From: Podarcis filfolensis
Taxonomy: Eukaryota
Assembly: GCA_964270895.1 (NCBI GenBank)
Contig: OZ185453.1
Reading direction: 5' to 3' (one strand)
Length of the DNA: 64,000 bases
Part shown: positions 1 to 64,000 of the stretch, in pieces
How the letters are laid out: the number at the start of each line of letters is the position of its first letter
Position numbering within the stretch: position 1 is the stretch's first letter
Program-made: the position numbers and the translations under genes
The notes under the pieces: generated by a model
The model's database searches: none
What the model was told of the DNA's origin: nothing
Seen by the model: the letters and a program-made list of their open reading frames with translations, nothing else

Positions 1-864
1 CTGCTTAGTAACACAGTGGAACACCCACTTTACTGCTTCGGGACACAGTGGAAAGGCTAATCTTCCTCCCAGCAGTGACAGACCTCACCCCTGTCATCCA
101 GCCTCTCTGGGAAGAACTTCAGAACCCTGGCAAACATCCACACAAGCACTGATTTCTCAGAGGCCTGTTTCTTCATGGCCACAGGAGCACACAAGTTCCT
201 TGAGTTGAAAGGCAGTCCTCCAGACCACCACATTTTTATCATTGTTATCCCAAAGTGTGTCCTTCCTAGTGGCCATAATCTTAGTCCATGAGGTTTCAGA
301 GCTGGGAGCCCTGGTACATCTGTGTGACCTTTTCACAAGGGTAGAATAAATCTGTGCACAGCCTTCTATCCAAAAACGAACTCTGCTTTGCACCGAACAG
401 AACAACTGATCTTGCCCTTCTTTTGCCCCAGCCCCCCTATCCCCTGTCACAGGCTTAGTCTTTACAGGGTTCTAAAGACTTGTCCCAGACACACTCAAGC
501 CTTCCATCAAACAGACTCCCCATTTGTATTCTTTAACCCCCAGGTCCCTAGGGGAAAAAGACTTCACCCACCATATTAGTGAGATGGCCTAAAGCCTCCA
601 TGGTCTTGACCTGTCTGGCTCAGCACCTCCCTGCATCACAAAAATGTCATGGCACACACTCCACAAGAGCAGCACCAGCAGCACCAGCAGCCGTGCTTGC
701 CCCTTCAGTTGCTGATGGCATGTAAGTGGTCATGTGGGAGCCTCCTCCTCCCTTTCCCTTTGCCTCCGTAGAGGTGACATTTGACAGCACGTTCCAGCAT
801 ATTCTTCATCATTGTTACTCCCACTGGTTTATCTTAAATTCCCTCCCTAGAATCAGAGTAGCTT

Positions 865-1220
865 GAAAAGGTAAAGGACCCCTGACAGTTAAGTCCAGTC
901 GCAGACGACTCTGGGGTTGCGGCTCTCATCTCGCTTTACTGGCCAAGGGAGCCGCTGTTTGTCTGCAGACATGTGGCCAGCATGACTAAGCCGCTTCTGG
1001 CGCAAGGGAACACTGAAACCAGAGCAGCGTATGGAAACACCATTTACCTTCCCACCGGAGCAGGAAGCACATTTTTGGGCGTGCTTTTGAACTGCTAGGT
1101 TGGCAGGAGCTGGGACCGAACAACGGGAGCTCACCCTGTTGTGGGGATTCGAACCGCCGACCTTCTGATCAGCAAGCCCAGGAGGCTCAGTGGTTTGGAC
1201 CACAGCACCACCCGCGTCCC
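865..1220 (-). mobile_element. Sauria SINE, full length, 12-bp TSD
   Basis: Reverse complement starts GGGACGCGGGTGGTGCTGTGG (tRNA-like head with GGTTCGAATCC B box) and ends in an ACCTTT tail. TCAGAGTAGCTT is duplicated at 853-864 and 1221-1232. Confidence 0.92.
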
Positions 1221-1489
1221 TCAGAGTAGCTTAGGCATATCCCATTCCTGTTGGATGCCTCTTCAGGTTGAGAAAGGAACACGGAGCTCCTGTTGACCAG
1301 TGTGTCGTGGCACACACATTCATCTGCAGATACCTCCAGTCTGCGCTGAGTCATCTCTTGCTGGGAGGGACCTCTCTCTTCCTGTGTTTTGCCTTTCCCT
1401 TCTTTGACTCTGTCTCAACTTGGCCATGGGATGCAACTGGAGCAAGCATCATTTTAATAGATTATATATGATATGAATATAATTTTATT

Positions 1490-1594
1490 TCTTATGATGT
1501 TTGTTTTTTATTTTAATGATAGTTTTTTCTATGGTTTTAGCGAGTCTCGTTTTTATATGTAAGCCCCCTTGAGTCCCATTAGGGAAAAGGTAGG

Positions 1595-1638
<44 letters not shown>
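1490..1638 (+). mobile_element. LINE (L2-type) 3' tail remnant ending in an (AAT)n microsatellite
   Basis: TGTAAGCCCCCTTGAGTCCC...GGGAAAAGGTAGGAT followed by about 14 AAT units (1596-1638). Confidence 0.55.
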
Positions 1639-2988
1639 CAGCATCCAATGCAGCAACAAAGTTAGTCACGTGCTCCCTGCCTCATAGAAGGATGCATTGT
1701 TTACCCCAAACAAGAAAGAACCTTCACAGTAAGCACTGAAAAAGCACTATCCTTTTCTAACCAGAAATCAGGTTTCTTTCTTTTCTTTTTTAAAAATCTG
1801 TTTTTCAGGGCAAGTTCCCTCACAAAGCAGTACGCAAAGACAGTTGTATAAAACATAAAGGAATAATTTGAAATCTACATTACACTTTTAAAAAATAGCA
1901 GTAAAATATCACTAAAATAAAATGTTATAGATTGAAATAAAAAAAAACCTTTAATGTTCCTTTAAAATCATTAATGAAAGACCCATGCATACTTCATGGG
2001 GGAGAGCAGTGCATGGATCAGATCAGGTTTAAACAGAGATAAGAAATAATGTGTGGAATGAAGTGTGCTCACAGTTATTGTGGTCATGCAGTTGTCTTCT
2101 TTTTTATTATTAAAAAAATACAGTCTTACTGTGCCAGGTGAAGACTTTTTTAATTGACTGAGGGTTTTAGTTGCCCCAATGTTTTTGTTTTGTCTTGACT
2201 GGTAATTTTATCTTGTGCTCACTTTTTTCCTGCTGTTTTCACAACTTTACTGTGTTTCTATATTTATGAAAAGTATTATGAGGCTTTTGTAAAAAGTGGC
2301 ATAGGAGTGTTCAAGATGAATACAGAATTACAATAGTGACTGGCCCTCATAGGACACATACATCACCTTGAGCTTGTTATATTTATATAATCATATACAT
2401 TACACTCCTTTATAAAAAATACTATGGAATTTATTTTATAATAGCCTAAAAACTTGTTCTGCTGCAAATATGTTGGGCTTGTTTTTCTGAGCTGTTTCTG
2501 AAGCAGAGGTAGGAAACCTTTCAGCTCAAGGCATTTCCTCGTGAGCAACCTTCCCGGTGCCATATGGTGGGTGTGGGCAAAGAGAGGAGGCAGGGAAGTG
2601 AGAGGCAAAAATGGGCAGAGCAACAGATGCGATTCTTACAGTAGGCTGCATTCCAGCCAGGCAAAAAGCATAGGTTTCTGCATATATGTGTACACACCTC
2701 TCTCCTTCCAGCCAAGCAATAGGCATTATCACAATTTCAAGGACATAATCCAGCCAAGCAAAAGCACTCAAGGAAGGCACCATTGAGGTGGAAAGGGGTC
2801 TGACCTGTGGAGAGCCCCATGGGCTGAATAGGAGGGCCAAATTTGCCCCCTGGCCTAAGTTACCCACCCCTTCTCCAAAGCCAGCAACCCTGGTTTTTAA
2901 ATCATAATTTTGAGAACTATCCCATCCTGAAGTGCAAGTTTTAGAAGGGATACTCTCTGCAGTTAACAGGGGTTTTGTCCTTCTAAAG

Positions 2989-3124
2989 CAGGTTTCCTCA
3001 ACCTTGGCCCTCCAGATGTTTTGAGACTACAATTCCCATCATCCCTGGCCACTGGTCCTGCTACCTAGGGATCATGGGAGTTGTAGGCCAAAAACATCTG
3101 GAGGGCCGAGGTTGAGGAAGCCTG
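2989..3124. mobile_element. Palindromic hAT-type MITE, perfect 8-bp TSD
   Basis: Long inverted arms (CAGGTTTCCTCAACCTTGGCCCTCCAGATGTTTT / AAAACATCTGGAGGGCCGAGGTTGAGGAAGCCTG). TTCTAAAG flanks both sides (2981-2988, 3125-3132). Confidence 0.9.
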
Positions 3125-3200
3125 TTCTAAAGGGCCATACTGCAACATAGCTTTCCCTAGGGTGTTATTTGTCAACAGTTTTATCTCTTTGTGTTTTCAG

Positions 3201-4045
3201 ACCATATAAAGGAGAGTACCAAAGAAGATCACCCCCAGGATTGTCCACAGGCTGTGGAAAATCTCAGCAGCCAGCACAGAACGATCCCCTCTTCCAGCTC
3301 AAATGAGCTAAGTGACAGTATGGTATCTGAACCCCAAACATCGGAAACTGAGCAGTCAGCAATTCCTCACCAAGTGGAAGGCAGCATGGATAAGCTGCTG
3401 TCTGCCACTGCTGGTGACAATTATGATGTTACTGCTTCCGATTCTTCTGCTTGGCCAGAGTCTTTAGAGGCAGAGACCCAGGCTGACGAAACTCACTTAT
3501 CTTCATATACACCCCACCCAACATCTGGCATTGCGGAGCAAAGTATGCCCACTGAGGCCTTTGTGCCCAGACCAACCACCTGCCACATCCCGACCACTGA
3601 GGAAGCAGATAACACGATGAGCACAGAACAGGCCAGTGCTTTGGCTCAGACCCCTGGACAAGAAGGCGCCCCCTTCGCATCCAATCTGGAGTCAGACAGC
3701 GAGGGCCCCCCTAAGATGGACTTTGTCGACAACAACATCAAAACTCTGGATGAGAAGCTGCGGACGCTTCTGTATCAGGAACACAGCTTGTCGGGCACTT
3801 CCCCTGAGAGCCAGAAAGATACACAAAGTGCCGTGGAGTCTCCATTTTCCTCGTCTGCTGAAGAAACTCTTCCTGGCCCAGTTCTTGATGCACCAGACTC
3901 CCCCCAAGAGACCCAGCAAAGCCCCACCAAGCTTTCAGACCCCCAGGCTATGCTGATTCCATCTGCAAGTCATCCAGACAGTTTGCCAGTGCTGAGGAGG
4001 GAGCCCAGTGCTATCACCTCTGCTCCCAGTGATCTCTGTATGCAT
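3201..4045 (+). CDS. WNK3: WNK3 large internal coding exon (Ser/Thr/Pro/Glu-rich, with conserved [20 protein letters not shown])
   Basis: Acceptor ttttcag at 3200, donor CAT|gtgagt at 4045. Phase 1 in, phase 0 out. [13 protein letters not shown] is a WNK-family block. The preceding exons lie outside the window. Confidence 0.88.
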
Positions 4046-4544
4046 GTGAGTACTGACAGGGAGATTGGCTGGGGTTGAAATCTTTTCTTCCTGCAACAAG
4101 AAATCTATAGCTATGCTAGATGGCTGTACAAACCCATTTGCTAGCTTAATGGGTGCTGGCAAGTGAGAGGTAAGTTTCCTTTTCAGGCATATTATCCCAA
4201 CATTTTGTCCTGGTTCAGTGCTTGATGAATAGCTGGTAGCTGGGAGTTATCAGTGCTGGGAGATGCACAGGGTGGGAGTTAGATGAAATTTTTACAGCAA
4301 CAGTTTGCCTATATTAATACAGAACTGAACTTTACTAGGCCCTACTTGGGCTAAGAATTGGAAATGTCCTATTTGGAGAAAGGCATTGTAAAATTGTTGA
4401 GCAGTTACATATAACCTCCTAATCTGTCATTGGCTATTTTAACCTGACAAATTGATCTTTTTAAAAAATAGGCACTTCATTGAGCTTGGAGATTTGAATG
4501 TGCAACCCTCAGCAAGAAAGCAATCTCTAAAACAGAGATAGCTA

Positions 4545-4660
4545 ACCAGGAGCCCTGCAGATGTTGTTGGACTCCCAGCTCCCACCAACCCCAGCCAGGA
4601 TGGCCAGTGGTATAGATGATGGGCTTTGGTAGTCCAACAATACGTTGGCTAGCCCTGCTC
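4545..4660. mobile_element. Old degenerate copy of a palindromic hAT-type MITE
   Basis: CAGATGTTGTTGGACTCCCAGCTCCCA...GATGATGGG...TAGTCCAACAA, related to the 2989-3124 family. Confidence 0.5.
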
Positions 4661-4760
4661 TAAAATATGTAAGGTTCAACTTGTATAGCGCAAGAGTCCC
4701 CCTTGCCATATTCAGACACCACTTTCTTCTGTCCCTTCCCCACCCACTTCTTTTGTTCAG

Positions 4761-4989
4761 GAGATGTCCCCGGAGGCTTCATTTCCTGAGAACCCTGTGG
4801 CCTGTCCTGCTTCAGCATCAAGTGGTGGAGCTGTGCACCTGCATGCAGGAGGTGGATATTTTGGCCTAAGCTTTACTTGCCCTAGTCTCAAAAACCCTAT
4901 TAGCAAGAAATCCTGGACTCGCAAATTAAAAAGCTGGGCATACAGGCTACGGCAGACCAGCTTTTTCAAGAAATCAAAAGTCCGGCAAG
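4761..4989 (+). CDS. WNK3: WNK3 coding exon with internal alternative donor at 4851
   Basis: Acceptor ttgttcag at 4760, distal donor CAAG|gtagtg at 4989. Encodes [47 protein letters not shown], nearly identical to human WNK3 as I recall it. Confidence 0.9.
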
Positions 4990-5371
4990 GTAGTGTGCTT
5001 ACAGTCAGGGATCTAGACTAGGTAACATCTGTTTTGATTTATTTAAGTATGGTTGTTTTATTTTCTCTCTCCCCCCTTTTTTAGCATTTCCTGCCTCTTC
5101 CATTTATACATTTTTGCTCCTTTACTCATTTGTGTAACATTTCACCCACCACCACTTTGTTTTCCAGTTTGATTAACCAGTTTTTTCATTCCACATAGAA
5201 GTGTAGGTCTTTAGATACAAAAAATAAAATAAAAAGCCTACATGTATAATAGAATCATTCTTTTTATAATGCAATGTTGCTTTTTAGTATTATCAGGGTC
5301 CCAGCTTTGCCTGACTGTGTTCTTTTTCTTTGTGTTCGTTTTCAACAAAAATAAAATAAATTACACAACAG

Positions 5372-5487
5372 AGGAGATGACTGGCGATGTTGCTCCTGAT
5401 TGGATTTCTCTCTCTGAGCATGCAACAGTGCAGAATAAAGCACCCGGTCAATCTGTGACTGGATCATTCCAGCGAGGCCGATTTCAG
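5372..5487 (+). CDS. WNK3: WNK3 coding exon ending in GSFQRGRFQ (first part of RFxV motif)
   Basis: First AG after the pyrimidine tract is at 5370-5371, donor CAG|gtgcgt at 5487. Phases 1/0 fit the neighbours. The 5' boundary is slightly uncertain because the acceptor is A-rich. Confidence 0.85.
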
Positions 5488-8400
5488 GTGCGTATAATGT
5501 AATCCACAAAACCATGTAAATCCAAATATGCATGCAATGATTGTCTTACTTCCGCTGTTTGTTTTCATTACTACCTTGCTTTGCTCAAAAGAGCTCAAGG
5601 GTGGGGGACTGTCTTCAGGCTAATGGTCACATTCCCATCTGGACAACCTTCTGGGAGAGTGTGTGACAGTGACAGAGGCAAAATGAAGGCAAAATTTACC
5701 ATTGCCCCACCAACTCTTTTGATATGTTGACTATTAGGCATACCTCCTGGACCAGGTTTTGCTGGCATTTCCCCATATTTGGATTTTTATTTTATTTTTT
5801 GCAGCTGGTGTAGGTTTGAGCCATCTTATTTTAACTAGATAAAGCATTTGATTTAATCTGAAGTTTGAACTACGGCTTTGTTGGAGATTTGCATTCTGGC
5901 TGTGGCTTGTTCGTTGCATTAAAGCAGTAAAGGGCTTGGATAATTGGTCTAAAGTTATGATGCGCCAATTATGAGTTATATAATGCATGTTCAGTCCACT
6001 ATTTCATTTATTGTGAAAATCACAATTTCAGCTTTTGCCAAGTTTATCTATAGTTCCCATTTATGAAACAAATCTTTGTCACAGCTTCATATTGTGACTC
6101 AACTCATACTCTTGGAGGTATAAAACTTCAGGGAATGGGAGGTATCAAATTGGAGCCACCTAGTGGCAAGAAACAAATACTAGAATAAGGAGAGATCTTT
6201 TTTACTGAACTTTCCAGGGACATAGTTGGTCGCTGCTCAGAGCTAATCTTTTGCTGTAAAGCCTCCAGATGTGAGAGCTTTTAAAGGACTGTGAGCTGAC
6301 TCTTCTGAAAGGAAGAGGCTGGTACTATTGCAAGCTTTGCTAATCTGATTCATGAAGAGTAAAGAAGCTGTTGTCATCTTAGTTTTTATCACTGCTTTGA
6401 GCTGAGCTAAGTGAGCTAAAATCCCTACTTGACATGGGTCTTTCTTTCCATCTACTCTTGTTCAGTTTGCTGAGTGGATATAAGAAACATCTCCCCACCC
6501 ACAAACCCACACATCAGTCAGAGCATCACTGTGGAGCAAGCCATGTATTTTACAAAGAACAATGTTTTCCATTGAAGGTCACCCCATAAACAGAGTGCAC
6601 AGGCTATTTGACAAAGCAGCCAGTTTTTCATGCTGTTGTTTCTTTCTTTTTTCTTTTTTGTAATTGGATTAAATACTTTTATTTTTACTACATCTCAGAT
6701 CTGTGAGGGGGGAAGCCTTTACCCAAATAGACAAATTGAGGTCCAAATTTTCCTGAGTTGCAGCTTGAGCCAAAAGTTGTGTAAATGAAGATAACTCCTA
6801 CAACTTTCTAGCAGGGAGGAAAGAATGGCAGATTGCCTAAGCCAGTCAGGACCCTGGGAAATCCCCAATAGCCCTGCTGGCTGAGTTTTGGAAAGCAGTG
6901 TCTCAGCAGAGAGCTAGGACCATCTGAAGCCTAAAGTAGGCTGGCAAGGTAGTTGGCCTCAACTACCTTGATGACCTAAAGGGCCTCGTCCTATTCTGCA
7001 AGCACTGATTCCTGTGCCATGGAAGGGATATCAATATTATTGGAGGCTCATTGTTTGAGGAAGGTTGAGAGCTACGTTGTTGGGCCAGGAGAGCCCAGGG
7101 AGAGATGCTGAGGGCCCCTCTAAGTAGAGCAGCATCTATTATTTCCTCATCAGTATCTTTCTCAGTGTAGTGCAAGAGCCTGGGATTGGGGTCATGATAC
7201 CAAGAAAGCATTGGGTCATATAGACATTGGTCAACAGAAATCTGAAGACTGTGATGAGGATGGGGGGGCGAATCTATGCAAGGCTCTAAAACTTTGAGAC
7301 AGTACAAGGTTGAGTTGGTTGCTCTTTAGGTGGGAAGGCACATTGCCTGAATGGCACACCCTGCGGGACAATTGTGTATACACCCAAATGGGTCTGGACA
7401 CTTAGCAGTCATAAAAAGTATATTCAATACAAAATGTAGTTACTGGGAGGAAAAACCTTGTATACTTTCTAGAGCAACAGGAGAATACCCTTGCAACTAT
7501 GCAAGGACCTTTACAGCCTGGTCTGGCAGTTTTTACTTTGAAACCAGTGCTCCCAGTGCTGCAATGATACATATTGTGGGGAAGATATCCGGGAGGATGC
7601 TAAAATCTTCCTGAAGCAATTCCTTATTGAAAACTGAGGGTCCTCTGTGTACATGTTACCCAGGGATTGGGGAAGAACAATCTTCATGCATGAATCAAGC
7701 ATGTTACAGCACTGTACTAGAGATTAAAAAAGGAGGTGTTCTTCACATTCTCTGGCCTCAGTCACCCTTAGGCTCAAAGGAAGTCATAAAGGAGGTGGAG
7801 GCACTGCTTGGGGTGGGATCATTTCCCACTCTACAACCTTTCAGGCTGCAAGGTCTTGCCAGACTCCTTGGACTCAGATGACACATGCCCAGTACAGTCC
7901 TCACCGTTGCACAGTGTAGGAGGCAAAGGCTGCAGAATTAAGCAGTGGCCTTTTGAGAACACTGGCTGTTCCTCAGAGGGAGTGTGAACAATACCAGATC
8001 AGCCAGCCTCTGCACTCTGCCGAGGCAACAGTTCTCCTTGTGTGTAAATGCGAGCACATGAGCCAGCACCATCTGTGGTGCTCTGTCCAGGGTCCTGAAA
8101 AACCCCTGACTTGCCTGTTGTGACTCTGTGCTACCAGTAAGTGTGTCTGCTACAGTCAGCTTCTCCTGAGCCTTGAGCTGTGTTCTTGCAATATGTGTGG
8201 CTTGCAACAGGTATCATACTCGGCCTGCCAGAGAGGTAAGGCCCCAAATCAGGGTACATGAATATTTAGAAGCTTTGGAACCTATATTTGGGAGTATGAA
8301 AAGTACTGAGGAACTTACCTATAGATTTCATAGCAACATGCAAAGGTGATGGGAGGAACTGTCTGCCTACCTGCAGTGACTAGAGAAAATCCTGCAACAA

Positions 8401-9586
8401 GCGGTCTCAGAGGTGGCTTGACCAGATGGGTCAAGGGAGTGTTGTCCTAATACTAGAGGGGACTCTCTATGATAAACAGTTCTTAGTAAAAAATTGTCTG
8501 AAAGAGGAGTTACCAGTGCCTATGGGTTCTTTTTAGATAATGAAAAGGGCTGTGTCTGTTGCGCCATCTCTCTGCAGTAATTCTTCATGCACTATAAGTA
8601 TTTTGCATTCTTATAGTGTATCTTTCCTGGTGAACCATATGTAGGTCTGTATCATGTAGCTCCCTGTGCTTTAAATTGCTGTACGTTTCCCCCCTGTCTG
8701 TCTCTCACTCTCTCTGTTCCCCCATCAATGTATTGCAGCCCTTATAAAACCACTCAGTTTTGTCTTGACTGTGGATAGTTTTGCTGCAGTTGCTATAGGA
8801 TCTCCTAGCAGGCCTTTGCAAGGCATATTAATGCATATTAATTCAAAGTAGTTTTAAAGAAATCTATGAAGCTGATTATTGACAGTTTTCTTAGTGTATC
8901 TGGTATTTTCTCTTTGAAGTCCTCTCTTCATAGATATTTGATACATGGGGTGAGGGGAGTTTATTCTTTGTTTGGTGTGGTCTTTTTAGCAGTAGGGTCA
9001 GCTGACATTTATGTCCCTGTAGTCCAGGTCTCTCTTGGCATGACATGATACACTGTTTCCCCCTTTTTCTGAATAGAAGATAAGAATTTGCTCTCCTATT
9101 TAGGTCATGCAAGTCAAAGCTTTTGTGTGCATTTAGTAGCTAACATACATAAAACCTTTTTATTTGTGCAAGGTGTGGTTGAACATTTAAAAAATATATA
9201 TGCAATATTTTTAATATTTCATATTTTAAATCTATTTTAAATGATATTGTTATAAATGTATCTTGTTCCCGGGTTAAGCATTTGGAGATAGAGTAGGTTA
9301 AAAATCCAACTAAGGAAATGAAACCCCAGGAATCCTGGCTCTTTGCAACCCCTGCTCATTCCTCGTCGACTCTTAACTACAATCTGAGGCCCAGTAGTAC
9401 AAGTGTGTCATGTTGAAGACACCAAAGTGGGAGCTGCTGCCTGGGCTTGCAGTTGTAAAACAATATTCCTTGGGGACCAAATCCTGCCGATTTTTCTGCC
9501 CCACACTAGGCCAACTTTTCTATAAAAGGAAACCTACTCAGCTGACGTTCTCTCTCTGCCTCTCTCTTCCTCTGTGTGTGCTTCAG

Positions 9587-10047
9587 GTCATCACAGTGCC
9601 ACAGGCTTCAGGTGGTTCAGATAGTGAACCCTGTGAGATGCCTCCTTCCTCAGAACCTGGTCCAGAAGAAGAGTCTCCCAGAAAAGGAGAAATTGCTATG
9701 TTGGCTGGTGCCATGGGTGAAACAGACGCATCCCCTACCACCCCTGAGCAGCGGGACCTGGAGGAGACGTCTGCTATCGCTAGCAGGATGCAGTCCTTCT
9801 CAGAGCCATGGGCCAAAGGCAGTTTTGTGCGGAAGCAGCCCAGCTCTGACAGTGAACTTTCTGCCCCCATGGGTGGTAGCCTGGAGGGCTGGGAGCAAAG
9901 CCAGCAGTCGCAAGAGGAGAGGGATGGCACCCACGTAAAGAGGCGCAGTTCACTCTTTTACTCCCCCTCTTCCCCAATGAGCAGCGATGATGAGTCTGAG
10001 ATTGAAGATGAGGACCTGAAGGTGGAGCTGCAGCGTTTGCGGGAGAA
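9587..10047 (+). CDS. WNK3: WNK3 coding exon (KQPSSDSE; SSLFYSPSSPMSSDDESEIEDEDLKVELQRLREK)
   Basis: Acceptor cttcag at 9586, donor AA|gtaagg at 10047. Strongly conserved WNK3 block preceding the C-terminal coiled coil. Confidence 0.95.
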
Positions 10048-12107
10048 GTAAGGGCACTAAAATGGGGCCTTGTAACATATTCATCAAGGTTCTCATTATA
10101 GCAAGGGACCGAAATGTGGAAAGGGTGGAGCAGAGTAAGACTTTCTTTGTGCTCCATTACATTCATTTTTTGATTTTGAAGTTAGATAATATCACAAAGC
10201 TTTGGTAAGTCTGGGTCTGCTACTTCCAAATGATTCTGCCACTATTTAGCAAGCCAGATTGGATGGCTATTTGATGAAGGAATTCTCAGGTGATCTGTCA
10301 TACAACCAATCAATGTAACTGAATCTACATAAATTTTCATATGAAGGAAACTAATTCTGAAGGGGGGAATCGTTATTTCTTCTTCTTTTTAGATTATGTA
10401 TAATTGCATCATAGTAGTCTTAATCTTAGAAGTGGCCTTCCCTTCTGGGTGAGAGAAGGAGCAGTGCCTCTTCTAAGAAGGAACTTTCAGTCACAGAGTT
10501 GTAAGTACTTACCTTACAAATAATTACCTTACAAAATATTTTGCCTGGTTAGCAAAGGGCAGCTTTTTAATCAAGAAAAAAAGTTAATTAATACATCAGT
10601 CTAGGTGAATCTATTAAACACTGCAGCCCTTACTATAGATGTGTGATGTATTAAGTAGAAGTAGGGCAGAGCAACCTTATCCTCTAGTACCCTAGGGAGA
10701 CAGGGAAGCTTTTGTCATATCCAACCCTTGCCCATCACAGAAGGTGGGTGGGGGACACATGGCTCTGAAAAGAGTAGGGTGGAGCAGCAGCAGCTCCACC
10801 CCCAGCAGCCATGGCAACGCCACCTGCACTTGAACATTTAATTGTGGCCAATGTGGCGAAGTCACGGAAATGCCCTATGGCCACCAGACAGAGCCAACTG
10901 ACTCATGCTGACATCGAGGCACCCCTGCTACACCCCTGCCCCACCCCTCGCAACACGCAATCTGCCAAATATACAATGATGTCCCAGCACCTTCTGCTGT
11001 GTGAGTGGCCAAGAGCCGCAGGCATCCCTGAGTCCAGTTCCTCTTACACTGCACACTGCTGACAAGTACTGTTTTTCTTCACAACACAAAAGAAAGGAAA
11101 GAGAAGCCATATAACACAACATCCGAACTGCTGCCTTGGGAGAATGCCTGCAAAGGGACGAGAATTCAAGGCCACCAAAGGAGAAAAAGAGCATTTTGCC
11201 ACTTGGGGAAAGGGAAGGAGCAGAATAGGCCCAAGAGGGGCCACAGCCACACATTGACAGTAGCAGCCTGCAGTAACTCGCAGTGTAGGGAACATGGTTG
11301 GGAAACGAGAGATGCAAGAGCAAGCCCCAACAAGGGGAATATGACCCCCATGCACTTTTAGTATGCCTGAGCCAGCAATAGTCATCACAGAGGCAAAAGA
11401 CAGGGAGCTCGTGCACATGAACCCACACTGGAGACGCCACAGAACAGTTCCCTAACTATTTAGCCATAGCAGCAAACAGGAAACAGATACCTTATGGGAC
11501 ATTTGCTTCCCTCAGTTTCAAGACATATGCTGGATTGAGACACGTCAAAGAAGCGATTCAGTTAAACGCGTTGCAAACTCATACAGGGAAATCCGGTAGG
11601 GAAAGACAGGACTCCACAGCGCCATCTGGTGTCACAGTGTCAGATTGCATATACAACGCATATAAAATGCTTTTTCTTTACCAGTCTAGCTGAGTCCATA
11701 GTCATATATACCAGGAACATATGGGCTGCAGGAGAAACCTCTCGCCTGTGGAGCAGCTTAAGTTACAAATGCTGTGTGTTCCAGGTCTCAATAAAAAGTA
11801 CAATCCAATGCTACAAATGGGGGGGGGCAGACTTAGGAACTGCTGAGCCAATTGGGAGGAGCCCTGCATGGGCCAAGAAGTCCTTTTGGCCCACCCCTCC
11901 CACAGCAACCCATGTGGGTGAGGAGAAGGTAAAGGAGCTCCTAACCCTGAGCCTTGGCACAAAAAAGTCTCTGCCTGTTCCCTGGGCTGAAAGTCTCACA
12001 GCTGGTCCATCACTCTTTGCCTGCGTCTAGTGGCTGCTGAGGTGGGTATTGAGTAAGCCAGGGCTTGGCCTTGTCTTAAGGCTTTGTTCTCTTCCTCTTC
12101 TGTGTAG

Positions 12108-12319
12108 ACACATTCAGGAGGTAGTGAACCTTCAGGCTCAACAGAACAGGGAGCTGCAGGAGTTGTATGAGCGGCTGCGTTCCATCAAAGATAGCAGGTC
12201 AGAATCCTCTGACATCTCCCTGCAACTGTCGTCTCCACGCCGGCCCAAGTCTTTCAAAAGCAAGCTGCGTAGCAGGCCACAGTCTCTGTCGCATGTTGAC
12301 AATGGCATTGTCGCTCCCG
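12108..12319 (+). CDS. WNK3: WNK3 coding exon, C-terminal coiled coil with HQ motif ([23 protein letters not shown])
   Basis: Acceptor tgtgtag at 12107, donor G|gtaaga at 12319. Phases 2/1. Confidence 0.95.
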
Positions 12320-12741
12320 GTAAGAGATGGGAGTGGGAGGTGGTTCAGAATATGGGTGCCGGTGTAGGGAATTGTCAAAGCTGAAGGGTTCCTTAATGTA
12401 GAAGAAAAGTCCAAAGTTCACGAATGCATGAAAGAGTCCGGTTCACAAAATAAGTTTTCCTTTCCACTTTGCATTCTTTGCCATGGGAATTCTATATTAT
12501 TTCCTTGTTGACTCATTACACGTGATGTAGTAGAAGTCTAGAGAGCTTCCCCATTGCCACTTTCCTTTGTTATGTTTTGCCCTGGTGAGCTGAACTTTTC
12601 AAAAATCTCTTGACAAGAGTCACTAGTTGGGTGCCCAAATCCCTTGGATACAGATCCATTCATTTGTCATCTCCATTCCCACCCCATAGTTTTGTTACCT
12701 CTAATCTTGTGCCTCCCCCCCAACTTTCCTTCGCCTTACAG

Positions 12742-12843
12742 AATGCTGTTGTGCTACCACTGCTGCCTCTGTGATAGACTATCAGTTGAGCATTCAGGCC
12801 CATTTGCTGCACCAGAGCTGTTCACAAGCAGAGACTAGCCAAG
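12742..12843 (+). CDS. WNK3: Candidate WNK3 in-frame cassette exon, 34 codons (ECCCATTAASVIDYQLSIQAHLLHQSCSQAETSQ)
   Basis: Branch point CTAAT 12701-12705, AG-free pyrimidine tract, cttacag acceptor, AAG|gtattt donor. 102 nt, phase 1/1, no stops. No transcript evidence. Confidence 0.55.
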
Positions 12844-13031
12844 GTATTTGCACATTCCATTCTTCTCTTCTGAAATGCCAATGCTTTATATTTAATATCT
12901 TCCTGTTGGTAGATGACACCACCACTCCATTGTAGGTCCATCTGTGGATTACAGATGTATATTTTGCAGACTAATAATTTTAATATCTCTGCAACTTCAC
13001 CATGCAAACAGAATCTGATAGCTAGCATTGT

Positions 13032-13032
<1 letters not shown>

Positions 13033-13107
<75 letters not shown>

Positions 13108-13114
13108 AGAGAAA
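13033..13114. repeat. Compound (GT)n(GA)n microsatellite
   Basis: About 15 GT units then about 19 GA units, decaying into GAAA. Confidence 0.97.
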
Positions 13115-13904
13115 GGGTGTGTAAAAACAAGTTTCTAGCTGCCATGACTGAGAGGTGATTCATATTTTATATAGTGCTTTTGGTACACCAGTATTTGCCG
13201 TAAACATCTAGAGTTTGGAAAGGGGATACATACTTCAGTACATGTTGTAGAGGCATTGCAGGAGATTGCAAACTTCTGTGGCTTCCAATCTTCTAGTGTT
13301 TGGGGGATGCACCTCTTTCCACTTCACTTGTTTCTGCTCATCCTGTCAATGTAGTGTTGATGCTGTGTAAATGGTGAAGCTGAGAATCTGGGAAATAAGA
13401 AAGCAGTAACACAGGCTAAACCTTTAAAACACATTTTTCTTCTCAAAAAAATCTCAGCTTGTTTAATGGCTGCTGTCAATTGTCAGGGGTAAACTACAGA
13501 GTCAGAATTATTTGAGGGGGCGAAATGTGCTTTAAAGGTTTAATGTATTCAGAAGCCCTGAAACTGGAGCCTGTGGGCAAACCTTCCCACCACTGGGTAG
13601 GACTGACCTACCTAGCTCCCTCTTTCACAACCAGCTACCATTTCCTGCTCTAAACGATGGCCAGGCCACCTAACCTAAATCCCCTCGTTTTTCTCTCCCC
13701 CTGCTCCTCCTGTCATTGATTTAAAAGCAAATCTAAATTAAACGGCAACCTACATTTGGAGATAAAATAAGCTTATATATGCAAATCTGTTGAAGTGGCA
13801 AGGCTTACTCAGAGCGCAAATCTGATTTTCTTTGCTACGGAAATATGTACTTTTTGAAGTTCAGCAGCACGGTCCTGCCTCTCATGATCGCTCTTCCCCT
13901 TGCC

Positions 13905-14475
13905 CAGTGGCATCACATGGGTAGGGCCAGAGGGGCAGTGTCCTCGAGTGCATTGGGGCAGGCATTTTGCTCTTCACCGTCCTGCCAGCCCAGCGCCGCT
14001 TTGCGATGCTGCAGGACTGTGGGAGGAAGACGCAACAGACAGGTGCCCTTCCCTGTTCGGGGTGCATGCCTGTTGCATCCTCCTCATGCCAGGGGCGAAC
14101 GAAGGCGTGTGACACCTGGGGCAGGGCGTCGCTATGTAGGGTGCATGTGCGGCGTCGCTTTGTATGATGCATGCGCTGCACGTAGTGACACCGCACATAC
14201 GCTGTACATAGTTGTTTGTCAGCGGCGTCGCTCCAGCACCATATGGACGGTACCGGGATCCTCTGCTTGTGGCTGCAGTTGCGAACAGAAGATCCTCTAC
14301 ACGTGTTACGTACAGCGCATGCATGCGACGCTGCACATATGCTGTACATAGCGGTTTGCTGCCCACACCGGAATCCTCTGCTCGCAGCTGCAGCAGAGGC
14401 ACCTGCGGGGTGCCTTCTTGTCACCCCCTCGACATGGCACCTGGGGCCCACCGCCCCCCTGTTGCGACGCCACTG
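13905..14475. mobile_element. CpG-rich non-autonomous DNA-transposon-like element (hAT-like ends) with internal duplication
   Basis: CAGTGGCATCAC at 13905 vs GCGACGCCACTG ending at 14475 (10/12 inverted match). Diverged direct repeat of about 140-nt period. No TSD found. Confidence 0.4.
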
Positions 14476-14814
14476 CTTCACGCAGCACTGCAGCATCGCT
14501 AAGCGGCGCAGAGCTGGAAGGCAGAGTGCACCCTTAGGGTATATGTGCGTTGCACCCTCCAAGGGCTGCAGGTGGCAGGGGTGCAGCGCAGCCCCACTTG
14601 GTGGCAGGGGGAGGTCACTCCAGCGACACTAGTGGTGTGGACTGGGTGAGGGTTCTCTTCACCCCCCCCCACGCACGCTCCACTCCACTCACACCAGCCA
14701 CACAATCTACGCTGCTGCCCTCCGTTGTGGGAAGAGACCCAATCAGCACATCCCATTTTTACGGATTGTTTCTGCATTCTGTAATGTGCTTTAAAATATT
14801 TCCCACGCCCTTAG

Positions 14815-15017
14815 ACCAGCTCTGCATCGTCAGCAGCACTGCTTCTTGTCAGCAGACGACGGCCAGTAAGAAAGGGATGTTCACAGATGACTTGCACAAA
14901 CTGGTGGACGACTGGACAAAAGAAAAGGTGGGGAACTCCCTTATCAAGCCAAGTCTCAACCAGATCAAACAGAACAAGCATCGGCTGGACTCCGACAGCT
15001 GGAGCAAAGTATATGAG
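14815..15017 (+). CDS. WNK3: WNK3 penultimate coding exon (SKKGMFTDDLHKLVDDWTKE..GNSLIKPSLNQIKQ)
   Basis: Acceptor cccttag at 14814, donor GAG|gtgagg at 15017. Hallmark WNK C-terminal motif. Confidence 0.96.
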
Positions 15018-15199
15018 GTGAGGGGGGTGGGATTTCATAAAACAAAGTTCACAAGGGTGAGCTTGTGCAAGCTGAGATACCTTAGCTGTTGTCCTGCTGG
15101 GGGTGACCTTGCTCCCCACCCCCACTTAATCATTTTCACAACCCAGGCATTATGGGGAGGCACCTGTTTTTCTGGAGTCCATGTGAACTCAGGATTGTC

Positions 15200-15655
15200 A
15201 CCTCTTCAGGGAGGGGAGGAGAGAGGGTTGCTCCTAGGTTTAATCTCCAAGACTTCACTCAGGACTAGTGGAGTGGATCTAAACCAAAGAGTTATAGAAG
15301 CTCCCCCCCCCCGCCTTGAATTAATGGGCCTGGGAAGCCGCAGAAGGACGGACAGATGGAGGAATGGAGACACAGGAACCACATCAGTACTAGGATGCAG
15401 AACTGGGAGCAGGTGTCTAAAAAGAGTAGCTTCTCCCTATAAAATTGTATAAGTCTTTAATTTAACTTAAGATATTTAACTGGGAGCAGGTGTCTAAAAA
15501 GAGTAGCTTCTCCCTATAAAATTGTATAAGTCTTTAATTTAACTTAAGATATTTAACTAAATAATCTTTAAATTTCGTCCATTCTTCCTGGTAATCCTCC
15601 TCCTTCTGGTCACGGACTCTTCCAGTCAGGTCAGCTAGCTCCAAAAAATCCATCA
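15200..15655 (-). mobile_element. L1-type LINE 3' fragment (ORF2 C-terminus plus 3'UTR)
   Basis: Minus-strand peptide DFLELADLTGRVRDQKEEDYQEEWTKFKDYL resembles squamate L1 ORF2 ends. Boundaries approximate. Confidence 0.55.
15401..15558. repeat. Perfect 77-bp tandem duplication
   Basis: 15401-15477 equals 15478-15554, with AACT microhomology at the junctions. Confidence 0.95.
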
Positions 15656-15656
15656 T

Positions 15657-15940
15657 CTTCATCTGCCAGTGTGGCAAATTCCCATTTGAGGAATGCCTTC
15701 CCCACGGAGGTTTGGCTGGCACCTTCATTATACACCTTTCCTTTTTAACCAGGCCTTTGGCTGATTGGCATGCCCTTTTAAAATGTGGGGGGCGGGGTGG
15801 TTATTGGGTTGTTTTTGTTTCTATTATGTATTTTCTGTTTTTATATTGTGATTTTAAGTTGTGACTGCCCTGAGACATGCAGGTATAGGGCAGTATACAA
15901 ATTTTAATAATACTAATAATCATAATCATAATAATAATAG
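15657..15940 (+). mobile_element. L2-type LINE 3' end with AAT-like tail
   Basis: GGAATGCCTTCCCCACGGAGGTTTGGCTGGCACC...TTTTTAACCAGGCCTTT...TTGTGACTGCCCTGAG...AATAAT tail, ending about 25 nt before the last WNK3 acceptor. Confidence 0.6.
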
Positions 15941-15965
15941 TTTCTTGTTTCTTTTGTTTTTAAAG

Positions 15966-16295
15966 ACGACAACATCTACAGTGGGCTACACGTCCACATG
16001 GATTTCCTCGCTTTCCCAGATCCGAGGGACCGTACCAGCTGCTTTGCCTCAAGGACTTCCCCTGTCCCCCTTTACCGGCACACTATCGCCATATGGAGTA
16101 CCCCACGTATGCCAGTATAACACCATGACAGGGACAACTTACCCAGTGCAATGGGTGGGCATTTCAGGGACAGCCCAGCAGTCTGTTGTTGTCCCTGCCC
16201 AGCCTGTGGGACCATTTCAGCCAGGGATAAGCATGCCAGCCTTTCCAGCATCACCTGTGCAAAACCCAGCTCCCATCCCCCCAAGTCCCAAATGA
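15966..16295 (+). CDS. WNK3: WNK3 last coding exon ([15 protein letters not shown]...[16 protein letters not shown]...PPSPK*)
   Basis: Acceptor ttttaaag at 15965, phase 0, TGA at 16293-16295. Matches the WNK3-specific C-terminus. Confidence 0.96.
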
Positions 16296-17617
16296 AGGCG
16301 GACGGCTAAAAGGATGATAGATATGGGGACTGTGCCTATAACTCATGATTCCATTCCTCTGCCTTGCATTCTGCGGCCTGGATTTTGGGGTGAATTCCCC
16401 AGAGCAGCAATGTGGTGGGAGATTGCCTTTGCATTCTCTTATTTGAATACTTGATATAATATTCTTTGGGGGGATTTTTTTTATATCATACTTGAGAGAG
16501 CTTTGGCCTGTGCATCTCATTGTTCCTGAGATGGACAGCATGCCCATGTGCTGCTTATTAATGACCCTTCCCTGTCATTCTGGCCCCAGGTCCCTTGAGT
16601 TTTTGAGGCTGATAGCAACCCTTTTTAAATTGTTCACATACTGGCATTTGAGTTAATTTATTGAAGGAGTGGGAGCAGCAGGGAAAGTGACACTTTGGAT
16701 CCTCTTTTAATTTTACATTGCTGTCTGGTTTCATTGGCAGCTTTCATTGCTGGGGGGGCGGGACGGATTTTATTTGCAGAAAGATTTGCTGTCACTGAAT
16801 CCTGTCTTAAATTCTCCCCTCTCCTACCCCAAGTGACAGGCCTTTTACAGTTGGAGGACCACTGAAGGAAGAGACACAAATGCCACCTATTACCTGTTAC
16901 TGAAAGGCTTGTAGTTGTTCTTGAGCAATTTAGTACAGCTGTTTATATAATGGCAGCTCAATCCTCATACGCACATGACATTCAGTGGATCCTTTGGGGC
17001 TGTTGGTCTAAACTTAGTACTTGAGTTTGGGGGATGTAGCTTTTTAAAAATTTATTTTGCAGTTAGTTTCTTGTGGTGGAGAGGAAGCTGCAGAAAGGGT
17101 GGGAAAAGAGTGGGAAATAGCCAAACGGTATTTAAAAACATCTCCCATCTCACCCCTTTGCCTCTCTTTTATGATCCATACTTCACAGTTTTAAGGACTG
17201 AAACAGGTTGGAACAGGTGCACAGAGTTTTGCATTGAGTTGACTGCCTTACAGTGGATTTCAATGGATAGATGCTCCTACTTTTGATTAGTGTTGTCTCT
17301 TGCAGCATAAAACACCTAAGTGGTTGCTGTGCTTTGATCACCTACTGCCAAGATTAAGAAGTCCCATCTTTACGGAGAACTTTTGAAAACTGAGTAGGTT
17401 GTACATGCATTTATGATGGCAAGAAAGTAGTGCCAGGGTCCGCTGTGACAGGCTTTCTGGTTTTCTGACTTAAAGAGGAAAATGTGCCTGTTCAAAAATA
17501 GCAAGAGATCTAAAACTATTTTGAATAGGTTACATGCATGAAAGTCCATTTCCTGCTGGAGTCTTGTACCTCACATAACCCCCTTATTTTATAAACTATA
17601 TTTCAGCTGCCCTATAA

Positions 17618-18028
17618 GGCCCATGCTTGCAAGTTCATCTCTGCAGGAGACTAAGTCAGTTACATTGACCTAATTGGGCCAAGGGCAATGCAACATTGCA
17701 CTATAGTTTAAACTATGGTTTAGCCTACATTAGTACCTTGCTCTTCCCCCATCCCTGACTGTGGAGCCAGGAAATAAGGCGAAGGCTGATTTGTCATGAT
17801 GTGACATGTGAATCCTCACTTATGTTTTTTTTCTGCCCAGAGAATAGAAGCCAAGGTTTATTCTTGGCTTACCACATGATTTATCTGCAGGAAACAAACC
17901 ACAAACCGAATTCACACATCACAACAAGCCAGACTCTGGCTTGTTTCCTCCCTTGCATGATATAGTCCTGTGTTTTAAACCATAGTTTATTTTAAACTAT
18001 TATTTAATGTTACATGCGAACTGGGCCA
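17618..18028. mobile_element. Old Harbinger-like non-autonomous relic inside the WNK3 3'UTR
   Basis: GGCCCA...AAACTATGGTTT at left and AAACCATAGTTT...GTTACATGCGAACTGGGCC at right form degenerate inverted ends. Confidence 0.3.
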
Positions 18029-21000
18029 TAGACTATGGAGGTCTTAATTTACTGAGTCTTAAGACTATAAGACTTATAGTCTTAAACTTTTTTCAAGGTA
18101 ATATTTCATGTAGCAGTTGATTCTTTTGGACCCCAGAATCCTTGAAATATATTCCTGATGCACACCTTGACCTGTTTTCTCCCTCGATATATCTGGACTG
18201 ATATGTCAGGGAACTGATATTTCAAGCTCTGGTTCACTTTGAGTTAACAAAGTTAAATGTTTGTCTTCGGAGTGCTGTAAGAGATTTGCAATGCTGTTGA
18301 ACATGGAAGCTGGCTTGCTTTGCTGATGAATATTTAGAGAATGAAGAGGAGGGAGGCTGTATCTCTCTACCTTAAAGTGATTTGGACTTCAACTAGATAA
18401 ATCCTGTTTAAAATGATGGGATTAAATAAATCAGAGTACTTTGGTTTGGGCCTACCTGTAATCCCACCCCCCTTTTTTTGGAGTAGCTGCAGAGACAAGC
18501 TACTTGTTTGAACTCAGCCTCTCAAAGGGACACTTGAAGCTCCAGTGAATTTGGGAGCCTCTGGAAGTTTTGTCCTTCCTTCCCCACCATGAACAAAAGA
18601 TCCTGTTTCCCATGCATTATGCAGCCTCCTTGTTCTGCCTGCAAAGATTTGCAGTGCCTTGTGATAGATAATCTTTAGTATCTTTTCAGATTTTTACTGG
18701 AAAGTCAAAAAAAGTAGTTCTAGTCTTTTGAAGTTTGATGATGTTTAAACAGTGCATTGCTGCATCTCTCATTAGGATCTGCAGCAGCTGAATTATATAT
18801 ACTTCGGGGTGGGGGTGGGGGTTCAGTTTGAAGAACTGAGAGAACAGTGTTATGTATTCTTTCTTTTTTTTTTTGCAAAATAGAAACACAATCCTGTTTG
18901 TTTGTTTTTTAAAAAAATGTTCCCCTGCTATCTCTTTTAGAACGGACACTTTGACTACAAATACATGTTTTCTAGTTAGGATAACTTGTAGGAAAGCATG
19001 GAATTGTGTGCTGTCTTTGAAAACTGTTGCCAAGTTAGCCGACTTGAAAGCCTTGAAAACACAAATCTGCTAGGAAATGGTAGAGGGCCTTATTCCCCCC
19101 AGCAATTGTGTGTGCCTTGGGTACACCAGTGGTACACCAGTGTTTTTTGTGGCAGACGTGCACAGTGCAAATGGCAAGCATGTGTCCTTGAACACTGGTG
19201 TTCATGTGTCAGGGTTCCATTGGTCCAATCAAGGTTTCCTGCTTATTGTTGTAAATCTCACGTTGTGTCTTGTGCATTGAGCCATCTGACCATTCCATGC
19301 TGCTCGGAGTTCCCAGAGCCATTGCTTCACATTTGACAATAGGGGGCTCCCTTTTGCAAATCCTGACATGGTTTGTTCGTCTGTCTCACTTCTGATAATG
19401 GAATGAAAATGGTGGTCATGAAGTAACCTATGTTCACCAGTGCTTACACCACTGTCTGTGGCATTAAAAGCTAGGATGCAATTAAGGATTACGTAGGGTA
19501 AGTGGCTGCTGCCCCAAAGAACTGCCACCCCTCTCCTCCTCTTCCCCATAACCTCTGGCAAAGGAACATGTGATGTGACATCATTGTGCTCACATATTCT
19601 TCTTGTAGAGTATGTGGGGCTACTGTTTTCAGCGGCTGCCATGTGTACTTTGTAACGTCTGGTTTCCTGCCATATGTGGCCAAAAATTAGAGGATAAGTC
19701 CATACCAGGGTGTGATGGAGCCATTGTTGCCCTTAAGTGTGCGTGATTTTTTCCCTGCCTCACAATTCTTTGGTTAAACATGTGTTTGTGGGATTTTGAA
19801 ACATAACCAAAGCCTGTTTCACCATCGGTGACAGTAGAGGGGATGGCGAATCAGTGCACAGTGGGCAGTGATGCTTCTTCTCACATCACCTTCTAACTTC
19901 GGAGGAAATAAAGACAAACTTGACCTGACTCCCATCTCTACAGCTGGGGAGACCTGAGTGAACCACAGTCTAGAAAATGGAGAGAGGCACTGAAATGTAC
20001 GTTTGACAAAACAGGAAAAATATTTGGTATGTTTTATATGTTGGGTTTTGGATCTCTACATTTAATGCAAAACATTTACTATCCAGTCCCCCCCTTCCTT
20101 CTTACATTTTGCTGTTCTTTCAAACCTGAATCCTGACAAGGATCAAACTGTGAATTTGGTTTTGGGTTTTAAAAGGCACTTTTTCTGCTGTGATGCTTTG
20201 AGACTAAGCTTGTATGATATTAATGGAATGTATCATTTTAATAACTGGGTGGATTTTTCAGTTGTATTCCAGCTGAGTTGCTTTTCCATGTTACATTTCA
20301 AGTTTCATTTTCTTATCTACCTCATTTGTTAGTGCTGTTTCAGTCTAGGCTGTGAACTTAACTACCATTCCTGTATATTTCTTGTCTATTTTAAATTTGA
20401 GATGGTGTTTTTACACACATGGCTCTTCACTCCCCCGCCCCATCCCCGCCAGCCCATTTCCCTGTTTGTAATTTGGCACTAGCCACTCAAGCTGTTTACT
20501 GTTTTAAGGAGGATATTTAACTTTCACAAGGAAGACTTCAGAGATTTATTCATCACATTGAGTTAAACTTATAGCGACATGTGAATGAAGAGAACAAGTC
20601 CATGCATTGTCTACTGTATGTTGCAACTGGTTGTGGCAGCTTAGCAAAGTGTGTGACCCACTGCCTCATTAGTCTTCCATTTGACAATGGGAAAAATTAG
20701 TGCAAAAAGCTTGCTTTGTTTAGGAAGGAATTCTTCCTTTGTATATGCATTGAATTATTGCTGACAATTAAACTACTGAGGGCGGTGCCAACATAATGCT
20801 CCTGATCTCTTAACCATGGTCAAGGGATCCACAGCAGAATGTGCAATTGCACTCCCTTCTTCAGTCTCTACTTTTTTGGGGTGCAAATTCCTCCCACCCT
20901 CCCCTTCTGCTGGCCTGACTCACAGTTATAGTTTGTGTTGGCCCCAGTCTCAACAGTGGTTAATGTTAAAACAAGGGTGTGCTGTTTCCCAGCTAAAGCC

Positions 21001-23545
21001 AAATTTCTGGTTAAAAGCAAACCCCCGTGTATTAGTCACAGCTAAGCTTTGTACCGACATTGGGTTGGATCCAGAGTTTTTGTTCAGTTGATGGTAAGAC
21101 TCCCAGTGGGAACAGGGAGGGAAGCAATTTCCAGCTACTGCCTCGCCCACCTGCAGCCCCCCCAATCTGCTGTGGCCTCCCAATCCTCTGGAGCAGCGTT
21201 AGGATGGGAGTTGGGGGGCTGCAGGGGGAATCACAGAAAACGGATTGCCTCCCTATTGCACTGACAAAAAGAAGCCTAACCATCAGCTGAGTGACTCTGT
21301 TGGATGCAACCTGTTACCTTTAACTGTGATTAAGACCGATGTGGAGGGAACACACGGTCTCATCCCGCAGCTTGATGCCTTAACCAAGTTTAAAGTGTTG
21401 GGAGTGTTAGATTGGCATAGGCTCTGAACAAGGTGTGCAGGGTACCTTTGGAAGGCAGGGGCCTTCTGTTGCATTTAGGCAATAAAATGATACATTCCTG
21501 GTTATTTTGAATTCTGAAACCCAGCAACACTGTTATTGTAAGTGCTGTCATTTTTGTAGGCTGTACCTCTTTAAAGGTGAATTGTATGGTTTCAAAGTTG
21601 CTTCAGTTAATCAACTGAAGTCCAGTTTAGCATCTCTCCTGGAATGTTGTCGTGGTTTTTTGTTGGTTTTTTTTTTTTTGCAAGGGGGGGAAGGGTTGTG
21701 TATTTTTTATACTTATACAGTGATTAGATGGTGGAATGGGAAAACTGATTCTGTAAGGAGTCACTATACAGACTTGTGCCATCCCCTGCCTCCTGGTTGT
21801 CTTCAAAAACTATTCCTCTTAGTAAATATTTATGGTGTCTATATTCCACCCCACACCTATAATTTATTCACATTTCATTCTATAAGAAGCTATAACTGTG
21901 AGCAGTGTAGTACAATAAAATTGGTTCACCAAACCAAATTCTACCCCTTGCATGTGAACAGTTGTTCACGAGGGCCTGGTACAACTGATGGGATGCTATT
22001 CAGCCCCTGCTCCCTCTAGAGCCCTGAGAATAAAATGCTGCTAAGGCATTATGCATTTTCTACTTACTACCTTGCAGCTCTCATTGAAGCTAATGGAACT
22101 GATCCAGCTTAAACCAGCAATGATTATCGCATATAGTAATTAAGAACAAATCCCCTCCTTTTTTAAAATCACCATTTATCTTATTCTTTTGGGGTGGGGA
22201 AGGAGTTGGTTTCCAATGAAAAAAAAAATCTTTATAAGGCCAAGCATGAATTTATAAACTGTCTGCTAAACGGAGGCCTTACTTGTATCCTCCCGCATAA
22301 AATGCTTTCTTCACAGGATGTATCTCTTATGTAGAGACAATCTCCATGTAGAAAAATGTGGAATATGGCCATGGGCAACTGCTTTGCTGCAAGTCAGTAG
22401 AAAGCATGACTTCGGAAGCCAGTGCCTGTAAGAACCTGTATACTTGCCATATACTTCACATATGATGGTGGACAATGCTTTTCCTACAGTGAGATTACCT
22501 GTATGTAGGAAAAAAATATTATGCATGAAGTAGCCCTTAGTGATGGTGCAGAAAGTGCAGAAAGTCCTGTGGAGCACGTTGTGGCCTGTTATGCTTCAAC
22601 CAACCCCTTGTAGGGCACTTGTTATATACAAAGCTCTTTTTTCTCACTTCCATCTGACAGAAGGAAGAAGATGGTGGCTGCAGAGGAGGGAAAAAGAGGC
22701 GTCCCTGTCCTGTCAAGTAGCAAGGAAAACATTTTTTATTGGAATCTGTGGTAAAATATATCCGAGTTGTACCACAGATAGAGGCAAGCACAAATATACA
22801 TAAATTGTTGGAAGAAAATGCAGAAGAGTAAGGCTTTAATTCTCCCTTCCAGGGCCATAGATTTAATTTGCAAGACTAGGAACAAACTTCTGTTTTTGTA
22901 TTTTCAAAGCATCCTAGAAGGGTGTTGTTTTGGTTCATTTATGCCTTAGAGAACTCCTAACCATACATTTTGGCAGCCATTTTGGAAGTGCAATTGTCTT
23001 TGAGGTTCCTAATGCAGCTTCAAACAAGCAAACAAAAGACCTCTCAGTTAAAACTACTATATTCTATTTAAAAAAGGTCTTTCATTCTGTTTTTTGTTTT
23101 TGTTTTTGCTAGAGATTGCTGAGGAGCATGCAGGCCTACCAAAACAGCATGATAAATTCAGGTATATGCTGTGAATAAATGTCTCCTTAGATTTCCATAC
23201 TTGCTAACAACTTCTGAATTTCAGAAATATTTTTTATGTATGTGAATTATACTTTAATGTAGCATCTTAGGACTTATTTTTTAAAAACCCTTTCTTTACT
23301 TTTTTACATTAAGGCTGAGATTTTTATGGCTGCATAGAGGATGCAGGTGACCGGTTCATTGTTAACAGGGATGAGGCATCCCATTCAGTTTTTGAAAAAT
23401 CATAGCCCAGAACTTTATGGTAGAAAACGAATGTCTTTTATCAGCAGTTGTTTCCATGTGTTTTTTAATTATTTTTGCAAGCTGTGAGTTGACTTCATTT
23501 GTACACAACCATTAACAAATATTTTTTTAAACTGTTATAAAAGAA

Positions 23546-23551
23546 AATAAA
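23546..23551 (+). terminator. Candidate distal WNK3 polyadenylation signal (AATAAA)
   Basis: Canonical hexamer after a U-rich block. Alternatives at 23174-23179 and 24088-24093. Confidence 0.4.
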
Positions 23552-24396
23552 GGCTGTGTTGAAAAAAAAACCCCAATTAAATATAGTCTGGATGTTACTG
23601 CAATTTCTGCTAAAGAGGGGTGAGGGAAAGCCAAAGGAAATAAATAGTATTGCTGGAAAATACAGTGTAAATATTAGGGCATTGTGGCTTCTTTCTTAGC
23701 AATACTTGTTCATCTACTAATTCATTGATACATTGCATTTTAGATACATCGAACCCCGGGAGCGAAAACTTCAAGTGCTATGGAAGTTTGGGATAGGAAG
23801 TATGCCCTGAATATGCACTCTTCGTTTGTAACTTTGAAGAGTGCTCTGAAAATTTTTTGTTAGGATGGCAGAAAAATCTGTTAAATGAGTATATAAACTT
23901 AAAACACCAGCAGTCCAGAGAGATTCCAGAGGTAGAAAAAGAAAACACCAATATTTGGGGCGGCTGCATTCCCTTACCTCAAAACAATCTATTTAATTTC
24001 TGCTGTAATAGTTTGCACCTTCTTATCTAGTGTAGAATCTTAGATAAAGGTGTGTTTAGTTTTTGTTTAAAAAACTGATTTTTAATTAATAAAGGTAAGT
24101 TATGGATTATATCCAGTCCTGATCAGTCACAAGAAAACCCCCCTCCCTAATATTCTATTATTCAAATTATTACTTTGTTGTGGCATGAATATCTATGTAA
24201 TACTATCTATAATTTTCTCTTGGCCTTCATACAAGGCAGCGTAAATCTTGTCCCCCAACCCCATCTATCCTCCATGTGGGGTAAAAAATATTCTAAAATC
24301 CACGGTTATGCAGTACCTTTACTAGGAAAGTAGTAAACAAGTTTTTGAGTTCTTCTGCACTGTTCATCAGATTGGACATTAAGCAAAGCATTAGAA

Positions 24397-24790
24397 CAGG
24401 GTGGCCAACCCTTTTAGGTCTGTGGGGCACATTTTGATTTTTGAGTGAACATCATGGACATCACATCATTTAGTCACACGCACACACACCCCAATATTAC
24501 CACAGATACACTGAAAAGAAAGCACACACATGCACTCACTTTCCCAAGGGATCTTGGTAAAATTTTGATCCAGTAGAATTAACTTGAGCCTTGAAAAGCA
24601 GAGTCGAAAGAGGAGTTGAAAAAGAGTGCCACTCTTCTAACTTCTTCAGCTCTCAAGGAAGAAAAACCTCCCTTCCAACCCAAGGGGGCAGGGGGCTAAG
24701 AGGCTTTGTGGGCACTAGGGGGGCACATGGAGGGTACCATGGCACACTGGCAAACCCTGCATTATGGGGAATGGCCACTTGGTGATCCTG
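24397..24790. mobile_element. Old interspersed repeat (hAT-like start CAGGGTGGCCAAC), related to 34815-35180
   Basis: Shares GCCAAC...GGGC(A/G)CATTT and CAC(T)TTCCCAAGGG...GGTAAAA blocks with the copy at about 34815. Confidence 0.4.
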
Positions 24791-24995
24791 GGTGCAACTT
24801 GAAACCTGCGCAATACCTGTTAAGCCTGAAATCTCCATGCTAAGAGTAATTGCACACATTGTCATTTCAATTTCAAGCAAGCTTTTTCCTATTACACCCT
24901 CACACATTTAATATCCAGAAGGATGAAGAGTTATGGAAAACCCAACAGCTCACCCACTATTTTGAAGAAATTTTGGTTGGTCCTAATATTGCCCA

Positions 24996-25390
24996 TGGAC
25001 CATAAAGAAGGCTGATCGCCGAAGAATTGATGCTTTTGAATTATGGTGCTGGAGGAGACTCTTGAGAGTCCCATGGACTGCAAGAAGATCAAACCTCTCC
25101 ATTCTTAAGGAAATCAGCCCTGAGTGCTCACTGGAAGGACAGATCCTGAAGCTCAGGCTCCAATACTTTGGCCACCTCATGAGAAGAGAAGACTCCCTGG
25201 AAAAGACCCTGATGTTGGGAAAGGTTGAGGGCACAAGGAGAAGGGGACGACAGAGGACAAGATGGTTAGACAGCGTTCTCGAAGCTACAAACATGAGTCT
25301 GACCAAACTGCGGGAGGGAGTGGAAGACAGGAGTGCCTGGCGTGCTCTAGTCCATGGGGTCACGAAGAGTCGGACACGACTAAACAACAA
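24996..25390 (+). mobile_element. Bov-B (RTE) LINE, 5'-truncated 3' fragment
   Basis: ...RRIDAFELWCWRRLLRVPWTARRSNLSILKEISPECSLEGQILKLRLQYFGHLMRREDSLEKTLMLGKVEG..., ending GAGTCGGACACGACTAAACAACAA. Confidence 0.95.
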
Positions 25391-25760
25391 TATATTGTTC
25401 ACTCTGGGATTGTGGATTTCTTTGTGTTTATTATCAGACACAGCTTCTTTGCTTCTCAGGGAAGGTAGGTGAGGGTGGCTGCCTCAGGCGCAGCTGCACG
25501 GCACTGCAGGGCTTGGTTGCAAGCTAGCAGCATTTTGCTGGGTATGGTTGCAATTTCACCCATACCAATTGCCAGCAGTGGAGGACTGCGGAACCAGATC
25601 ACCGTGCAATTAAGGTTGCGGTTCTTTTTATCGTTCCCTCCCACTCTATAAAATGCACATTGGTAAAAGAGTTATCTAGACAGAGGAGAAATTAGCCTAA
25701 ATCCACCCTTGCATTAAAAGGGGAAAATACCGTACACATGGCCATGAGTATTTACCTTTA

Positions 25761-26110
25761 AAGGTAAAGGGACCCCTGACCATTAGGTCCAGTCGCGGAT
25801 GACTCTGGGGTTGCGGCGCTCATCTCGCTTTATTGGCCGAGGGAGCCAGCGTACAGCTTCCCGGTCATGTGGCCAGCAGGACTAAGCCGCTTCTGGCGAA
25901 CCAGAGCAGTGCACGTAAATGCCATTTACCTTCCTGCCAGAGTGGTACCTATTTATCTACTTGCACTTTGACATGTTTTTGAACTGCTAGGTGGGCAGGA
26001 GCAGGGACCGAGCAACGGGAGCTCACCCTGTCGCAGGGATTCGAACCGCCGACCTTCTGATCGGCAAGCCCTAGGCTCTGTGGTTTAGACCACAGCGCCA
26101 TCTGCGTCTC
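25761..26110 (-). mobile_element. Sauria SINE, full length
   Basis: Same consensus as 865-1220. TTTACCTTTA is duplicated at 25751-25760 and 26117-26126. Confidence 0.92.
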
Positions 26111-26512
26111 TAACATTTTACCTTTAGGAACGGTTTAAAAACAGGCTGTTTCCAGGCTGGAAACAATGCTCCGAACTTGCTTAGAGGGTTGCCCCCCCCC
26201 CGCAAAGAGGCCCAAAGTCTGGCAACCCTCATAAGATGCTCTGTCACTGCTGAGCATGCAGCCCCGCCTGGCGAAATGTGCAGGGAAATATGCAGCCTCC
26301 CCTGACAGGTGTGTGCCGGCTGTGCTTGGGCAGGTAGGAGTGCATGGCTTGCCCTGGGAGAAGTTATTCCTTCCTTTTCACGGGAGGCTTGTGGCCCAAT
26401 GGTCTTGTTACCACCGACAACATTGCAGTGGTCTAGGCCTTTAATACCCCCATTTTCAGAAACGCGGCTTATCTCCTACTGCGCTTTCTTCCCGTGTGTG
26501 TGTGTTTCTTCA

Positions 26513-26730
26513 TTTGTAGCATTTAGATCCCACTTTTTCTTCCAGAGATGCTGCGTTCCCCCATCCTCAGCTGCTACCCCGCAACTATCCTGTGAGGTAG
26601 GCTAGGCTGAGAGGCTGCGACCATCCCCCACCGGCCACATCCAGTGAGCTTCGTGGCCGAGCAGGAGATTTGAACTGTAGTCTCTCCCAGGTCCTAGTTG
26701 GGCCGCTCTAACCACTGTGCCACGCTGCCT
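26513..26730 (-). mobile_element. tRNA-derived SINE with L2-like tail (Squam3-like)
   Basis: Reverse complement reads GGCAGCGTGGCACAGTGGTTAGAGCGG...CTAGGACCTGGGAGA...TTCAAATC...AGCCTAGCCTACCTCACAGG. Confidence 0.7.
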
Positions 26731-26934
26731 CCGCACCGCCCCATCCGCCGGGCTCCGGGTGCCTCTGCCAAAGGCGGGCTGGGGTCTCAGGCCTTGTGCG
26801 AATCCTGAGGAAGCGGCTCTTCTTGTTTACACGGCAGCAGGAGAAGTCCCAACCCGACCCAAGCGGAGTGAAGATCTAATTCAGGAGCAAGCGGGGAAGA
26901 AAGAGTTGCAAGGGGATCTGCTGCCCGAGGCAGT

Positions 26935-27198
26935 TGTTAAGCTGTGAGTGAACATATCAGACGACACAGCGATTCTTCAAACAGCTCTTGTTTATTCACA
27001 GGCCAGAACAGAACTGAACTGAAGGGTTCAGCCAGCCTGCTTATATAGAGCTCCACTACAACGCAACTGTAACAACTTTCTGTAACTATCCAATCACTGA
27101 ACGTCACTTTCAATCCCTTATTTGCATATGTGGACCTGAGTGAAAACTATCTACAGTGTCCCCCTGCTGGCCCAGGGTGAGAACTTCAGTACATAACA
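26935..27198 (-). mobile_element. Solo LTR (264 bp), TGTTA...TAACA ends, perfect 5-bp TSD GCAGT
   Basis: GCAGT at 26930-26934 and 27199-27203. Minus strand has TATATAA (27041-27047) followed by AATAAA (26991-26996). CCAAT 27090-27094 and octamer ATTTGCAT 27120-27127 lie upstream of the TATA. Confidence 0.88.
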
Positions 27199-27203
27199 GC
27201 AGT

Positions 27204-28800
27204 TACCTCGCCTTCCCTCATGGCGGGGCCAGTCTGCCTGGCAACCTGTCCCGCCTGATTCTGTCGGCCGCGTCCTTCCCGGCAAACACCGCGCGACTCC
27301 CGGCGGCGGCCTCGGCTCCTCTGAGGCCCTTCCTCGACTGGGCGATCCGGACTACGTCTCCCAGCATGCCAAGCGGGACACAGAAACGTGACAATATGGC
27401 GCCCAACGAAGGCCCAACCAGGCACCCGCTCCCCTTCCGGGCGGCCTTTCTCCCGTTACTGGAGCCCAACCCTGAGGCGATGTTGTTTCCTTCCAGGTGG
27501 AGGAACTACACTGCCCATGAGCCGGTGAAACCAAGCGGCGAAATAAAAACGTACGAAGGCCTTCGTATGAGGCGGCGCGAGGCCGGCTGCAGGTTGCGGC
27601 GCTTTGCGAGTCTATGCTCGCAATGAGCCTCCGACTTCCGCCCCTCCCGTGAGGCCGCGCAAACTCACAAGGGGGAGATCAGTCCGTACAAAAACATGGC
27701 GGACCCCTCAGGCCACCGGGAGTTGTAGTCCCAAGTCGGCCGACTCCAGCTTTTGGCGGTCCGGAGAACAACTGTCCCTGAGACTACAAGTCCCATGAAG
27801 CTATGTGGCCCCTGGAAAGCGCGAAGAAATCATAACAAGATGGCGCCTTTCCCGCCCTGCCGGGAGTTGTAGTCGTGCCGCCTCGCATGGTCCTTCTGTC
27901 TTAATGAGAGACCCAGCATAAACGGGACTACACTTCCCGACGGGCTCCGGTTTCAGCTGCGGGGGAAGGAGGAGGAGCGGAGGAGGAGAAGGAGAAGAAA
28001 GCTACAACATGGCGGCTGCGTCCATTCCCACGAACCGGGCGCTGTGAGGAGCCAAGCGCCAGGAGCTGGAGCAGCTCTGCCTGTGCCAGGTCCTGGTTCC
28101 GGGGGCGCCCGCCCCGTCGCGGAAGTGGGGCTCGCACCCCTCCGCCGCGCGCGGCCATGGGGGTGCAGGGCTTCCAGGAGTTCGTGGAGAAGCGCTGCCC
28201 GGGGGCTGTGGTGCCCGTGGACCTGTTGAAGCTGGCGCGGGCCGTCGGAGGCCGGGGCGGCGGGGGCCCTGCCTACTGCCCCGCCTTCCACCCGCCCCCC
28301 GCCGGCTACCCGCACCCCGCCGGGCCCGCGCCGGGCCTGGGAGCCGTGGTCGGTGCCGGCCCCTACGGCCACCCGCAGCCCTCGCCCGGCTTGCCCGGCC
28401 CCGCCGCCGCCGCCCCGTGCCCCGCTCGGCTCCTGGTGGATGCAGATTCGGCCTTGCAGCGCCTCTACGGCGGCTACCAGACGGACTGGGTGTGCGGGGG
28501 CCAGTGGAATGCTATGGTGGGCTACCTGGCTGCCCTCTCGCAGGCCTGCCTCTACCAAGGCGGGCTGGAGCTGGCTGTCATCTTCAACGGAGGGCTCGGC
28601 AAGGAGAGGCTGCCTGAGTGGGGCAGGAAGGCGCAGGCGGAGAGACAGACAGCCCAGCTCATCGCTGGGCATGTGGGCAACAAGGGTACCCCGCCACCCC
28701 GGGCCTGGTTCCTTCCCCCGGCTTGCTTGGGGCACTGCGTCCGCTTGGCCATGATTCGATTCCGGGTCAAGGTAAGGCCCGCACCGCCATCCTGAACGCA
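27204..28800. promoter_or_regulatory. FAM120C: CpG island / FAM120C promoter and first exon
   Basis: Abrupt rise in GC and CpG. Five ACTACAnnnCCC motifs (27505, 27718, 27783, 27862, 27927) and four CAA/AAnATGGCG motifs (27392, 27693, 27836, 28005). Confidence 0.88.
28157..28771 (+). CDS. FAM120C: FAM120C exon 1 (PIN/XPG-like N-terminal domain, MGVQGFQEFVEKRCPGAVVPVDLLKLAR...)
   Basis: Kozak GCCATGG, donor AAG|gtaagg. YGGYQTDWVCGGQWNAM and GNKGTPPPRAWFLPPACL are FAM120A/C signatures. The long insert after LLKLAR is FAM120C-like. Confidence 0.97.
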
Positions 28801-29332
28801 TCCCATTACATTTTGTAGAGTTCTGCTTCGGAAACGTTGACCATCTCTGTTGGTTCTTGCGCTTTTTCACGCTCATTGTTTCCTGACTCCCATTTTAGTG
28901 GGCATTTTTGTTCTATTTCGTTCATCTGTTGCTCATCATGGTTTTCCATATTTCATTCTATCTCAGAATTCCATGTCACTCAGCACCTGTTGCCTTCCCT
29001 GTCCAGCAGCTCTGGCCTTTCCTTACAGTTAAGGCCCTCTGCCTACTAATTTCGCAAAGGTGTTGCTCTCACCTTGTCTGCCACTGATATCTCTTATTGC
29101 CTGCCTTTTATTTTGCCCTACGCATTTTTAATTCTAATGCCTAGACTATTATGTTCCTGGCAAAGTCAATATGTGAGTTGTAGTTCACCTGAGAGCCAAA
29201 CATCAAGCAGTGGAGCATCCTTCTTGACTTATAGCCTGGCCTTGCAAAAAAATAAAATAAAATCTGCAGAAGTTTCTAACTCTGGAAAACGTCTACTATG
29301 TTGTCCATCCAAGTACATCTGTTTTCACTGGG

Positions 29333-29432
29333 CAGGGGTGGAGAACATGTGGCCTTCTAGATATTAATGGCTTTCATCTCCCATTAGCACCAGCCAGTGA
29401 CATCTGGAGAGCCACAGTTTTCCTCACCCCTG
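29333..29432. mobile_element. Old hAT-type MITE
   Basis: CAGGGGTGGAGAAC...GTTTTCCTCACCCCTG degenerate inverted ends. Confidence 0.5.
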
Positions 29433-30654
29433 ATTTATGACATATTGGCAGCCTGAAACAATCAGTTTTCTACCTAGTTAAAAAAACCCCACTGCTTGGT
29501 CAACTGGAAGTAATTCTTCCTTACCACAGGCACAGTTTTTACAAAGTTACTACAGGCTACAGTTCTTCCTTAGCACAAGTGACTGACAGCTTATTAACCA
29601 AATCTGTACTGTGTCTTTTCACGCTACCCATCCATTTTTCAGGCCTGTTACATTCTGCCCCTTCTCCTTCTTTATTCTATTTTTAAGTACTTAATTTTTT
29701 GTAATCTCTCTTTAATTGATTCATAAATATTTTTGAAGCCAAGGTTTTTGGCATTAGATTTGTATATGGCTGAAAAAATAACATGACTAATTCTGGGCAG
29801 ATCTTCTCAGTTTAACCACCCGTGCAATAAGAAATAATACAAGAGTGTTTGCGTCACCTATTTAAGCCACGCCTGGACAATTGTAGGATTGAAATTAGAA
29901 AAGTGTCATGGGTTGAGTTTTCTATGGCTGTATGAACTCTATACTGTTTACTTTTGCTAGGAAAACTAAAATTTGCTAGAAAAATGTAACTGGACCAACA
30001 CCTAAAGTTAGTATCTAGGACACAGTTGGATGTGCAGTTGCTTCTGTAGACTTCTGGTATAAGAGGAAGGTGCGTACTACAAGACGCTTTATACAAGAAA
30101 ATGACATTCAACAGGATTAGAACCCACACCCTCATGCTCACACAGATGTGCTCTAGTCTAAAGCATTATACTCCTAATTCAGATCAAAATATATTTGAAT
30201 CATTTCACCCTGTGAAGGGTGATTGTTTGCTCCCCATACCTAACAGTGGGCAAACGGCAGAAGTGCATTAGATGAAGTAATTAAGGCAATATAGGGTAGC
30301 CCCGCCAGCCTCCCCCCCCCCCCCCGTAGGTAACGCAGACAGGCTCAGGAAGAACAAGAATTAGTGAATCCCCTTACAGCATGGTATGATGCAGTGCTTC
30401 TTGTAGTCTTTGGTTCTGGCAACTGGAATTCAAATCTGAAATTGACCAAGAGAAGTCCCTGAGTTGCCCTGCCTGGACGTTGCACAGCATTTTGCATGAT
30501 CCTTACAGGGTTAGGGGGCTGGTTGAAATGACAATCAAAAAGGTCTCTGTAGGCAGATGTGTGCGAGAAAAACCAAGAGGTGGGAATAGAATTAAGCAGC
30601 AGCAGCAGTGGGAAAAGTGGATATGTGAGCTTGTCCCATGTCAGCTGGTGTCAC

Positions 30655-30815
30655 ATCATGGCTGTTAGCGTGAGGCCAGGAAGTTCCATGTTCAAATCTC
30701 ACTTCGGCCACGAACTTGCTATGCGGTCTCAGGCAAGCCACTGTTCTCTCAGCCTCCCATATGGTCCCTCCCATATGCTGACAATATACCTTACAGGGTT
30801 GGTGTCACGATTACT
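30655..30815 (+). mobile_element. Old tRNA-derived SINE (Squam3/MIR-like)
   Basis: GTTCAAATCTCACTTCGGCCACGAAC...GGCAAGCCACTGTTCTCTCAGCCTC...CCTTACAGGGTTG. Confidence 0.5.
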
Positions 30816-30867
30816 GATTACTAATGTCTGCAAAGCGATTTAAGAATGTAAAAGATGGACATTAGTT

Positions 30868-31004
30868 CAGGCTTCCTCAAACTCGGCTCTCCAGATGTTT
30901 TTGAGACTACAATTCGCATCATCCCTGACCACTGGTCCTGCTAGCTAGGGATCATGGGAGTTGTAGGCCAAAAACATCTGGAGGGCCGAGGTTGAGGAAG
31001 CCTG
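30868..31004. mobile_element. Palindromic hAT-type MITE, second copy of the 2989-3124 family
   Basis: Nearly identical to 2989-3124. TSD CATTAGTT/CTTTAGTT (7/8). Confidence 0.9.
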
Positions 31005-33252
31005 CTTTAGTTAGTCCCTTCCTTCCTCCCTCTGTCTGTCTGTCTCTCTTCTCTCTCACACACACCTTTCAAAGCTGTGTGTAAAGCAAGTAAAGGCAAG
31101 CCCAAAGTTGTATATCCAATCCTTGTGATTTCTAGGTCCCTGTTACCAGGGTTTTCCAAGTGTTGATCAACAAGTTCTTCACATTTGAGGATAGCCATTT
31201 GAGAATTCTAGAATAACTGCAGTATGCTCATGGTGAATTGGAACATGGTTATCTTCTAGGGTCATTTAAAAATGCAGTGCAATTTCTGTCATTCATGTGT
31301 GAGATATGAAATTGGTCACAGCATTCAGTGTTGAACAAGCTGCCCTTCTCCTGTGTAGAACCTGATGGGTTTGCTGGCCTTTTTAAAGACACACATTAAA
31401 GACACTTACAAGAAGCACAAGCAACTCCTTGGCCAGTGTGAAAATAGGATGCAGACAAGATGGGCCTTTGGTATGATCCAACAAGACTGTTCTTATGGTG
31501 TGCTTGGAGCAACGTGTCTGGCTGCAGATGGAGAATACTGGATTTCAGCTAAATTCCCTCAAATAGCTGCATGTAACCTCCTGAGGCCAAAGGTAAATTG
31601 GCAAGCAAAGGCTTGGAGATCAGCTGAAGTTGAATAAGCTTTGGAAACAGCTGACCTGAAACAGATGAGCTTTAAATACAGCCTCATTTAATAAATGATC
31701 AACCCATTTTTAAAAAGTGTGTTCTCAGCACCACTTTGAGTGCATTTTGAAAAGCAGTTTTACAATATTGGGCACACACTTTTAATAAAGCCCTGTTGAT
31801 TTCAGAGAGAGAATTTAATGTACCCTTATATCATTCCATTTGAAATAAGTGAGACATAAAACGTACTTTAAATCTAGATTGTATGTTGTTTAGGGGTGGG
31901 AAACAGTTGAACCCAACTAGGTTTTGGTATTAGTCTTGTGCAGTTATCTCTGCAGTGGGCAGGATCCAAACAATTCCACATTAAGTCCCTTTGGATATAT
32001 CCAAAGAAGCTTCTCAAAATGTTAGTTCCCATACCACAGGGCAGTTTTGAAAACTGAGGGAGATTTCAAAAGCAGATTATAATAATCCAGGTTGGTCGGC
32101 TGTTCCATTGTGTCAGGGTGGGGAGCAGAGAAAAGAGGAATGGAAACCCACTGGGTATGCCCAAGCCTGGGCTAGTATAGAAGGAGCTCTTTGCATGCTG
32201 ACCTGTGTATTTCTGTATATTGTGGGCTGGATGGATTGAAGGGAACCGAAGCCTCAAATCAGAGCAAAAGTTCTTAATAGTTTGCTGCTGAGCATTCCAT
32301 TCCATTCTCCCTGTTCATTTTTGCTAAGAGGTCTTGGGTTTTGCACTAAAGAAATCCCAGTCTCTCGCAGTTCAGAATCAGTGCTTCAAGTCCATTACGA
32401 TATGAAGCCTGTGTGTCTAAATTTTGCTCTGTTGCACGAAACCATTTTGTTTTCAATACTGTGTGTCATGGGAGAGCAGGGAGTGAGGCTCTTAAAATGG
32501 TTGGAAGCAGTAAGTGTATAAAGCAAGAGAGACATGTGGAATGATGGGGATTCATACACAGTGAAGTACGGCAACTTTCTGCTGGATTCTATACTGAGAT
32601 ACCATGTCACTTGTAGGCATTTAGCAGAAATAGCCCTTCATGTTTTTAAGGTTCTCCTCCTGTAAAAAAGAGAGAGAGGGAGGGAGAGATCTAGGAACTT
32701 GCTTCTCGCCCCCCTCCTTAAATGAAAAAACTAGGGGGCTGTGTACTGGAGCAGAGGCCATGTTCTGTGCTGTCTATCATGATTGTGGCTTTAATCTCTT
32801 AAACTAAGATTTTAGTTACGAGAAATAACTTTTCAAATTCTTTTGTTGTTCATTTTTGGAATGTCATTTGGCTTTTGGTGACCTACTATGTGAGTGTGTT
32901 ACCTTAGGAGTGCAGTCTTTTTGAAGTGTGGATGGGTGGTCCGGAAACAGGGTTAGGAACTCAGGTATATCAGCTAATCACCAAATGGCACCTTAAACCG
33001 AGGTTATGGTTGCCACAACACAATGTCTATTTGTTATGATTATTTGCTTCATTTCTATACTGTTCTATATTTTAAAGAAAAAATATCAAAGCAGTTTACA
33101 ACACATTAAAACAGAAAATAAAAGAATCCAGAATAAAACAAATTCAAGCTTCAAGGAAAATATTTCAGATCCTTCTCTAAGGGTCATTTGATTTCCCCCA
33201 TATTTATTTACCTTCCCAACTTATATAGCTGCCCCATAGCAGAAATACTCTA

Positions 33253-33457
33253 GGAAGCCAGTGTGGTGTAGTGATTAGACCAGGACCTGGGAGATCAGGG
33301 TTCAAATCCCCACTCAGACATGAAGCTCACTGGGTGACCATGGGCCAGTCACAGCCTCTTAACCTACCTCATAGGGTCATTGTAGGAATTAACTGAGGAG
33401 GGGGGTGAACCATGGACTCCTTGGAGAAAAAGGTGGGGTATAAATGCAATAAATAAG
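33253..33457 (+). mobile_element. tRNA-derived SINE (Squam3-like)
   Basis: GCCAGTGTGGTGTAGTG...GGTTCAAATCCCCACTCAG...AACCTACCTCATAGGG...TATAAATGCAATAAATAA. Confidence 0.8.
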
Positions 33458-35717
33458 CTCTTCTGCTTACCTGCTTAAGAAAGTTGGAGGAGCAGCCAGA
33501 TGGAGATGTTGGTCGCCAAAGTGGCACTCAGAGATCTCCATGTGGTCACAATTGGACTTGCTCCAGTTGCAAAACACCTGGCGCCTGGTGAAGTTCTAAC
33601 ACTGTCCTGAAATTATTGTGTCTTATCGTTGGCTTGTGTTTTGGCTTGTGTGGGGACAGATTGTGATGATGCTAGATGTTGGTAACCTACAGATAAAATG
33701 TATATCAGTATGTTGGTACTTGTCTTGCTATTTTTCTGGTGATTGCTATGGCTCTTAGTGTTTCTCAGGGCAATGAACCTATAAGAAAGGAAGGACAGAG
33801 TATGATTTAAGCTCTTGGATGAAGTAGAACAATCAGCAGCAATACCAGCATTCTGTATTTACTGGGTGGCTGGGCATGGAATCATTCAATGCAGGAAACA
33901 GGAAAGGACACAAATAAAAATAATAATTGACAGATGTTTGAGAGGCGGCAGGAGAAGCAGAGACACACTTGGATTTCTGATCCAATGAAGTTAAATTTCC
34001 AAAATTACAGGTGGGAGAAGGCAGCCAACTTTGCTGAATCAGCCTGATGTCTATGTAGTCTAGCAACCAGCCTAGTCTTTGGGAGCACACAGATGATGGC
34101 TTGCTCCTGGTATTCAGTAGGTTTTATGCCTCTGAACGTCAAAGGTATTTATCATGGATGTGAGTATGGATGGTCATATTCTCCATGAATTTGACAAAAA
34201 ATAGTTTATACAAGCTAATTGAGCTAGTGAACCATCACCTTGTCTTGTAGGAACGAATTCCATCATTTCATCCATTAACCCTCCCTAGCAAATACTTCTG
34301 CATCATCTACAGGAGGCCCTTTTCATGTTTTTCGGGGACAGGATCTTTAAGCCTTAGGGGTTTGCAAAATGTTCTTCTGAAAGGGCTAAAGATTTCAGCT
34401 AAAGGACTAACGATCACTAAGGAAATGCTAGTGGCCGCCATTTATAGCAAGAGTAATGTCTTGCTTCCCATTAAATGTCAAAGAATTTATTTATTTTTGG
34501 GTTGGGGCAGAGGAACAAAGCCTTAAGATTACAGTGACAGGACTCAGTCCCTTAAATGTTCAATAGTTGGATAATAGGGTTGTAAAAAAAAAACAGGATC
34601 TGCCTTTATGTCGTTTTTTAAAATCCTGATTTGAAAGATTTTAAACAGACCCTGTTCTCGCTGCTTTGCTATTAATCACCTTTGGTTTTTTAGAGTTTCT
34701 GTCTTGCGTCCAGTTTGTTTTGCTTGGTTTCTTTCTCACACTAAAATAGCTTTCCAGCCTCTGTCCCCTCTTGAGAAATATGTAGGGAATCACAGTAAAC
34801 CATTAACTGTCTAGGTTATGGGTGCCAACCATTTTGGGCCTCTGGGCGCATTTGGAGTGAGTGCTGTGGGTGCCATGCCCTCCAATAACTTCTCTTCTCC
34901 ACCCTCACACCACTAGGACTGAACGATAGAAGTGCACACACTTCACTTTCCCAAGGGGTCTAGGTAAAAGTCAGATCTGGGACTGTGAGTCCTGAGAAGC
35001 ACATAGAGCTGAAAAGGGAAGTGAGAAAGAACATCGCTCTTCCAGCTTCCCCCTTCAGCCCTGTGTACTTTTCAAGTGAGAGAAACAGGTAACCATCCTC
35101 ACCACCTCATGACCAAAGGGGGAAGGGAATAGAAAAACTCAGAAATTCATGGATGCCAGATGGCACCTGCAAGCAGCATAGTAGTGATCTCTGGTGTATA
35201 TAATGTCTTTTTCTTGAGAAACAAGGAAGGAAGGAAGGCTGTTGACCCACTTGATATGAGATAAAACCTGTAGTGTGGGATATCTCTTGAAAATTGTCAA
35301 CACCTAAATCTAGTGTACATGTAATATTTTACAACCTCCTAATCATGATTAAGAGATAGGAACCTCCTTCCTCCCCACTCCCTTTCCCCTTCTAATTCTC
35401 CTCCTTCCTCTTTAGTGTTATGTTTGCCCTGAATTTATCACAGACCACGGTTAACTTTAACCAGAGTTTGCAGAACAGCATGAAACTGAAACACATGATG
35501 TCTAGACACCTTGTTCTGATGACATTTTTGATATTCACATGCCATACCTTTCAGCTTCCAAAGGGAAGTGAGCCGCTTTCCTGCATATATAAGCAGATGG
35601 AGCCTGTGGAGGAATTGCCCTGAAGTGAATTCTGTACTGGGGGGGCTTAACAGAAAGCACAAAAGAGCTTTGGTGCAGTGTGGCTTTTTACTCAGCCTCG
35701 TCCCTTCTTTTCTGCAG

Positions 35718-35964
35718 GTGTTCCAGAGCCTGGAGGATCATCATCAGGAAGTGGTATCCTTCTTCCGGGAGAATGGTTTCCATGGGCTCATTGCCCATGA
35801 CTCCGAGTATGCCCTCTGCAACATACCCTCCTATTATAGCTCCCATGCCCTCAAACTGAGCTGGAATGGCAAGAACCTCACCACCAACCAGTTCCTGATG
35901 CAAGAAGTGGCCAAGCAGCTGGGCCTCAAGCTAAGCAGCTTTCCCATCTTCGCTGCCTTGCTCG
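35718..35964 (+). CDS. FAM120C: FAM120C exon 2 (VFQSLEDHHQEVV...FPIFAALLG)
   Basis: ctgcag acceptor, G|gtatgt donor, phases 0/1. Confidence 0.97.
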
Positions 35965-36498
35965 GTATGTTGAAACTGGATTGGCTGAGTGGTCAAGTGA
36001 GTGAAGATTTCAGAGGATTGGGTCCAATTCCCTGCTTGGGCAAAAAGCTCACTAGGCAGCCATGAGCAAGATGCTCTCCCTTAGCCTAACTCACCTCCCA
36101 CAGTTGTTGTGAAGGCTGAAAAAGAGTGAAACAAAAAATCAGCAGGAATAGGCAATGGCACAGTTCAGCAGCATATATTTCAGTGCCTTGACTTTAGAAT
36201 GAGGGGTACAAGTACTCAAAAAATTGTGTTAGACACAGCCTTTCTCTGCCTAACTATAGCATTCCCAGGGTGTCTCTGGGCAAAGCCAAGATCCGGCTTA
36301 ATGTCTGGTATTTCTCGGGCTAATGAGAGACCCAGGAAGGACTGTCAAATCACAGGTGCTAAAATCATTTTCAAACTCCCAACTTCCTCAACTTCCCCCC
36401 AACTTCAGTGTTTGGTGCTACTCAAGCTGGGAGTCTCTGATCTGGGGGAAAGAAAAAGAGGGTTAGGATGTGTCCAGATTTTGGTGAAGGGCTGCTGT

Positions 36499-36703
36499 GT
36501 ATTTATTTATCTAATTATTATATTTATATCTCACCTTTCCTCCAAGGAGCTCAAGGTGGGACACATGGTTCTTCACCGCCACCCTTAATTATCTTCACCA
36601 CAACCCTGTGAGGTAGGTTAGGCTAAGAGACTGATTGGCCCAAGGTCACCATTCATGGCTGAGTCGGGTCCTAGTGCAACACGCTAAATCACTACACTGC
36701 ACT
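36499..36703 (-). mobile_element. tRNA-derived SINE (Squam3-like)
   Basis: TATTTATT tail at left, CAACCCTGTGAGGTAGGTTAGGCT core, CACTACACTG head at right. Confidence 0.7.
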
Positions 36704-36980
36704 AGTATTGGCAGGAACTAGAAAGAAACTGAAAAGTTGTCTGAACATGTGAAGCTGCCTTCTGCTATATCTGATCCGTGCAGAGTTAGATCATCCTGCC
36801 TAGTATTGTCTGCTCTGACTGGCAGCAGTTCTCCTGGATAAGATATTTTTAACTGGGATGGCATTACCTCTGGGCTACAGCCCCATGCCAATGTGTGTCT
36901 TTTCAATATGAGAAAGAAGAGGAACGTGCAGTGAAGATGAGAGAGAACTTAAATTCTGTTCAGGACATGAGTGCTTAATA

Positions 36981-37243
36981 CAGTGGTGCCTCGCAAGACG
37001 AAATTAATTCGTTCTGCGAGTTTCTTTGTCTTGCGAATTTTTCGTCTTGCGAGGCACGGAACTGCACCTCTTCAAGCAATGTGCCCGGTTTTAAGAAAAC
37101 GGAAACAAATTCGCAAGACGTTTTCGTCTTGCGAAGCAAGCCCATAGGGAAATTCGTCTTGCGAAGCAATTCTAAAAACGAAAAATTCTTTTGTCTTGCG
37201 AGTTTTTCGTCTTACGAGGCATTCGTCTTGCGAGGTACCACTG
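36981..37243. mobile_element. Tc1/mariner (pogo/Tigger-like) MITE, TA TSD
   Basis: TA|CAGTGGTGCCTCGCAAGACGAA ... TTCGTCTTGCGAGGTACCACTG|TA, with multiple internal TCGTCTTGCGA repeats. Confidence 0.9.
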
Positions 37244-37730
37244 TATTTCCTCAGGGAAAAGGCTTTGAGTGAGGCTGGGAGCATCTGGAAAGTGGTTCTG
37301 TAAGTGATCCACCATACCTATGACCTCAGAAAACTTTAGGAGACGCCTTGGTCAAGGCCATAAGAACAGTCCCTATGAGTCCAACTGAACACTATACTGG
37401 CAGAAGTCTAGAACGTGGATGGAAGCCAAATGTGCTTGCAATTTCTGGGTCATTGCTGGCACAAGAAGCTTCCACAGAGAGAAATTGAATGTGGACAGAG
37501 AATTCAAGTTGCTCCTCTCAGAATGAGGTATTGATAACTCCAGACATGCTCTCCTTAGGAACTTCCGCCACCTTGGTTGGGCTTGGATTCAATTTGTGCT
37601 TTGTTTCAGCTGGAGGAACATGTGCAAATTAAGTAGCTCCATGCAAATGTATATAACTTCTGTACTAGAATGTGGATATGTGTGTGTTGTGTGCAGGAGA
37701 GTCTTTAGCATCACACTATACTTAATGTAT

Positions 37731-37986
37731 GGGACGCGGGTGGCACTGTGGTTTAAACCACAGCTTGGGCTTGCCGATTGGAAGGTTGGCAGTTTGAGGC
37801 CCTGCGACGGGGTGAGCTCCTGTTGTTCGGTTCCTGCTCCTGCCAACCTAGCAGTTTGAAAGCACGTCAAAGTGCAAGTAGATAAATAGGTACCGCTCTG
37901 GCGGGAAGGTAAACGGCGTTTCCGTGCAACCCCAGAGTCGTTCGCAACCGGACGTAAATGTCAGGGGTCTCTTTACCTTTACCTTT
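37731..37986 (+). mobile_element. Sauria SINE with an internal deletion of about 100 bp
   Basis: GGGACGCGGG head and ACCTTT tail. TTTCCGTGC is joined directly to AACCCCAGAG. ACTTAATGT is duplicated at 37720-37728 and 37989-37997. Confidence 0.9.
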
Positions 37987-38163
37987 AAACTTAATGTGCT
38001 TAAACCTTAACACTAGCAGGTTCAGTTCAGTGAGACCTGTTTCTGCATACCTGTGTTTTACCTATTGGAAAGGCAGAGAAATAAATTGGATGGGGGGGGT
38101 AGAGGGTTTGAATCCTCTTGTTTGTTGGCAGCTGTTCAGTTATTATCCCCTTTTTGCTCCCAG

Positions 38164-38246
38164 GGAACCATATCCTTCCAGATGAAGATTTGGCTGCCTT
38201 CCATTGGAGCCTTCTTGGACCAGACCACCCACTAGCTTCACTCAAG
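38164..38246 (+). CDS. FAM120C: FAM120C exon 3 (NHILPDEDLAAFHWSLLGPDHPLASLK)
   Basis: ctcccag acceptor, AAG|gtagtg donor, phases 1/0. Confidence 0.96.
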
Positions 38247-39994
38247 GTAGTGCCAGCATCCCCTTGTCCTGTCTTGAGGGCAGCAAGGCAGGCAACCTTT
38301 TGGGGAATGAACTGGTGCAGTGGTGTCTTAAGGAGAAAAGACTGTGAGGTGGAGGTGAACTAGCACTCCAAAACCTTTTGTCCACAACTCTTGGGAGACA
38401 TGATTGTTTCTGAAGAGTGGCGGGAGAGGCAGTGCTTTCAAAACCAGTTCTGGGAAAGGGTGGCTCTGATGTTTAGAGTGGCGGTGCTGAGGTTAGCTCT
38501 ACTTGAACTCCGTACGACGTTTGTCCTTCAGACAAGTGGGAGAAATGCAGTTTGGACTAAGGCTAATAAAAACTAAGATTTATGTCCCTAGCTCTGGAAG
38601 AGGAGTGGAGCATCTCCTGATGTTGGACTCCAACTCCCATCAGCCCCAGCATAGCCAGTGGTCAGACATGATGGAATTTGTAGTTCAGCAACTTCTGTTT
38701 AGAGATATAATGGAATTAGGCTAGGTTTAGAAAAAAAGAGTCACAGCTCTTGGGGGGTCAGGGTGCATTTTTTCAGCTTCATTTTTGTTGTTTAGTTTTT
38801 TGTTTTTAAACTACTGCCACAGCTTGATATAGCTGGAGGACTTTTGATGGATAGAGCCACACAGCAAGAAGAGGAAAATCTTGATGAACCTCTGGCATGG
38901 GTTACTTTCCTGTTCTCTGCCAATGTCACGCTCCATGCTGGCTGCTGTAAAGGAGCTAAGATCAGTACATGCTTTATGCCCTAGGCAGTCGTATTTGTCA
39001 GGTGTATGCCAGTGTTTGATTTGTGTTGTAAGTATCTTTATTTGTCTGAAAAGGTATGTCTGCTAGTCCCACAAGGGTTCTCAAGGGGGCTTAGGAAACA
39101 GTTATAATAATGCCATACAAAACCTACATTGGAATTAGAACATCTTAAATCGATACAACAGCCAAGATAAAACAAAGTACATTAGTGATGCTTGCCCAAA
39201 GGACTAGCTAAACAGAAAGGTCTTGGGAAGTGAAAGGGGATAAGGAGGGTACCATTCCTGAGAAGGCCATGCCTCTTAAGGTGATGGGAGCGCACCCAGA
39301 GAAGGGTCTCTCCTGATGGTTTGAGAAAATGAGTACCTCCCAAGTAACTTGGCAAACACAAAAACACATGAAGAGGAGATAATATGACTTCAGACATGCA
39401 GTGGGTGTATGGCAGGGAGCTGTAGCCGATTTGCAGCTTCCCTGGTATATGCTCACTTCATATCCCTTCATGTTTAGAGATTTCAGCACTCTTGCTTCAT
39501 ATTCCTTTACTATAGCAAATGCCATAGTATCCCCAAGAAACATGATTGTTATGTGAATCTGCCCTTAATCTCTGATGTCAAAGTCAGTATGTGCAGAGGA
39601 TCCTGCTTTGGGATAAGGCAGTTGAACTAGGTGAGCTTCTGTCACTAGCAAGAGTTGCATAATAGGGTGGAGCCATTTCAGGATTTCAGAGCACCATGCT
39701 TCTGCACTAGGGATCAGCAGCTGGGAGGCCCCAGGGCCAAATTTGGTCCCTGAAAGGTACAAGCCATGTATCTTCCTATGGTACCCTATTGCAAGTCCGG
39801 AGAAGAAAGAGACATGTAGAAAGAGTCTGCGGCAGTAGGACTTCCTGTTCATCCACCTGGTGGGTGTGGGGACTGTCCCCAAAATAGCCCTCTGGTAGAA
39901 GTTGTTGCTTACCAGGCCTGTAGAACACAGAGATGTTGCCTTGCTGCTGTTTGCCTTTGCCAGGGATTTTAAGTGCTTTGTGTGCTGGTTCTAG

Positions 39995-40123
39995 GTGCGC
40001 GCCCATCAACTGGTCCTGCCACCCTGTGATGTAGTCATCAAGGCTGTGTCCGAGTATGTCAGCTCCATCAAAAATCCCTCCAACTTGGATGTGATAGGGA
40101 GAGATGTCTTCAAGCACTCCCAG
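39995..40123 (+). CDS. FAM120C: FAM120C exon 4 (VRAHQLVLPPCDVVIKAVSEYV...)
   Basis: ttctag acceptor, CAG|gtgaga donor, phases 0/0. Confidence 0.96.
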
Positions 40124-40498
40124 GTGAGACAGGGCCTGTGGTGCAGGGCTAAATTTCCACCTATCCTCGCAGCTGCTGTGAAAGTTGCAGGCAGTGGAGA
40201 GGTTTGGGATAAAGGGATCCACAGAAGGAAAAGAGGCTTATTTATGGGAACTGCTAAAATGAGGGTTAGATCCTGGGTTCCCATTTCAGCGCTTCCGCAG
40301 TCCACAACAGCTGGTTGGTTCATAGTGGCCTGCGCCTCCAACCCCATAACAATAGCAGATCGCATAACATTATAGCCCTCTGTGCTGGTCGGCTTGAGCA
40401 GGCGGTAGGATTTTCACACCGAATGCCATTGCGACTTGCAATTGGCCGCACTCCTGTCCCCGCCCCTGTCACTTTCTTTTCCTCTGGTTCCTCCCCAG

Positions 40499-40601
40499 TC
40501 CAGGACCGAAGATAAAATTGAGCGTTTCAAGAAGGCTGTAGAATACTATTCCGTGGCCACGAAGGCACCACCTACCCCAGTGGGCCAGTCCCCGTATGTT
40601 C
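40499..40601 (+). CDS. FAM120C: FAM120C exon 5 (SRTEDKIERFKKAVEYYSV...)
   Basis: ctccccag acceptor, C|gtgagt donor, phases 0/1. Confidence 0.94.
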
Positions 40602-41710
40602 GTGAGTATCCAGGCGGCGCTGGTCAACCTCACCTCTCTCTCAGCCGTGTTTTCTCCCGCTGTCCAAGAAGGTGAGGCCCTGCCTGATACCCTATGGCGC
40701 CCTCCGCTGGGAGAGATCAAGTCTGCACTTTTCTCTAGAGTTGCCACCTCCTGGCCCAAAGAGGGCTTGGGTGCCTTTCATTAGCCACGTGGCTGGAAGA
40801 AGTTTGGAGTGGCTTTCCCAGTGGCCATGCATTACAGGGTGCCAGAAACTCCACCTTTTGAACTTCTCTGTGTCACGGTCTGCTAAAGGCACTGGAGCAC
40901 CTTGCCAGGCCAGGGGCTGGTAATCTCATTGAGCCATTCACACATTCTGCCCTCCTACAAAACTACTATTAACAGCCATTTCTCATTGTCCACAGTTGTG
41001 TGTTAAAGTTACATAGCAAGAGGCCATTCTCAGGATCTCTTAACGAGGCATAGCTAATCTGGGTTAAGTGCCTCTGAACATGCATACTTGTTTAAGGATA
41101 TAGGTGCCTTGATGGACTTTAAATTCCCCTAGTCCAGCATCTTTTGCAAGAATCTCAAAAATCAGAGGAAATATGGAATCTGTTGAAAATTGAACAATGG
41201 TTTGCCAGTGAACTGCAGTCTACTATTTACCTTTTGCTGGACAAGAGAACTGGTATATCAATCAGCACCCCCTACTTTCTTTTTTTTTGGTCTGGAGTGA
41301 CTTTTCAGACAAAATTCCTCCAGGATTTCTGGACCAAAGTATGTGTCCTCATTCTGTATTGAACACCACCCTCTTCTCAGGAGATTTACACAGATCTTTG
41401 AGAGGCACTTTCCTAAACCATGCTGCCATGTACAGGGGTTCCAGCATGGCAGAGTACCATAAGATTGGCCAAAGGTACAAAGTCAGAGTCACCAGCTTGG
41501 GAAAGACATAAATGACTTTCCTTCATAACACAAAAATATGACTCCCCCTGCTCACACTTGCTTTTTGAAATGTTCATCAACCACATCCTAGTTTAACCAA
41601 CTTGTACATTGGCAGGTATCCACACTCAGTCTTTTTAATGGTCCTGGCAAGGGTGTGCTGGGAAAATGGAGATTCCTGTATTTTAACAAGGTGACAATTC
41701 TGTGTTTCAG

Positions 41711-41796
41711 TTCCAGCTTTTGGGCCCAACCACTTTGGAGGGGCAGCACCTATGAACCGCAATCCAATGGTACCGCTCCCTTCTGGGAAGGCTGTG
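41711..41796 (+). CDS. FAM120C: FAM120C exon 6 (LPAFGPNHFGGAAPMNRNPMVPLPSGKAV), missed by the ORF track
   Basis: Needed to convert phase 1 to phase 0 between exons 5 and 7. tttcag acceptor (in-frame alternative at 41716), GTG|gtaagt donor. Weak similarity to the human RNQ..SAGKP segment. Confidence 0.82.
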
Positions 41797-42647
41797 GTAA
41801 GTTCCCAGTCTTGCTTTAGGCAGATGTTCAGCTTTTCTTGAAAATTTTGTTCATTACTGTGTTCAAGATAGACAGGTCAGTGGCTGTGCCTCCTTATTGC
41901 TCATTGGGTTATTGAGGGGAGACTGTTGCTTGTCGCAAGCCCAGCCTACAACAAGCCTTTTTGTATTTCAGTGGAGGGTGAGGTAGTAGAATTCTGGATT
42001 GTGCTACTTCAGGCAGCAAGGGGTATTCGTGTGTCATTTTTAAAAATGCTCTCTTATGCAAAAAGCCACATACGTATAACAGACTAGCACATAAAAAAGA
42101 GGCTTGTGATAAACATATTCCTCTAGTTTACAGCATTCAAAAACATGACACCCTCTCCCTCCTGCACTCAGACTGAAGTAGTACAATCTGGAATTTTACC
42201 ACAGTCTGTCTCATTCTTCATAAAGTATAAATCTGCTGACCAAGGCCAAAATCTGTGTTTGCAAAGGGTAGGTCTGCACCTGCAATTCATTCATATGCAG
42301 GTGCTCTTGCAAGCATTTGGTCCCGTTTCAAGGAGAGCTATAAAACTGTACCATGAGAATGATCCCCTCTTGTTACCACTGCCCCCTTTAAAATCTGTTG
42401 CATTGCATCTTCTGCCAAGCCAGGGCTGTGCACATTTGTCTGTGATACCATATGGAGTGTGGCATCTGACGCATGTTATCATCATAGGCATCTCAGCCTT
42501 TAAAAAAATAAAAGTCATGTTTCTAACTCTTATAGTTGCTTGAGCTAAAGATGTAGACAGTACATGATCGCAGAAAGAGGATTGGACCATATCTCCAAAG
42601 GGAGAAATTTCAGTGCCTTGAACCCGTCCTCCCATGCAGAAACACAT

Positions 42648-42832
42648 AAAAGTGCCTTATACTGAATCAGCCTATGGCTCCATCTATTTCTGACTGCCAG
42701 CCACTGTCCAGGATTTCATGCAGAGCTCTCTCTCATCACTTGTTCTTTGAGCCCATTTTTTACTGCAGATGCTGGGGATTAGAGACCTGCCTGCAAAGCA
42801 TGTTCTCTGCTGCTAAGCTGTGGCCCTTCTCC
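42648..42832 (-). mobile_element. tRNA-derived SINE (Squam2-like)
   Basis: TGCCTTATACTGAATCAG...GACTGCCAGCC...GATGCTGGGGATT...TGCAAAGCATGTTCTCTGCTGCTAAGCT. A related older copy lies at about 36750-36890. Confidence 0.55.
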
Positions 42833-42898
42833 AGATTTGCTCAGGTAGCTCCAATGACAATCTGTCAACCCTTTCCCCCCCTTTGCTTCCATCTCCAG

Positions 42899-43215
42899 TT
42901 TGCACCTCAGATGGGGCCAAAGATGCAGTACCATCCGCCTTCCACTCATGGCGGTGTTGCCACCTCTTCGTCTTTCCTTCCCGGCCCTGGCTCCAGTTTT
43001 CTCTTCTCTCCACATGGCCTGGTGGATGCAGCCCCTTTCCACGAGGACCCTGCTCTGAAGGGCGGACACTTCAACAACTGGCCTGTTTCATATGACAACT
43101 GCCCCGCCAAGTTCCCCAACCACCACCTGAGTTCCAAGCCCTCCCCATCGTCTGGGCCTGGGTCTTCGCCCTCCTCCTCCTCCGATGGAGAAGAGCACAA
43201 CGGAACCAGCTCCAA
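42899..43215 (+). CDS. FAM120C: FAM120C exon 7 (Pro/Ser-rich, ...SSSSDGEEHNGTSS)
   Basis: ctccag acceptor, AA|gtgagt donor, phases 0/2. Confidence 0.92.
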
Positions 43216-43511
43216 GTGAGTGGGGACCTAGCGGCATTCTGAGATCTGCAGGACAGACTGGGGTGGCAGCTATGGATGTATGGGAGGAAGGTGGGTTGGA
43301 GGGGCCCATGACTGCTGTTCATGTGTCTGGGAAAGTGCGTAGCATTGAGCAGGGCTGGTGGAACCAGGAGGATTCCTCAGTTCTGATCTCATGGTGGGGT
43401 GGGGTGGGGTGGGGTGGGGGAAGAAGCTGGATAGAAGGGCCAGGTCCTGGCTTTGCTGCTTGCCACAGGGTGTGGGACTGCTAGTGTATCCCTTTCCTCT
43501 CACTGCTGCAG

Positions 43512-43797
43512 CCACGTCTCTGAATCCGGACCTCGCAAGTCTGGCTGGGAGGATCCTGGGGCTGAGAAGAGAATGACTCAGGGCTGGGGGCAGCAACCTG
43601 GGGGCACTGGCAACTCAGAGAGGAGCCTGAGTGGGCCTGAGGCTCACATTCCTTCGCTGCTCTCCATGGCGACTCGCAACCACATGGACATCACCACCCC
43701 GCCCCTGCCCACTGTTGCCCCCGAGGTGCTTCGGGTGGCTGAGCACCGGCACCGGCGAGGGCTTATGTACCCATTCATCTACCATGTCCTAACGAAG
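43512..43797 (+). CDS. FAM120C: FAM120C exon 8 (HIPSLLSMATRNHMDITTPPLPTVAPEVLRVAEHRHRRGLMYP)
   Basis: ctgcag acceptor, AAG|gtgagc donor, phases 2/0. Confidence 0.95.
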
Positions 43798-43920
43798 GTG
43801 AGCTGGGGCAGTGCATCTTTTGAGTTATTTTAACTGGCTCTCTGTGGGGTGGCTTGGAGGGCAGCACAGGGGCCAAGAGCCAGCAGTCCTGGACCCTCAG
43901 TTTCCAACCCTCCATTCCAG

Positions 43921-44092
43921 GGTGAAATCAAGATCCCAGTGTGCATTGAAGACGAGTGCAACACCGAGCTGCCGCCAGCAGCTGTCCTTTTCCGGGCTGC
44001 GCGGCAGCATGTCTATGGCGTCCTCTTCAGCGTGGCTGAGACCCAGAGGCGGATGGAACGGCTGGCTGTGCGCAAGCGTATCCCTGTGAAAA
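43921..44092 (+). CDS. FAM120C: FAM120C exon 9 (GEIKIPVCIEDECNTELPPAA...)
   Basis: ttccag acceptor, A|gtaggt donor, phases 0/1. Confidence 0.95.
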
Positions 44093-44447
44093 GTAGGTGA
44101 TCCCTTCTTCAGCCTGTGGTTGCTTTACTGTTCCAGTGTTGTGTTCGTAAAAGTGGACTATGGAATATGGAGATTCATTGGCAGCAAGGGCCTTTTTTTA
44201 TTGCGCATTGTGTTGAACTGCGGTACAGGTTGGCCTTGACTTGCCGTACATGCCTGCTGAATAGGTTCGGTCGTCATTGATAGGCAGCATCCTGGTTTTG
44301 TGTATCTTTCCTCCAGGTGGGCTGGGTCCAAATGGTGTTTCTCCTGATCATGTGAGCTTGGGGAAGTGCATTCTGCGTCTCCTTACAGGAACAGTGTGCA
44401 AGTGTTTTATCCTCGCAGTCAGATGGGCCCTGTTCTTTCCTCCATAG

Positions 44448-44697
44448 CTCCTCCTGTTATCATCAAGGAATGGTCGGCGTACAAGGGGAAGTCCCCACAG
44501 ACTCCAGAATTGGTATCGGCCCTTGCTTTTCGAGAGTGGACGTGTCCCAACCTCAAGAAGCTGTGGCTGGGCAAAGCAGTGGAGGACAAGAACCGACGCA
44601 TGAGAGCCTTCTTGGCCTGTATGAAATCAGACACCCCCAGCATGCTCAATCCCGCCAATGTCCCCACACACCTGCTGCTCATGTGCTGTGTGCTACG
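44448..44697 (+). CDS. FAM120C: FAM120C exon 10 (IIKEWSAYKGKSPQTPELV...LLMCCVLR)
   Basis: ccatag acceptor, CG|gtgagt donor, phases 1/2. Confidence 0.96.
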
Positions 44698-45102
44698 GTG
44701 AGTGGGGCAGGTCTTAGCACCATGGGTGGGAATGCTCAGGAGAGAGGGCTCCTGAGACAGGAAGGGTGGAGTGGCACAGCAGGATTTGGAAGAATTGTGG
44801 CTCTGTGTACGGGCGGGTGGAGCGCCAGTTATATCGTCTCCTGACTTGAGGCTCAAAACGTACTCTAGTAACTGAAAGTTCCTTCTATTTACCCATTTTG
44901 AGTTTCCAAGAAAATACAAGGTCTCTATCTATCTAGCTATTAATGTTGAGTTCCTGTTAAAATGCTTGTAACCTCCTCGTGCTTTAAAGTTAAATAGAAA
45001 AAGAAGCTGGGAAGTGTCCCTTGGGTCTCCTTTCCTCCCCAGTACATGGTGGAGTAACTCTTTTGATTTATAAATTCTGTAATATTTTCCCTTTTTTTTA
45101 AG

Positions 45103-45217
45103 ATACATGATACAATGGCCTGGGGGTCGGATCCTGCATAGACACGAGTTGGACGCCTTCCTGGCCCAGGCTGTGTCTGCTCAGCTATATGAGCCAGATC
45201 AGCTTCAAGAACTGAAG
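45103..45217 (+). CDS. FAM120C: FAM120C exon 11 (YMIQWPGGRILHRHELDAFLAQAVSAQLYEPDQLQELK)
   Basis: ttttaag acceptor, AAG|gtaagg donor, phases 2/0. Absent from the ORF track. Confidence 0.95.
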
Positions 45218-45260
45218 GTAAGGTTGAGCTTGGATCTTTGCAATCTTTATACCCTTAGGG

Positions 45261-45530
45261 CAGGAGTGGGGAATCTAGGATAAGGTTACCAGACGTCCCC
45301 GTTTCCCGGGGACAGTCCCCAGATTTACAAATCAGTCCCCTGACAAAATCCAATGAAGTTGAAAAGTTTCCCTGGATTCATTGAATAAAATCTGGTAACC
45401 TTAATCTAGGAACCATCTCAGATGTTGCTGGACTACCATTCCCACAATCCCTGACAATTGGCTGGGGCTACTGGCACTGATGAGAGTTGGAGTCCAACTG
45501 CATATGGAAGGCATTGATTCCCCATCTCTG
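45261..45530. mobile_element. Old hAT-type MITE interrupted by a younger MITE
   Basis: CAGGAGTGGGGAA...[insert]...CAGATGTTGCTGGACTACCATTCCCA...GAGTTGGAGTCCAAC...TTCCCCATCTCTG. Confidence 0.6.
45281..45403. mobile_element. hAT (Tip100-like) MITE, 13-bp TIR, perfect 8-bp TSD
   Basis: TAAGGTTACCAGA / TCTGGTAACCTTA. ATCTAGGA at 45273-45280 and 45404-45411. Confidence 0.9.
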
Positions 45531-46699
45531 TTGCAGGGAATCTGGAAGGCAGCTCAGTGGATTAGAGCTCGTGAGCTAAGGAAGGGGAACCTTTCTTGTC
45601 CATGAGAGGCAAAACCTTCCTGCAAATCATGCATTTTTTGCAGATGCACTCTCCTTGTCAGTGCTTCCTTGCTGCCTTTCACTCACCCATCCCACCCCAC
45701 CCCACCCCATCTCCTCTCATACTGCTGCTGTTCCTGCTAACCCAAAACTTCTAATTTTGCAAAACCTGAAATTTCAGACTCCTGTCTTGTCTCTGATGGC
45801 AGATGATACAATGGGTGGAATTCAGTATTGTGCTAGGACAAAACGTTCTGTCTGCGCAAGTATTGCAGCCCTTCTCCCTCCCTCTTTCCTTCAAGGTGTT
45901 TTGGATGTTCTCTTGACACCCTCCTCCCAAGTTAGTTTTGGGACTCATGCAGGGGGATGGGGGGAGCCCCATTGTGCAAGTGGAAGTCCTTGCACAGGGC
46001 TTTTGCTGACAAGGCTTGTTAGACTGGAATTCACCTATGTTTGGGCTGTTCTGCTCCAGACTGCAAGCGAGAGATCATATATTCCTTGTACATAGAGAAT
46101 GAGCATGCAGGCTTGGTGGTGGTGGTGGTTGAGAGAGGGTTCTAGTCTAATATCTTGGCTTTCTTAGTGGTATTCTAGTTTTCTGTGTACAGGGAACCTT
46201 TTCTGTGCATGAACCTTCCATCACGAGAGCCCCGGTTACAGATGGGTTTACTATCACTTCCTGTTGCTTATGACAAGACCTAAAACTTGTCATGTACATC
46301 CATATAAAGTCATCCTGCGTGTATTACATTGGATTGCGTAGACTTTTAAGCAGAGGAATTTGATGTAGAGCAGTAGTGAAAGAAATCCGTGGCATAATGT
46401 TTAGAGGTGTAACAGGAGGGCCACTGTGATCTTTAAAAATTGTCTGAAGCAGGGACTTTTGGTTGGAACTATGGTGAACTGAGATAATGTCTGCTAGCTC
46501 TCCACTAGCAGAGATGAGAGATGATCAGAGGATAAATCTGGCTACCTAACTCCCCTTTGGACTAAGGGAGGTCAAAGAGCACAGCCTCAGATATTCTGAA
46601 GAAGACATTCATCATCGTACTGAGGGAAAGATAAATCTGTGGAGGTGAAAATGTGTCTACAGCGAAGCAAATATATTGGCTCGAGCACTGCATAATCGC

Positions 46700-48140
46700 T
46701 CTTAAACTAGAGCTTAAATTTTGCACCCTCCTTTTCTTAATTATTATTAGTAGGACTGGAAAGAAAGGAATATAAATTGGATTTTCTATTTGTCAATTAA
46801 TAACACACAGGGAAAAGACTGCAGACAGTTAAAAGCAATAACAGATAACAGGCGGAAAGCCTTTTCAAGAAGATCTAAATAATTTACTGCCTGGAAATAC
46901 TGGAGCTCAAAATTGCTTATAATTTATTTTTTACGTCTTTTGTAAACCCTTGTTTCCCTGTGCTGAGTTGATGGAAAATGAAAGTGGGAATTGCTGTCTG
47001 CGTCACACAACACAAGGAAGCGAAGACAGTGTAATATATCATGCTGATACTAAAGACATCACTGATCCTTAAACTCATGCAAAGGCACAGCTAATAGACT
47101 TAAGAAACAGATTACAGGAGATGGTTAAGGAGATTGGGATACAGATAAGACGAATGGGAGGTGTAGGATCTGCAGTCGGCGAACAGAGGGACCATTTTTG
47201 TCTAAATGTGAAAAAAATACCAGATGGAACTGAGGAGACAGATTTATGGCTGCCAGAAAGGTGGGAGCTGATGACGGAATCTGCTGTAAAGTTGGAAATT
47301 TACTGACCACAAAAACAGCTGATGACAGTTCAAAGCATAGTTTTTTATACTGAATGTGCTTCCAAGGTTTGTCTGATGAGATGTGGAATAACAGATACGC
47401 AAACAGAAAAAGAGGGGGGGGGGGGAGAAAAGAATGAAAAATGATTTAATGAAGATTTAACAGGCAAACAAAGATGAATTACAACATTACTGAGAAAGGT
47501 TGGAACCCCTGAGGAGAAACTCACCATGAGGAACTGGGGAAAAATATACATATTGGACACTTGAAGATAACAATGCATAAATGAAGAGCTACATTAGACT
47601 TCCTGAGTGAGAAAAGATGTCTGGGTGTCTGGGAAGAAAATTTGAGATTACCATCTAGCAGAATGGGAAAAACTGGATATTTCTGGAGTGTAAATGCTAC
47701 ATGTTTTGAGTAATTGAAAATACAAATAATTGGCAGATAGAGAAGCGGAAACCTTCCCCCCCCTTTCATTTCTCCCCCGCTCCTTTACTTTGTTTTCTTT
47801 ATGATTGCTTATTTTTGATAGTTGATTTTTCTTTTGATTTCTTAAATGAAGATCCATACAGAGAGGTGATAGGAGAGGGTCTTTTCCAGGGTGTGAGGTT
47901 GAGAAGAGTCTTCCTTATATGGGGATTGAAGTTTATGAGCGAGGGCTATATACATATAATTTGGTGTATTATTATTACTATTATTGGTGTTAATGTTTCC
48001 TATCTGTTCTTCTTTTTTCTCTTTCTCTTTTCTTGTTCTTCCCTCTCTCCTCTATTTCTTGTCTTTTTGATTCTATTTGTCATAGATACTATTTTATTGT
48101 ATCGTGAAAACTTTAATAAAAATCTTTGGAGAAATAAAAG
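46700..48140 (+). mobile_element. Degraded L1-type LINE 3' fragment
   Basis: Frameshifted ORF2 C-terminal-like segments (about 47150-47620, AKLT...LDFL), a T-rich 3'UTR, and AATAAA plus an A-rich end at 48115-48140. Boundaries approximate. Confidence 0.5.
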
Positions 48141-48686
48141 TTGCCTGAAGCAGTAGAGCCAGCCCTCCTTTTGTTAAAGAAAGTGGTGCTGGGGCTCAGG
48201 TCTGCTTGAGAGCCAGAAACCATGCCCTCTGGAAGAGAGCCCTGCTTCTTAATATATTAAATATGGAGGGAGGGGACAGGTTGCAGGTACTCCCTGGGAA
48301 GGAAGGGCACATTATACATACCTGGAGGTATTTGCATCTAGTATTTTTTTAGTTCCTTTAAAAATGGGGCATGGTCCAGCAGGGGATAGGTAGAAAAGTG
48401 GTAAACATGGCTAAGAGAAAAGAGGGTGGGAGTACGATACCCACATGAGCCGTGACTCCAGAGCGCATTGGCCAGTGTAGAGCCACTAAAAGTTTGGCAC
48501 ACAGAGAACATCTGGCAGAGAGAGGTCTGCCCTGATGAGAGATGGGAAGATTTGGTGGAACAAGCCTGAGCCCTGACAAATTTTGGTTTGGGGTGTTTGC
48601 GCCCGGTTCCTGCTTCTGGCCCATTATGTAGTAGATTAATCTCTCCAGGGTTGGTGAGAGCAGGGACCTCAAAAGACACTTTTGAC

Positions 48687-48997
48687 CATGGGTAGGCAAA
48701 CTAAGTCCTGGGGGCCGGATCCAGCCCAATCGCCTTTTAAATCCGGCCCACGGATGGTCTGGGAATCAGCATGTTTTTACATGAGTAGAATGTGTCCTTT
48801 TATTTAAAATGCATCTCTGGGTTATTTGTGGGGCCTGCCTGGTGTTTTTACATGAGTAGAATGTGTGCTTTTATTTAAAACGCATCTCTGAGTTATTTGT
48901 GGGGCATAGGAATTCGTTCATTATTTTTTTTTCAAAATATAGTCCGGCCCCCCACAAGGTCTGAGGGACAGTGGCTGAAAACGTTTGCTGATCCCTG
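48687..48997. mobile_element. hAT-type non-autonomous element with internal 71-bp-period duplication
   Basis: CATGGGTAGGCAAAC...GTTTGCTGATCCCTG ends. TGTTTTTACATGAGTAGAATGTG...TTATTTGTGGGG is repeated at 48772-48833 and 48843-48904. Confidence 0.7.
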
Positions 48998-49307
48998 CAA
49001 GTTTTGACACATCTGCTCTCCTCTTTTTAACCCTGTGATGTTCATACGAGTAGGTCTGGCTTGGTTGACTTTGGAGGTCGAAAATGAAAGCCCTGTGCTG
49101 TGTCTCGGGCTTCCATCTGATACTTATCATCATCATCAACACCATCATTATCATTTTCCTGTGCTAAGCCTCATTGTTGCTCTCTCCTGCATTGCAAATA
49201 CAGGCTTGTGGGTAACTCACTCAGTAACTGAGGTCTCCGTGACAAAGTGGGGGACTGTTACTAAAATGATCTCCTTGATGGCTGAAGGTATGTTGTTTCC
49301 ATTGCAG

Positions 49308-49517
49308 ATTGAGAAGCTGGATCCCCGGGGAGTTCAGCTGGCTGCTCTATTTATGAGTGGAGTGGACACAGCCCTCTTCGCCAACGATGCATGCGGGCAG
49401 CCTGTCCCTTGGGAACATTGCTGCCCATGGATCTACTTTGACGGGAAGCTTTTCCAGAGCAAGCTAATCAAAGCCACGTGGGAAAAGGCACCCCTGATAG
49501 ACCTGTGTGATGGACAG
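49308..49517 (+). CDS. FAM120C: FAM120C exon 12 (IEKLDPRGVQLAALFMSGVDTALFANDACGQPVPWEHCCPWIYFDGKLFQSKL)
   Basis: ttgcag acceptor, CAG|gtaagg donor, phases 0/0. Confidence 0.97.
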
Positions 49518-50228
49518 GTAAGGGTTATCACTACTAGAAGGAAGTGGCTGCTGAGCAGTTGATCCTGCTGCTGACTTCCTGAGTTGCTGCTTAGTTTTTG
49601 ATTCAGTACCACATCTAGTTGTTCCTGTGCATTCTACACATGCTCACCTCCTAGTTGTAGGTGAAACTAAGAGTGTTGTCAAAAGTTCTCTGGCTGCTGC
49701 TGTCTAATGCCTTTAGTTACTCTCCCCCCTCTCCTCTTCAACAGCTGAATGTGCTTTTTTGTGTATTGTTAAGCTGCAGGCACAAAGCTAATGAGAAACT
49801 GCCACTTTGCCTGGCCTGCTGCCATGACCAAGCCTCTGAGCAAACTGGTATCTGGCTTCAGTCCTATCTGGAGAACATACTTAATTGAATAGAATACACC
49901 ACAAGGCTCTCAATCTTGTTAGGCATTTTTACATCCTACTGATTACAGTGGGGGAGTCAAAGTGCTTAACTTCAACCGGATCACATTCTCTACCGCCTGT
50001 TCAGATAATTGTCAATTCATCACATAATATGTGCCCTTGGCACCCGTCTTCCCCAGATCATACCCAGGGCAAACTGCCCTAACTGGCCCTCCCTAGTTAC
50101 ACTACATGACCTTGATACAGTTCTACTGGAGGGATACGGTGGCGGGAAGTGTCTGGCACTTTTATAATACCATCAAACTCTGGTTCAGTTATTTTTTGGT
50201 CTCCCTCCTACTCCTCCTTGATCCACAG

Positions 50229-50430
50229 AATGAACAGGTGTCCAAGGTAGAGAAGATGAGGCAGAGCATCCTGGAAGGCATCAACTTCAACCGCCAGGCT
50301 CCGCCTCCCCTGCTCCCTCCTCCACCCTTTGTATCTTCCATGGCCCCATCCTTTTACCCTATGCCTCTCTACCCTCGCGCCATTGGTTCTGTTCAGCCTT
50401 CAGCCCCTGGGAGGACCAGAGGCTTCACAG
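50229..50430 (+). CDS. FAM120C: FAM120C exon 13 (KVEKMRQSILEGINFN...GRTRGFT)
   Basis: ccacag acceptor, G|gtaagt donor, phases 0/1. Confidence 0.95.
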
Positions 50431-50873
50431 GTAAGTTGCTGTGCTTCCAGTTGCCTCTGTTACGTGCTTGCTTCATATGATATATAGCCTGCTTCTCTCT
50501 AGCAAATAGTGAGCCAGCCACTGGGAGTTACATCATATCCTATTTGCCCTGACAGGAAGCTCTTGATCTAATTTGCACAAACTTCCTCCTGCAGGCTCCC
50601 CCCTCCCACTTTTTAATCTTTGAGGTAGGGGTGGGTTTCTTTTCTTTTTAGGCAAGCTGTTCCCCACCCGCAGTCTAAAGTAGTACAGTCCCAGAAACAG
50701 TTTTGCTTCCTCGCTTGCCCTCTGTCTGTGCAGTGATCTCTGTTGAGTTTGCAGTAGGGCCATTTCTTTCCAACTCTCATGCTTTGACCTTGAGCTGTCA
50801 GTGCAGGTGATCAAATTAGGGGGCAAACCAGCCTACTCTGCTTAGTTGCTTACTGATTCTTCCCTTTTCCTAG

Positions 50874-51012
50874 GTCTTCACCCTATCCCACCGCAAGGAG
50901 GCAAATTGGAGATTGCTGGCATGGTGGTGGGCCAGTGGGCTGGAAGCAAGCCGTCCCGTGGGCAGGGTTCCTTCGGCATGCAAGTGGTATCCGTTGGAGG
51001 CCCAGGGAAAGG
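50874..51012 (+). CDS. FAM120C: FAM120C exon 14 (LHPIPPQGGKLEIAGMVVGQWAGS...GMQVVSVGGPGK)
   Basis: tcctag acceptor, GG|gtaggt donor, phases 1/2. Not in the ORF track in this frame. Confidence 0.96.
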
Positions 51013-51483
51013 GTAGGTGCCACTAGACGAGTCACCTTGGCTTCGTATAGCCTTGGTTGTCAGGAAAGGGTGTTGTTTCCCTTTGTCCCCTGCAGTTTTT
51101 TGAGATTTGGGGTTCCTAGTGAGGAGTGGGGAGCCTGGCCGCTGGATTCTGCACCGTTCTGAGGAAAGGGAAGACAAGTCTCAACAGTTTTGGAGAAGAA
51201 CGAGAAGACCAGTAAATCGGGATTGAGTGGGGAGAATCCAGAGCAAGTTGAAAGATCTTAAAATTAATTAAAGATTAAAGCCGAATGAATCTGCCTTTTT
51301 AACGAATTAATTGTTTCATCAATTAGATTTTAACAGATACCTTTTGTGATAAAAGGATATATAACCAATTTGAGATTTAGGATACTGTACTAAGCTAACC
51401 AATTTAATAACTTACTCCTTTGGATGGGGAACATTATAAAATGACTCATTTCCATTCATTAAAACCTTTCTTTTCTGTTGCAG

Positions 51484-51541
51484 CCGTGGTCGTGATAACT
51501 CTGGAAAAATCTCCAAAGGAAACAAGAAAGTGAGCAAGCAA
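51484..51541 (+). CDS. FAM120C: FAM120C exon 15 (RGRDNSGKISKGNKKVSKQ)
   Basis: ttgcag acceptor, CAA|gtatgt donor (in-frame alternative AAA|gtgagc at 51529), phases 2/0. Same length as the basic human segment as recalled. Confidence 0.85.
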
Positions 51542-52192
51542 GTATGTGTCCCTGCCTTCCCTGTTGTTCCCTGTGCAGTGTCCAAACCCTCTTTTATGTC
51601 ACTGGTGAATCCTCTTTTCCCTGTTCTTCTAAAAGTATCTGCCAACTTGCTGCCAAGGGATACCACTTGCTGCAATGGCCCACACTCTGGGTACTCTTCG
51701 TGTCAGCAGCTATGAGGCACACTTTGGAAGAAATAAAAATGGATGCTGCAAAATAGGGCTCTTGGAGGTCTATCCCCACCTTGGGAGAACCAAGATCCTC
51801 CTTTCTTTGGCCTGCTTATTTTCAGCTCCTTTTCCTTCTAGGGGTGGCTGAGTTTTCCATCCATAAAATGAGGGTGATGTTTTAGCCCATCGCCAGCAAA
51901 AGAAGCCTTTCAGTATAAAGAATACCAGGTTGAAATTCACCTGTCTATTGAATGGCTCCTAGGTGGAAAAGAGCTACCTGGATATGAGAAATAAGAGAAC
52001 TGTTTCTCTCCTTGGACTTCACGTCTTGCAGCTTTTGGGGGGTGACATTAATTTATTATGTTTGATTCTGTTATGGAATTTCCCCCCTATGTTTAGTTCA
52101 AGGTATTCCGTTCCACTTTTGCTTTCTTTTATTTGGCACCTGTTATTATATGTCATATTATATTTATTATGTTATTGTATTTCATATTATAT

Positions 52193-52772
52193 TGCAAGTA
52201 GATAAATAGGTGAGGGACGCGGGTGGCGCTGTGGGTAAAACCTCAGCGCCTAGGACTTGCCGATCACATGGTCGGCGGTTCGAATCCCTGCGGCGGGGTG
52301 CGCTCCCGTCGTTCGGTCCCAGCGCCTGCCAACCTAGCAGTTCGAAAGCACCTCCGGGTGCAAGTAGATAAATAGGTACCGCCTCATAGCGGGAAGGTAA
52401 ACGGCATTCCGTGTGCTGCGCTGGCTCGCCAGACGCAGCTTGTCACGCTGGCCACGTGACCCGGAAGTGTCTGCAGACAGCGCTGGCTCCCGGCCTATAG
52501 AGTGAGATGAGCGCACAACCCTAGAGTCGGTCACGACTGGCCCGTACGGGCAGGGGTACCTTTACCTTTACCTAGATAAATAGGTACCACTCCAGCGGGA
52601 AGGTAAATGGCGTTTCCGTGCGCTGCTCTGGTTCTCCAGAAGCGGCTTAGTCATGCTGGCCACATGACCCAGAAGCTGTACGCCGGCTCCCTCGGCCAGT
52701 AAAGCGAGATGAGCGCCGCAACCCCAGAGTCGGCCATGACTGGACCTAACAGTCAGGGGTCCCTTTACCTTT
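52193..52772 (+). mobile_element. 5'-truncated Sauria SINE (host) split by a second SINE
   Basis: GCAAGTAGATAAATAGGT (52193-52211) resumes as AGATAAATAGGTACCACTCC... at 52574 and runs to an ACCTTT tail at 52772. Confidence 0.88.
52212..52572 (+). mobile_element. Full-length Sauria SINE of a different subfamily, nested insertion
   Basis: GGGACGCGGG head at 52214. Diagnostic CCCGTACGGGCAGGGGTACC 3' region. TAGATAAATAGGT is duplicated at 52199-52211 and 52573-52585. Confidence 0.92.
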
Positions 52773-53080
52773 AGCTTCATTATCTTGCATCTTTTGGGAT
52801 GGAAAAAACTCCTCACGATTTGGCAGTGTGATGCAGGTGGACGAGTGGCTCTGAGGTTAAAAGAGTTCACCTCGTGGACTGGTTTGGAAAACAGTATGGA
52901 CTCTGTTTGTCATGCTGCATGCAAGGCAAAGGATTTTGATAGAAGCAGCCTTCTGTCCCCATCTCAGAAGTGTTTGCATCTTTAGGTTGGATCTCTCTAG
53001 TCAATATCCCAGGACCTGGGTGTTCTACTTACTTTTTCCAACTCCAACCCCCGCTAAAGGCCTCCTCTTGTACTTGCCAG

Positions 53081-53380
53081 GGCTCTGCAGAAGGAACTGC
53101 CAAGACACCAGAGTTCAACAACAACAACAATGGTGGAAACAGCAGTAGCAACAGCAGCAGCCGTCCTCAGTCCCAGGTGAACGGGAACGGGGGCACCACG
53201 CCCACAGTGGGCGAGGACCCAGGGGCTGGAGCCTGCCCCTCAGCCACATCACCTTGTGCCTTAGCCAGAGACGCTGACTCGTGCAATAACAACAGCCCGT
53301 TCTTCGGGACGCTGAGCGGGGATCCTGAACGGTGCCCGGAAAACAAGCTTTCCTTCCCAGCTCTGCAGAAAGAGGAGTGA
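53081..53380 (+). CDS. FAM120C: FAM120C exon 16, last coding exon (...RPQSQVNGNG...CALARDADSCNN...LQKEE*)
   Basis: ttgccag acceptor, phase 0, TGA at 53378-53380. The summed CDS is 3312 nt with no frameshift. Confidence 0.95.
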   Translation, partial: GSAEGTAKTPEFNNNNNGGNSSSNSSSRPQSQVNGNGGTTPTVGEDPGAGACPSATSPCALARDADSCNNNSPFFGTLSGDPERCPENKLSFPALQKEE

Positions 53381-55007
53381 ATGGAAGCCGCCGTGGGTCC
53401 GATTGGCTGACAGTGGGGTGGTGGAGAGAAGTGTCATGGCGTTGCAAACTAGTGGGGCTGGGGGAGGGGGGGAGGATACACCACTTCTGCAAATCCCCAC
53501 AATGGAAACATTTGAGCTGGTGAGAATGGTTAAGTGGTGGGGAGGTCCGGGAGCAGAGCTTTCTTGACAACTTGCATTTGGAGGGTTTGTGTCCTGGGTG
53601 CTTCTTCTTCCCTGTGAGTAGCAGATGCAGCCCTGGAGGGGGGTGGAGTGACATGGGATGGCTTGGGGCTCGTGTCCCACCTTGGGTGACCACATCGGCA
53701 CTTTTTGCTCTCTGCCCCTTGAATTTGCCATTGTGCCAATCGGATCCCAAAGGGCGGCACTTTTTTTTTCCTTTTAAATTTTTTATTTGAATTTGTTTTG
53801 ATTTTTTTTTAATTTTATAGGGGGGGAGTTGTTTTTAGGGTGCAAGATTTATGGTAATTCTGGATTTGGGGAATGGGATATTTTTTAAAGGAGAAAAAGC
53901 CGGCAAGGTTTTATTTTAAAAAGGGGCAGATTTTTCCTGCCTGCCTTGTTAATTTCATGCCAGCTCCCCCACCAGCAGGCCAAACAGCAGTGTTGCTTGG
54001 GCGGGGGGGATGGAGGCAAACAGCATGGAGCGAAGTTTTTTTGGGGGGGGTGTAGGAAAAGACAATGATTTTTAAAAGAGAGAGAGAGAGAGCAGCACAG
54101 CTACTGCACCTTATACTCCCAAGTGTGTATAGCAGTCGGCTTGTGCTTTTTATTATATATAAGAGAGAGAAAAAGAGAGATTATATTTATATATAACGTT
54201 AATAGAGCTATATATAAATATGAACGTGGCAAGCCCGGAAAGGGTGAAAACGTTCCCGGGAGACAACTTGCGTTCCGAAATGCGCTATGCGTTCTTTGTG
54301 AATTAAAGGACCTGCGTCCCCAGCGGCCAGCAGTTGGCCCTGCTAACAGGGCTGCTGGGGCGGATGAACCAGGCCTCCTGATATCAGACAGAAAACTTCT
54401 TATCCTTCAAGCGGACGAGCACTTACTGTTACAATTCCAGGACTGTGAGCAAATGAATAGGGCTGGGGCTGTAAAGGGGTTTGGGGCTAAGGGTGGATTG
54501 GCCCCCTGTTGCCATGGGGCGGGTGGTGGGGAGGCTGGAAGTCAAAAGAATCAAACCGACCCAGAGCCTTGGGGGGCAAGAGAGGGAGGGGTAACCCAGG
54601 AGAACATACAGCAGTTCAAGTGATATACTGTTCTATAGGCTGAGTTGTGTGCACCCTGCAGCTTCAGCAAACAATCTCGAAATCAGTGCAGGGCTTGGTG
54701 TTCTCAAATCACAGCTTTTGGTTTCAAAGCAACAACTATCTTTTTTTAAAACGAAACAAAAATCCACTGATATTTAATAGGGAAATGTTTTCAAAGGGTT
54801 TCTTAGAAGAGCTAGTCAGGGTTTTCAGTGCGTTTGTGAGATGGCTGGGGAGGTTTTAGGGCCTTGCACAACTGCCACTGCTTTTCTTGTTGCTGGTATC
54901 TCCCCCCCACTCCCCATCTCTCACCGTTCGTTTCTGCCCCTTTCATTCCATCCATGTCCAATGCCGTCTTACAGTTCTCTTGGAAAAAAGTTTTTAGAAG
55001 CTGAATA

Positions 55008-55212
55008 CAGTGGTACCTCAGGTTACAAACACTTCAGGTTACAATCTCCGCTAACCCAGAAGCAGTACCTCGGGTTGAGAACTTTGCCCCAGGATGAGAA
55101 TGGCAGTGGGAGGCCCCATTAGCGAAAGAACTCCTCAGGTTAAGAACGGTTTTTGGTTAAGAACGGACCTCCGGAACGAATGAAGTTTGTAACCCGAGGC
55201 GAGGTACCACTG
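55008..55212. mobile_element. Tc1/mariner (pogo/Tigger-like) MITE, TA TSD
   Basis: TA|CAGTGGTACCTCAGGTTACAAAC ... TTGTAACCCGAGGCGAGGTACCACTG|TA. Confidence 0.88.
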
Positions 55213-56794
55213 TAACTGCAAAAATAAGCCAGTTCTCACACACACATATGGCACAAGAGAGACTGTGTACTGAAACTGTCTGGGTTGTTGTTTTTAGTGC
55301 AGAGTACACACAGTTTTGCTTATATAGAATGGATAAAATGGGTGGTTTTAAAGTGAAGCATCATATAACTGAGGTGGGAGTTTGGGTGAGCAGGATTAAA
55401 GTTCTGTTGAAAAGAGAACTCTAACCAATTTTCCAGCTGCATACGTCCATGCAGTCTGATTTCTGACATCTTCCATGGCATGTGCCTCAATTACTAGATT
55501 GTGAGAGTGTCAGAATGACCACTCCAACCTGAAATGTGTGTTGATTTTTATTTCTGCCTTCTGCTATCTATCAATCAATCAATCCATTCTCCAGTAGGCT
55601 GAATCCCCCACCTGTGATTCTACCATAAGAGGAACAGATGAAAAACAGTTGGCCAGAAAAAAAAATGTCCTGGTGGCTATTTCTGCCTCCTTGACCACGA
55701 ACAGTATAGGCAAAAGAAAGTACTTCCTAACGATGCATAACGAGCGTATGAAATTAACTGCCACAAGGGTATGGTGATGGTCGCTGCTGTAGATCCTTTT
55801 GACAAGGGCTTTCGACAAATCCATGGGCAGAAGTTTATTTATTATTTATTTATTAAATTTGCATCCTGCCCTTCCTTCCCAAGGAGTATGGGATGTCGGT
55901 TCTGTAAATGTCTACTAACCTTGATAGCTGGATGGAGTTCAGGGATGGAATACATTTGAATTTCAGTTGCTTGGAAGCAACAACAAGAGTCTTTGGGAAA
56001 AGGTGGGAGGGGAATCTGCCCTGTCACCCACTCAGGAATCTCTTTCTGAACGTAAAAGGGCAGTTAAAATGTGCCTAAGGCCTACGGTGTGGTGTTCATA
56101 CTGTGTGTTGGGATCTTCCAAGGGGCTGAAAGATTCCTCTAGGAATGGGGTGTGCTGGACCTCTAGGGTGGGGTGTGACCTACAGCTGCTAGAAAAAGTC
56201 ACCTCCTCTCTGTATCAGAAACTCTAGTGAGAACTCTGTAGCCAACAGTTGGGAGAAGGCAATGCTCTATTTAGGTTGACATCTAGAGCAAGAGGATGGG
56301 CAAGAGGATGGCCTGTATAGCTGGGGAACCAGGCAGGATTTTAGGAAGCGAGGAAGGGTTTCCAGAGGTTGGAGGGGCACTGATTTAAAGTGCAGGTAGG
56401 TAATTTGAATCGTAAGCTCTTAAAGGCAGCTTGATTCTCACCCACCTAACCTGCACCCCAGTGGGGACCCTTTCCTATCTTGTTGTTCAAAGCAGCTGAA
56501 AACCAAACTCCCCAAGTATTAGAAATTCCTGTTTGTTCAAATGTATTGAAAATGGAAACGTTTTCTTTTGCTGAAAATATAACAGGCAGTTCTGTTCTGA
56601 ATAGCAGGGTGGGTAGGAATCCAGAAAGAAGAACATTTTGCCAGATTTATATGTTACAAAGTATCCAAGCAGAAGCACATTTTAGGGGGCTCTGCAATAC
56701 TGTATACATAAATCACCAAAGCCTACCTGCCCCCAAAGGCTTCTGATTCTCTATTGTTAGGGTTAGATGTTTCCAAAGCTGGGTGAAGCCTGTG

Positions 56795-57020
56795 ATCAAA
56801 AAGAGGAATTTACAAAGCCCTTGCTGGATCAGACCCAAAGCCTATCTAGTCCAGCAACCTGTTTGCCCCAGTGGGAGCCCCACAGGCAAGACCCTCTCCA
56901 ATCGTGGTCTCCATTCTGCCTCTGATACTAGTGGAGGCAAGCTAGCAATCATGACTAGTAGCCATTGATAGCTTTATGGCCCATGCTTTTCTCCAATCCC
57001 CTTTTCATTGGGGCTTTAAG
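56795..57020 (-). mobile_element. CR1-type LINE 3' fragment
   Basis: GCTGGATCAGACC...ATCTAGTCCAGCA...TGCCTCTGA...TAGTAGCCATTGATAGC pattern typical of squamate CR1 ends. Confidence 0.55.
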
Positions 57021-60000
57021 CCTGTAATCCTGTACCCCCCCCCCCTTGCACAGAGTACATTTCATTGAATTCAGTGGGACTTGCTTCTGAATAGACAGGT
57101 GTCAGATTGCTCTGTCTGAGCCTTAATTGTTGGGGTCTTGTGAGGATTCCAGTAAAGCTCAGTTTTCTAAAACAGGTGTCTAGCCTTTGTGATGGAGGTG
57201 CAACGCACCAGACATTTCTGAGAATGGAAGAGCTAGCTGAGTCAAACCAGAATTTTGGTACTCTTGTTTCCAGTGGCAACTAGCTAGATGTTCACAGGAG
57301 GGCATAATGGGAATGTCTGTTTCCTGTTGTTTGTCCATCAAACATTTATTTGGAAGGGGTGTGTGGGATGGGAAGGGTGCAGGAGAGGTTTTTTGGCACA
57401 GTTGACCTTCTTTTCTTACCCATGTGTTTCTAAGCCTTTTCCCAGTCCATTTGCAGTCTTTAATTGGGAGTCATCAAACTTCAGGACTGTGGAATCTACT
57501 TGGGTTTTTTGTTGTTGAATCAAGATCTAGGACCCTAGTGCAAAATACATGCTTTTCAGAATTACATATCCCAGACTTGATTTAGAGTACAGGAAGTGAA
57601 TGGAGCCATTCACTCTTGGTAATCTCACATACTTCCTTCATTTTAGTAGTTAGACAGACTTGTTTTGCTGTTGCTATTGTTAAACACATGTGAGTCAGAA
57701 ATCCTTGTTCTACTGTGATCTCCGAATAGGTCTCAATCTGTTACATATATTTAATTGAAATTTGTCCAGTGTTCATTCAAGTCCCTTGCAGAATTTGGCT
57801 TGTCGCTACTGGAATCTTGATAGACTCTTGAAATTCAGAAATGCAGTAGGTATATACTACAGTAAATGTATTGTTTAACCTCAGCATTGCAGGCTTCCAG
57901 AACCTGACTCTTCCATACATACATTCTTTTGTTTATATATTTGCATATCAAATCTGAGTGTTAAATCCCCATTTTTTCTGTAAAGTGGTAACAGGATGAA
58001 CCAACTCACACTAAGAACAGTATTTTCAGCTAATAATTTTCAGGAAAGATCTTTCCCAGCTCCTAGAAATGATTTTACTAGAAAGGGTGTATGATCTGGG
58101 ATTACAGTATATATAGGAAGCAAAAAGGCATTGTCTCTGAACTATGAATCTCACCATTAAATCTTCCTAATTAAGCATTAAATGTTCTAATTAAGCAATA
58201 GAAAGAACCCAGTGTAGATTTTGAAAAATTGCAGCTGTAGACAGGGGTGTATTCCTTTTTGAATCGTCTTCAGTCCTATTCTCATTGGTATGCTATGACT
58301 GTAAAGTAAGACAGAACTTAAAATTGCATATCGAGGGTTTTAGAATTACGGTTTTCAGAAAAGGCCCTTGCTTCAGCCTCAAGTGGATTAAACCAACAGT
58401 CTTGGGAAGCTGGTGGAGAACAAGGAAGTGTTTTAAGTTTTAATTGTGCCCTGTCGCTGAACGTCCTCTGATCTGGGTTTGGCTTGATGATAACAGAAAA
58501 ACACTTTATTCCCAGGTGTAAAGAGTAAATGTAAATCTTCCTTACACGATAATACTTCCTGTCACAAATGAGACACTGTTCAACCTCTTCAGTTGGGCAT
58601 GCAGTTGTCATATGAAGTTTGAGGAGTGGGATTGCAACTTTAAATGGTGAATTTGAGAGGAAGGATTTAACACTCTCTTTCTCTCTTGGGGGTGTTTCAG
58701 TTGCTTTTAGCTTTGACAGTATTTGCTGGGAAGGAAGACAACTTCCTCTCCTGACCAATGGCACACATTTCCAAGCAACTTAACCATTGCCAGTTCTGAG
58801 GTCTTGCCCCAGAACTAGAAAGACGCCTGCCTGCTTGAGCCATGCCTGCAGTCGCACAGGCCTTTGAGCATGCAGCTATATTGCTTTGATATCATGTAGC
58901 CCAGGGGAGCAGCTGGATCTGTGTCACAGGCTTCTGTGACGCATTTCCTTATATACCATATTTCCACTGCTTGAAACCTTTGCAACTGGAGCAGATTGGC
59001 TCCCCTTTTTTAACCTCTTAGCAATGCCACCAGGCAAGCTATTGATTAGGTGGCGGGATTGATTTGACTTGTCTCTCTGTCTGTCTGTCTGTGCAGACTG
59101 TAGGCATTAGTGACTATTGGGTGCAAATTAGCCCTCTTACACTGTGGTCCCATCTGTACTACACATCTGAAACAGTACCATAGCACTTTAAGCAGGGTGG
59201 TGTAACAATTCCTCTTGCCAGGAAACACTGGGAATTGTAGCTGTGATGTGAATTGGGGTCTCCTAACAGCCCTTGGCACCCTAACAAATCATTTGAGGGA
59301 AGCCAGGCTTTAAATGTATGGTGCAAATGGAGCCAAAAATTGGAAAGTTTTGGGAAGCCCTTATCCCAAACATTTATATATTCCGTGATTCTGTGGGAGT
59401 ACAGAATGTGATACTGGGTACAGAATTCAGCATCTTGAGAAGCCCAGTCTTTAAAAACAAAACTTTCTCATTGTTATGGATACTAAAATAAACCTCGGAA
59501 GTTTGTGGGTAGCAGGAGTGGCTGGATAAGTTTTTCATTTTAAGGGTAGGGCTTCTCCCCTATGTAGTGACCCTTAGAACCAGGCTAAATTTGGCAAAAC
59601 ATTTTTTTCAAAAATGAATAAATTATGCAGAATAAGACTGAAAATGTGTGTTACTTGCATAATTTATACAGGTAGAAGAATTCGGTATCTGAAGATTTTA
59701 GATTTTATCTTGTTTTAACTGTGGGAAGTACACTTCAGCTTGGTCTCTTCTTTGCAAGCTAGGCAAAATAAAGTTTGAAGTCACTCCACTCTAGATTCAC
59801 TTGACAAAAATCCTAGATAAGTTTTCCTTTAAATTCAAAAACGGATGTGGTATTGTTCGGAATTGCTCACTGCTTGCTCAGCCAAAAAGGTAGCAGGCAA
59901 CATGCATCTTTAAAATATCTCTTGTGAGAATTGTGGATACTTCCAGGTGTGAAGGGGATCATTAATCTTGAGGAATTTAATTTGAAGCTCAGTGTTGCAT

Positions 60001-61142
60001 GAAAGCCAAAGAGGTAGATGAAAATTCCTAGGTTTGTTTCTCTTGCATAATAAATCCAAATGACAAAACACACTTCATGCATATCTATGGACTTAGTTTA
60101 ATTGCAGTTGGATAATGCTACCATTCCCACTAGTGTTACTGAATGTAAAAGAGCATCTCTGATGTGATGGACATCATGTTATGATGCAAGAGTCAAGCTA
60201 ACCTGACCTATCTTTTATAAACCTAATGAGAAGCAATAACCGGATGATTGCCCTCAGAGGTCTGGTTCCCCATCATTTAGAATGTACTGCAGCTAAGCAA
60301 ATACCTTTTCCCCCCAAGCCGTACCAGACTGGTTTGGCTCCAGCATGCGGAATTGGAGCTGGTCATGTACAGACTGGAGACTGCAATTTGTGTGATACAA
60401 GAATTCAGGCATCACCACACCTAAGCGCAAATGATCTATGGAGGCACTGAGATAAGTCTGCTGTGGTTGAGCTGGAAGATTCTAAAACTTGCAGTCCTGT
60501 AGAAGTTAGCCTTGCTTCTGGGGAAAGTGGAGAAGCCTTCGTTCCTTGGTGTTGATAGCACTCGTAGATCAGAAGTGTAGTTCAGCTATGACTGTTGGGC
60601 AAAGGTGGCTCTGCTTTGGTTGGAATGAGATGAGCCAAAGTCCTTTGAGAAAATGATACTTGACTATTGAAAGAGGGCTCTTTCTAACTCTTAAAGCAGC
60701 TTTATGTTGTCATATTTAACCTTGCGGCGAAACAGTGCTGGTTCCCCATTTCTTGCAGCTTTTGAATCTGAAGCTAATATCGGAGGTGCCTATAGAGCCA
60801 GGAACCAGGAGTCTCTGCAAATGCGCCTAGCCATAACTAGATGGCCCCATAGCTATTTTTATAACAAAAAAAATTGCTTATTTAAAAATAATAATAATGA
60901 AGCCCTGATTTGTAAACTTCAATTTTTTTTTAACTGCAGATTTCAAAATTCAGATCCTTTTGTGAGACCAGAAAGCTACAGTCCTTGAATGTAGATATAA
61001 TAACTCTGAATATACTTCTCTTGATCCTAAGACGCACAAAAGGGGAGGTCAGTACGTGGCCTTGCGATGGATGGATCAGTCTGTTTCATGTGTCTTCATT
61101 CATAAATCCATTCCATTCAGTTTCTGCATTACTCTGGATTTA

Positions 61143-61218
61143 ATTTGAATCCATATGAAAATTTGTATCTAAAAACGTATTTGAATCCATATGAAAATTT
61201 GTATCTAAAAACGTATTT
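61143..61218. repeat. Perfect 36-bp tandem duplication
   Basis: ATTTGAATCCATATGAAAATTTGTATCTAAAAACGT twice, plus ATTT. Confidence 0.95.
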
Positions 61219-62042
61219 TAACTCTGTATATACATTTCTAAACGTTTAAACTAGGAATTTTGTTACTTTTTTGAGACAATCCCTGTGTCTCATTAATTCA
61301 GATAAATGCAAAATCTAAGGATAACTAAATTCTAATTCACAGGGGGTCTGGATCGGGTCACTTTGCATCAGAATTCACAGAAATAAAATTCCTCAGGATT
61401 CCTCTGTAATGGAATTCCTCTGTAATGAGACCTCTTTTCTCCACGTTTCCAGAAATTAGTCACCTTAGCATTGCAGGCTGTCTGTAAAATTAAGGACTTT
61501 TCAAGCATCTTGCAGTGCTGCCTGTGGGAGCTATTGTATGACAAAGAGGCAAAAATGTAGAGCTTGAATGGATTGTGACTTTGTGAAATGAATGTCCTAA
61601 TCATGAACAAACATCAGGTTTCCCTTGTGAGGGTGACCCTGAGGTAATTGTGGCATCAGTTGGACCCAAAGATTATGTTGAGTTGCGTTGTTCATTCTTT
61701 GAGAGCGGAGCTCTCAAATGCGGCGTTCTTGCTTTTCATTTGGCCTGTGTAACACTTTGGACTCTCTCCAGGGCTGGATCCTTGGATGGTACAATCTTGG
61801 CAGAGTTCCTTTGAAGTCACTGGATCTGCATCCCACATTCAGAGCCGTTGATCCCCAGTGGAGTAAGGTCCATTAAAAACAGCTGTAGGGATCATGTTTA
61901 TTAGAAATAATTGCTGTGTTACTAACTTTGATGCTGAGAATTAACTGAAGTAATATGACTTTCCCCTGCACTGTGCAGTGGACCTTAAATGCTCATAAGG
62001 AAGGCGAAATATGTTCCTGTGTCCAAATCTTCTTCCTCTTAG

Positions 62043-62178
62043 CAGGGCTTTTTTTCAGCCAGAACTCACCGGAATTCAGTTCTGGCACCTCTTATGTGGG
62101 CGCTGTTGCCATAATAAGAGAACAAGGGAGGAGTTCATGGTGAGTTCCGGCACCTCTTTTTCTAGAAAAATAGCGCAG
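62043..62178. mobile_element. hAT-type MITE
   Basis: CAGGGCTTTTTTT ... AAAAATAGCGCAG ends, internal AGTTC(T/C)GGCACCTCTT repeated, TSD CCTCTTAG/CCTCTAAG (7/8). Confidence 0.75.
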
Positions 62179-62858
62179 CCTCTAAGATAAAGAAAGGTTC
62201 CTTTCTAATATGAGTTGAAGTGGGAACAAATCTAATACTTTTAACTTCCTGTACTAGGCTCCAATTCAAGATTCTCCTCTAAGCATGTTTCTTGAAGTCT
62301 TCATAAGGATCTAAACCATACAATCAAAGGCATGGATTTTAGTATGCTGCCTTCATTGTTTTGTGGGGGGTGGGGTGGAGGGGGGGCATTTAAAGCCAGC
62401 CTACTGACCAATATTTCCTGCATTTCTCTTCCAAATATTTCATCCCATCCTAAGGCAGCAATGCGGGATATGACTCTGGCTAGCCGTTCCCAAGGATGGC
62501 TACTGGTCAACTTAGCCAACCAGTTAGAGGGTTTTTTTTGTCCAAATATACTTAACAGTACTTGAAAAGACTTGAAAGCCTTTTCAGGGGCAGCTTTTAA
62601 ACTTTTTCTGATGTCGTTTAGAATTCCACCTTTCCTTGGATTCATACGCAAACAAGCAAGCGAGCCCTTAGGTCCCTGGGGGGAAGTCACAGACAAACAT
62701 TACGACAGGGACTTGAATTCTTGTGGAGGGGAATAGGGGTATCCCGGTCCACAGATTAAACGTGTGTACGCTAGAGCCTGTGAGGAAGGCACAGGGTCAC
62801 TCAGTGGCCAGTTGGCACAAAGCACCAACATTTCCCCCTATCACGCAACTGTAACCTA

Positions 62859-62948
62859 GGCTGCAAATCCTCAGTATACTTACTTGGGTGTAAGCCCACT
62901 GAAATAATGGTGTTTCTTTCCAAGTAAATGTTATTAGGATCAAGCTGC
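62859..62948. mobile_element. Old palindromic MITE (Harbinger-like), related copy at about 57020-57117
   Basis: GGCTGCAAATCC...ACTTACTTGGGTGTAAGCCCACTGAA...AAGTAAATG...TAGGATC. Confidence 0.45.
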
Positions 62949-64000
62949 AAGATGAATCATAAGCTAACTACAATTTTTTTTTTAATCTTGTTAGCATAAT
63001 TTTACTACCGAAGTTGAATCATTATAGTAGCTAACTTACCTGACATGTATTTTGCTAAATATGCATGTTCTTCTATTTTTAATTTTAATCCTTCCAATTA
63101 CCCCCACACCAATCTATTTTGTAAGTCCATTTTTATTGTTTAAAAGAAATCTAACACACACCTGTTTAGAGATCTTTCAGTCTTTAATTGCTATTTACCG
63201 CTCATTGCAAAAAGTCAGATAGCGTCGCTCATTTTCTAGGTTTTTTTTTTTTAAGATTAGAATTTTTTTCTGACTCCGTTTTGAAAGACCAACCCCCGCT
63301 TCCCGCGTACACTTTATCTGTCTATAATATTACCCTCGCAGACGGGATGTACACTTTTTCTGACTTATAACCATTGCTCTTGTATTTTGGTAGATGCTTT
63401 GTTGATAGTAACTAAATGCCTAGTAAGATTTTAAAAGTAAAAACTTCAATCTCAGTTGTTACTTTAAGCCAATCTTTCCCCTCACACACCCTCTTTGAAT
63501 AACCTTGGAAGTTGCATTTTTACCATATATATCTCCCCATGACCACCTTTTAAAATGTTTAGCCTGAGATTTTAGCTTTAAAGGGAAAAAAAGCATACAA
63601 ACCAATTTTTGATGAACAGAGTAAATCTGATTTTTTCTTTTCTTGTTAGTGATCCCCTGTCAATTGCAAGTTCATGCTTTATTTATGTGGGATAAATTCA
63701 TTATTCCCTTCTTTTTTAAAATGGATTTTCTTTTTATGCTATATTAACACCTGTTCTTAGTGGATGGATAAATGTTATCTTTACTACCCCAACCTTGATA
63801 AACAAATCCCCATCTCCCCAATCCTTGCACCCCACACCAAGCTCCATAGGTTGTTGGGTTTTTTAATCAGTGTAAGTTTGGACAGGTTGCTCTAAATCAG
63901 GGGAAACTCGCAGTAGGTTTGCAAATCAGAAAGCTTGGGTGTCTTTTGGGAATGTTTTTTGCTGGTGGAATCCTGGCGCGTTGTTCATCTGTTGATGATG

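Follow-up and report, generated by a model that had tools for sequence, protein, structure and literature searches.

The WNK3 locus

The window (the whole stretch of Podarcis filfolensis DNA that was analyzed, 64 kb in length) contains the 3' part of WNK3 on the plus strand, with exons at ~3191-4078, ending at 10051, and at 12108-12319, 14815-15017 and ~16000-16295; FAM120C follows WNK3 from ~28157. A 2007-aa database protein (P0022), in which WNK3 N- and C-terminal sequence matching the alligator model P0021 is followed by FAM120C-like sequence, looks like a fused gene model, in agreement with the adjacency of the two genes in the window.

Between the WNK3 exon that ends at 12319 (...GCTCCCG/gtaagag, phase 1) and the one that starts at 14815 (cttag/ACCAG, phase 1) lies a 102-nt stretch (12742-12843, plus strand) that is open throughout and fits phase 1/phase 1 between its neighbors. 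Its translation is E-CCCATTAASVIDYQLSIQAHLLHQSCSQAETSQ, a peptide of 34 residues. The product of the upstream exon (12108..12319) is 100% identical to residues 2411-2480 of Podarcis muralis WNK3. RNA contigs of three runs (X1, X4 and X10, from organisms A, B and D respectively) and the contigs of one DNA run (X23, organism A) were mapped on 12042-15041; the three RNA sources are closely related to the window's own species, organism E (0.93 of words as DNA), but are not that species. The features of the region are as follows.

12108..12319, plus strand: upstream WNK3 exon (C-terminal coiled coil; approximately human exon 21), phase-1 end; RNA contigs cover 12108-12318 in X1, X4 and X10
12656..12687, plus strand: YCAY cluster, six tetramers in 32 nt, 55-86 nt 5' of the acceptor
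12701..12705, plus strand: candidate branch point CTAAT, with the A at 12704, 37 nt 5' of the AG; use inferred from sequence
12706..12741, plus strand: AG-free pyrimidine tract and CAG acceptor; joint 12318>12741, cut +1 = 12319>12742, in X1 and X4
12742..12843, plus strand: WNK3 coding exon E-CCCATTAASVIDYQLSIQAHLLHQSCSQAETSQ; RNA contigs (three organisms), annotated proteins, 102-nt orthologs in four other genomes, dN/dS
12844..12849, plus strand: donor GTATTT; joint 12841>14813, cut +2 = 12843>14815, in X1, X4 and X10
14815..15017, plus strand: downstream WNK3 exon (DQLCIVSS...KKGMFTDDLHKLVDDW...; approximately human exon 23); RNA contigs cover 14813-15017, then the last exon

The YCAY tetramers, CTAAT, AG-free tract, CAG, 102-nt frame and AAG/GTATTT donor that the initial annotation had described all lie exactly where it placed them. 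No AG occurs between CTAAT (12701-12705) and the acceptor, whose CAG ends at 12741. The branch-point motif reads CTAAT in Zootoca and CTAAC in the aligned gecko sequence. The donor AAG/GTATTT lacks both +4A and +5G and is sub-optimal, a property common to all species compared; its GTA is kept in all five genomes.

Two other elements were noted in the intron downstream of the 102-nt stretch. The segment 13980-14520 is a GC-rich repeat whose inverted arms measure 49 nt and which contains direct repeats internally. DNA contigs of organism A reach a word depth of ~1100 over it, RNA contigs derived from other places match it in X4 and X10, and a high-copy mobile element is its probable identity. 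A compound (GT)n(GA)n microsatellite occupies 13035-13100, and reads appear to be cut there.

Splicing in related lizards

Spliced RNA places the 102-nt stretch in mature WNK3 transcripts. A single 1892-nt contig of X1 (organism A; depth 41.3) carries 12108-12318, 12741-12841 and 14813-15017 in order, the same three WNK3 exons stand in the same order on a 1017-nt contig of X4 (organism B), and a 484-nt contig of X10 (organism D) joins the 102-nt exon to downstream exon 23. All joints are GT..AG, with ambiguities of 1 and 2 bases, and correspond to 12319>12742 (X1 and X4) and 12843>14815 (X1, X4 and X10). Both junctions had been predicted from the genomic letters of the window, and spliced contigs of three related lizards now contain them. 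At their loose ends, the contigs run into the preceding exon (...KVELQRLREK) and the last exon (TTTSTVGY...), i.e. exons 20 and 24; past 15017, the loose end is ACGACAACATCT..., which encodes TTTSTVGY. In the RNA contigs, depth in the exon bin equals that of the flanking exons, and intron bins are at ~0.

The exon is also more uniform than its surroundings among these close relatives. In the 422-nt upstream intron, organism A DNA (X23) differs by 14 substitutions and four insertions; the exon itself shows none, and the sole RNA difference within the exon, 12797 G>A, is synonymous.

A separate 214-nt RNA contig of X1, at a depth of 2.3, joins intronic 12337-12390 to 13233-13389, bypassing the exon through a joint without GT..AG. 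This contig could represent a chimera, a deletion allele or another transcript.

Genomic conservation and selection

Orthologous loci were compared in Zootoca, Chelydra, Gekko japonicus and Tachyglossus, these four being the genomes in which synteny from exon 21 to exon 23 was checked. A 102-nt exon lies between exon 21 and exon 23 in each of them, with AG/GT kept and free of stops. Amino-acid identity to the lizard peptide is 97% in the gecko, 88% in echidna and 77% in the turtle (over 26 residues). Relative to the flanking exons, identity is clearly higher in echidna, approximately that of exon 23 in the gecko, and between the two in the turtle. Between the window and Gekko, the exon has a dN of 0.013 and a dS of 0.36 (dN/dS ~0.04), compared to a dN of 0.032 and dS of 0.73 for exon 21 and a dN of 0.026 and dS of 0.36 for exon 23. 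Ortholog and dN/dS comparisons had been proposed as a check on the exon, and they bear it out: splice sites and frame are kept in four other genomes, and the low ratio shows strong purifying selection on the encoded protein. Synonymous divergence of the exon equals that of exon 23 (dS 0.36 each), with no extra synonymous constraint. Outside squamates, DNA conservation ends at the exon edges; the flanks align among squamates only.

The simplest alternative, that 12742-12843 is a chance open frame with splice-like motifs and hence an unused pseudo-exon, has next to no probability. It was rejected given the spliced contigs in three organisms, the conservation across species and the low dN/dS.

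Turtle sequences show two local peculiarities. In Chelydra serpentina (L002 16415-16506), the last ~32 nt of the exon, together with the donor, are tandemly duplicated just downstream, and the second GT, ~32 nt on, is out of frame. In Chrysemys isoform P0239, the exon that follows the 102-nt exon is read out of frame.

Presence in existing gene models

Homologs were collected by searching the upstream exon against 1.84 billion representatives, combined with a region search using the Zootoca WNK3 C-terminus. In RefSeq, UniProt and GenBank models of WNK3, the sequence E-CCC[AT]TTA[AE]S.IDYQLS[IL]QA[HR]LLHQ... sits between the coiled-coil exon and KKGMFTDDLHKLV. Lacertid carriers are Podarcis muralis (every isoform seen that reaches the C-terminus), P. 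raffonei, P. lilfordi and Zootoca vivipara. Other squamate carriers comprise Rhineura, Elgaria, Sceloporus, Phrynosoma, two Anolis, Candoia, Erythrolamprus, Thamnophis, Naja, Hemicordylus, Lerista, Sphaerodactylus, Eublepharis and Gekko kuhli. Beyond squamates, the exon is carried by at least 12 turtles, by platypus and echidna, and by the salamanders Pleurodeles, Lissotriton and Ambystoma. A second search with a 281-aa C-terminal piece returned 13 matches, none of them lacertid; the only new carriers among them were Gekko kuhli and Naja naja. Models without the exon are those of Xenopus, Phyllobates, Microcaecilia, Alligator, emu, marsupials, placentals, lungfish and bichir.

The 102-nt stretch is a genuine WNK3 coding exon that is already present in public gene models. 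The initial annotation had presented it as undescribed, a claim that does not hold, as RefSeq has the same 34 residues in models from this genus and from dozens of further species; it is not a discovery in the sense claimed, since the exon is already part of what automated annotation produces for many species.

A small number of models within carrier groups skip the exon, namely those of Protobothrops (P0109), Gekko japonicus (P0112), Euleptes (P0118) and the UniProt platypus entry (P0135), and these could be real isoforms. The Gekko japonicus genome contains the exon intact despite the RefSeq model P0112 (locus L003 85449-85550; 97% amino-acid identity; AG/GT kept), so the omission of the exon from this model probably reflects a shortcut in annotation. 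The Protobothrops and Euleptes models are likely annotation omissions as well. For annotation purposes, it is worth recording that the models of these three squamates omit an exon which the Gekko genome retains.

Constitutive or regulated splicing

The initial annotation regarded the exon as a cassette under NOVA-dependent skipping. In its full form, this reading holds that the exon is regulated and is skipped in neurons through the binding of NOVA to the upstream YCAY cluster; we consider it quite improbable. The cluster itself is real, with tetramers starting at 12656, 12660, 12667, 12673, 12679 and 12684. The 100 nt upstream of the exon contain six YCAY in the window, which ranks in the top 1.75% of 100-nt windows, and eight in Zootoca (top 0.05%). 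The cluster was picked post hoc, six in 100 nt being uncommon but not unique, and at least six YCAY within 32 nt occur at three places on the plus strand of the 64 kb. It is kept in organism A DNA, with a 3-nt insertion. Echidna likewise has six YCAY in its upstream 100 nt (top 1.5%), though these fall in a T-rich tract that is non-alignable with the lizard sequence. Counts in Gekko (two) and Chelydra (one) are at background, and the gecko sequence aligned to the lacertid cluster retains YCA without the fourth pyrimidine. Hence, the window does have a YCAY cluster within ~200 nt of a splice site, but it is conserved in lacertids only and not in distant orthologs. Nor do the surroundings of the exon bear the marks of conserved regulation: the flanking introns are unconserved beyond squamates, and synonymous divergence is not below that of exon 23.

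Transcripts point in the same direction. A skipping joint, 12319>14815, is absent among the joints listed for the three RNA runs, in assembled contigs, which drop rare variants, and exon depth equals that of the flanks. In X10, the exon-21 contig and the contig of the 102-nt exon break at their junction, which may mark a second splice path and would fit regulated skipping, as would the weak donor, the database models that skip the exon, and the alternative splicing of the paralogous slot in human WNK3 and WNK1. Against these stands the fact that, of the cluster members extending to the C-terminus (RefSeq isoforms along with further database entries), all 70 include the exon; they are drawn from Podarcis, Sphaerodactylus, sea turtles, Chrysemys, Anolis and platypus. 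The sole pair of models with and without the exon from the same species is that of platypus, where the RefSeq model has it and the UniProt/Ensembl entry P0135, the product of a different pipeline, does not. The exon is apparently constitutive. The term 'cassette' is not supported for an exon with no listed skipping joint and full inclusion among the clustered isoforms that reach the C-terminus, and NOVA-dependent skipping finds neither such a joint nor a YCAY cluster conserved outside lacertids.

Inserts at the same slot in mammals and in WNK1

The position between the coiled-coil exon and the next one is occupied by different sequences in different lineages. At this junction, the 1800-aa WNK3 proteins of human and apes contain GKSCLINELE(N), which the 1790- and 1743-aa forms lack, confirming the earlier statement that human WNK3 has a 10-aa optional exon in the same slot. 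This human exon 22 is reportedly brain-associated, a statement attributed to Holden (2004) and Glover (2009). Among the papers searched, none links WNK3 with its exon 22. Walrus WNK3 has a related GKLCVLSEIT at the slot, and in the New World monkeys Sapajus and Aotus (P0122, P0123 and P0126) it contains an Alu-like 31-aa insert (EMGSPYVAQAGLQLL...SQSAGIT). Homology of human exon 22 to the lizard exon was rejected, there being no similarity between them.

WNK1-like proteins have inserts of variable length at the slot. As the initial annotation stated, optional exons 26a and 26b of WNK1 do exist: together with exon 26, they are small in-frame alternative exons between exons 25 and 27, and neural tissue and skeletal muscle are the only sites of exons 26a and 26b (Vidal-Petiot et al. 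2012, PMC3365125). A homolog of the lizard exon in other WNK paralogs was also rejected, with neither DYQL nor CCC at the slot in any of the non-WNK3 or unassigned homology matches.

The idea of a variable slot, filled in this lizard by a different exon, survives in part. Unrelated inserts do occur across lineages, as proposed; the lizard exon is not one more of them, being instead the ancient tetrapod state. Given that the mammalian and WNK1 inserts bear no resemblance to the lizard exon, the latter is, on sequence comparison, the old state of the slot, and the mammalian inserts are later and unrelated.

Age of the exon and its losses

The same exon is found in turtles, monotremes and salamanders, and so dates at least to the tetrapod ancestor. 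A search for relics in the introns between the orthologous exons of Alligator and Xenopus laevis found none, with the best local protein score equal to the shuffled null; the gecko intron, used as a control, scores 175. No relic in these two genomes, combined with presence in turtles and salamanders, shows that the exon was lost in archosaurs and in frogs. Absence in therians is read from gene models and not from DNA.

It is very improbable, by the same comparisons, that the exon is a new lizard- or squamate-specific one filling a paralog-wide variable slot. The slot does carry different, unrelated inserts across lineages, as such an origin would have it. However, turtles, monotremes and salamanders have an exon of 77-88% amino-acid identity in the corresponding position, and its absence from Alligator and Xenopus is complete, with no relic at all, meaning loss. 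Lizard or squamate novelty is refuted by the turtle, monotreme and salamander orthologs.

With its splicing, conservation, purifying selection and prior annotation documented, we assign a probability of roughly 0.88 to the reading that 12742-12843 is an ordinary, functional, apparently constitutive WNK3 exon, orthologous to an ancient tetrapod exon annotated in squamates, turtles, monotremes and salamanders. It is, as the distribution of its orthologs indicates, the lizard representative of an old exon lost in archosaurs and frogs, and not a lizard novelty. Going by gene models, it is also missing in therians, where the slot later gained unrelated optional exons.

The lungfish Protopterus annectens has ...TTCITTAEESICC... 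at the slot of its WNK3 (P0051). It may be a short stretch homologous to CCCATTAES, the start of the tetrapod exon, and the origin would then go back to sarcopterygians.

The phylogenetic pattern is that of a conserved WNK3 exon in salamanders, lepidosaurs, turtles and monotremes that is missing from bird and therian models. The remaining interest lies in a WNK3 exon that is tightly conserved and yet was lost repeatedly, in several lineages, with human and Xenopus among the species checked that are without it.

The encoded peptide

A 24-residue core of the peptide is near-invariant (CCCxTTAxSxIDYQLSxQAxLLHQ), and its CCC is invariant in every species with the exon. The 34 residues lengthen the C-terminal tail of WNK3; 38 residues separate them from the preceding coiled coil and 28 from the conserved MFTDDLHKLVDDW helix that follows. 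In an AlphaFold model of the C-terminal 294 aa, the coiled coil (residues 2-45) is predicted at pLDDT >90 and confidence is mostly low elsewhere; a helix is placed over the conserved AASVIDYQLSIQAHLLHQ at a pLDDT of only ~46-56. The best 18-mer of the peptide has a helical hydrophobic moment of 0.22, a value reached by 31% of shuffles. An amphipathic helix was rejected, the moment being no higher than that of shuffled sequences, and a membrane-surface helix is consequently unlikely. Of the elements of an S-acylated membrane anchor, the conserved cysteine cluster is present, and an adjacent amphipathic or hydrophobic membrane element is absent by prediction.

The invariant CCC and AASVIDYQLSIQAHLLHQ may form a functional unit of the C-terminal regulatory tail. 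The best guess would be a protein-contact helix accompanied by a possibly acylated or redox-sensitive cysteine cluster; the initial annotation had suggested that the CCC could be a palmitoylation or redox site. A more specific proposal is that the exon encodes an ancestral tetrapod module, consisting of the invariant CCC and a conserved 20-residue helix between the oligomerizing coiled coil and the FTDDLHKLVDDW motif, that alters WNK3 localization or partner binding, for example through S-acylation of the CCC; we regard this as tentative and rather unlikely. Wherever it is retained, the module is under strong constraint; it is missing from the laboratory species checked (human and Xenopus), which may account for no study of it having been found. 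Should the CCC-helix peptide have a defined biochemical role, an account of WNK3 function built on mammals would miss part of it in most other tetrapods.

Comparison with known systems

In the RNA map of Ule et al. from 2006, a YCAY cluster upstream of an exon is said to predict skipping. The WNK3 exon resembles NOVA-regulated exons in having a dense YCAY cluster on its 5' side, near the branch point. It differs from them in that the lizard cluster is not conserved past lacertids and no skipping is seen; the resemblance is one of sequence.

Human WNK3 exon 22 shares with the lizard exon its slot between the coiled-coil exon and the KKGMFTDDLHKLV exon, phase 1/phase 1 boundaries and a length that is a multiple of three. 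In contrast, the human exon (GKSCLINELE; 10 aa, 30 nt) is unrelated in sequence to the 102-nt lizard exon, and it is optional in primates, whereas the lizard exon looks constitutive. The WNK1 exons belong to a different paralog and are demonstrably alternative; their positional equivalence to the WNK3 slot is the placement made in the initial annotation.

The closest known counterparts are the annotated WNK3 proteins of Podarcis muralis (XP_077777766.1 and isoforms X1-X37), P. raffonei (XP_053227395.1), Zootoca vivipara and Ornithorhynchus (XP_028922818.1), which have the same exon at the same position. Relative to P. muralis, P. raffonei and P. lilfordi, the window shows one flanking-residue difference each and otherwise no substantive difference. 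Podarcis and Zootoca have the identical peptide, and other annotated WNK3 models retain 76-97% identity to it.
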